From positions 635,106,558 to 635,170,557 of the forward strand of contig NC_133619.1 of NCBI RefSeq assembly GCF_048593235.1: a stretch of DNA of 64,000 nucleotides, read 5' to 3'. The position numbers and the translations under genes were made by a program. The number at the start of each line of letters is the position of its first letter. Position 1 is the stretch's first letter. The DNA is from Sminthopsis crassicaudata (Eukaryota). This document shows, one piece after another, positions 1-64,000 of the stretch. The notes under the pieces are model-generated. The model ran no database searches, had not been told where the DNA came from, and worked only from the letters and a program-made list of their open reading frames with translations.

Positions 1-233
1 CGATCACTGTCCGGTGGAGCACTCCCTCCTCCCCACCCACTCCCATTTCATGCCTTTGCTGGTTTTGCATGTTTCCTGTCTCCCCCCCAATCTGCTATGG
101 CTGCTGAGGGAGGGGTCACGGGGCTGTGGTGTCTCTGCATGGCTCTCCCCTGCCCCACAATGGGCGCCGTGGCAGTAACTGCTGAGCGCGGGACCAGCCT
201 TGATGTACCACTCTCCCTCCTCTGTCCCTGTAG

Positions 234-637
234 GAAGCAGGAGCAGCGGCTCGAACAGGAGCGCCAGCGAGAGCAGCCGGCGGGCACTGGGGCGGGAGAA
301 GGAGCGCCGGACAGGGGCCGGGGGCAGTGGGGGCAGCAGTGAGTCGGAGCACACGGTGCGCAGTGCGGCGGGCAGCGGGGGCCGGCGAGATCGCCCACCC
401 AGCCAGCTCAGCCGGGGCAGCAGCCCCCGGAGCCAGCTTTCCGCCGGTGCCCCCGGTCTGCCCCCGCTGCACCCCCTGCCCAAGGCGGGCACCAGGGCGC
501 TGACGACGCTCAGCGGCCCCCCCGGGGGCCCACCTGTGCGCGAGCTGGCCGCGGTGCCCCCCGAGCTCACTGGCAGCCGCCAGTCCTTCCAGAAGGCCAT
601 GGGCAACCCCTGCGAGTTCTTCGTGGACATCATGTAA
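234..637 (+). CDS. DVL1: Dishevelled-1, last coding exon (gene extends upstream of window)
   Basis: Acceptor ...tctgtccctgtAG at 232-233, phase 1. Translation [10 protein letters not shown]...GREKERR...[37 protein letters not shown] matches the DVL1 C-terminus. TAA at 635-637. Confidence 0.97.
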
Positions 638-2300
638 GAGAGAAAGTGCCTTCAGACTTCCCTCCCCCTACCCGGGGTCACGCCTTTGGAGGAGGATTTG
701 AAGGCTTTGGTGAAAAGGACAGTAACGGGGCCAGCCCCTCTGCCCGACCCAGAGGGGGAAGTGCCAAAACCCCCCTTCAGCAGGCTTGCTCCCTAGAGCC
801 CCCCTCAATGCCCAGAGGACAGCACCCAGCCCAGAAGCCACGGTGCGTGGGCCTCGGATTCCCAGCAGCTCCGATTCCTCTTCCTCTTCCCCTTCCTGCT
901 GCTGGGCCAGAGCCCTAGCTGGCGCCCTGGGAGGGACCCCGGCCTCGCAGGCCACAGGCGGCCCCCAGCAGTCACAGAGCGGGGGCTCCGCTTCTTTCCT
1001 GGGGTCTCAGGGTCTTATCCGCACACTAGGGGTAGGAGTGGATGACCTCCCAGGCCCTCTGTCTCACTTGGCTTCTCCGCCAAAGAGCTCCCTAGGTGGG
1101 TGGGACGCGGCTCGGGTCTCCCCTGGAGCTGCAGTGGGCCCTGGGCCGGAGGAGAGGCGGAGAACCCTGGGGCGGCCCTGGCTCGGGCCTGTGGGTGACC
1201 CGGGCTTCCAGCCTGGGCAGTTCGGGGTGTTTGGGGGGGGCAGGCTTGGGAGTTGGGAGCAGGCCCGGCCCTGCGCGGCTCTCATGGCTGCCCGTGAGGG
1301 GAGCGGGAGGATGATGATGCTCGGGGCCCCTGTGGGGAGGATGACCTGGAGACATCAGTCCAAGCCTCGGGGTGTCTCATCCTAAATGAGAAGGACGTCC
1401 TGCCCCGTCTAGGGAGCTCCGCCCCCCCCAGCCCCTCCCTTCGGTCCAGAGGCGTCTCGGCTCTCTTCTCGACCTGGTTCCCTTGTCCCCTGGGTGTCCC
1501 AGCGGAGAAGTCAGGCAGGCCGGCCACAGCACGGTCGCCTATTTGTGGGGGGGCAGTGGCGGGAGGAAGGCTTCGGTTCCCCCCCCCCTCCAAATCTGAA
1601 TCTGGGAGTGAATCATCCCCACTCCCGCCCCCCAGTGGTTTGGGGGAGCCCTAACAGTGCTGTCTTATTTATTTATTTATTGCACCAGGCCTTGAGGGCG
1701 GGTCCCCCTCCCCGGTCTCCCCGACAGGGCCTAGGCCCCAGAGCAGGCTCCTCCCGTAGCTGGCCGAGCCGGGCCCTTGAGGTGGAGAGGAAAGCAGGTG
1801 GCGGCGGGGGCAGGGGCCGCGGGCCAAGAACGAGGGGACTCCGGCTGCCCGCCTTCCTGTTTGCTTTGTTTGCATCTAACTGAATGAGCATGGTTTGTTT
1901 TTCAAGGGCAACATGAGTCTAACCGGTGATTGGCAGAAACCACGCGAGACTGCGTAGGTACAGAAGTGGGGGGGCGGGGACAAAGGCGAAGAAATAATGC
2001 ACATCCCTCCCCCCACTCTGGTCTCCACAGTGCCCCTCCCCCACCCCAGCCTGTTTCCAGGTGTGTCCAGCCCCGGCCCCCTGACCTGGCCTCAGGTGTG
2101 CCCGTCCCACGGGGCCTGGGCTCGTGTGGAACCCAACGCTTCCTGTCCAGTGTCTCGCTTCCACAGGATTCAATTCTGTAGATATTGTATCAAAGCCCAA
2201 GTGTCTGTATAGTTAATATATAGCTGCATCCGTGTAAATGCCGCTTCCGTGTAAATGCTATTTTAAACACTTAAAAAAAAAAAAAAAAAAAAAAAGCTTT
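638..2300 (+). other. DVL1: Probable DVL1 3' UTR (end approximate)
   Basis: Repeat-free GC-rich sequence after the stop, with an AU-rich element at 1665-1681, ending in an AT-rich block and A-tract at 2200-2310. No canonical AATAAA seen. Confidence 0.6.
1665..1681 (+). promoter_or_regulatory. AU-rich element (three overlapping ATTTA)
   Basis: ttatttatttatttatt inside an otherwise GC-rich 3' UTR. Confidence 0.55.
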
Positions 2301-2440
2301 TAATTTTATGTGATTCCTTGGCCTCCTGTCTTTTCTTTCTTCTCCATGGAGCTTTTTGGGAAGCTTTTCCAGACTTGGTCATTACCGTCCTTCCATCATT
2401 TCAGTAGTTTGGGGTTTTCTTGACAAAGATAACTGAAGTC

Positions 2441-2719
2441 CTTCTCCAGCTCATTTTTTACAAATGGAGAAACTGAGGCGAACAGGGGGACCCTGGCTGA
2501 GGGTCACACAGCCTCCTTCTCCAGCTCATTTTTTACAAATGGAGAAACTGAGGCGAACAGGGGGACCCTGGCTGAGGGTCACACAGCCTCCTTCTCCAGC
2601 TCATTTTTTACAAATGGAGAAACTGAGGCGAACAGGGTGACCCTGGCTGAGGGTCACACAGCCTCCTTCTCCAGCTCATTTTTTACAAATGGAGAAACTG
2701 AGGCAAACAGGGGGACCCT
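2441..2719. repeat. 75-bp tandem repeat, about 3.7 copies, derived from a MIR/CORE-SINE fragment
   Basis: Unit cttctccagctcattttttacaaatggagaaactgaggcgaacagggggaccctggctgagggtcacacagcctc starts at 2441, 2516, 2591 and 2666. Copies are nearly identical. GAAACTGAGGC and GGTCACACAGC are MIR core motifs. Confidence 0.92.
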
Positions 2720-3873
2720 TGCTTAAGTGTCTGGAGCAACATTTGAATTCAGGTCTATCCAGGCCCAGTGCTTAGCCTCTGTACCACTTAGCTGCTTCCA
2801 GACCTGGATGTCTTCCTAATTGCTACCTTTTGGGGGGCTTCTTTTGTTCCTAGGTTGGAGGAAGCTCCTGGCCCTATGGAATGTTGTCCGTGGTGCTGAA
2901 AGGTTCTATTGTAATAATGAAAGCTAACCTCTCACTTGAAGGTTTAGTGCTCATTTTCCATCTGGGAGAGCTGCTGTCCGTGGTGCTCCATTTCCTGCAC
3001 CTGTAACTGTGTCTGCACCGCTCCCGACTCCTGTCTCACCCCTGGGCCATCCGAGACCCCCATATAATCCCAAATCTGGGCTAAGGCTCATGTGAGACCA
3101 GAAATACTTGTACGACGGGGTCCTCTCTGACCCGAGGCTTCCTGGCCATGACCTCAAGGGTCTGAGCCACCGAAGGTCCCCTCCTTTCTCCAGTTCCCAG
3201 TTGCCTCCCTTTCTGTTCTGGAGAAGGGCAAAAAGGGCGGCAGTAATGGGAGTAAATGATCCATAATTCTCTGTTTGGCTCAGGCAGATGCTAGGATGAA
3301 CCTGTCTTTCCTGAGCTCGTATCTACTGCTAGGGATGAAAGAAGAAAGAGCAGAGCTTGCAGCTGACCTGGGGTGAGAGTTAAGCCACATACAACAAAAC
3401 TGACTTTGGGTGGACTTCCCAGACATACGTGGGAGACAGAGGGCTGACCTTAGCAACAAAGAACCCGGGTTCAAATCCCACCTTTGTGGCTTGCTAGCGC
3501 TGTGATCTTGGGCAAGTCACAATCACTGTGGGCTTCAGTGTCTATGTGACCGTCATGGCCATAGGTTATATATGACTATATGATCTCAATAAAGAAATTG
3601 GCCTGGATAATCTCTGCTGGTTCCTCTAGGTCTTTGAGGCCCCAGCTCTCTCTCTAGTTCTGCACTCCGGCCAAACTGGATTAACCCCTTTCTTTTGGGT
3701 CATCTGAACCTTCAATGAAGCCCATCCTAATTCACTACCTCCTTATCCCCTTAGCCAGATCTCTCATCAGCCCTAAGCCTGTGAGACCTGGGACTTCTAG
3801 CATCTAGTTCTGTTAAATTTCTCTGTGCCCATATCTTTACCTTTTCCCCACGACTTTATGAGTTTTCTAGGGA

Positions 3874-4241
3874 NNNNNNNNNNNNNNNNNNNNNNNNNNN
3901 NNNNNNNNNNNNNNNNNNNNNNNNNNNNNNNNNNNNNNNNNNNNNNNNNNNNNNNNNNNNNNNNNNNNNNNNNNNNNNNNNNNNNNNNNNNNNNNNNNNN
4001 NNNNNNNNNNNNNNNNNNNNNNNNNNNNNNNNNNNNNNNNNNNNNNNNNNNNNNNNNNNNNNNNNNNNNNNNNNNNNNNNNNNNNNNNNNNNNNNNNNNN
4101 NNNNNNNNNNNNNNNNNNNNNNNNNNNNNNNNNNNNNNNNNNNNNNNNNNNNNNNNNNNNNNNNNNNNNNNNNNNNNNNNNNNNNNNNNNNNNNNNNNNN
4201 NNNNNNNNNNNNNNNNNNNNNNNNNNNNNNNNNNNNNNNNN
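3874..4241. other. Assembly gap (N run)
   Basis: Run of N; right flank is a SINE tail. Confidence 1.
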
Positions 4242-4368
4242 ATTGGGGTTAAGTGGCTTGCCCAGGGTCACCCAGCCAGGAAGTGTTATGTGTCTGAGGC
4301 CAGATTTGAATTCAAGTCTTCCTGACTTCCCGGCTGTTGCTCTACCCACTGAACCACCTAGCTGCCTC
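4242..4368 (-). mobile_element. tRNA-derived marsupial SINE (WSINE1/MAR1-like)
   Basis: Reverse complement reads gaggcagctaggtggttcagtgggtagagc...gaattcaaatctggcctcagacac...tgaccctgggcaagccacttaacccc (pol III A/B boxes plus CORE). Confidence 0.85.
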
Positions 4369-4375
4369 AGTTTCC

Positions 4376-4381
4376 TTTATT
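4376..4381 (-). terminator. TAS1R3: Candidate TAS1R3 polyadenylation signal (AATAAA)
   Basis: tttatt on + strand about 600 nt past the stop. An alternative ATTAAA lies at 4576-4581. Confidence 0.4.
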
Positions 4382-4539
4382 TTTTAATCTCTTCTGGTGC
4401 TCAGTAGTTTTCACTTAGTGTTGTCAGAATGAGAGTGAGCAAAGTCAGGCTGATGACTTGCCGAGCAGAAAAGCTCTTCCTTGGGCCTGAGCTGGACTCA
4501 GTGGAGGACAAAGCTTGCTTCCTACTGATTAGGGATTCT

Positions 4540-4690
4540 TATTTTTCACCACGAACCCTTTCTTAGAACAATGTCTTTAATGCATAAAAAAGAGCCACGG
4601 GATTAAAAAGGAAACCAATTCTATTGAAGCAGTTATGAGAAAAACATTTAGACCACATTCAGATCCTGGTTTAAGGACCTTTGCATGGAG
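4540..4690. mobile_element. Old hAT-Charlie MITE fragment (MER5/MER3-like)
   Basis: aatgcataaaa...ggattaaaaaggaaaccaattctattgaa resembles the ancient MER5-type internal sequence. A related copy lies at about 20680-20830. Confidence 0.4.
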
Positions 4691-4983
4691 GCTGCACAGA
4701 GCTTGGAGGGGAGCAATCACTGGGGGGGGGGGAAATCAAGGGGCACTGGTTCCATGGGGGCCATGTCTGAGGCAACAGAGTCATGGAGCTTGGGACTATG
4801 AGGCTCCGTGTTACTGGGTTTAGGATCACTATGGGGCCGTGGGTGACCCTGGGGGGAGTAAGAGTTCCGCAGGTGCCATAGCCCTGGGTTCCCTGAGGGT
4901 CAGTTACTGTGAGGTTGGGATCGTGGGGCCCTGGAGAGGAATCCTTGTGGAGCCAGGGTCAGCCAGGGCCCAGACTTTGGAAA

Positions 4984-5945
4984 TCACTGGCTCCTGTCCC
5001 TTGGGGCCTTCCCTTCCCCATCTTTCCCACTGTCCCCCGGCTCCAGCTCCAGAAAGTTCTGGAAAAACTCCCGAGTGTTGAGATGCGGCTGCCAGAGCAG
5101 CAGGTAGCACTTGGGCAGGTAGAAGGTAATCAGGATCCCAAGGGCACAGAGCAAGATGGCGCCCATCTGCATGGCCGGCTGGTAGACCTTGGGCACGTTG
5201 GCGAGGAGCGGGATGAAGGAGATCCAGGTGATGAAGTAGGCCAGCATGGCAAAGGTGATGCCCCTGGCCAGGTTGTACCGCCCGGCCTGGCTCTGAACCA
5301 TGAAGGTGCCCAGGAAACAGAGGAAGGCCAGCGCCGCGTTGAGTATGTGCACCACACCAAAGCTGAACCAGGAGCTCACCTGGCAGTGCACCAGGGCCTC
5401 GCGGGGCAGCGTCTTCCAGTCCGTCACCATGCGCTGGGGGAAAGCCAACAGGTACCAGGTGCAGAGCGCACCCTCCACCAGCAGCAGAAGCACCATCAGC
5501 ACCCAGGCTCGGGGCCCGCGCAGCCAACTCCGGAGCCGCCCGGCCCCGCCCGGGAACTCCGAAGCCAGGAAGACCTCAGCTGCTCTGAGGAAGAGGGTGC
5601 CGAGGCAGCCGGTGAAGGGCAGGTGGAAGAGGGGCTGCTGAGCCAGGCAGCTGATATTGCTGGGCTGGCCGGGGAAATGCAAGACACTGAGGCACACCAG
5701 GAGCAGGCAGCCCAGGCCGAAGCAGCTGAGGCTTCCTCCCGAGGCCTGCACCACAGGCGAGCTCCGGCCGTGGCAGAAGAGCCCCAGAGCCGCCAGGCTT
5801 AGGCCCACCTCCAGCAGTAGCAGGAGGAGCAGGGCGACCACCACCGGCTCCCCCCAAGCCAAGAACCTGAGGGTCCGAGGAAAACACCGAGTGCTGAGAT
5901 CAGGAGACCACTGGTGCTCTTGGCAGCGGCTGCAGGTCAGGTCAT
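4984..5945 (-). CDS. TAS1R3: Taste receptor type 1 member 3, exon 6 (end of cysteine-rich domain plus 7TM)
   Basis: Acceptor ctccctccttacAG. Translation [34 protein letters not shown]...[23 protein letters not shown]...[12 protein letters not shown] at 4984-4986. Confidence 0.97.
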
Positions 5946-6750
5946 CTGTAAGGAGGGAGCGGAGGTGTGAGCTGGTTGGCGGCCCCCGAGGGAGCTCCCT
6001 GACCCCCCTCATTCCCTGGGCTTGACATACGGACACCCCAGCACCTGTTCTTCTAGATAACTGATGGAGGATGCAGAGGGGACCGGGAGCCAGATTCCCA
6101 GAGTCAGCCTCCAGAACCCACCTGACAATGTCACTCTTTTCAGAATCTCAGGGCTCTCTCCAGACTTCCAGGAGATTTCTCTAGAATATCCCCCAGGGGC
6201 CACCTGGTTTCCGCTTAGGCCCCAACACCTCTGATGGCGGCCCATTGCAATTCTGGATAGCCAAGGTTTTACTCAAATAGAGAAGTAAAGTAACAGAGCA
6301 CTGAGCTTAGAGCCAGTCATGGATTTGGATCCTGTGTCAGCCCCAGTCAACAAGCACTTATTAAGCACTTAGTGTGTGCCAGCACATAGCACATTAAGTT
6401 CTAAGGACACAAAAAGGAGCTTACATTCAAATAGGGAGAAAAACATTTAAAAAAATATGCAAAAACCAGCACATACAGACTAAATTGGAGGTCATTTAGT
6501 CACTAGCAAGGGAGGTCAGAAAAGTTCGATTTCTTCCTCTGGAAAATGGGGAAGTTGGATTCGGTGACCTCAAAGGTCCTGTGACTACAAAGCTTGGATG
6601 TTGATGTACAATGGACAGAGTGTTGAGTTTATGAAGATCTGAGTTCGAATGTGGCCTCAGACGTGTCCCAGCTGTGTGACTCTGGGCAAATCACTCAACC
6701 CGGTTTGCCTCAGTTCCCTCATTTGTACAAGGAGGATAGTGATGGAACCT

Positions 6751-7800
6751 GCCTCCTAGGACTGCTGTGAGGATCAAATGAGATCAAATGCACTGCCTCG
6801 CACATTTAATAATTTCCTATTTGTAAATAAATAACATAAAGGAGGGAAAAGGACTCACGTGCAAAAATGTTTGTAGCAGCTTTTTTTGTGGTAGCAAAGA
6901 ATTGGAAAATGAGTAGATGCCCATTTGTTGGGAATGGCTGAACAAATTGTGGTATATAAAGGTAATAGAATATTATTGTTCTATAAAAATGATGAATAGG
7001 CTGATTTTAGAAAGGCCTGGAAAGATGAACATGAACCGATACTGAGTGAAACAAGCAGAACCAAGAATACACTGTGTACAGTAACAGCAACAATGTGCCT
7101 GATCAACTGAAAAAGGCTTGGTTCTTCTCAGTGGTTCAGTGAGCCTCCTAGATAACTCCTAGAGTTGTGAGGCTCAAATGAGATCAAATGCACTGCCTCG
7201 CACATTTAATAATTTCCTATTTATAAATAAATAAGAACATAAAGGAGGGAAAAGGACCCACATGTGCAAAAAATGTTTGTAGCAGCTTTTTTTTTTGGTA
7301 GCAAAGAATCGGAAAATGAGTAGATGCCCATTTGTTGGGGAATGGCTGAACAAATTTTGGTATGTAAAGGTAATAGAATATTATTGTTCTATAAAAATGA
7401 TGAACAGGCTGATTTTAGAAAGACCTGGAAAGACTTACATGAACCAATGCTGAGTGAAACAAGCGGAACCAACATTACACTGTATACAGCAAAAATGTGC
7501 CTGAAAAAGGCTCTGTTCTCAGTGGTTCAGTTATCCAAAGCAATCCCAGCAGACTTTGGACAGAAAGTGCCATCTGCAGCCAGAAAAAGATCTAAGGAGA
7601 CTTAGTGTAAATTGACACAGGCTAAAAAAAAAAAAAAAAAAAAAAATATGGGATGATCAACTAGGAAAGGGCTGGTTCTTCTCAGCGGTTCAGTGATCCA
7701 GGGCAATCTCCATAGACCTTGGATAGAAAATGTCATCTGCATCCAGGAAAAGAGCTATGGAGATTGAATGTAAATCAGCACAGGTTCTGTTCAGTTCCTT
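6751..7800 (+). repeat. Tandemly duplicated MIR/L1-3' junction (about 390-400-bp unit) plus a further duplicated L1 3' UTR piece
   Basis: 6751-7140 aligns with 7143-7531 (gg[a/c]tcaaatgagatcaaatgcactgcctcgcacatttaat at 6771 and 7171). 7500-7620 resembles 7650-7790. Contains L1 ORF2 C-terminal remnant (CPFVGEWLNKLWY-like). Confidence 0.85.
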
Positions 7801-7967
7801 TTTGTTTTTTTGTTTTTCCTCTCTCCTGTGGTTTTTCCCTTTTGTTCTGATTTTTCTCTCCCAAATTGATTCATAAAGCAATGTGTATTACAAATAAATA
7901 AATAAACAATAGAAAAGTGTCCTATTTAATATTTAATTTATGGCACACTTAATAATTGCTGGTTTTA

Positions 7968-8144
7968 GGGGGCAGCTAGGTGGCGCAATGGATAGAGCAC
8001 CAGCCTTGAATTCAGGAGGACCCGAGTTCAAATCCGGTCTCAGACACACAACACTTCCTAGCTGTGTGACCCTGGGCAAGTCACTTAACCCCAGCCTCAG
8101 GAAAAAAAAAAAAAAGAAAAAAAAGAAAAGAAAAAAGAAAAAAA
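7968..8144 (+). mobile_element. Young WSINE1-type SINE with poly(A) tail and target-site duplication
   Basis: gggggcagctaggtggcgcaatggatagagcaccagcc...ttaaccccagcctcagg(A)n, flanked by aattgctggtttta at 7954-7967 and 8145-8158. Confidence 0.92.
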
Positions 8145-8158
8145 AATTGCTGGTTTTA

Positions 8159-8280
8159 GGGCAATTAGATGGCACAGTGGATAGAATCCCAGCCCTGGAA
8201 TCAGGACAGTCCAAGTTCAAATTTAACAGCAGAATCTTAGCAGGTTGTGTGACTCTGGTCAAGTCACTTAAAGAAAAATG
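8159..8280 (+). mobile_element. Older SINE of the same class at the same target site
   Basis: gggcaattagatggcacagtggatagaatcccagccctggaatcagg...gtcaagtcactta, followed by taataattgctggtttt at 8281-8297. Confidence 0.8.
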
Positions 8281-8618
8281 TAATAATTGCTGGTTTTCTT
8301 CCTTCCTGTGATCACATGAACTGACATTTGCCCTAATTTCTCCCTGGCAGCTGAAGGCACAGCCAGAGGCTGGGCAAGAAGGACTTACTACTAAGAGGGT
8401 CCCTCATTTTTTCATTTCTGGGAAAAAATCAACCAAGACCAACCAAAGCAATTCTGCTGAGACTATCTCTTTAAAATGGCGCTCTCTCTTCCCAGAAGGG
8501 ACTGCAGAAAGAGCATGAGCCAGTGCTAGAAGGGCAGGAGGGGTCTGTGAATTTAAAGTGAAATTAGGGGCAGGAGGTACATCCTCAGAGGTCAACATGG
8601 GGCTGCTTCTGGACTTAC

Positions 8619-8739
8619 CACGGTTCTTTCTGTAGGTGCCAGCTTTGCAGCTGAGACAGTCATAGCAGCAGGAGTGGAAACCTTTGACCCTCCTCACCTG
8701 GCCTTTCTCACATTCCCGGGAACACCTAGACACAGGCTC
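8619..8739 (-). CDS. TAS1R3: TAS1R3 exon 5 (cysteine-rich domain)
   Basis: ctttcccAG|GAGCCT...CGTG|GTAAGT; 121 bp; [40 protein letters not shown]. Confidence 0.97.
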
Positions 8740-10185
8740 CTGGGAAAGGGAGGAGGAGGGGGAGAAATCACTGGCCAGACGCAGCTGCCCATCCTGGCCA
8801 CACTGAAGGTCCTGGGAGCCCTTTCCCATGTTATGGCTACAAAACAAGCGGCTTCATTTACCGATCCAAAAGGCTTCAGATTCGAGCTTTGCCTGACACT
8901 CTGAGTCTGTCCCTTTTTGGCTCTGGGTCTCAATTTCCCCTTCAGTGACAGAAGAGAATTATCTTGAAGCTCTACAAATAGGCTGGTATATAATGGTGAT
9001 GAATGGGTGAAGCGCAGGACCTGGACTTCATCTTCCTGAATCACATCTGGCCTCTGACACTTACTAGCTGTGTGACCCTGGCCAAGTCACTAAACTCTGT
9101 GTGCCTCAATTTCCCCATCTGAAGAAGGAAATGGCAAAACCTTTCCACAATTCTATTTGATTGATGCTCACAACAACCCTGGGAGGTAAGTACCATTATT
9201 ACTTTTTTTTACAGTGACAGAAACTGAGGCAGACAGAGGTGAATTGACCTGCCCCGGGTCAGCTAGTAAGAGGTCAGATTTGAACTCAAGCCCAGACCCT
9301 GGTGCTCCCTGGCTGCCTCTGAAAAGGATGCTAAATTTGAAGGCAGCAGATCTGGATTCAAATCCCAATTTATCACTACTTGTGTGACTTTGGATAAATG
9401 AGGGCTTCAGTTTCTTTATTTGAATAAATTCAATGTCCCTTGTAGCTCTTGTCTTCAAACTTATGATTTCCATAACCAGTCCTGCAGTAGCCCTGTCTGG
9501 GGAGATGGCCAACCCATCACCATGTCAACCTCATTTGGTCCAAAGGGGAGCTCGTTATCTTAATCCCCAATGTGCCTGTTTGCAAACATAGAGTCACATC
9601 TCCCTTCCCCACCCCCAGTCAGTTGTTAGCCACTTTAAGAGGAACAGCTTTTCCTGGATTCCTCCTGGAACCCTGGGTAATCTGTCTTGGCCTGGAGTGG
9701 TTCCTTCCCATGCTTCCGACCAGGCTTCTGGCTCCTTCTCTCCCCTGTTGGTCACAGACTGACCCAACAGGACCAATGGCACTTATTTCCCATCTCTCCC
9801 CTTTAGCTGAATTCCAAGTGTCCATTCTCCCATGTCTCACCACCGTGTTTTTGTGCAACCTGAGCCTGGACCATATCATCTCCCCAACTCCTCCTCTCAG
9901 ACTCCTAACTAGAGACCTTTCCTGATCCTCCTGGCTGTTTGCCTCAGTTTCCTCATATGTAAAATGAGCTGGAGAAGGAAATGGGAAACGGCTCTAGTAC
10001 CTTTGCTAAGAAAACCATAAATGGAGTCACAAAGAGTCAGACATACTTGAAAAATGAGTCCCTAATATTTGGCATAGTACCAATGGACGTGCTTCCATTT
10101 CCACGTGGACGTGATGGGCTGACCCTGCACAAGGGATCATTCAGACCCTCTGCTTTTCCTCCTTCCCTCCCTGCGCCCCCACTAC

Positions 10186-10392
10186 CTTATTCCCCTGGCT
10201 GTGCCAGCGGATCTGGGAACGATTGAGCTCCAGGCTCCCTTGGAAGGTGCCCACAGTAAGGAGCTCCGGCTCCTCATATCTGTGCCAGACCCACAGCTTC
10301 AGGTCGTAGTTCATGTCCACGTTCCCACTGTCATCGAACTGCAGGGTGAGCGAGCGGGCGGGGAAGCGCAGGTTGTACATCTTGCTCACGAG
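10186..10392 (-). CDS. TAS1R3: TAS1R3 exon 4
   Basis: ccccacAG|CTCGTG...AATAAG|GTAGTG; 207 bp; LVSKMYNLRF...FDDSGNVDMNYDLKLWVW...IRWHSQGNK. Confidence 0.96.
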
Positions 10393-11803
10393 CTGTGGGG
10401 AGAAGGAACAAGATGCCCAGGCCAGGGAGCAAGGAGGAAGTCAGGGCTGGAGGAAGAGGGAAAGGCTGCAGTGGGATCCAGGATTAAGAAGGGCTTGGTC
10501 TGAATGAATAAACTAGTAAATATACTAATGGAAACAAGTATCAGGTGAGCAGTTACTTAGTAGCTGCATTCACTGAATGAGATGGTGCTGACTTTTTTAA
10601 GGCACTGAGATGGAGAGCTAGATGGGACCTCAACAGCCTCCAGGTCCAATTCCCTCGTTTTCCAAAAGAGGAAACTGAGGCTTGGGGAGGTTCATGGATT
10701 CCTCGGTCCCTCAGGAGTCATCTGAGCCAATCTTCTCATTTTAAAGAGAAAGAAACTGAAGTCCAAAGATGAAGCTCAAAATCCCTTAGGTAGTAAGGAG
10801 GAGAATGGGATTATATACCTCAGAAACTCTGACTCCACACTCTGCCACTTACAAGTGTCACTGAGCTCTGAGACTCAGTTTCCCCATCTGTGATCTGAGA
10901 GGGTAGGACCCTTCCAGCTCAAATCTCTGCTCCTATGATACTACTCTTTTGCCTCATCATACCTGAATGTAACCATGGGCTTTGTAGGCTGTCCCAGAAG
11001 GAGCCTCTGAATACAATACAAATCCCACAAAGACTCCATCAGCTTCCGGAGGACTGGCCCAGCTCAACATCCCCTGGCCTGGTCTCCAAGAGGCTGACCC
11101 CTTGGAGATGAATTCACTGGCCAAGGAGCCTCATGAAAAGGCAGGAAGGGGCTACAATCTGTACTCTGGAGGGAGGACACATCAAGGAGAGCCCAAATCC
11201 AATTTTACCACCACCATTTGTCCAATATCTCTTCTCTGTCTTAGCCAAACTTCTTGGAGGGAAAACCTGTCAGGGGTGGCTAGATGGTGGCCCTGGAGCC
11301 AGGAAGGCCTGAGTTCAAAACCAGGCTCAGATACTTCACACTTCCAAGCTGTGTGATTCTGGACAAGTTACTTACTGCTTTTCTCCTTAACCCTTTGCAG
11401 TCTCGTGTCCTTAGCCAACTGAAACTGCTCCTTCTGAGGTTACCACTGACCTTAAAGTGCTGGTTCCAATGGTCTTTCCTCTGGCCTCCCCTTCTAGAGC
11501 TCTCTGCTGGGTCCAACTGTTCATTCTCCTCATTATTCTCTCCTCTCTGGGTTTTCTGGCCACTGCTCTTTCTTGATTCTCCCCCCACCTCTCTGACCTC
11601 TCCTCAATCTCATTAGTTCATCATCCACATCACACACAATAATCCTGGCTCCTCTTCTCCTTGTGTGGTCTCTCCTTTATCAGCTCCCATGGCTTCCATG
11701 AAAATGAAATGAGACTTAATGAAAATCTGGATATCCATCCCTGGTCTGTCCGCTGACTTTCAGCCCCACATCAAATCTTCTCTTTTTGTAATTTCCCTCT
11801 TTT

Positions 11804-11998
11804 NNNNNNNNNNNNNNNNNNNNNNNNNNNNNNNNNNNNNNNNNNNNNNNNNNNNNNNNNNNNNNNNNNNNNNNNNNNNNNNNNNNNNNNNNNNNNNNNN
11901 NNNNNNNNNNNNNNNNNNNNNNNNNNNNNNNNNNNNNNNNNNNNNNNNNNNNNNNNNNNNNNNNNNNNNNNNNNNNNNNNNNNNNNNNNNNNNNNNNN
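11804..11998. other. Assembly gap (N run)
   Basis: Run of N; right flank is a minus-strand SINE head (11999-12070). Confidence 1.
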
Positions 11999-12703
11999 GA
12001 GGCCCAATTTGAAATTAGGTCCTCCTGACTTCAGGCCGGTGCTCTATCCACTGCGCCACCTAGCTGCCCCCAATTTCCCTATTTGGTTCCTCTCTTTGCC
12101 ACAGCCCTTGAATGTGGGAGGCTGTTTTTTCTTCCTATTTGTACATACGCAGCATTTCCCCCACTTTCTTGCCAGCTCTGACCAGCAGCTCCCACCTAAC
12201 CTGGTCTCTCTGCCTCTGATTTCTCCCCTCTCCAATCCATCCTTCGCCAAAGTACTCTTTCTGGTGTGGGGGTCTGGCCAGATCGTTTCTGTCCCACAAA
12301 CCCAGTGGTTCCCTATCACTGCCATGATCAAATATTAAACGCCCACTGAACACTCTTCATTCATCTACTCCGCCCTCCCCATGACACAGAGCTTCCCTTC
12401 CCAAGCAAAGTGGCACTTCTGCTGCCTCTTAGAGATGACCCTCCATCTCTGGCCTCTGCTGGCCCCCTTTACCTGGAGTGACTTCCCTCCTCCCCTATTT
12501 CCTAGAGCCCTCAGTTTCCCTCAGAATTTCTGGAGGAAGTCTTGCTAATTTCCCCAGCTGCCAGGGCTCTCCCCCCTCCCGGGGATTGTATTTCTTTGGT
12601 ACTTTCATGCCGTCTCCCCCGTAGAAGGCAGGCTGCCGAGAAGACCGTAATTTCTGTTTCTCTCCACCCCCTGGCAAAGAGTTGGCCAGAGTGGGGTCCT
12701 CAC

Positions 12704-13489
12704 CTCCCAGGGCCGAGTGCCATTCTTGGAGAAGCACCCGGAGGCGTTGCAGCCCAGGGAGCGGTGGAGGGCGTGAGCCACGCTGTAGACGGCCGCATAG
12801 ACAGCGAAGGTTTGGTGGTGTTGCAGGCCTGCCGAGATGTTCTTGTGGCTGATGTGGTCACACTGCGGACACTGCGGCCCAATCACGTCCTCCTCGGACA
12901 GGGACGGAGTCTCCCCAAGGCTGTCACAGAAGGTCTGGTTGGCGGCCTGGCTCAGGCACCGGGCCACGTAGTCGTCGAACTCAGGCAGCGGGGAACCCTG
13001 CAGGAGGAACCCCAGGATGGTGCCCATTCTCCAGATGCCGGGCAGCTTGACGACCTCCTCAGACACCAGCCAGGCTTCGCTGGCCACCCACACCTTGGGC
13101 GTGACCTGGGTCTGGATGCAGTACTGGAAGAGGATGCGGGCAGCCGTCGCCGTGGAGAAGAGCACCACCACCTGTACTGCGCTCTGGTTGATCTGCCCCA
13201 GGATGTTGCCCACCTTGCCCAGGTCCTGGAGGTTCTGGGCCTTGGACAGCGGCAGGATGCCCTCGTGGGCCACACAGATGCTGCGGTTGTTGGCCAGGCT
13301 GGAGAAGATGTTGAGCCCCTGGCGGCCGTACTCGTCGTCGCTGCCCAAGGCTGCCACCCAGTTCCAGCCAAACAGGTTCAGCAGCTCCACTATGGCCTCC
13401 AGCTGCACCCGGTCACTGGGGATCGTCCGGAAGAAGGATGGGAACGTCTCCCGGTTGCTCAGCCGGTCAGTGCTGGCCCCGTAGCTGAC
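12704..13489 (-). CDS. TAS1R3: TAS1R3 exon 3 (Venus flytrap domain)
   Basis: ttttcccgcAG|GTCAGC...TGGGAG|GTGAGG; 786 bp; [29 protein letters not shown]...[18 protein letters not shown]...[14 protein letters not shown]. Confidence 0.97.
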
Positions 13490-14110
13490 CTGCGGGAAAA
13501 AGAGGCTGGACCAGGAGTGTGGCCGACGGGCCCACGGCCAAGGCTGGTTAGGAGAGTGGAAGCCCAAAGGCAGGGGATTGAAGATCTCAGGAGGAGAGGG
13601 GGGCTTTGGTGAATGGGGATGGGAGCCTCCATGGGGTGCTCAAAAAAGGGGATGGGGGGTTCTGAGGGGGATGAGGGCTCAACAAGGGGGGATGGGGGCC
13701 TCTGGGAGGGATAGGGGCTCAATAAGGGGGATGAGGGTCTCTGGGAGGGATGGGGGCTGGAGGGACAATGCAACATGGAACATGGAACATTTCCTAAGTG
13801 GGATTGGGGGTTTATGAGTGGGAGTAGGGACGAGAACTCAATGTAGGGTGGTCTCCATTTGGATAAACCCAGGCTGTTTCCCGCCTTAACATTTAAGCTG
13901 CCCAAGCTTAGGAGGTAAAGCTGCTATTTGACACCAAGGCCTGGTTTTGTTCCCATGTCCAGGGGCTGTTTCTGGTGTTCTTCCCCCTCCTCCCCCAAGG
14001 CACTGCAGGAGACAGAAAGGTGACTCCCTGCCTGAGAGCAGGTTTGGGTCTGCAAGGAGCTGGGAAGGGAACTTGAATCAGCACCTGGCCCCACTCCCCG
14101 GCTCCCGTAC

Positions 14111-14411
14111 CTGGGGCATCAGGAAGAAACCGAAGAGCTTGCCCGTGATGAGGGCGAGCTCGGAGGAGTGGGGGCCGATGACCGCCACTACACGGGGCCA
14201 GTACTGGGTGTAGTTGCAGTAGGCGCCGAGGTCCTGGCTCCTGCTTTGTGACATAAACAGGAGGCTGGGCTTCATGGTGACCACGGGCAGGGAGCATGTG
14301 TCATAGAGGTCATAGCCCAGGGAGACGCCGGGCAGCAGGGCTGATGAGCTGTTAATCTCCTCGATGGCCATCTTCATGGCCAGGGCCCACAGCAGCCCTA
14401 TTGCTGAGAAC
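14111..14411 (-). CDS. TAS1R3: TAS1R3 exon 2
   Basis: aatgcAG|GTTCTC...CCCCAG|GTACGG; 301 bp; [20 protein letters not shown]...[10 protein letters not shown]...[24 protein letters not shown]. Confidence 0.97.
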
Positions 14412-16388
14412 CTGCATTGGAGGAGCCCCCAGTCTGAGCCTCAGAGCCGTGGCCCGGGACTCCAGTCTTAGGAAATCAGCCCTGAATGGTACACTGCCCC
14501 CTCCTCTGCTCCTTCTTAATGCTTAATCCTTCTTAAAGCATTAAGATGGTCCTCTTATTTAGTGTACAGATGAGCTGGACATCTCTGCCCTTACCCAGGA
14601 CAGAAATGCCCTGGAGCCCCTCCTTCTACCTCCTGCCCCTGCCTCAAGTTCTTTTAGGGCAGAAAATAGTCATCCATTAATAAATAGATTTATTAAGCAC
14701 CTACTATGTGCCAGGTCACTTGCTAAATTCTGGAGCTACAAAGAAAGGCAAAAGTCAGACCTCGCTCTGGAGAAGTTCACAATGTAAAAGGAGCGACAAC
14801 ATGCAAGCAAAGATGCACAAACAAGCTGTATAAAGGAGAAACGGGAAATAATCAGTGAAAAGAAGATGCTAGAATCGTGGAGGATTGATTGGGAGAACCA
14901 TCTGTAAGAGGTGGGACTTGAGAAGTTAGGAGAGTACATCAGGGGGTAGCTGGGGTCCCTTCCACTTCTAACCTATATACTGGAGAGACAATAGCAAATG
15001 GGCTCGGGATCAGGTAGACCAGGGCGCAAATCTTGATTTCAACGCTGGGCAGCAATAGCTAACACAGTGCTTTACGGTTTGCAAAGAACTCCTCCCCACA
15101 TATATATTATCTTATTTTGTTTTTATAACACCCCTGGGCAAACTACAATCTCTGTGGGTCTCATTCATCCATGTATTGAGTAGGGGGTGACATTATTGGG
15201 TCTCCCCATTAGGACAATGACTGATGGCTGAATGGAGAATAGGTGAGAGAGGCAGGCAGACCCCCCCCCAGCAGCTACTGTAGTAATCCAGATGTGAATG
15301 ACCCCCCCAGTTATTGCAATAATCCAGATGTGAAATAATGAGGGTCTGTAGCAGGATGGAGGCAGTATCAGGGGAGAGAGAAGGAGGACTCTATTTGAGA
15401 GACGGGGAAATCAGCAGGCCTTGGCAACAGGTTGGATGTGGGGGATGAGAAAGAAGGAGGAATTGGGGGAGCCTGGGGGACCGGGAGGCGGGTACTGCTC
15501 CCTCCAGTAAGAGGGAAGGTTGGGGTGGGGGAAGGGTTCTTGTCTTTATGATTCCTGCCAGCACTTTTTTGGTTGTTTGGGGAGGTGGGGAGAGGGCATT
15601 TCCTTAGCTGACAGATCAGAAGAATATGGGAAGCTCAGTCTTAATGAGAAGTTCCCTGGGAACATTGAGAGTAGGAGAGGGGACTTGCCCAGTGTTTAGT
15701 CAGATGTGTCAGAGTTGGGACTTGAATCCAGTCCCCCTCCCCATCCCCAGCTCCAAGGGCAGCTCTCCCTCTGCACTGCCATGGCTGCCTCTTCTTAGCA
15801 CATTAGCAGGTGCTTAATAAATAATCATTGACTGAGTAGGCCCTGGAGTATATTCTAGGGCAGTGTACCAGTCACTGAGATCCCTTGCCTTCCTTATCTG
15901 CTGCCCATCCCCTCCAGGGCTAACTCTCTACCAGGGGGCACCTCGACCCCCAGCTGCTTGCTGTCTAGGAACTCCCCCATCTCATTTACCTGACGCAGAA
16001 ATCCCAGAACCCCTGATCTCCCCCACTTCTGGGACACTGTCCTCCCCTTTACCTGGTCCACATGCCTGGGGGCTCTTCCCCTTATCTGTCTCACAGACCC
16101 CCAATCCTTCCCTCCACTTACCCGGCACAAAGGCCTTTTGGGATTTCCTCCCCTTCTTACCTGGTACTTGCCCCCCTACTCCTGGCTATAGACCTATAGA
16201 CCTATAGACCCTCCTGTTATCTGGGACAGATTCTCTGGAGCTCCCCTCTTCCCTGTTACAGGCTCCCTGAGGCTTTCCCCCTTACCTGGTACCCAGACTC
16301 CTGGTCTCCCCACTTCCACAGCCCCCTGTTTTGCCTAACACACACTCCCCCTCCCCTCCCAATCTCAGCCTTCCCCCTCCCCACATAC

Positions 16389-16576
16389 TTGGTGCACAGA
16401 ATCCCTTCTGGTCGGCTCTTCTTTGGAAGATCCTCGTCTCTGACCCCAAAGGGGAAGAGGCCGCCTAGGATGTAGTCCCCATTCAGCCTGAGCTGCCTGG
16501 AGATGCACAGCTTGGCCTGGGCAGGGCAGCAGGCCAGGCCCAGGCTCAGGCCCAGGCAGTGCAGGAAGGCCCACAT
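16389..16576 (-). CDS. TAS1R3: TAS1R3 exon 1 (signal peptide and start of VFT)
   Basis: ATG at 16576; MWAFLHCLGLSLGLACCPAQAKLCISRQLRLNGDYILGGLFPFG...ILCTK; donor AA|GTATGT. Six exons total 2565 bp = 854 aa plus stop. Confidence 0.93.
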
Positions 16577-17309
16577 GATGGAAGGGAGGTGCTCCTCACA
16601 GAAGGAAGCGCAGATAGACACCAAATGGAGGCAACCTGCAGCTGAGGATAGGGAGCAGAAGGCCTGGAGATTTGTTTAGCAAAACTCTCTCCCTTCTTGC
16701 TCCCTGGCTCCGGGCCCGCTAGGCAAATGGGCTGTGGGGCCAGGGGAACCAGGGCTGGATTTTAATACAGTTGCTTTACATAGCTCCATCGACAGAGGGT
16801 TTTGCACGCACTCTTGGCCCGGGCGGCCCAAGTGGGCTCAGCATTAGGATCGGCCTCAGTAGCCCCAGATACAGGACTATGAGTCCTGAATGACATAAGC
16901 TGGCCAGAGATGATCCTGAACCCGGAGGCAGGAGGTGCTTAATATTGTATCCTTCACACTTGCCTGCTTTCTGATCTTGGACAAATTGCACCCCCCCCCC
17001 CGTGAGGTTCATTTGTCCAATAAGGAGATTCATTCTTATACCCCACCCCTTGGGTAAGGTTGCTCTCAGCCCTAAAGGTTGTGATGATTAAAAAAGTTCC
17101 AGAGACTTAGTTTCTGGGCAACTTATTAGTTTTAACTAATGTTTTTATTTTTATTAAGAGGGCCAGCATATTATTAATAAAAGGATGGTCATTTGACTTT
17201 CTCCCAGTTCAAAAACAGTCATACAGTGGGCTCAGGGCTTATCTATCTGCCATGTATAGATGATTTTTTAAAAATGTATTTCTCAATTATCCTTTAAGAA
17301 TTTTTGAGT

Positions 17310-18233
17310 TCCAGAGATACCACTACACACCTGTTAGAATGGCTAGAATGACAGGAAAAGAGAATGACGAATGTTGGAGGGAATGTGGGAAAACTGGGAC
17401 ACTGATACATTGTTGGTGGAGTTGTGAACGAATCCAACTATTCTGGAGAACGATTTGGAGCTATGCTCAAAAAGTTCTCAAACTGTGCACATCCTTTGAC
17501 CTAGAAGTACTGAAAATTTTATTGGGCTTATATCCCAAAGAGATCTTAAAGGAGGGAAAGAGACCCACATATTTGTAGCAGCCTTTTTGTAGTGGCAAGA
17601 GACTGGAAACTGAGTGGATGCCCATCATTTGGAGATTGGCTGAATAAATTGTGGTATATGAATGTTATGGAATATTATTGTTCTGTAAGAAATGACCAGC
17701 AGGAGGATTTCAGAAAGGCCTGGAGAGACTTACAGGAACTGATGCTGAGTGAGCAGAACCAGGAGATCAGTATACACAGCAACAACAAAATTATACAATG
17801 ATCAATTCTGATGGACATGGCTCTCTTCAGCACTGAAATTATTCAAACCAGTCCCAATTGTTTAGTGATGAAAAGAGCCATCTACACTCAGAGAGAGGAC
17901 TGTGGGAGCTGAGTGTGGAACACAACATAGCATTCTCACTCTCTGTTGTTATTTGCTTGCATTTGGTTTTCTTTCTCAGTTTTCTTTTCCTTCCTTCTTG
18001 ATCTGATTTTTCTTGTGCAGCAAGATAACTGTATAAATATGTATACATATATTGAATTTAACAGGTAAATTTCATCATATATAACATGTATGGGACTACC
18101 TGCCATCTAGGGGAAGGAGTGGGGGGAAGGAGGGGAAAATTTAAAACAGAAGGTTTTGCAAGGGTCAATGTTGAAAATTTTCCCATGCCTATTCTTTAGA
18201 AATAAAAAGCTCTAATAAAATAAAAAAAGAAAA
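17310..18233 (+). mobile_element. 5'-truncated LINE-1 (ORF2 C-terminus, 3' UTR, poly(A)) with TSD
   Basis: RYHYTPVRMARMTGKENDECWRECGKTGTLIHCWWSC (L1 ORF2 cysteine-rich domain) and an A-rich tail. TSD aagaattt(t)tgagt at 17296-17309 and 18234-18246. Confidence 0.9.
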
Positions 18234-21200
18234 AAGAATTTTGAGTACTAAATTCTCCCCTTTATTCCTGTCCCTTGAGAAGGGAAGCAATAAGATACCC
18301 ACAATACATGTGAAGTCATGCAAAATATTTCCATATTAGTTATGTTGCAAAAGAAAACACCCCCTAAAAAAGCAATAAAATAATGTTAAAATAAAGTCTG
18401 CTTCAACCTGAACTAAAGGTTAATCAGTTCTTTCTCTGCACTACATGTCTATTAGTTCTTGAGCTAAATAACATTTTTTCCTCAATGGGTCTTTTGGAAT
18501 TATTGGGGTCATTGCCTTGAACAGAGCAGGTAAGTCATTAAACAATATTGCTGATACTGTGTACTCTGCTCACTTCACTTTGCATCAGTTCATGTAAATC
18601 TTCCCAGATTTTCCAAAACTCTCCTCATCCCTTCTTTTGCAGAATACTATTACAGGTGAGTTACCTACAGAAATCTTCCTCTAGGACCATAGGAATCATC
18701 ATTTAGAATGGGAAGGAACTTTAGAAACCAGTGAGTCTCCTACATCTCATACAGGATGAGACCCCCAGAAGTCGTAGTTTGCCCATGGCTGTTATCAAAA
18801 CAAAATGAGATAATGTATGTGAAAAAAGCTCTTTGCAGACCGTAACGCACTATGTTAGCTAGTGACTGTCCAGTATTGAAAGAGAGATGTGGATCCAAGG
18901 CTACAGGACTCCAAGCCCACGTATATTGTCTCTCTAGTTCTAGGTTAGAACTGGAAGGGACCTCAGAGGTCAGCTAGTGCAACCCCCTCCTCCATTTTCC
19001 TGGCCAGGGCTCTGCTGCCAGAGGAGGCTATTAGGATCAGCTGGAAGGGAGCAGGTCATCTCCTGATACACAGAGAGGAGAGGGGGACATCCAAGACCAT
19101 GCACCAAGAATGGCAGCAGGAGGGCTCAACCCCAGGCCTTTTAACCAGTTCTGTGCTCTTTCCCCTGGGTCTCAGAGATTCTCAAGCCTCCAGGGCTCCC
19201 CGAGATCCTTTGAGAATGGCTCCTGCCTGGGGATGCTGGGGCCAGGAGGGGGAGAAGGAAGAAGAACACAGGAGGTCTCCCCTTTCTTGTCTCCCAGGCA
19301 GAAATGGAAGTGAAGTCCATGGACCCAGAGAACTGACTGCAAGTAAGTGTCATTTAATCCCAAAGGACAAAGTCTGGTCTTCATGGAAAACATGGCACAG
19401 GGCTCTGCTGTTACTCCCTTATTTAAATGGAATACGCACTTGGTTTCATCAATATTCTCTTTTTTGGTTTTTCTTCGGAAGGTGGACTCTGTGTTGGTTA
19501 GTGATGGCTAAATTCACAATAAAATAAAAAATTATTTTTATTAAAATAATTTTAATAGAATAATAAATATTTTTATTAAAAAAAGAAAAAAAAAACACTG
19601 GTAAAGGATGGGCCAACAATTGGCAGTGCGGAGTCGCATGGCCCCAAAAAAGGAGGATTGGGAAAGGAGGTGATTGTGACAATGACCTGTTCCAGTTTCT
19701 CTGCCTGGGACACATGGTGACAAAGAAGGAAGAGGAAGTGGGCCAAAGGAGAGGTAACTCCTCCACAGAAACATGGCGGGCACTGAGGGCACCGTGGGAT
19801 TGTTAGTGAGAGGGAGGAGAGCGAAGTGGCTATAGAACTGACCTTGGCCCTGGGAAGTGTGTCTCTGATTCATCTGGCTGAATGATACCCGTCGCTGGCC
19901 TTCTTACTGATTTAGACCAGACCAGAAGTTGCCGAAAGATGCCAGCCTGAATTGGTGGAGGGAGTTCCCCTACTTGGGAGTTCCCTACAGCAATAAAATC
20001 ACAGAGCTAACTAGGTGACCTATATATAGGATCATAAATTTAGAGCTGACAGAGCCCTCAGAAGCCAACTAGTCCAGCTAGCTATGGGTATTTGACAGAA
20101 GAGGAAACTGAGGTCCAGATAGGTGATCAGTCTCAACGGCAGGATTGGAACTCGGTACCTCTGACCCTGGAGCTGGTTGTCTTTCCATCTGCCTGACTCG
20201 TGGGTGTGGTTCAGTGACTTGCTGAGATCCCATAGGGAGTAAATGGTTAATCAAACCTCCCCAGTAGAATGTGAGCTCCGAGGAGATAGGATTGTCCCTC
20301 CTGGATGCTCAGGACCCATCACAGTGCCTGACTCAAAGCTTCCTGGTTGTTTGATGAATTGAAAGAAAGTGGGTCCCCCAAATGGCAATACACAGGGGCA
20401 TGGGTGGATGGGGGGGTGACATAGGAGAAACTATATAAAGGAAGCTGCTGGAGAAATATATGCTTGGAAGAAGCAGGTCAAAAGCTCCCTTGGGATGCAC
20501 CTATCTAGAGAAATTGAGAAAGGCTCCCTGGCCACTGGACAGCCCCCCTTGTGGGGGATTATGGGAGGTTACAAGAGTCATCTGGAACTTGCCACCTGCC
20601 TTGATGGAAGGAGTTGAGGAGACTCCACATCCATTGGAACTTGGAGAGCCTCCAGTAAATCAGGACTTTTAAGTCATTTTTATCTCCTGGGTGATTTCTA
20701 AGGACCCCTTCTCTGAATCAAGTTTCTAAACGCATTAAATGAAATACATAGGAGTACAAAGAAAAGCAATTATATTGGAATTGTTATTAAAATTTTTTTG
20801 TTTAAAAAATCAGCAGATCCCATGTTAAGAACCTCTGACTGAGATTAATCCCTCTCATTTTAAAGATGAGGAAACTGAGGTGTAGAAAGACTGAGCTGCT
20901 GAGAACCCCTCCCTCCTTCAGCAAGGTGGGTCTGGGGCCTCCCCCCTCACCAGGAGGAATATGGTGCAGCAGGCTGACCCTCCCCTCCTCCCTTTTCCCC
21001 CTTCCCTGCCATACTGTGGGGCATAGGCCATGCAAATGGCCCCAGATCAACAGAAGGCAAATTCTGTCTCCGCTGGCACTTTATGCCAACAGATTGGGGA
21101 GCTGGGGCGGCTCCAGGTGGTGGCTCTCGGAGAAAGGAAGATCAGAGCCAGGGCATGGGGCAGAGACATGGACAGTCCGGGCAAGGGCCAAGGATGGGCC

Positions 21201-21295
21201 ACCTGGACACTGACTGTAAAAATCATGAGAGCTCCATCTCTGTGGCTTTCTCCTTTCAACAGTTCTTGAGTTAAGCAGGAGAAAAAGGGAAGGGT

Positions 21296-21641
21296 NNNNN
21301 NNNNNNNNNNNNNNNNNNNNNNNNNNNNNNNNNNNNNNNNNNNNNNNNNNNNNNNNNNNNNNNNNNNNNNNNNNNNNNNNNNNNNNNNNNNNNNNNNNNN
21401 NNNNNNNNNNNNNNNNNNNNNNNNNNNNNNNNNNNNNNNNNNNNNNNNNNNNNNNNNNNNNNNNNNNNNNNNNNNNNNNNNNNNNNNNNNNNNNNNNNNN
21501 NNNNNNNNNNNNNNNNNNNNNNNNNNNNNNNNNNNNNNNNNNNNNNNNNNNNNNNNNNNNNNNNNNNNNNNNNNNNNNNNNNNNNNNNNNNNNNNNNNNN
21601 NNNNNNNNNNNNNNNNNNNNNNNNNNNNNNNNNNNNNNNNN
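21296..21641. other. Assembly gap (N run)
   Basis: Run of N. Confidence 1.
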
Positions 21642-21890
21642 TTGCTGAAACTTGGCAAGAGATTTTTGGAGTTATGGGATAGATTTCCATCTTAAGGACT
21701 ATGCCTTAAACCCAAATCAGTCTGGCTCTCCTTGATAGTCCACAACAGCTCCAGGGCCAAGCCCTGATTACTCATTGCTTGGGCCCTGATTGGCTCAGAG
21801 GGAGTATAAATAGCTGTTGTTTCTGTTTGGGCCAGAAATCCCTAAGAGGAGCTTCCCTTTCCAGAATGATTTTTTTTTTTTTTTGACTAG
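21642..21890 (+). mobile_element. Possible LTR fragment with CCAAT and TATA boxes
   Basis: ATTGG at 21789-21793 followed by TATAAA at 21805-21810, LTR U3-like spacing. The 5' part is lost in the gap. Confidence 0.35.
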
Positions 21891-22539
21891 GTGCCTCATT
21901 CTTTGCCTCAGTTTCTACCTAGCCTTACCCCTTGTTTGGACATTGCTTTAGTCAAACTGAGACATGGGAAAAACCCTACCTTAAAAAGGCTGAAGCCTCC
22001 CGTTGCCTCCAGATCTCTGTCTTGCCACTGGACCCAGAGGGCCTCCCCTCTTTGGACTAGGGAGGACGGTGGCTGGTGGGTCTCTGGGGTTCAGCACATG
22101 GACAGTTCATTGTACTCCTTCAGCCCCTCCCCCTCAGCTTCTCTGGATAACTCATGGGGTTCAGGTACCTTCAGAGGAGCCTCTTTTGTAACCCCATCTT
22201 TATATTCTGCAGAGATGTTAATAATACGTCTGTTTCCTCTAAATAAAGTATCCCTCCTCTCTTCCACCACCATGCTGGACTGCCTTGATCTCTCATCCTT
22301 CATTGGCTGCCTAGGGGCCTGGGATGACATAAGGTTCCATTCTTGGGTGACCTGTCCCAGGGGGATTTGCGCTCTCTGTGGAATAAAGAATGTGTTAAAA
22401 AGGATCATAGTCCGGAACAAACCAGGAAGGGAGGGAGGGTTGGGGGCAGGAACTTGGGCCCAATGCTCCTTAAAGTCAGGAGCCCTGGGAGAATTTCACC
22501 CTGGGCGCAGTGGCTGCTTCATGGACACTTGGGAAGAGG

Positions 22540-22670
22540 CGGCTAGCTGGTGCCACAGTGGATAGAGCAGAGTTCTGGAGTCAAGAGGACCAGAGTTCAA
22601 ATCCAGCCTCAGATCCTTACAAGCTGTGTGACCCTGAACAGGTCACTTAACCCCACTGGTCTCCAAAAAC
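22540..22670 (+). mobile_element. Marsupial CORE-SINE
   Basis: ggcggctagctggtgccacagtggatagagc...gagttcaaatccagcctcagat...tgtgaccctgaacaggtcacttaacccc. Confidence 0.8.
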
Positions 22671-22979
22671 AAAACATCCCACTTGTTGAGCGGCTGCCTC
22701 TGCTTATTGTTTGGGATTCTCTACTCTGCCTCCTAACACCTTGTTGTCCTTGTGATGGAAGGGGACCAAAATGACATCACTATATTAAGTTTAAGTTAGT
22801 GTGTGTGATTGGCTGACAGACCAATAGGAGCTTGGAAGAAGGCTCTATCACAAGTTAGGCACAAAAAGGAACATTTGGGGTAGAGCCTCTCACTTTGCAC
22901 ATCTCACATTTCTGTGCAGCTACTGTGATAATAGAGTACCACAGCTTCTCTGATGAGGGCCTGCCATGCTGCGCCAGGG

Positions 22980-23560
22980 TCCGCCCTAATCAATCCCAAA
23001 GTTCTTAAGGAGAGTGTGTCCCTTGTGTTGTTTTTTTCTGACCATCTTGCCAGCACTTGCCTTAAGTTCTCCTAAAATAGTCTTTTGGGCAAGTGTATTT
23101 TTGGCATTCGGACAATGTTGCACTCACTCTCTTCAGTAAAATTAGACAGTTCAGAAAGACTCCAGTGTCTGGTGTCTGATCCTGCCACGAGATCTTCAGA
23201 ATCTCCCTAAGACAATTCAAATGGAAGCGATTCCATCTCCTAGCGTGGATCTGATAGACTGTCCAGGCTTCATAGTCAGACAACAATCAGCACAACGGCT
23301 CTCTAGACTTTCAATCTGATAGTCGGTCTAAACCTTTCTTCTCCTACACTTTCCTTCCGAACTACCCAAACACTGAGTCAGCTCTGGCAACATATGCGTC
23401 ATTGTCAATGGCTACATCCTTGGAAAGTTTACTACCAAGGTTAGTGAACTCGTCAACAGCATTCAGTATTTTCCCATTTGCTGTAAATGATGGTTCTACA
23501 TATGCATGTGTGGTGTTGGCTGATGTTGATCTGTGTCCTTGGTATTAACTGTTGGGCCAA
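22980..23560 (-). mobile_element. RTE-clade LINE remnant (reverse transcriptase C-terminal region)
   Basis: Degenerate translation AVDEFTNLGSKLSKDV..ID...ARADSVFG and EAWTVYQIHARRWNRFHLNCLREILKISWQDQTPDT, typical of RTE ORF. Confidence 0.8.
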
Positions 23561-23812
23561 AATTAGCTCAAGTGGCAGGACTTTCAGAACCCCTTTTGCA
23601 GGACCTCAATATCAGTCACCAAACTGTGCATCGGGGAAAGAGCACTCCTGCTCTTGGCACATCCTGCCTGTGGTCTTGGGAAGTCACTTAGCCTCCAGAG
23701 GCCTCAGTTTTCTCATTTGTAAAATGGAGATGTTGGACTGAGGCCTTTTCCAGTTCAAGAACATAATATGTTAAATTATTTCCCACTGAGGCTTTTGCAA
23801 AATAGTTTAAAG

Positions 23813-35630: not shown

Positions 35631-36117
35631 TTCTTGTAGCACGAACAATTTTCAAAATGCTTTCTGTGTCACAACCCCGTGAAGGGGAAGTGTGAGGATG
35701 CCCTGGGTAGTTAGGCCCTTCTTGAGAGCCGGACTGAGGCGCTTCACTCCCACGTTACTTCTGTGGCGGGGTGGTCCCTGTAAGCCCTGGGCAGCACCGT
35801 TTTGCTGATTCCTGTTTTAAAATGAAGAAATCCGGTGATTTAGATTCTAGAATCAGGTCTCCAAGGCTGGTAGTGACCGTGGTGCGCTTGACCCTCCAGA
35901 GACTTGGGAGCAAGGCCAGGATTCCAGCTAGAACTGAAGCCTTGCTCCTTGGGAAGGGGGCTCAGGCCCCCCTCATGGTCATCGTGGAAAGTGACATCTT
36001 CCTGTGCCGTCCCTTTCACAGGGATGACATCCAGCCCTGTGTGACCTCGGCCGGCTCTGGGGGCGTCGCTCTGTGTGTCCCGGGTCTGATGAAGCGCTGA
36101 GAAATTGATCCCTCACC

Positions 36118-36145
36118 ATGCCAGAGATTAAAGTCACGCCCTTGG
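36118..36145 (+). CDS. INTS11: Integrator subunit 11 (CPSF3L), coding exon 1
   Basis: ctcaccATG CCA GAG ATT AAA GTC ACG CCC TTG G|GTAAGT = MPEIKVTPLG; 28 bp. Confidence 0.93.
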
Positions 36146-39100
36146 GTAAGTTACAGAAGTTAATTTCATTTTAAAAAGTTTTCCGGAGCAGATCAACAAA
36201 ACTTTGTGTAATGAACTTGGAAGCTTGAGTGTTGTCTGTGCACTGCTCAGCTCCTTGTTCTGTGCTCAGGCCGTGCGGAGCACCGTGCCGGGTCCCCGGT
36301 GGGGGAGCCGCGCGTCACCCATGGGTGCTTCCCTGGTGGGCAGTGTTACGGACGGGAGACTTTTTTCTGAGTTATGTTTGTCTTTGGCTTATGGCAAGAG
36401 GAATTCTTCCCTCTGGAGGGTCACAGTTGCCTTGTGGGGAATTAGCCCCAAACCTTGTAGGATGGTGAGAGAGAACGCATTCTGAGGGTAAAACATCTCA
36501 GGACAGATTATTCAGAGGAGAGAGCAGGGGGAATCAGAGAGGACTTCCTGGAGGAGGCCCTGGGACGTTTCTGGGGATTGAGGGGGAGACTGTGTCAGGT
36601 CAGGAGAATGGGGGGCCATGGGGGCTGGGCTGGAGAGCAGCGAGTCCTCCTGGAGCCAGGCTTGGGAAGGCCAGCGGATGCTTCCCTTACCTCGGAGCAG
36701 GAGCCGATGACACTTTCTCCTGGGAGGAGGGAGAGCGCGGCTTAGACATTCAGTAACAGAACCTCCTTGGGAGACATGGGAGTTGAGGTGGTTGGGGGCC
36801 CCTAGCGCACCACCAGGGGGTGCTCACCACCGAGCTTGCAGGAAGGGACCAGGACGTCCTGTGTGACTTCTCTCAGACAGTCCTGCAGGCAGAAGTGTTC
36901 CTGGATTGATTCTTTGAGTTTTTGATACATCTTGGGCCCCCAGACATCACTGGTACAGTCTTCAGCCTTTGAATAGGAAGATGCTGGCTCTATGATCGGG
37001 ACTTTTCTCAGCTTCCATTGGTCGGTAGTGATGCCGTCTCCCTCCTTCCCCGAGGATCTGCTGGGCTCTGGCAGCATGCAGGGGCCTGGGCTGGGAGACA
37101 GGGAGTGTGTGTGACACCCTTGTGGAGCTCTTAGTCTGCTGGGAAAATGCCCCCAAGCCCGGGGCTTTGTGGGGTCCCCTTTGGCTTCTGCAGTGCTGGT
37201 AGCAAACTGAGCCCCGGTGTTAGATTGTCTGTCATCATTCACTTAGCTGGTGGCTAAGGGTTCAAACATGAGCCCTTGTCCCTTGACCAGTGCGTGAGAG
37301 GATGTGACCCTGGAAGAAAGGACCTGCCGGACCCCACCTGCTCCCTGTCCAGAAGGTACATGTTGGGCGGTAGCTGGCAGAGGAAGGAGAAGCGTCAGAG
37401 GAAATTAGGCCCCTGGACCCTCGGATGTGCGCTGGCCAGTGCAGCGATAGCAGTTTGTGCACCAGAGTCAGTGCAGAAGGGGAGCTCAGAAAGCCCCTCA
37501 AGTGAATCAGCAGGAGGGTTGGGGGGGCGTTGGTGTTTAGGGGCTTGAAAGCAGAAGTACAAACCATGATGTAAGATGAAAGAGGAGAGCCCTCAGGCCA
37601 GTAGTTCATCCAGAAGCCTCACACTAAAATGCCTTTTTATTTTTGCCCTTTTCAAAAAATATTTTGAAATTGTTTCAGTGTTTGCGTACCTCAGGCATGT
37701 GATGGTGTAGCTGATAAAACACTCTCTGGAGTCTGGAAGACCTGAATTCATAGTTAACCTCAGACACTTAGTAGCTGGGTGACCCTGGGCAAGTCATTTA
37801 ACCTCAGGCTGCCTCAGTTTCCTCAACTGTAAAATGGGGGTGATAGCAGCACCTAACTGCCAGCGTTGTTGTGAGGACCAAATGAGGTCTTTGTAAAGCT
37901 CTGAGAACAGTGCCTGGCGCATAGGAGGTACCCCAGAAATGCTCATTCCATGACTCTTGTTTCGTCCTTCCCAAGGGAGACTTCTTTTATAACAAAGAAA
38001 GCCAATCAGCACTAACCTGGGCCTGCAGCTAATAGTATTTACAAAACCCCACACCCATTTCCCTGCCATGTGTCACACAGAAGGAGAGAGGTAGTTCATC
38101 ATCTCTTCTCTGGACCAAAGACTGATCATTATAGTCGTAGCATTTGGGCTTATTTTATTGTTCTTGTTTGCAAGGTTCCTAGACATTGTGGCTGTTTTCC
38201 ATCTTTTGCATCTGTTTATACAAGCCTTTCTCTGCTTTTCTGATTTTCACATATTTATTATTTCTTAAATGGCTTAGTAAAACATTCACATGTCTTATAC
38301 TTAGTAAAACATTCACATATCACAGTTCAATTAGCCTCCATTTGATGGCCACCGATTGGTTCCAGTTTTTTGCTCCCACAAAAAGTAGCATTAGGAATAT
38401 TTTGGCAAATGTCGCATATTTCTTTCCTTGACTTCTTTGACTTCTTAGGCCCCTCCAGATATTACTAATACAATCTTCAACCTTTGAATAAGAAGAAGCT
38501 GTGTCTATAATCAGGACTTTTTCTCAGCTTCCATTGGTCAATAATTATGCTGTCTCCTCCAATTTGTCCTCCAATGAAATTTCATGCATGCTTTTTTTTT
38601 AAGATGTAATGTGTGGTGAACACGAATAACACCATGGAAATGGGAGAAGATTGTACGAAGTACTTCCTAAAATAGTGAGAAGCAAAAGAAGGGAAAAAAA
38701 AGTGTACAAAATATATCACAAAAGCCCAACCAAGTTAGATTAGCCCAGGGGCATTTAAGGATGAAAGTGGAAGGAAAATGAGATAAACTCATAATTAAAA
38801 AGCTCTGTAAAGATCAACATAACAAACTTTTTTTTAAAATCAATGACCATGGAGCCATTGTATTTGACCTCAAAATCAGTGTGTGGCACTAATTACATCA
38901 GGAAGTTGAGGGGCACCAGAGAAAACAAAGAGGAACTAAACGGCATCCAAAGATGAAGTCTCTGCAGGAAATGACATGGTTCTGAGGGATATCTAAAAGG
39001 AGAGAGGATACCAAGTACCAGGAAAAAATAAGGAAGACAATTAAAAACGATCAATAATGAATGATTTACAAACCTACTTTCCCTTTCCTATAAAAATCTG

Positions 39101-39289
39101 AGAATATTCCATCCATACATAGAAGAAATCCATTTTTATATTAGTTTTTTATTTTCAAAATCCATGCAAAGATAATTTTCAAGATTCACCCTTACAAAAT
39201 CTTGTGTCCCAAATTTTTCTCCCTCCCTTCCCCCACCTCCTCTCCAAAGTAGGTTAAACATGTGTACTTCTCATAGAAGACATCCTTGA

Positions 39290-39580
39290 TGAAGATTTAA
39301 GAAGGGACCAGGCAGATCTTTATAACTGGTATTCTATACCAGACCCCATTTCTAGAGTTATACAATTGCCTGAAAGGTACAGAGAATACAAAAATCCCAG
39401 GAGACTTATTGTTTGTAGGTGAGCTTGGAAAAACACAATTTGACAGCCAATCTGCTGCTTTAAATGCTGTCCTGTGATGAGCATAGACCCTGTGTATGTG
39501 TCAGAATTGTGCAAGATTCGTTGAAGGAAGTAACAACAAAAATAATGTTGTTCTGGGACCCTCTGATGACCATTTCAGAT
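39290..39580 (+). mobile_element. Ancient RTE-like LINE RT fragment
   Basis: Degenerate VRIVQDSLKEVTTKIMLFWDPLMTI resembles RTE RT sequence. Related fragments at about 36930-37050, 38445-39000, 42340-42560 and 42880-43130. Confidence 0.55.
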
Positions 39581-39599
39581 GGAAGGCCCTCACCTAGGG

Positions 39600-40135
39600 C
39601 CTTGTTACTCTTCTAGGGAACATCCAAGGCAGAAGCCTAATGGAAGGCAGTCTTTCTCAGTGAGTCCCAGGTACTTGGAACCCACGAACTTTCAGCTGCT
39701 CATCCTGAGCCAGTCTAGTCTTGACAAGCTGGCACCTGTTCTTGAGCTGGTCACCCTGTAACCGAATGACTTCTCCGTATTCTGGATGCTTAATAACAGC
39801 GCCAGTGCAGGCAAATTTCTTCTTGAATGCCTTCACCAGATTCTTTTAATTTAATCACCAGCCATCCCCTGGACGGTAGTGAGGGTCTCCCTCTCTTCAC
39901 TGCTGAATTCTTAGTTGGGTTACTTAGTAGTTAGCAGGAAGCAGCTCTTCATCTTTACTTGCATCAGCAAAGGAGTCAGAAGAATGGAGGTTCTGGGTAA
40001 CAGACATGATATCATTCCTTTTCCTTAGAGGAAATAGCCTGCGGAAGGCAGTGGTGGAAGAAGGTGGGCAGGGGGCACAGTCGAGCATCAGGAAGCAAGG
40101 CGTCTCCCGGGGCAGAGGCTCAGTGACTGGAGGGA
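39600..40135 (-). pseudogene. EIF1: Processed pseudogene of translation initiation factor EIF1 (SUI1), including 5' UTR
   Basis: ATG at 40007: MSVTQNLHSSDSFADASKDEELLPANY*VTQLRIQQ*...TLTTVQGMAGD*...LVKAFKKKFACTGAVIKHPEYGEVIRLQGDQLKNRCQ...LAQDEQLKVRGF. Intronless, with stops and frameshifts. CDS-homologous part is 39675-40007. Upstream ccagtcactgagcc...ccttccgcaggc...aggaaaaggaat matches the EIF1 5' UTR as recalled. Confidence 0.92.
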
Positions 40136-43100
40136 GGAAGTCCTTCCCCCCCCATCTCCTGTCCTCATCCCAGGGGGCTCCAGTATCCTTATTGGTAGCC
40201 CCTTTGGTACCTATCTTGCCAGCATTTCAGTCTTCTTAAGCTCCTCTCTAGAACACCTAAGCTATACTTGGAGACGGTCACACCCTTGACAAGCTTTACT
40301 CCAAAATTTCCTTGTCTGATCATAATTTTGATATCATGTCATTTTTCTTTATGCCTTATGACCCTTATCCTTATTCCCAGACCCCCATTCCCTCTGCCTC
40401 TGCTCTCATTCTGGCACTGACTACATTCTCCCTTCCCTTGCTCAGTGTCTGGGTATGCTGACCTTTGACTTGTCATTTATCACTCCTTGCCAAGGGCCAA
40501 ACCTGAATTACTCCTACAACTCACCTCCTTTCATGCAATGTTGTTCTTATCTATATATCACATGTGAAAAACAGCATTAAATGAAGTCATCAGACTGCTG
40601 ACTCAGCCACTAGAAAGTTATATAACTTTCTTTACATGTTTTATTTTTTCCCAAGTAAAAAGCATTTTTAAATATGTCCCTCTTAATCTACTTTCTCCGT
40701 TAAACATTTTTTTTTTTAAATTCCCCCCAAATAAATCCCCCCATATAGCTGCGGAGTCTGGCACAATAAATTTCCACATTAGTCACATCTGAAAATGTAT
40801 GTCTCTGCATTTCAATTTGCATTTTTTTTTGTCAGAAAGTGAATAGTATATTTCATCTTCATTCTTTTGTATTAGTAGTTTGTTATTGTTGGCCAAAATT
40901 CTAAATCATTAGTGTTTTTTATAAGTTATTGAATAGATTTCCTCGTAATTATTTTCACTTAGCTTTGTATCAGTTGATAAAGTTCTTCCCAGTTTCCTAT
41001 GGAATTGTTGTACTCATTTTTTATGGAGTACATTGCATTTATAAACCACAATTTGTTTGACCATTTCCCTTTTAAGAGGAATCTCCTTAATTTTGAAACT
41101 ACTATAAAAAGATCTTCTATAGGTGTCCTCATGCACATGAGTCCTTTTCCTCTTTATCTTTTTTAGTGATATTGCTGGATGAGAGAAGATGCACATTTTC
41201 AACTCCACCAACAATGCATTAGTATAACTATTGCCGTAGAACTTTTGCCATTTTCCTTCCCTCATCTTGGCCAGTCTGAGGATATGAGGTGGAATTCTCA
41301 AAATTATTATTATTTTCATTTCTCTAATAATTAGTGAATTACAAATATTTTTTCACATGATTGTAAACAATGTGAATTGTGTCCTTTGCAACCTGCCTTT
41401 TTATATCCTTTTGACTATTTTGGGGAATTGTTTCTTTTACAGGGTGTCCCAAAGTATTTAATACTGTGCTAAGTCCTTTGGGACATGCTGTATGTTTTGG
41501 AAATGTGATCTTTATCAAGGGCCAGATGTTACAAAAAATTTCTCCCCACCCCCACCCCCCTTAATTACCTTTTCACTTCTGATTTTCTACTATATTAGAT
41601 TTGTTTGTGCAAAAATTTTTAAATTGTATTTGGTCAGATTTGTTCTTTTTATCTTGTGTGATACTCTGTATTCTTGGTTTTGTCATGAACTCTTTCTACA
41701 TTTATAAATCTGAAAAGCCATTTCTTGCTCCTCTGACTTGTCACTTTAAATATCTAAACAATTTATGCATTTGGAGTTTTCCTTGGTGTATGGTTTGATG
41801 CATTGGTCTAACCCTAATTTTTGCCAGAAATGCTTGCCTATTTTTGGCAGTTTTTGTCAAGTAGTTCCTGGCCGGGTCTTTGGGTCTATCAGAAACTGAG
41901 CTGCTGACTTGGTTTGCTTGTGGGTGGTGTGTGCCTTGACTACCCACAGTCTTTATGTTGACCTGGCTCTGTGACCTAGGTCTTCTGGGACTGGCTGTCC
42001 TCCCACAGGGCCTCTTGCAGGAGGCTTTCCCATTGACTCCTCCTGGCTGCTAAAGCCCGCCCTCTTCATTCCCCTTTGCCCCTCTTCATATCTGCTCTCT
42101 ATTTGTTGCACCTTGGTTTGAATCTCCACTCAGCACTTAACCTGATGCCTGGCACATGACTGATTCCATCAAGGTAGCCTGTGGTCCTGGCAACTTGTTT
42201 GAGGAAAATGCTGCCTTTTTATTGTCACTCAATCCAGCTGAAAGTTAGTATTTCATTCAGTTCTTTAAAAATCTTATTCTGCAGAGGAGTCCACAGGCTT
42301 CCCTCGACTGGCCGAGGGTATCTGTGACCCAGCAAAGCTGAGCCCCCTCCAGATATTCTTGTTGGTGGGTGACTTCTCGGCTGCTTCAAGCTGCCTCAGA
42401 GAGATTGGTAGTCACCTGGCGTTCAGCCTCGCCCTCCCCACAGGAAGTAAACAAGCAAATGGAGAATTCGGGCCCTACTGTTGGGATTCTGACTCGGAGA
42501 CACAGTTGGCCAGAAAACCCGCAGAACTGGCCCATCATGATGTAGATCTTGAACGAGACAAGGCTTTGGTTTGGCTTTTTAAATATTTTAAATTCAGAAC
42601 CTTGCCTGTATCCAATAAAATGGGCATTGCAGACCAGAAAAAGAGGTTTGGGTCTGGGAGTCCCTTATCTGCACTTTGCTTTCCTTTTCAAAACCTTCAA
42701 CTTGGCATGTGACCATGGGAGCTTCTCCTGCTTGTTGGTGCTTCCTTCCTCTTTCTTTTTCCTTACTTTTAAAAAATGCTTGAGGGACTCTTTTCCCCAC
42801 CTAAAAACTTGGGGAAAAAAAGGTCCTCACCAATCCTTCCCCCAAAACAAAATCTTTGCACAAATGCGCATCCTCTGCGGTCTCTGTCTGAAGTCCCACT
42901 TCTTCTGCACTCTTGGGGGCCAGCGCGTCTTCTCTGGAGGTGCCTCGTGTACCCCGGCAAGCGTGGGCGGTGATTCCACTGAACACTGGAACAGACTCTT
43001 GGGACGGACTGCATTGGAACAGGAGGAGAGTGGGCCGGGTGGCCTTTGGGAAATTGCAGACTGCTTTTAATGGCCACCACCAACTTTCTGAAGTAAAGAC

Positions 43101-45109
43101 CTTTCTTTTTAATGTGAACAGTTGTCAGGAGAGGCTGTGTTTGTTAAATGTGCTAGTCACGTGATGATAGAGATGGGAGATCGGCTCTGGCCTGGAGAAG
43201 CTTAAAGTGTCTGGGGGTGGTCGGTGCTCCCAGCTCTGGGCATGTGCAAAATGATTGTGCGGGGGTCTGGAGAGAGGCCCCGGCAGCCAGGGGGTCTGCA
43301 GTGGCACATTAGCTGAACCTTAATGGGAGCTAGTGGTTCCATGGGACAGAGGTCAGGAGGGACAGGTCAAGTACAGGGACAAAGTGTGCAAAGACATGGA
43401 GGGGGGAGACTGGATGTCATTTACAGGAAACCTCGGATTGGTCAGTGGCTGGACATATCGTGCAGTCGTCTTGGAAGGATGGGTAGAGCTTGGTTGTGGA
43501 GGGTTCTGCGTGCCACGTATAGGAGTATGTGCGTTATATGCTAGAGGGAATGGGAGCCACTGCAGGTTCTGGAGTAGGGGGTAATGGTATGATGGTAGGA
43601 ATGCTTCTTGGTTAGGGATGTTTTGTTTCTGACTGAGGGATAAATCCTGAAAGCAGGGGACAAGTTAGGAGGTTCTTGTAGTGGTCCAGGAGAGAAGTGT
43701 TACGGGCCTGGACTTAGGGCAACTGTGGGATAAGTCGGGGGAGGAGCTGCGATGAGATCTTGGAGAGCAGCATCAACAAGACGTTGGGGGAATGCACAAC
43801 AGGATGGTGGTAGAAGTGGGGGTTTGGGGAATAGAGAATGAGTCTAGGTTCACAGGTGTTATATTTGGAGTGACAGGATGTGGAGACATCCTGGAGGGAG
43901 ATGCAGACCTAGAGCTTGTTAGGAAGCAGTGTGGTGCAGGGGGAAGAGCTCTGACTCTAGAGGCAAGGAGGCTTCCTCCTCTGTGTTTGGGGGCCAGCCA
44001 TTTCACTCCCCTGGGCATCCTCAGGTTCCTCATCTGTAAAAGGAGGGGCTGGGCTCAGTAGCTTTTGAGGTCCCTTTCAAGTCTATTTCTCTGTTCCTAA
44101 AAGCTATGAGCAGGCGAACGCCTGCATCTGTAGAGATAATAGTTGGACCCAGGGCGATGACTGAGCTAGACCATGTGCAGAAGGCCTAGGTGGTGGCTTG
44201 GCGTTCACCCCTGCCCACGGACCTGGGTACAGATGATGAACCTGGAGGGGAGCTGAGCAAGCCCAGTCAGGAGGGAGGAGAAAGGATCTGGGGAAGAGGG
44301 TGAGAGCCTTTGGTACTAGGAGAAGGAGGAGGAAGAGGAGGCGGAGGAGGCCATCAAACTGGCAGTGAAGAGGTCATTGGTGACCTTGGAAGGAGTGGCT
44401 TATTTGGGTGCTGGGACTGAAGCTAGATGGCAAGAGCTGAGAAGGGAAGCAAGATGGGAAGTGGAGGCGGTCAGTGATCCCACTGAGCCTTTTCTAGGAC
44501 TGTGGCTCTGACAGGTGAAGTAGTACACCCAGACCATGAATCAAATAAAAGGTGAGCTGCCTACTCTTGCCACCTCTTCCCATGCCCCACCCCTTGAAAA
44601 AGAGCAACAACTGCTATTCCCTGCCCCTGAGCTCAGGGAGTGGTGCTAGGAGATCCAAGGACAGCAGCCGGGCTGACATCAGAACCTGCTCCTGTATCCC
44701 AATCTTCCCTCATTCCAGTGCCATAAAGACCCTGGCTCCAAGCTGGGGAAGTTTGCTCAGGCCTTGACAATTAACTTGGCCAGAGATTTTTAAGAGCAAA
44801 AGCCTGCTGGGAGTGGAGCCCAGAAGCACCAGTAATTAAAATCTCTGAACTGTCTGTGTTGGACCGTAGATCTGGGAACAAAAAGAATGGGACAGGATTG
44901 CCATGCACGTGGAGGACTCTGCCAGGCCTAAGGGAAAAAACACAGCTTCCAACTGGGGCTATTTCTGACCACTCAAAAGAGACCTAGACTGGTGAACTGT
45001 GAATTGCCCAATCTGAAAGGATGATGCTATGCTTTGAAATCCATCTCCCAGAGAAACCCAAACCAGAAGTGAAGGAATAAAAAGTGAATTGCAATGTTCT
45101 TCTCTAAAC

Positions 45110-45687
45110 TGTAATCGATCTCTAGGAGCAGGTTTCTTGGGGAGCTTCTGGGAGCAGCCTTAGATTCAGTTCAGTTCAATAATTGCCACGAATGCAGCCA
45201 AGAGCTAAAAGTTCAGATCCTTTATTGTCTCCTTCAAAATAGCCTGGTTAGCTTTCTTATAGGCCTATCTCTCTCCTTGGTTCTGAGAGCTCTTGCGCCC
45301 AGTCCTTTGTCTCTTTCAGCTTCTGCGTCTAGCTCCCTCTGAATCCATAGCCTCAGCCAGCACAAAGGTGGAAAATAGAATGAATCTGTCTCTGCCTCCA
45401 AGAGGGGGTTTGTGAGTCTGGCCCTGAGAGCTTCTTGCTTATATGCTGTATACTGAGTATACTCCAATCATTACATCATTAGGAAACCATTATTTGTTGT
45501 AGGATTAAATCAATGCTAAACTAGATTTAACCATTGTCTCCTCAATTCCACTTAGTACCTTGTTTCAAGTTCTGGCCCATAACATCTCCTGGTAGGATCA
45601 GATCAATCATACTATAAACCATGCTAAATTAGATAATTATTGTCTCTATCAATTCCACTATCTTAGTACCTTGTAAGAATCATAACA
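45110..45687 (-). mobile_element. Solo LTR with internal tandem duplication
   Basis: Minus strand begins tgttatg and ends attaca (TG...CA), with ATTGG, TATAA and AATAAA in U3-R order. A block of about 100 bp (tgttatg...acaaggtactaag...gtggaattga...gagacaat) occurs twice. No TSD found. Confidence 0.75.
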
Positions 45688-45699
45688 GTGAGTGATCAG

Positions 45700-48600
45700 A
45701 AAAGTTAGGGGTGAGAGGAGAAGACTAAATATACTAGAGATCTCAGGAAGAAGAAACTTCAAAGGCTTTGAATAAAAACAGATAAATCAGCAGGACCAAC
45801 AGCAACAACAGAAAGAAATATGGCTTCCAGATCTTGTAAACAATTTTAAGGATCTCTGAATAAGTACTTCAAAATAAAAGAAAATGATTCAGCACTTGAC
45901 CAGACAGAGAACCCTGTGGAGGTTGAGGAGAACATGGAACTATAGCTCACAGTTACTGAATAGTTTAAAAGAGAAATGAGGATTATGAGAGGAGAATGTA
46001 TTTTTCTCACAGCAGAATAATGAGCAGAATAGGAAAAATTTGACTCTGTAATAGCAAGCCTCACCAAAGAATAAAGGACAGAACAGTAGATTGGGAATGC
46101 AAATATACAAAAATGAGGGAGAGAAGAAGAGAAGCAAAACATTAAAGAAAATGTGCTTAAGGTGTAAGCAAATTTTTTAAAAATAACATCTTTATTTTCA
46201 AAATACATGCAAAGATAGTCTTTAAGATTCATCCTTGCAAAACCTTGTGTTCCAAATTTTTCTTCCTCCCTTCCCCCATCCCCTCTTCTAGACTCTTTAT
46301 CAAACTGAATTAAGAAAGAAAGAACCCCTTCCAGAATCTTTTTGAGACAAATATTGTCCTAATACCTAAACCAGGGAAAGACAAAACACAGAAAGAAAAC
46401 TATAGGCCAATATCCTTAATGAACATTGAGCCAGAGATTTTAAGCAAAAACCTATCAAATAGACTACAGCAATTATTCAAGATAGCTTTATTATAATCCT
46501 TTTATAAGGATGCAACGATAGTTCAACATCTGGAAAATGAGCAACTTAATTTCATTAAAACCCAAAATATCCCAAACCAGATGGTCATTTCAATAGATTC
46601 AGGAAATGCTTTTGACAAACTACAATACTTTTATGTTTTAAAACCCCATAAATTAGAGGTATTGAGGGACTTTTTAAAAACATCATAAAACCAAGAACAA
46701 TCCTCATATGCAATGAGGATACACTAGAACCTTTTACAATAAATCTGAGGGTGAGGTAAAGGTGCACAGTCTTCCTTCTTTTATTTGAGGATTCTGAAAA
46801 TGCTAGCAAAAGTAATAGGATGAGGGAAAAATAAAAGAGGGGAAAAAAAGAGAAATAAATAGGTAAAACTATTCCTGCTGGTTGCTAATGATAGAATGGT
46901 TTACTTGGAAAACCCCAGGGAATCAGTAACAATACTGAGACAGTAGTATCAGCAAAGTTGCAGGCTACAGAATAAATCTTTAAAAATCAGTATTTCTATA
47001 TATTAACAAAATAGAAAGCAATAATAGAGATGGGAAACCCCATTCCATATTACTACTGGATGCATAAATTATCTGGGAATCAATTTCTCAAAGCACATAA
47101 AACGCTTACAGAGTCATTTACAATGCTTTTTAAAGAAATAAAGCCTAAGTAACTGGTGGAATATTCAGTGTTCATTGGCTAGGCTGTGCCAATATAAAAA
47201 AAAATGGCAATAATATCAAAATTAATTTAAACTTTTAATATTATACCACTCAAAATAGCAAGGATATTCTTTATATAGCTTGATGAAATAATAAAATTCA
47301 TTAAAAAAAATATCTAGACAACTGATGAAAAGAAAGAAGGCTAAAAGAGGAATAGCACCTCCAGATCTCAAATTGTATTAAAAAGTAACAGGTATCAAAA
47401 TCATCTGGTATTGGTTAAAGAATAGAGAGATGGATATCTAGAATACACTAGACAAAGAAGATTGAGAAAAAATAGAACTCAGTTACTCCGTGTCTGATAA
47501 AGTTAAAAACCTAAGTTTCCACTAGGGAAGAACTCCCTATTTGATAAAAACTGTTGGAAAGCAGTCTGGTAGAAATTAGGCTTAGACCAATGCCTTACAT
47601 TGTATATCTATAGTTCTAAATGGAAACATACCTCTATATTAAAGATCACACTGTAAAAATATTTTAAATATTTTTATAATATATAGTTTATGTAATATAT
47701 GTATAATGAAAATAAAAAACACTTCATATAACTCTTAACTAAGGATAAGAGATAAATTCTTTTTTTTTTAATAGTATTTTATTTTTTCAAATACATACAA
47801 AGATAGTTTTCAACATTCACCTTCACAAAATCTCTTGTGTTTCAAATTTTTCTTCCTTTTCTCTCCCCTCCCCAAGACAGCAAGCAATTTGGTATAGGTT
47901 AAACATGTGCAGTTCTTCTAAACATATTTCCATATTCATCATGCTGTGCACACACACACATACAAATCAGATCAAAAGTGGAAAAAACATGAGAAAGGGG
48001 AAAAAACCAAGCAAACAACAACAAATGGTAAAGAAATATTATGCTTTGATTTATATTCAGTCTTCATAGTTATCTCTCTGGATGCAGATGGCACTTTCCA
48101 TCAAAAGTCTATTGGAATTTCCTTGAATCACCTCATTGTTGAAAAGAGCCAAGTCCTTCACAGTTGATCATCACAAAATCTTGTTGTTACTGTGCACAGT
48201 GTTCTTTTGGTTCTGCTCACTTCACTCAGCATCAGTTCATGTCAGTCTCTTCAGACATTTCTGAAGTCAGCCTGCTTATCTTTTTTTTTGGTACAACAAT
48301 AATATTCTATTACCTTCATATACCATAACTTATTCACTCATTCCCCATTAGATGGACATCTATTCACTTTCCATTTCTTTGCTGCCATGAAAAAGGGCTG
48401 CTATAAACATTTTTGCATATGTAGGTCTTTTCCTCTTTTTTATGATCTCTGGGATATAGACCCAAAGACACTGCTGGATCAAAGACTATGCACATTTTTA
48501 TAGCCCTTTGAGCATAGTTCCAAATTGCTTTCCAGAATGATTGGATCATTTCACAGTTCCACCAACGATGCATTAGTTTCCCAGTTTCCCCACATCACCT

Positions 48601-49385
48601 CCAACATTTATCATTATTTTTCCTGTCATCTTAGCCAATCCTAGAGGTATGAAGTGGTACCTTAAGAGTTGCCATAATTTACATTTCTAAGAGATATCTT
48701 ATTTTAAATTTAAAAAAAATGTAATAATAGCTTTTAATTTTCAAGATACATGCAAAGATATTTTCAACCTTCACCCTTGCAAAACCTTTTCTTCCAAATT
48801 TTTCTCCCTCCTCCCCCTCCCTAGGTAACCTATATATAGGTTAATATAGGTTAAAGATGTGTAGTATAAATATATTTCCACATTTATCATGTTGCACAAG
48901 AAAAATCAGATCAAAGGGGGAAAAAAAGTGAAAAAAAAAAAGCAAATTAAAAAAAAAAAGTGAAAATACTATATTGTGAGTGTGGGAATTCTTAGTCCCC
49001 ACAGTCCTCTCACTGGATGCATCACTCTCTCTTGATCACAAGTCTTCTTGAATTGGCCCGAATCACATTATTGAGAAGAGCCAAGTCCATCAGACAGATC
49101 ATCACATAATCTTGTTGCTGTGTACAATGTTCTCTTGGTTCAACTCACTTCACTTACTATCAGTTCATATAATCCTTAGAGATATATTCTTAACCAAACA
49201 GAAGATACAGGCAGTTACAAAAGATAAAACAGATAACTTTGATCACTCAAACTTGAAAAGCTTCTGCAACAAACCACATTGGTTCATGTAAGATAAAAAG
49301 GAAGGTGGTAGAATGGGGAAAAACAAGTTTGTTTCAAATTTCTCTGATAAGGGTTTGGTGTCCAAGATATAAGCAGAGACGCGCG

Positions 49386-49435
<50 letters not shown>

Positions 49436-50300
49436 TTGTATGTGTATAGATAAAGAGATAGATTAAAAGATTAATAGTCATTTTGCAGTAGATTAATGGT
49501 TGGAGGATTTGAACAAATAATTGTAAAGTATTCATAACCACATGAAAAAAGTGTTTTAAATCACTAATAATAAGAGAAATGCAAATCAAAACAACCTTGT
49601 AGTTTTACTGCATTCCCTGGAAATTGGCCAAAAAAAAAAAAATGACAATAGTTACTAATACATTGTTGGTTGAGCTGTGTAGTGATACAACCATTTTTGA
49701 AAACATTTTGGAACTATGCTAATAAAGTGACTAAAATGTCCATTACTCCCATTGTTAAGAATAAAGTCCCCATATATTCCAAACAGGTTTCAGCCAGTTA
49801 AGAATTGTAAACAAAGTAGATGCTCATCAATTGGGTAATGACTAAATAAATTGTGTATATGAATGTAATGGAAGATGACTGTAATGTAAAGAAAGGATGT
49901 GTGTGAGGATGAGTACAGAGAAGTGTGGAAAGGTCTATGAACTGATTGAGAGCCAAGTTACACAGTAATAAAAACAATATAAATGGAAAGAACAATGACG
50001 CCAAAAAATCAAAAACGAAAGTATAAAATTATAAAAAATTAAAATGAGTGGGACTTGAATCAAGAGCGATGAGAAGTCACCACTCGCCCTTTCATGGAGG
50101 TGGGGGAGATCACAGGTGTTACACTCTGCGTGTGTTTTTGGACTTTTTCTATTTATTGATCTGTTGTGCTTTTTTTTTTTTTTTTTTTTCTCTACAAAAA
50201 ATATTTGTCATATGGGATGGTTCTCAGGGAACAGAGGGAGGGTTACATGAGACACTAGTGACATGAGAAATAAAATTTAGTAAAAGATTTTTAAAAAGAA
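45700..50300 (+). mobile_element. Decayed L1 (ORF1/ORF2 remnants) interrupted by minus-strand L1 3' ends
   Basis: [23 protein letters not shown] (RT domain) at about 46350-46430. Antisense L1 3' UTR blocks at 47760-48660 and 48700-49170. Confidence 0.75.
49379..49431. repeat. (CG)n(CA)n microsatellite
   Basis: acgcgcgcgcgcgcgcacacac...; uninterrupted purine-pyrimidine alternation. Confidence 0.95.
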
Positions 50301-51618
50301 AATTGGGGAAAGAGATGGGATGTTTAAAGGGGCAGCTTGTTAGAGGAGAGTTAGGAGATTCTGTGCAGAGAGAGAGGTTGGCTTTGGCAGTGACAAAGGG
50401 ACACTTGACTTTCTGAGATGGAGCAAAGGAAGAGACCGTGTGTGAAGGAGCAGGCTTGAGACAGCTGGACTCAGACCTCTGCTGAGGGAGAGGGAGGAGG
50501 TAGGGTAGCTCAAGAAGAAGATTGGGAATGGAGAGAATAGGTTAGGAAAAAGTGAAAGGAAATTTGGGAGCAGGAGGGTAAGAGGGATCTGGAAGGGGAT
50601 ATCTGGTGATGGGGTGGTGGGGCCCAGTGTCTAAAGGGAGGAGAAGCAGAGCCCAAGTGGGGCTGTGAGACTGAGGGGGGCCACGACAGTGATGGTCTGG
50701 GAAAGTGGGGAGGAGGGGAGGCGTTTGTGGTCAGAAAGGGGGTCAGCTTGTGGATTGTACAGGTAGGATGCTTGTAGGTATTGGAGGGGATCCGGGCTGT
50801 GGCCATCCTGGATGGTCTGAGGTGGAGTAAAGGTGGGAGTCCCAGCAGGGAGCAGATGCTGCCGGGCCACAGGGCTTGCTTTGGAAGAATGGAAGGGGTG
50901 GGTGCCTCAAAGCTGGGTGTGACTGTGCTGCATGACTAGGAAAGCTGGCAGGCCAGCGGGGAGAGGGAGCAAGGGGATGCCAGCTTACAACCCACACAAT
51001 CCACGAGCACCCACCTGGCAGGAGACCTGGCAGAAAGCTCGTTGGGGAGGATTTACAGGAGGACTGGGACAGATGGGTCCCGTGGCGGGGGATGGCGTGG
51101 ATGGGCTTGCAGAGCTGGACATGTTTGAATGCTGGTGCACTTTGGTTCGGGGCCCTTAGTGAGCCGGGGCCCGGCTTCCCCACAACCTGAGGATTCCATC
51201 CCACTCCATATGGGGATGCTGGGGGGAACCAGTGAAGCAGAGTCCGGCCTGAAGTAATGTGGGGTGGGCAGGTCTCCCCTCGGGGTCCTAGACTCCGGGC
51301 TCGAGTTCTTCTGTGGATTTGGGAAGTGCCCAGCAGACGCAGCCTTTACCTTTGGGAGCCCTGAGCCCTGAGAAGCATTGAGGTCCCTCTTGGATGGAGC
51401 AGTAACCTGATGGGTACAAGCCTTCCCTCTCTCCATGTGGATCAGGGCCCCTCTGTGCTCGGGCAGAACCGAGGAGAGCTTTGATGAGCTTTCTCCTCTG
51501 CCAGTCACTGCTGTTAAAGGGCTTTTGGCAGCCCAGAGGTACCGCCACAAAGCTTTCCACTCACTGCCCTTTGGGTAACTTGTGACCGATCCTCCCAGTG
51601 TGCTCGTGAATGTGCGCG

Positions 51619-51668
<50 letters not shown>
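51619..51668. repeat. (CA)n microsatellite
   Basis: Perfect ca repeat of about 25 units. Confidence 0.95.
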
Positions 51669-51673
<5 letters not shown>

Positions 51674-51948
51674 AACCAGTTCAGCAAAACTGTAAAGCCA
51701 TTGCATTTTAAAAGTAAGCAAGTGCTCCATACCCGGAGGAACTGGAGCAAAGGCTGCTTTGGGAGGTTACAATGAGCATTTCTTCCCAGAAGTGAATTTT
51801 GTAAGTGTCGGGAGACCTGGAATGGGACACACTGAGAGGGAGGAGAGAGGGGGAGGTAGGCTGAGGAGGGGGCATCCATGGATGGCGTGGGGGAGGAGAG
51901 TGCTTAGCAACCACATAGATTTGGATCATGGCTTTGCTCTGGTTGCAG

Positions 51949-52046
51949 GGGCTGGTCAGGACGTGGGCCGCAGCTGCATCCTTGTCTCCATCGCAGGCAA
52001 GAACGTCATGTTGGACTGTGGGATGCACATGGGCTACAATGATGAT
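51949..52046 (+). CDS. INTS11: INTS11 exon 2
   Basis: ttgcAG|GGGCT...GATGAT|GTAAGT; 98 bp; [32 protein letters not shown]. Confidence 0.97.
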
Positions 52047-52965
52047 GTAAGTTCCCCAGAAGCGCTGGAGCCTGGGCCTGGGCACGGGGACCTGGGGTTA
52101 TTGAGAAGGGGGGGATGCTTGAAGTGGGTGCAGAGAAACCCCCAAATCTGAGGAGTAAATCAAGCTGCCTCCCCCATCCTCTTCTTCTTTTGTGTAAGCC
52201 ATCTTTGTGGCCTTGGGTAACCAGAGTAAACTAATAACTGTTAGGACCGAGGCCCCTGGCCTCAGAGCCACCTGGCTTCCCCCGTCCAAGTCAGGCCCTG
52301 GGGCCCGGGCTGGAAACAGAGCCCTGTGTGGAGCTTCCTTGCAGTCCCACCATTGTTTTTCTTCCTGGGAAGCCCAGCCCGGCACAGGGGAAGGCTGGGC
52401 TCTCATGGCAGGCCAGGCCAGGAAGCTGGAGGGGAGGCACTCTGAACACATTTGTTCGTGAGCTGCTTAGAGGGTCTAAATGCTAGAGAGGGGACCCTTG
52501 GTCAAGGAGTCTGGGGTCTGGCTTTGCCTTGGCTCCCAGCATGGGCTCCTTCCTAGCCCTGGGCTTAATGCCCTTGCCAGTTTTAGTTGGGACGGGCTCT
52601 TTCTGCCCAGCACCCAGCACTTGGGACTTTTCCCGTCGGTAGAAGCCGCTCCGCTGCATTAAACAAGGAATGTTCTGGAGTTTGAACCTGCCTTTTTTTT
52701 TTAATTATTTTTTTTTTTTTTAATAACCACAAACCTTCAGGCATAATGACTGGTTTGCAAGGTCAGCCCAGAGCCCAAAGTTGGCAGCATTTCCGCCCTT
52801 CACTTCTGAGCACTTCACGGCTTTGAAAAATAAATGAGGCAAACTTAAGAGCGCTCCGGGGGCCAGCTCTGCCGTCTGACGCCACGGCTCGAGCCTGGTC
52901 TGGCTCTCTCCCGGGCACTGGGGCCCTCCTGAGTAACAGCCTCTCTCGGTCTCGCTTTTCCTTAG

Positions 52966-53039
52966 AGACGCTTTCCAGACTTTTCTTACATTACCCAGAA
53001 TGGAAGGTTGACTGACTTCCTGGACTGCGTCATTATCAG
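52966..53039 (+). CDS. INTS11: INTS11 exon 3
   Basis: ttttccttAG|AGACGC...ATCAG|GTAGGA; 74 bp; [25 protein letters not shown] (not in ORF track). Confidence 0.96.
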
Positions 53040-54174
53040 GTAGGAACCTCAGTGGATCATCCGAAGAGTGGGAGAACCCGGCCCTGGGAGTCTCCCTGGG
53101 ACCTCCTCCTCCACTGTCCTGAGACCCCCGGCTCGTCCTTTCTGTCTCGGCTCTGCCCACGCGCACTGCATAGTTGGGCCCTGCTCCTGTCACCTAGCGG
53201 CTAATGCAGGCACGCCGACCTGGCAGGCGAGCACACGTCTGGGAAAGGGGTCTGGTGTAGGAATTCCAGCCGTGGCTTTGGGCCTGCGCCTCACCGCCAG
53301 TCCGTGTCAGAGGTCGGACTTCCCTCATCCTGAGGCTCTTTCTGCCTCTAGTGTGTAAATCTTCAAGGCTGTGGGGGTGGATTCCAGATCTGTGCACTGG
53401 GGCAGGGCAGGTGACTTGTCCCTGCCTCAGTTTCCTCCTCTGTAAAAGAGGAGGTCGGGGGAGTGACTCCGAGGTCCCTTTCATCGCCAGATTGGAGTCT
53501 TCACTTGACATAAAAATGGGAGTTGTCATTAGCCAGGGAGGTTTTGAAGGAACCGCATGATGGCCAAAGCCCTCCTCAAACTCCCTCCCCACAGCGCTGT
53601 TGTCTGTGAGGGGCCATTCTCACAGTTGTGAGATATCACCCTCTTGGGGTGATGGAAGATGCCGCCCTTACCTAGCCTACACAGGGGCGGAATTTGGGGC
53701 TCCCAGAGTCCTCGAAGGGGCCCTGGAGCTGTTGGAGAAAGTGCAGGTTGGGAGGAAAGAGCTGAACCTGGGGGAAGGGACGGGCCTGACCACTGGGCCC
53801 CCCAGCTAGCGCCTCAGCACCCCCCACTCTGGGCCACCGTTGTCTCTTTTAGAGTGTTCTTTCTTGATAAATCATGTTTTAATGCAGCAGACAAACAAGC
53901 CCTCAAACCAACCGCAGTGTGTACTTCCCAGAGGCTTAAACCAAACAGCACTAGAGCGTTTACAGGCCGCGCAGTGAATGCCCCTTGTGATTCACCGCTT
54001 GTCAGGGGGCAGAGGTAGTCCCGGGGTCGGCCCTTGTCTCCAGCCCAGGATGACTCTGGTGTTCATTTGCATAATGAGAGTAGGTGGGTTTCTGACCTCC
54101 TCTCGGCAGCTCTTTGTACAGATGTCACTCTCTTGGGTTCTCACTCTCTGTGCTCTTCATTCTTGACACTCCAG

Positions 54175-54403
54175 CCACTTCCACTTGGACCACTGTGGGG
54201 CCCTGCCGTACTTCAGTGAGATGGTGGGCTATGACGGCCCCATCTACATGACCCACCCCACCAAGGCCATCTGCCCCATTCTGCTGGAGGACTACCGGAA
54301 GATTACTGTGGACAAGAAGGGAGAGACCAACTTCTTCACTTCCCAGATGATCAAGGACTGCATGAAAAAAGTCGTGGCCGTCCACCTCCACCAGACTGTG
54401 CAG
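54175..54403 (+). CDS. INTS11: INTS11 exon 4 (metallo-beta-lactamase HxHxDH motif)
   Basis: ctccAG|CCACTT...GTGCAG|GTCAGG; 229 bp; [29 protein letters not shown]. Confidence 0.97.
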
Positions 54404-54434
54404 GTCAGGGGGAAGGCCTGGAAGACCAGGGGCT

Positions 54435-54490
54435 GGGCTGGCTGGGCCGGGCTGGCTGGGCCGGGCTGGCTGGGCCGGGCTGACTGGGCC
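54435..54490. repeat. 14-bp G-rich tandem repeat x4
   Basis: (gggctggctgggcc)3 followed by gggctgactgggcc. Confidence 0.9.
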
Positions 54491-55905
54491 GGGCTCCAGA
54501 ACGCAGCCCACTGCAGCTGCCTTGGCTTAGGTACTCCAGAGCTAAAATGAAAAGCAGCTCTCCGAGAACAACTGAAGGAGAGCCAGCTGCAACCATGAGC
54601 TAGAAGAGCACCCACAAAAGCCAACCCTTACTGCCCCATCTTGCCTCAGGTCACAGAATGTGGTGGTAGTTGTGTGGAAGCTGAATCATGTTTTAATGTT
54701 CTTTGAGGTCTTAATTTCCCAGAATGGCGGTAGCACAGGAGGACTGACCTCAGTGGTCAATGTCCACCCCATCCTTCCTCCTCTCAGACCAAACCAGACG
54801 TGACCCCGCTGCCAGGGGTCCCACCCAGGGCAGCCCCTTTGCTTTCCTTGGCAGGAGGCTAACGTCTCCCATTGCTAGGAAGTTTTTACCATCTCAAGTC
54901 TAAATCTGTCTCCTTACCATCAACTGGTGGTAGTTTTTGGTTCTGGCCCCTGGGGTACAGTGCTTCAAGGCAGCCCCCATGGCCTCCCGGAGGCTTCTTT
55001 CCTGTTGTAAAATGTCTCCTTGGGCCTCGCAAATAACTCTTAACTTTTCTCTTTTTCCCCCTTTTTAAATTTCTTTTTTTTAAATTTTTTATTATACACA
55101 TACCAAATTCTTAATTTTTAAAAATACACATTTTTTTTTATTTAGAATTTTTTTCCACGGTATATATGCATGAGCAATTTTTTTTTATAACATTATCCCT
55201 TGTATTCATTTTTTCCAAATTATCCCCCCCCTTCCTCCCACTCCCTCCCCCCGATGACAGGTAATCCCATACATTTTACATGTAAAATACACATTTCTTT
55301 GTGAATCACGTTGGGAACTTTTGTAAATGACGTCTGTATCAGTGTTAAAGAGCCTCTTTCTGCCAAATGCTGAACAGAGCTCCTGTCCTTATTCCCAAAG
55401 AACTCCCAGTTCGAGAATGAGGTAATGACGCATGTGGAGGACATAGCATTATGGAACCTCAAACCTTGGGCACAGATGCCCAGGAGGAGGGAGGGGATGC
55501 CCCACCAGGACTGGGGAAGGAAGGAGGGGAGAAAATCGTAGGGAAATATCCTGGCAGCACCTGCGAGGTGCTGGAGGCTGGCTCAGGGGCTCTGTGGTCT
55601 TGGTCCAAGGCTGTTGAGGTTACCGTGAGTCATGACAGGGGGATGGAGGAGGTGGAAGAGAGCAGGAACCATTTTTTCTTTTCCCTTTAAAACGTTGGCT
55701 GCACTTCTGAGGAGAGTGCTCCGCTAGGGGATGAAGGCATTTCTGTGGCAGGTTGCTTTCTGGCAGGCCCGAATCGCCAGCTGTGGCAGGGAGTGAAGCT
55801 TGGGTTCAGGCCTGCCTGGTGTCTGTGCCAGCTACCTGTGCTGCCCGCCCCTGCCTCCCTTCTGTCACAGCCTGCGGGATAAAAGCCGGCCTCTTCCCTC
55901 CGTAG

Positions 55906-56004
55906 GTGGACGACGAGTTGGAAATCAAGGCCTACTATGCGGGCCACGTGCTGGGTGCTGCCATGTTCCAGATCAAAGTTGGCTCTGAATCTGCCGTTTA
56001 CACA
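55906..56004 (+). CDS. INTS11: INTS11 exon 5
   Basis: ccgtAG|GTGGAC...TACACA|GTAAGG; 99 bp; [33 protein letters not shown]. Confidence 0.96.
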
Positions 56005-56126
56005 GTAAGGCGCCCGGCCTCCCGGGAGCACGGGGGAGGTGCTTTGGGGAAGTGGGAAGAGGGTGGGCAGAGATGAACTTTAAATGGAAGGCTGATGGCT
56101 GCTTTCCTCTGGCTCTCTCTGGCTAG

Positions 56127-56161
56127 GGCGATTATAACATGACTCCGGACCGGCACTTGGG
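56127..56161 (+). CDS. INTS11: INTS11 exon 6
   Basis: ggctAG|GGCGAT...TTGGG|GTGAGT; 35 bp; GDYNMTPDRHLG. Confidence 0.95.
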
Positions 56162-56995
56162 GTGAGTGGGACGGTGAGCTTCTGCTCGAGTGGGGGGGGG
56201 GGGGTTTGTCTTTATGCTTTTCACACGGGGGATTCGCAGCCAGGATGCCGATTAACCTGCGAGGGTGTGGGTGGCTGCTCGATGTTCCTGCCTCCATGAC
56301 TGCTTAGAACAGCCTGCATCGGGGGCGCATCTGCGAGCTCCTCTCACTTGGAAGTCTGTGCCAGTCAGGATCGATACCTCCCCTCCCTCCACGCCCGCGG
56401 CCCGCAAAGTGAGAGTGGCCACCTTCAGTTAGCTGCCTCAGGAGTGCGGGGCAGATGGGATGGGGGCGCGTCCCTTCTACCTTCCCTCTGTCTTTGGGGC
56501 CATTTGATTTTGACTTCTCCCAGGAGGCTTCATTGGCTAAGCCTGTCTCCTTGGGGAACAATGGGTTAAAAAGATTGAGAGGGACTTGGAGGGTCTTAGG
56601 TGCTCAAGGGGACCCCACGGCCATTGAATCCCACCTCATTTTTCAGAGGAGGAAGCTGAGGCAGACAGGTGAAGTCCGGGCTACAAATAGGAAGTTCTGA
56701 AGTGGGATTTGCCCAAGTCTTCCTGACTCTAGGTCCAGGGCTCTCTCCACTATGTCTCATCAGAAGGGGTTCGGGGGGCCAGAAACGTGACTTTCTTGCA
56801 TCACTGCCCATGTTGAAAGGGGATCAGCGTTGCCCAGAGAGTCCGGCAGATGGGCCTTCCTGGCCCGGGAGCTTGGGGTGGAGGCCAGAGCCTCCTGGCG
56901 ACTGCTAGAAGGGCCACGGCGGCCCTCGGGGCAGACCAGGGCGGCTCTGGCCCTGGCACTGAGCTTCATGGCGGGTGTCCTGCCTTGCCTCACAG

Positions 56996-57134
56996 GGCTG
57001 CCTGGATCGATAAGTGCCGGCCCAACCTGCTCATCACCGAGTCCACTTACGCCACGACCATCCGAGACTCCAAGCGCTGCCGGGAGAGGGACTTCCTGAA
57101 GAAAGTCCACGAGACGGTGGAGAGGGGAGGAAAG
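56996..57134 (+). CDS. INTS11: INTS11 exon 7
   Basis: ctcacAG|GGCTGCC...GGAAAG|GTGAGC; 139 bp; [46 protein letters not shown]. Confidence 0.97.
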
Positions 57135-58398
57135 GTGAGCGAGCAGGACAAGGACCGGAGCCCTGGGGCTTCACCCCTGGGACCTGGGAGGCTGGCAGCG
57201 TGAGCATTTATTAAGTGCTTGCTGCATACAGGTGCTGTGCACACCAGGAAAACTCCCTGCCCTCAGGGACATTCTATCTTAATTGGGGCAAGAGAGCACA
57301 AGAAAGGGAGAGGAGGGCAGAAAGGGCGTGCAGACTTGTGGGGAGATTCTTCTTGTGGGGAGGTTCGTGTGGTCAATGCTTGGGGGCTCCTTGGGCATCC
57401 AGCCCCGCTATGGGGTGGGATGTTAAGTGGGGGAGGCTGCCCTGTTCAGGGAGTAGCCAGGAGGCCTGCTCAGGCTCTGCCCATTTGTCTCTTCTCTCCG
57501 GCCCAGTCCATGCTCCCCTCTCTGCCGGGGTGATTTTCCTAAGGAGCGGGTCCATCCTGTCATTCCTCTGCTTGGTGCACTCCAGGGGCCCCCTGTTCCA
57601 TTCAGGAGCAATACCAAGCCCGTTGTTCGGCATCCAAGGCTCTTCCAGCTTGGCCCCTTTCCGCCAGTGCAGGCTTACATTCTGCTCCTCTACCCAGACT
57701 TTATGACACAGTCTCTTGCCCACATTTGCTCTTCCTCTTGCCGTCCACGTCCCTGCTCGTCCTCCGCCCCGGCCGCCCTTCGTTCCTGGAGCGCCCTCCC
57801 TCCTGGCGGCCTCGGAACCGTGGCTTCTGTTAACCCGGCTCAGTGGCCACGGTTCTGTGTTCCGGTTCCCCTGTGTTGCTTTGGCTGCCAGGCTGAAGCC
57901 CGGCCAGGGCAGGAACCATGTCCCCCTTTTCTCCGAGCTCTTGGTACAGCTCAGGCTCCGTTCTTGTTGATTCATGCACAGATGATGTCCCAGCTTGGCC
58001 TTCAGAGGGCCAGGGCAGCGAACCAGGGCCCCTGAGGCCCAGCTCTGGCTCCCCCGCAGTTTAGAGAGGGGGAAACTGAGGCTTGAGACCAGGACTGCCA
58101 GCCAAGCCCGTGTCCCCCCACAGCGCGCTCTTCAGCTGATGCTGAATTAGGAAAGGCAGCCAGGGAGAAGCTCAGAGAGGGGTCGGCCTTCTGGGGGAAA
58201 GGTTATGGCTCCTTAGCCCTGGGCACGTGTGAGATCCGGTCCGGGAGGCGGCGGCCCCAGCTGCCGTTTCCCTCCTTCCTGAGGTGGTTGGAGCAGGAGA
58301 TGGCTGGGGAGAAGGGGAGGGACCCTGCAGGGCCCTGGAAAGGCGAGGGCTGAGGCTGCTGCGCGCTGACACTTCTGGGCCCTGGCCTCCCTCTGCAG

Positions 58399-58463
58399 GT
58401 CCTCATCCCCGTGTTTGCGCTGGGCCGGGCTCAGGAGCTCTGCATCCTGCTGGAAACGTTTTG
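58399..58463 (+). CDS. INTS11: INTS11 exon 8
   Basis: ctctgcAG|GTCCTC...TTTTG|GTGAGT; 65 bp; [22 protein letters not shown]. Confidence 0.96.
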
Positions 58464-58784
58464 GTGAGTCTGCTGTCCTTGGGCATGGGGAAGAGAGATC
58501 CCTGGAGGGCGGGTGCCCTGGCACAGACCTCAGGGCGGGGAAAGTGCCTGAGGACCGGTCCGTGGGCACAGGAGCACCTGCCTCTGGTTCCCTTGGCTGC
58601 TGCTGAGGGTGGATGGGACGGTGGGGAGCTGAAGAACCCCCTTCTGAGCTGCTGGCTGGGGCGGAGCTAGGGCCTCCCCTTGTTGTTGGCCCCCTCCCTC
58701 ACACACGTGATCCCCCGGGGCCTGCAGGAGGCTGACAGGGAGAATGGGGGCCAGGCCCTCACTGCCTCCCTTCCTTTCCCAAAG

Positions 58785-58974
58785 GGAAAGAATGAACCTG
58801 AAAGCCCCCATCTACTTCTCCACGGGCTTGACGGAGAAGGCCAATCACTACTACAAGCTCTTCATCACCTGGACCAACCAGAAGATCCGGAAGACATTTG
58901 TGCAGAGAAACATGTTTGAGTTCAAGCACATCAAGGCTTTCGACCGAGCTTTTGCCGACAACCCCGGGCCGATG
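58785..58974 (+). CDS. INTS11: INTS11 exon 9
   Basis: tttcccaaAG|GGAAAG...CCGATG|GTAGGG; 190 bp; [38 protein letters not shown]...DNPGPM. Confidence 0.97.
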
Positions 58975-59289
58975 GTAGGGGAGACGGGCCTTGTCCGGCC
59001 AAGGCAGGGGAGGAGGGGGCTGGTCGAGCCTGGACCCCCAGGGCTCCCAGAGGAGGTGCCGGTCAGGAGGAAGACGGGAACATCCCGGCACGCGCCCAAA
59101 CGGCGTTTCCTGCTCGGGGCCTGCACCCCTTTCTGGACATCAGGGTTTGGGGCCTTGTCTGGTGGGGGAGCCTTTGGGGAGATGAGGGCATCGGGCCCTG
59201 GTCCGCCTTCTGTGTCCACCCCGTAGAGCGGTGGCTAATGGTGGGTCCTTGGCATTGCCGCCACTGCCCTGTCTCCTTTCTCCACCCAG

Positions 59290-59373
59290 GTTGTCTTTGC
59301 CACCCCGGGCATGCTGCACGCTGGGCAGTCCCTGCAGATCTTCAGGAAATGGGCCGGAAACGAGAAGAACATG
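59290..59373 (+). CDS. INTS11: INTS11 exon 10
   Basis: cacccAG|GTTGTC...AACATG|GTAGGG; 84 bp; [28 protein letters not shown]. Confidence 0.96.
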
Positions 59374-59740
59374 GTAGGGGGGCGGCCCTGGCCAGGTGCC
59401 CTGAGCGGGAACCATCTTCCCTCGCTGGTCCCCGTTATTTAAGGAGGATAAAAGGATGGGGCAGGGACAGCTATCCTCCCCCTGTGGGGAGGAGTCTAGT
59501 GTGGGGTGGGAGCTGAGGATGGCGTCTTCCTCCTCAAGGGGATCAGGCCTTAGTGCCCTGTCCTGGCACCGCCTGGTCTACCTGCCCCCCAGCCAGCTTT
59601 CTTCCAAGGAGGAGGGAGGGGAGACCATCCCCAGCCATTTCCCGTGGGGTCTCCCTGGCTCCTCGCTTGGGGCGGGGGGGTGCCCTGCACCTGCCCTTCC
59701 TGCATGGGGCGGTGGGCCCACACCCACTCTCTGCTTGCAG

Positions 59741-59830
59741 GTCATCATGCCGGGCTACTGTGTGCAGGGGACCGTGGGCCACAAGATTCTGAGCGGGCAG
59801 CGGAAGCTGGAGATGGAGGGGAGGCAGATC
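59741..59830 (+). CDS. INTS11: INTS11 exon 11
   Basis: cttgcAG|GTCATC...CAGATC|GTAAGT; 90 bp; [30 protein letters not shown]. Confidence 0.97.
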
Positions 59831-60810
59831 GTAAGTCCCTGGCGTGTGGGATGGGGGAGGAGCCCCCCCCAGACTGGTCAGATGCCCTCAGGATGCCGAC
59901 CAACTCGGGCTCTGGGGTCTTGGTTTCCTCCTCTGTAAGATGTGGGCGCTCAGGGACCTCCTCGGAGCCGATCAGGGGGTCTCTCCCCACCACATCTGAA
60001 ATCCTGGGCGGGGAAGTGACTTGACCTTGGTCATCTTCTGTCATTCACTGTCAAAAGAAGGGGCAGGGTCTAGAGCTCTGGAGCCCGGCCCATCCCCATC
60101 CTTCAGAAGGAGGAATGGAAGTTCAGGGGTTATCTGTCCAGGGTCACCCAGGTCCTGAGCCCAAGGCTTTGGTTTGTGCTGGTGAAAAGCTGGTCTTGTG
60201 GGAGGGTCAGAGGCCGAGAGCCCGGAGGCCTGGCAGGGCGGCCATGGGGCATCCCTCAGAGGGACGGACAGCCGCCACCTGCAGACCCCAGCGGGGCCCG
60301 GGGCACCTCCTGCTCCCCTGGGGGTGGAAGCAGGAGCAGGGCTGGTCCCTCACCAGCCCTCTGTGCAAAGGCACTGGCCCCCATCTGCAGAGGGCTCCCC
60401 TCCAGTGCCACACGGAAGGTGCCGTGCCCTGTGCCCATGGCCACATGAGCCTGGGTCCCTTCTGGAGCCCGAGGGGCTGGGCAGAGGCCGGGGCAGCCCT
60501 GAGTCCTCACAGAGAGCCTGGCTTGGCCCTTAGCGCTTCTGTGATGGCTGCTTGTAATCCCCATTTCACAGATGAGGAAACTAAGGCTAAGGGGAGGGAC
60601 TTGCCCAGTGCCACTTAACTGCTAACAGAGTCAGGGTTTGAACCCAGCCGGGTCTTTCTGATGTGTCCGGGGCTCTTACAGCGCGCTGCTTCACTGGAGG
60701 GGGGTGGGAGAGGGGGGAATGGCAGCTGGGACTGGTGGCGACTTCTGTCTCTCTGCCTCCCTCTCTCCCTCCGTCCGTCCGATCTCCGTGTGTCTCTTCG
60801 TCCCCCCCAG

Positions 60811-60973
60811 CTCGAGGTGAAGATGCAGGTGGAGTACATGTCCTTCAGTGCCCACGCCGACGCCAAGGGCATCATGCAGCTGGTCCGCCAGGCGGAGCCG
60901 GACAACGTGCTGCTCGTCCACGGGGAAGCCAAGAAGATGGAGTTCCTGAAGCAGAAGATTGAGCAGGAATTCC
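60811..60973 (+). CDS. INTS11: INTS11 exon 12
   Basis: ccccccAG|CTCGAG...TTCC|GTGCGT; 163 bp; [25 protein letters not shown]...[20 protein letters not shown]. Confidence 0.96.
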
Positions 60974-61299
60974 GTGCGTGGCCAGGCCTGGGGGCGGGGG
61001 AGTCCCTGGGGAGCACTCCTCAGCCTGGGGGCAGAGGGATGGTGCCGGCCCAGCCTGGCAGGAGGTGCCTGGGGTGGGGGGGGGGTCAGAGACTCTGGGC
61101 TCTACAGTGGTTTCTAGTCAGTTTGGCTATTGACGTGCCCCCCTTGGCCTTGGGAGGGGGGCGTCGGCCCCGGGGGCCTGAGGAGCGGGTGCCGGGCAGA
61201 GCTCGGAGCAGCGTGGGCCAGGGGAGGCCGGGGGAGGCCGGGGAATCTGGGCCGCCGCTGCCCGGCCCAGACTTAACTGTCACGTGCTGCCTTTGTCAG

Positions 61300-61407
61300 A
61301 TGTGAACTGCTACATGCCGGCCAACGGAGAGACGGTCACCCTGCTCACCCACCCCAACATCCCTGTGGGCATCTCGCTGGGCCTGCTGAAGAGGGAGATG
61401 GCGCTGG
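61300..61407 (+). CDS. INTS11: INTS11 exon 13
   Basis: tttgtcAG|ATGTGA...CTGG|GTACTG; 108 bp; [36 protein letters not shown]. Confidence 0.95.
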
Positions 61408-61520
61408 GTACTGCCCTGGGAGGGGGCCGGGGGGGCCAGAATCTGGGCTGCCTAATGGGGGGTGGGGAGGGGGGAAGCAAGGGTTCTGGTGGGTGAGGGT
61501 CTCCTCCTCTTCCTCCCCAG

Positions 61521-61582
61521 GCCTCCTCCCCGACGCCAAGAGGCCCAAGCTGATGCATGGCACGCTGATCATGAAGGACAAT
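61521..61582 (+). CDS. INTS11: INTS11 exon 14
   Basis: ctccccAG|GCCTCC...GACAAT|GTGAGT; 62 bp; LLPDAKRPKLMHGTLIMKDN. Confidence 0.96.
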
Positions 61583-61724
61583 GTGAGTGGCCTCTCTGAG
61601 CCGGCTGGCAGGGACTCAGGGAGCTCCGGGATGGGGGGGCCTTCTGGTCACCTGGGGGGGCTGGGCGAGGCTCTGGGCCCCCCCCAGAGATCCTGACCTC
61701 TGACGCTCCGTCCCCTCCCCCCAG

Positions 61725-61867
61725 AATTTCCGGCTGGTGTCCTCGGAGCAGGCCCTCAAGGAGCTGGGCCTGGCTGAGCACCAGCTCCGCTTCACCTGCC
61801 GCGTGCACATTCACGACACGCGCAAGGAGCAGGAGACGGTCCTGCGCGTGTACAGCCACCTGAAGAA
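61725..61867 (+). CDS. INTS11: INTS11 exon 15
   Basis: cccccAG|AATTTC...AAGAA|GTAAGG; 143 bp; [47 protein letters not shown]. Confidence 0.96.
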
Positions 61868-61972
61868 GTAAGGGGGACCCCTCCCTTCCCGGGGAGCCCT
61901 TGGGATACCACTCCCCTCCCCCCAGGGTCCAGTAACCGCAGCCCTGCAGCCGGCCCCTCCTCTCCCCCTCAG

Positions 61973-62102
61973 TGTTCTGAAAGCGCACTCGGTCCAGCAC
62001 CTGCCCGATGGCTCGGTCATGGTGGAGTCCATCCTCATCCAGGCCACGGCGCACTCGGAGGACCCGGGCACCAAAGTCCTGCTGGTCTCCTGGACCTACC
62101 AG
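61973..62102 (+). CDS. INTS11: INTS11 exon 16
   Basis: ccctcAG|TGTTCT...TACCAG|GTGAGA; 130 bp; [43 protein letters not shown]. Confidence 0.96.
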
Positions 62103-62131
62103 GTGAGAGCCTGTGGGGCAGCCCGGGGCCT

Positions 62132-62193
62132 GGGGGATGTGGGGGCGGCCCCGGGGGATGTGGGGGCGGCCCCGGGGGATGTGGCGGCGGCCC
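62132..62193. repeat. 21-bp G-rich tandem repeat x3 in the last INTS11 intron
   Basis: gggggatgtgggggcggcccc units at 62132, 62153 and 62174. Confidence 0.9.
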
Positions 62194-62232
62194 GGGGGAA
62201 GCCCTCACCTCCTCCTCCACCTTGGCCCGCAG

Positions 62233-62298
62233 GATGAAGAGTTGGGCAGCTACCTCACGTCGCTGCTGAAAAAGGGGCTCCCGCAGGCCCCCAGCTGA
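62233..62298 (+). CDS. INTS11: INTS11 exon 17 (last coding)
   Basis: cccgcAG|GATGAA; [21 protein letters not shown]. The 17 exons total 1803 bp = 600 aa plus stop. Confidence 0.97.
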
Positions 62299-62562
62299 GG
62301 CCCTTCCTGCTGCACCGGGGGTCTTGGTCTGGCTGCTCCAGGGAGGCCTGGGCCTCTGCCTGGAGCAGGGGATGAGGCTCCGGGCCCCCCGCCCCACGGC
62401 CTTCTGGGCCAGGCTGACTCCTCTTCGCCTTGGGTGGGGCTCTCTGGGTCTGGGCCGGTTCGGTTCTGGGGGGGCAGAGACTTTTGTAGCCCGGGGCCAG
62501 CTCCCCTCCCTCCCAAGTGCCTGGAACGGGGCTGGGTCCCCGGCCCCCCTCTAAGGACAAGA

Positions 62563-62568
62563 ATTAAA
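62563..62568 (+). terminator. INTS11: INTS11 polyadenylation signal (ATTAAA)
   Basis: Only hexamer of this kind after the stop, followed by a U-rich tract (ctgccttttattc). Confidence 0.65.
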
Positions 62569-62597
62569 CAAAAAGTCGCTCAACAGCTTCTCTGCCT

Positions 62598-62603
62598 TTT
62601 ATT
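62598..62603 (-). terminator. GPCR polyadenylation signal (AATAAA)
   Basis: tttatt on + strand about 200 nt downstream of the GPCR stop codon. Confidence 0.65.
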
Positions 62604-62798
62604 CACCTGGAGCAACAGGTCTCGGGCCTTGGCACATGTAGTTGGCACTGGAGGATGGCAGGGCCCCCTCCCCCCCACAGTCAGCCTCTCCAGAGCAGCA
62701 GTCCGCAAGCTGGCTCCTTGGGGAGGGACGTGCCCCCCGTGCCTGGCTCAGTGTGGGGGCGCTGCCCTCCCCCCAGGCCTGCTGCAGCCTAAGGGGTC

Positions 62799-63758
62799 TC
62801 ACCCCAGCGGGGGGCAGAGGGGCCCCGTCAGCTTGCTGTCACAGATGGTGAAGACGGCCTTGGGCCTGGGGGAGCGGAGGCGAGCCCAGAGCCGGCAGCA
62901 GGCCCGGGGCCCTCCGGGCAGGCCGACGAGGGGGCTGAGGCAGGGGCCCAGGCTGAGCAGCAGCAGTGCCGCCCGGCGCAGGTGGCTGAGGCCGGGGCCG
63001 GGGCCGCCGAGGTGGCGCAGCAGGTGGCAGAGGGAGTAGGGCAGGAAGCAGATGGCGCACACGAGCACGCTGAAGCCGAGGGTCCTGAGGGCTCTGCGGC
63101 CACGCCAGGTCCTGTGGCCAGAGGCCACGTGCCAGGCCAGCAGCGGGTAGCCGCTCAGGATGATGATGGAAGGCGCCAGGAAGCCCCCCACCAGGGCGTA
63201 GGTGCCGTGGGACCCGGAGACTGTGTCTGCCACAAAGTTCTCAAAGCAGGAGGTACGGTTGTTGGGTCCGGTGTGACTCAGGGGGCTGCCCAGGGCCAGG
63301 GGACTGGCCACAGCCCCGGCTAACAGCCAGAGTCCTGCGCTGCCCACGGCCCAGTGGGTCCTGCCAGACCGGAGGCGCGCCCAGGGGTGGGCCAGGGCCA
63401 GGTAGCTGTCCAGGCTGAGGCAGAGGAGCGAGCCGGTGCCAAGGTACATGAAGGCCCAGTGGAGGCTGGCACTGAGGCGGCAGGCCGGCTCCCCGAAGCG
63501 CCAGTCGCCCCCGTGCAGGTGGTAGTGCACCCAGAGCGGCAGGCTGCAGGCGAAGGCGGCGGCGGCCAGCGCCAGGCTCAGCCGCAGCACGCAGGCCGGC
63601 CCCGAGCGCCTCAGCCGCCAGAGGAGGCGGCTCCCGACCGCCACGTTCTCGGCCAGGCCCAGAGCAAAGACCACGCCGTAGGCCACGGCCAGCTGCTGAT
63701 GGCCCCCAAACCCGGTGGCCGAGGGGCTTCCCGTGTCATTCGGGGCCGGCGGCGGCAT
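62799..63758 (-). CDS. Orphan class A GPCR, LPAR6/P2Y-like, 319 aa, with degenerate activation motifs
   Basis: Seven hydrophobic segments. YGVVFALGLAEN (TM1), SLP (TM2), WRFGEPAC (ECL1/TM3), LCLSLDSYLALAHP (TM3), NRTSCFENF (ECL2), GFLAP (TM5), CFLPY (TM6). gccATG Kozak context; acceptor ccctcctcAG 12 nt upstream of ATG. Confidence 0.88.
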   Translation of the reverse strand: MPPPAPNDTGSPSATGFGGHQQLAVAYGVVFALGLAENVAVGSRLLWRLRRSGPACVLRLSLALAAAAFACSLPLWVHYHLHGGDWRFGEPACRLSASLHWAFMYLGTGSLLCLSLDSYLALAHPWARLRSGRTHWAVGSAGLWLLAGAVASPLALGSPLSHTGPNNRTSCFENFVADTVSGSHGTYALVGGFLAPSIIILSGYPLLAWHVASGHRTWRGRRALRTLGFSVLVCAICFLPYSLCHLLRHLGGPGPGLSHLRRAALLLLSLGPCLSPLVGLPGGPRACCRLWARLRSPRPKAVFTICDSKLTGPLCPPLG

Positions 63759-63943
63759 GGCCGGGCCAGTCTGAGGAGGGCGGAAGGAGCGAGTGCTCAG
63801 CGCCGTCAGTCAGGCCCCTGGCCGCACCCTCATCCCAGGGCCCCTCGGGTCTGAGTGGCCGGCAGAGGCCCAGGAGGAACACGGCTGCCTGCTTCTAAGA
63901 GAGGAGGCCTGCCATGGCCCCCTGCCCCCAGACCCCTACTCAC

Positions 63944-64000
63944 AGGAGCCGCTGAGCACCTGCTGCCGGCCTCTGAGCCACAGGAAACTTCAGCCTCAGA
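63944..64000 (-). other. Probable upstream exon of the GPCR transcript (runs off window)
   Basis: Donor CT|GTGAGT at 63944/63943 and acceptor at 63771-63772 define a 173-bp intron. Confidence 0.5.

What the first reader, a model, noticed from the sequence alone, without database searches (positions are those of the whole stretch)
62799..63758. Intact orphan LPAR6/P2Y-like GPCR at a position where human has no GPCR
Seen: an uninterrupted 319-codon 7TM ORF with N-glycosylation sites (NDT, NRT), the TM3-ECL2 cysteine pair, the LPAR4/6-type ECL2 motif CFENF, a Kozak ATG, a splice acceptor and an AATAAA. Known (recall): human INTS11 abuts PUSL1 tail-to-tail with no receptor between them. Inference: an ancestral lipid/nucleotide-receptor-like gene retained in marsupials and lost in at least some eutherians, with no known ligand, lying about 46 kb from TAS1R3.
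Basis: partly seen in the sequence, partly recalled or inferred. Interest (0 to 1): 0.82.

Follow-up and report, generated by a model that had tools for sequence, protein, structure and literature searches.

The report
Switch-less orphan GPCR kept in marsupials
The open reading frame is a real receptor gene under purifying selection, lying between PUSL1 and INTS11 from fish to birds and not found in placental mammals, and its marsupial version has lost nearly every residue that such receptors use to switch on.

Summary
The 319-codon minus-strand ORF at 62799-63758 is intact and is a rhodopsin-class GPCR (Pfam 7tm_1, E=4e-31).

**Orthology.** It is the marsupial orthologue of an unnamed vertebrate receptor. 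That receptor sits after PUSL1 and tail-to-tail with INTS11 in six other marsupials and two birds. It is also tail-to-tail with INTS11 in a teleost. Orthologues occur widely in ray-finned fish, amphibians, reptiles and birds. No eutherian or monotreme member appeared in any search.

**Family.** The group is its own clade (100/100 support). It is not LPAR6, P2Y, GPR4 or PAR.

**Selection.** The gene is not decaying. Codon-model omega is 0.26. Omega=1 is rejected for the tree (p=8e-30) and for the window's own branch (p=5e-8).

On a very long marsupial stem branch the receptor lost D2.50, R3.50, N7.45, D7.49 and Y7.53. All other members keep these residues. The changes fall mainly in the cytoplasmic half, and the new residues are conserved among marsupials. 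This suggests an atypical receptor that does not signal in the canonical way.

**Limits.** Transcription is only weakly shown, because read laying failed. The eutherian loss rests on absence from searches plus recall of the human locus. The same stretch was noted once before in this scan (s1-170965).

The parts
62799..63758 (-). Single-exon coding sequence of the receptor, 319 codons plus a TGA stop (62801-62799). The ATG is at 63758-63756.
   Evidence: ORF list. Pfam 7tm_1 E=4.3e-31. 78% nucleotide identity to the koala and Dromiciops orthologous ORFs while the flanks do not align. Omega 0.26. AlphaFold2 gives 7 TM helices plus helix 8, pLDDT 84.
62598..62603 (-). Candidate polyadenylation signal AATAAA, 196 nt after the stop. 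Its use is not shown.
   Evidence: Read directly. No read-level evidence.
63771..63790 (-). Candidate 3' splice site: pyrimidine tract then AG at 63772-63771, 12 nt upstream of the ATG. Its use is not shown.
   Evidence: Sequence. A Petaurus gene model (P0015) joins PUSL1 in frame to the receptor exon 13 codons upstream of its ATG, and a Logan contig shows an AG acceptor about 45 nt upstream. The window's site does not obviously align with those.
63938..63943 (-). Candidate 5' splice site GTGAGT at the window's edge. It could end an upstream non-coding or PUSL1-derived exon. Unverified.
   Evidence: Sequence only.
62195..62300 (+). Last coding exon of the convergent neighbour INTS11 (context only). 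Further INTS11 exons run back to about 55400.
   Evidence: blastn blocks against the koala and Dromiciops INTS11 gene models, 84-86% identity. Pfam IntS11_C and Beta-Casp on those models.
62563..62568 (+). Candidate INTS11 poly(A) signal ATTAAA. It would place the two genes' 3' ends within a few tens of bases of each other.
   Evidence: Read. Inference only.

Best explanation
**Shown.** The ORF is a protein-coding gene under purifying selection. It is the marsupial orthologue of an unnamed class A GPCR of the P2Y / LPA / PAR / GPR4 neighbourhood. That receptor has sat next to INTS11, and in tetrapods between PUSL1 and INTS11, since before ray-finned fish and tetrapods split. No eutherian or monotreme member was found.

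On the branch leading to living marsupials the protein changed about ten times more than on the sauropsid stem. It lost N2.45, D2.50, R3.50, H6.52, N7.45, D7.49, Y7.53 and Y7.54. It kept the fold markers N1.50, the TM3-ECL2 disulfide, W4.50, P5.50, Y5.58, CFLP in TM6 and P7.50. It also kept much of the extracellular half, including the glycosylated CFENF hairpin. The replacements are concentrated in the cytoplasmic half and have been conserved among marsupials since.

**Inferred.** The protein still folds as a 7TM receptor and probably still binds a ligand from outside. It cannot use the canonical sodium-pocket / DRY / NPxxY route to activate G proteins. It therefore most likely acts as an atypical receptor. 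It may be a binder or scavenger, a partner of another receptor, or a receptor coupled to a different cytoplasmic partner through its remodelled but conserved inner face. The ligand is unknown.
For: - Intact ORF and 7tm_1 match.
- Orthologues at 60-68% identity in koala, Trichosurus, wombat, Dromiciops, bilby, Gracilinanus and Petaurus, plus a Logan contig.
- Conserved gene order PUSL1 > GPCR > < INTS11 in six marsupials and two birds, and GPCR > < INTS11 in a teleost.
- IQ-TREE: family 100/100, marsupials 100/100 with a stem of 1.76 changes per site against 0.17 for the sauropsid stem.
- Motif table: only the marsupial sequences lack the switch residues. Fish, caecilian, sauropsid and sister-clade sequences keep them.
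- GY94 maximum likelihood on four marsupial coding sequences: omega 0.264, omega=1 rejected (LRT 128.6, p=8e-30). The window branch has omega 0.27, and omega=1 is rejected for it (LRT 29.9, p=4.6e-8).
- Only the ORF, not its flanks, aligns between the window and koala or Dromiciops.
- The ancestral residue is kept at 45 of 64 conserved extracellular-half positions against 26 of 56 cytoplasmic-half positions (Fisher p=0.0095). Within-marsupial conservation is 0.82 in both halves.
- Omega is 0.25 for the outer half and 0.27 for the inner half.
- AlphaFold2 model with 7 TM helices and helix 8, pLDDT 84, pTM 0.78.
Against: - No function, ligand or surface expression was tested.
- Transcription is only indirectly supported. 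RNA-labelled runs hold the stretch, and two of them (X3, X10) hold none of an INTS11 intron. Strand is unknown, and read-through from INTS11 (antisense) or PUSL1 (sense) could explain the signal. The one read-laying run failed.
- The codon test uses only four sequences with unequal GC3 (0.73-0.91), which violates the model's stationarity assumption.
- Omega of about 0.26 is relaxed compared with many GPCRs, although birds give 0.30-0.36 for the same gene.
- The split into outer and inner halves rests on a predicted model.
- Some GPCRs with altered DRY motifs still signal, so loss of canonical coupling is an inference from established class A mechanism, not a result.
Confidence: 0.65

Rival explanations
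1. This is a decaying relic: an ORF that stays open only because 70% GC DNA has few stop codons, with no selected protein function.
For: The region is 70% GC and many spurious ORFs of 60-200 aa occur in all frames. All canonical activation residues are gone. The window branch is the longest among marsupials. The C-terminal end is unstable: TGA in the window, TAG in a Logan contig, TAC with a 40-50 aa extension in koala.
Against: Omega=1 is rejected for the tree (p=8e-30) and for the window branch alone (p=4.6e-8). The frame is open in at least nine marsupial sequences spanning didelphids and australidelphians, and every indel is a multiple of three. The replaced residues are themselves about 80% conserved among marsupials. 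The flanks have diverged beyond blastn detection while the ORF is 78% identical.
Confidence: 0.05
2. This is a conventional G-protein-coupled receptor that still signals normally for a lipid, nucleotide or proton ligand, as its fish and bird orthologues presumably do. The motif changes would be compensated elsewhere.
For: It keeps Y5.58, P5.50, CFLP, P7.50, a basic ICL3 and a conserved cytoplasmic half under omega 0.27. Its nearest solved relatives are ordinary signalling receptors such as GPR4, PAR2 and GPR68.
Against: D2.50, R3.50, N7.45, D7.49 and Y7.53 are lost together. By established class A mechanism these form the sodium pocket, the G-protein-contacting arginine and the TM7 activation tyrosine. 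I know of no signalling class A receptor that lacks all of them (from knowledge, not tested). The cytoplasmic half was preferentially rewritten.
Confidence: 0.15
3. The exon works mainly as an alternative 3' end of PUSL1, either as a PUSL1-receptor fusion protein or as a read-through transcript, and not as an independent receptor gene.
For: A Petaurus model (P0015, 629 aa) joins PUSL1 in frame to the receptor 13 codons before its ATG. A Trachemys receptor protein is filed as a PUSL1 isoform. The window has an acceptor-like site 12 nt before the ATG with an open frame between the two.
Against: Six other marsupial annotations call a separate gene. In the window an in-frame stop lies 17 codons upstream, and the start codon and N-terminal glycosylation site are conserved. 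A cytosolic or mitochondrial enzyme fused to the extracellular N-terminus of a 7TM protein is topologically awkward (inference). Shared transcription with PUSL1 is compatible with the best explanation.
Confidence: 0.1

Closest known systems
The unnamed vertebrate 'LPAR6-like' receptor next to INTS11. Automatic names include LPAR6(-like), LPAR4, P2RY1 and GPR17 in fish, and 'LPAR6 protein' in birds.
   Same: Same genomic position. One clade with 100/100 support. Shared CFENF hairpin, TM3-ECL2 cysteines, the IHYHL..DW motif after TM2, CFLPY in TM6 and a (V/I)(Y/F)TI motif in the tail.
   Different: Only 32-37% identity. The non-marsupial members keep D2.50, DRY, H6.52 and (D/N)PxxYY, and the marsupial proteins do not. 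I found no paper that characterises any member. Whether zebrafish lpar6b belongs to this family could not be settled.
LPAR6 (P2Y5) and the P2Y / LPA4-6 group
   Same: Same branch of class A. Human LPAR6 carries the same CFENF motif in ECL2. The fish orthologue's best solved match is LPAR6 (E=1.6e-47).
   Different: That score is barely better than P2Y1, GPR17, PAFR, P2Y2 or GPR4. The window protein scores LPAR6 at only 4e-16, against 5e-23 for GPR4. LPAR6 is absent from the 30 best Swiss-Prot fold matches. The genomic position differs, because LPAR6 lies inside RB1 (from knowledge).
Proton-sensing receptors GPR4 / GPR68
   Same: Best sequence matches of the window protein among solved structures, at about 30% identity, including the PLWV.Y.LH..W.G..C.L stretch and CFE.F.
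   Different: The alignment stops before TM7. A lamprey GPR4-like protein does not group with the family in the tree. GPR4 keeps DRY and signals.
Atypical, non-G-protein receptors such as ACKR1-4, C5aR2 and CCRL2 (from knowledge)
   Same: Class A fold kept, DRY-region arginine altered or lost, and retained under selection. This is what the marsupial protein most likely works like.
   Different: They are not related by descent. They belong to the chemokine / complement branch and mostly keep D2.50 and NPxxY. Here the sodium-pocket residues and the TM7 tyrosine are gone as well. Function is untested.

Membership tests
Class A (rhodopsin-family) GPCR | Significant match to the 7tm_1 profile and seven predicted transmembrane helices plus helix 8 | tested here: met
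   Pfam 7tm_1 E=4.3e-31. AlphaFold2 gives 7 TM helices and H8, pLDDT 84, pTM 0.78. Foldseek TM-scores of 0.73-0.78 to many class A receptors.
Class A (rhodopsin-family) GPCR | Structural landmarks N1.50, TM3-ECL2 disulfide, W4.50, P5.50, P6.50, P7.50 | tested here: met
   All are present in the window protein and conserved in the family.
Class A (rhodopsin-family) GPCR | Activation microswitches D2.50, D/E-R-Y (R3.50) and N/D-P-x-x-Y (Y7.53) | tested here: not met
   The window has A at 2.50, DSY at 3.49-3.51 and SPLVG at 7.49-7.53. All marsupial sequences lack them and all non-marsupial members keep them. The protein is a class A member by descent and fold, but not a canonical one.
LPAR6 orthologue | Closest relative is LPAR6, clearly above other receptors | tested here: not met
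   LPAR6 scores E=4e-16 against GPR4 at 5e-23 for the window protein. For the fish orthologue LPAR6, P2Y1, GPR17 and PAFR are nearly tied. The family forms a separate 100/100 clade.
LPAR6 orthologue | Genomic position inside RB1 (from knowledge) | tested here: not met
   The gene lies between PUSL1 and INTS11 in every locus fetched.
Unnamed PUSL1-INTS11 receptor family of vertebrates | Position tail-to-tail with INTS11, downstream of PUSL1 | tested here: met
   In the window, INTS11 exons end at about 62300 on the + strand and the ORF ends at 62799 on the - strand. Orthologous loci in six marsupials, two birds and one teleost show the same order. PUSL1 itself lies outside the window.
Unnamed PUSL1-INTS11 receptor family of vertebrates | Monophyly with fish, amphibian and sauropsid members against named paralogues | tested here: met
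   100/100 support, with P2RY1, CYSLTR1, PAFR, GPR17-like, LPAR5-like, GPR4-like and PAR2-like sequences outside.
Processed or unitary pseudogene | Stops, frameshifts, or omega not different from 1 | tested here: not met
   The frame is open. Omega is 0.264 and omega=1 is rejected at p=8e-30, and at p=4.6e-8 on the window branch.
Atypical (non-G-protein) receptor | Ligand binding without G-protein activation | not testable with these tools
   Only the sequence correlate, loss of R3.50 and other switches, was seen.
Expressed gene | Sense-strand, polyadenylated transcript | tested here: inconclusive
   14 RNA-labelled runs hold 66-92% of the words of 62560-63900. Many also hold an INTS11 intron, but X3 and X10 hold none of it.

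The most novel reading that the evidence does not exclude
A class A receptor lost its whole canonical activation machinery on the mammalian or marsupial stem. Marsupials then kept it for some 80 million years under purifying selection with a rewritten, conserved cytoplasmic face, which would be a receptor scaffold re-purposed for a non-G-protein role. Eutherians discarded the gene altogether. If so, the loss in eutherians and the remodelling in marsupials would be two outcomes of a single loss of the ancestral signalling function.
Probability: 0.4. Interest if true: 0.7.

Novelty: new variant of a known kind. Interest (0 to 1): 0.55.

Why it matters
This work defines a vertebrate-wide orphan receptor family with no human counterpart. 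Automatic annotation scatters the family under at least eight different names. The work also shows that the marsupial branch of the family is a natural experiment: the fold, the glycosylated ligand-facing half and the reading frame are kept under selection, while the sodium pocket, the DRY arginine and the NPxxY tyrosine are all gone. That makes a concrete question testable, namely what a class A scaffold is selected for when it cannot switch in the usual way. It also offers matched canonical (bird, turtle, fish) and switch-less (marsupial) orthologues for side-by-side assays. For genome annotation, it argues that these models should share one name and should not be called LPAR6, GPR68, GPR183, PAR4 or P2RY2.

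Tried and rejected
- **Read laying.** Depth, strand and splice junctions could therefore not be seen.
- **Second run search as a control.** It showed that most RNA-labelled holders also hold an INTS11 intron, so they are not clean evidence of a mature transcript. Only X3 and X10 separate the two.
- **Missing DNA.** DNA for Trichosurus, wombat, bilby, Gracilinanus and Petaurus could not be fetched. The codon test therefore has four taxa.
- **Literature.** Searches for the family under 'lysophosphatidic acid receptor 6-like', PUSL1+INTS11+GPCR and opossum GPCR repertoire found nothing that describes it.
- **Zebrafish lpar6b.** I tried to decide whether it is the fish member of this family. The papers and their supplement give no sequence, identity or position.
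- **NG86 pairwise estimates.** These suggested a higher omega on the window lineage. I rejected that because YN00 and the maximum-likelihood branch model give the same omega as elsewhere. The long branch reflects a higher overall rate with GC3 of 0.91.
- **Stem-branch test.** I did not test positive selection against relaxation on the stem, because synonymous sites are saturated against bird and fish outgroups.
- **Logan contig L005.** It is collinear with koala genomic DNA, so it says nothing about splicing.

Full report
**Observation.** The minus strand of 62799-63758 carries one uninterrupted ORF of 319 codons, from an ATG to a TGA. It matches the rhodopsin-family profile 7tm_1 with E=4.3e-31 over residues 38-277. 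The region is 70% GC and full of meaningless ORFs of up to 201 aa in other frames, so length alone would prove little. The profile match and what follows do.

- NDT and NRT sequons.
- The TM3 and ECL2 cysteines, invariant in the family.
- CFENF in ECL2.
- A purine at -3 of the ATG.
- A pyrimidine tract plus AG 12 nt upstream of the ATG.
- AATAAA 196 nt after the stop.

An in-frame stop lies 17 codons upstream of the ATG. TAS1R3 exons lie at 4984-6036 and 12605-13567 on the minus strand.

**What it is related to.** Among solved structures the best sequence matches are:

| Receptor | E-value |
|---|---|
| GPR4 | 5e-23 |
| PAR2 | 9e-23 |
| GPR68 | 5e-22 |
| Apelin receptor, GPR17, CysLT2 | next in rank |
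| LPAR6 | 4e-16 |

A predicted structure (pLDDT 84, pTM 0.78, seven helices plus helix 8) matches GPR183, GPR17, PAR1, GPR4, GPR68, CysLT2, P2Y2 and P2RY8 about equally. Identities are 19-26%, and LPAR6 is not among the best 30. So the protein belongs to the P2Y / LPA / PAR / GPR4 neighbourhood of class A but to none of its named members.

**Orthologues and gene order.** The large protein collection holds proteins 60-68% identical from koala, brushtail possum, wombat, monito del monte, bilby and a gracile opossum. It also holds a sugar-glider model and an unnamed Logan contig. Their automatic names disagree: GPR68-like, GPR183-like, PAR4-like, LPAR6-like, P2RY2-like.

In all six species whose loci could be looked up, the gene lies after PUSL1 on the same strand and tail-to-tail with INTS11. 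In the window the last INTS11 coding exon ends near 62300 on the plus strand, and the receptor ORF ends at 62799 on the minus strand. PUSL1 would lie beyond base 64000.

More distant relatives (32-37% identity) occur in well over a hundred ray-finned fishes, including gar and bowfin. A search with a bird member found about a hundred birds, turtles, a gharial, lizards and a caecilian. Cluster look-ups added a frog.

The arowana gene is tail-to-tail with INTS11. The guineafowl and black-swan genes lie between PUSL1 and INTS11, with CPTP beyond. One turtle protein of this family is even filed as a PUSL1 isoform.

A careful tree gives these results:
- Fish, caecilian plus sauropsids, and marsupials form one clade with 100/100 support.
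- Its sister is a second unnamed group from catshark, turtles, newt and sturgeon (names).
- P2RY1, CYSLTR1, PAFR, GPR17-like, LPAR5-like, lamprey GPR4-like and PAR2-like sequences fall outside (names).

No eutherian or monotreme protein appeared in the family in any of four searches. The collection does hold eutherian and echidna proteins for the neighbouring P2RY1 cluster. From memory, human PUSL1 and INTS11 overlap at their 3' ends, which leaves no room for a gene. I could not test this here.

**Is it alive?** I made a codon alignment of the window, koala, Dromiciops and the Logan contig (318 codons, every indel a multiple of three). I fitted a GY94-F3x4 model on it with my own script.

| Test | Result |
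|---|---|
| Single omega | 0.264 |
| Omega=1, whole tree | rejected, LRT 128.6, p=8e-30 |
| Omega, window's terminal branch | 0.27 |
| Window branch against the rest | no difference, p=0.92 |
| Omega=1, window branch | rejected, LRT 29.9, p=4.6e-8 |

Pairwise YN00 values are 0.25-0.33.

The window's branch is the longest, and its coding sequence has GC3 of 0.91. Both synonymous and non-synonymous rates are raised, so this is not relaxation.

Between the window and koala or Dromiciops, blastn aligns only the ORF (78%) and the INTS11 exons. It does not align the flanks or introns. For comparison, two birds give omega 0.30-0.36 for the same gene. The family as a whole therefore evolves fairly fast, and the marsupial copies are no less constrained today. 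The pseudogene reading is rejected.

**The unusual part.** The motif table shows which residues changed.

Every non-marsupial member, and the sister clade, has:
- N2.45 and D2.50.
- DRY.
- H6.52.
- N7.45.
- (D/N)PxxYY in TM7.

Every marsupial sequence, including the didelphids, has instead:
- S at 2.45 and A/T/G at 2.50.
- DSY, DSC, DRC or DCH at the DRY position.
- S at 6.52 and G or S at 7.45.
- SPxx(C/G)L in TM7.

The window protein reads A at 2.50, DSY, and SPLVG. The marsupial sequences keep N1.50, the disulfide cysteines, W4.50, P5.50, Y5.58, CFLPY and P7.50.

The branch leading to marsupials is 1.76 changes per site, against 0.17 for the sauropsid stem. I split the protein into outer and inner halves using the predicted helices. 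At positions at least 80% conserved in non-marsupials, the marsupial consensus keeps the ancestral residue at 45 of 64 outer positions but only 26 of 56 inner ones (Fisher p=0.0095). Conservation among marsupials is 0.82 in both halves, and the replaced positions are themselves about 80% conserved. Omega within marsupials is 0.25 for the outer half and 0.27 for the inner half.

The cytoplasmic and core half was therefore preferentially rewritten before the marsupial radiation and has been held since. Another first-stage note on the same stretch (s1-170965) had flagged the switch loss. I had seen the loss independently, and I extend that note with the comparative data.

**How it most likely works.** The following steps are inferred, not shown. 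D2.50, N7.45 and N7.49 line the sodium and water pocket. R3.50 contacts the G-protein alpha subunit. Y7.53 moves on activation. This is established class A mechanism. A protein lacking all of them is unlikely to activate G proteins in the usual way.

Several features point to a receptor that still reaches the surface and binds something. The glycosylated N-terminus, the ECL2 hairpin, the TM3 and TM7 arginines near the pocket entrance and the conserved (V/I)(Y/F)TI tail motif are all retained.

Selection on the rewritten inner face and on the basic ICL3 argues for some cytoplasmic partner, against a purely passive decoy. I put about 0.5 on an atypical, non-canonical receptor (scavenger, co-receptor or alternative coupling). 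I put 0.15 on ordinary signalling, 0.1 on a role mainly as a PUSL1 alternative 3' exon or fusion, and 0.05 on a relic.

**Transcription.** This is the weak point.
- Fourteen RNA-labelled runs of the organism hold 66-92% of the sampled words of 62560-63900.
- A control with an INTS11 intron shows that many of the same runs hold that too, so they contain pre-mRNA or DNA.
- Two runs from two studies, X3 and X10, hold the receptor stretch (0.81 and 0.70) and none of the intron. One run, X19, shows the reverse.
- That pattern fits a separate transcript. However, the strand is unknown, and read-through from the convergent INTS11 or from PUSL1 is not excluded.
- The Petaurus model that splices PUSL1 in frame into the receptor exon, and the candidate acceptor and donor in the window, suggest shared transcription with PUSL1. 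This remains to be tested.

**Other details.** The stop codon position is unstable. It is TGA in the window, TAG at the same codon in the Logan contig, and TAC in koala followed by 44 more residues that do not align to the window. The tail beyond residue 319 is therefore dispensable.

Human LPAR6 does share the CFENF motif and GPR4 has CFEKF, so the motif marks the neighbourhood and not a single receptor.

I could not decide whether zebrafish lpar6b, which has been knocked out together with lpar6a, is the fish member of this family. No fish member seen here carries a '6b' name.

**Verdict.** The locus is more interesting for the selected, switch-less state of the marsupial protein than for its mere presence.

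Automatic annotation already predicts the gene in other marsupials. I found no paper that describes the family or this state. I rate it a new variant of a known kind, with interest 0.55.

Noticed in passing
window 4984-6036 (-) and 12605-13567 (-): TAS1R3-type exons: 7tm_3 (E=5.6e-52) and ANF_receptor (E=4.4e-42). They lie 49-57 kb from the receptor ORF.
   Followed up: partly
window 55387-62300 (+): INTS11 exons were mapped by similarity to koala and Dromiciops. Two unusually long conserved blocks (55387-56375 and 56463-57162, 72-75% over 0.7-1 kb) partly overlap an interspersed repeat that also hits at about 4250, 8050, 22600 and 37800.
   Followed up: no
window 62799-62801; L005 about 1412-1414; L001 about 10958: The receptor's stop codon differs by lineage at the same codon: TGA in the window, TAG in a Logan contig, TAC in koala. 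This gives tails of 0 or 40-50 extra, unconserved residues.
   Followed up: partly
P0015 (Petaurus), P0205 (Trachemys): Gene models tie the receptor to PUSL1. One is a 629-aa in-frame PUSL1-receptor fusion in the sugar glider. The other is a stand-alone turtle receptor filed as a PUSL1 isoform.
   Followed up: partly
P0244, P0245/P0388, P0247, P0271: A second unnamed 'LPAR6-like' clade in catshark, turtles, newts and sturgeon is sister to the family. It has canonical motifs and also no obvious mammalian member.
   Followed up: partly
P0069/P0112 (Platichthys), P0084/P0089 (Hippoglossus): Flatfish carry two family members on the same contig, apparently tandem duplicates. Several fish and frog models of 650-850 aa look like fused tandem copies.
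   Followed up: no
window 62799-63758: GC3 of the window's coding sequence is 0.91, against 0.73-0.84 in three other marsupials. The terminal branch is about twice as long at the same omega, which suggests GC-biased conversion or a locally raised mutation rate.
   Followed up: partly
This says nothing about the biology.
   Followed up: no
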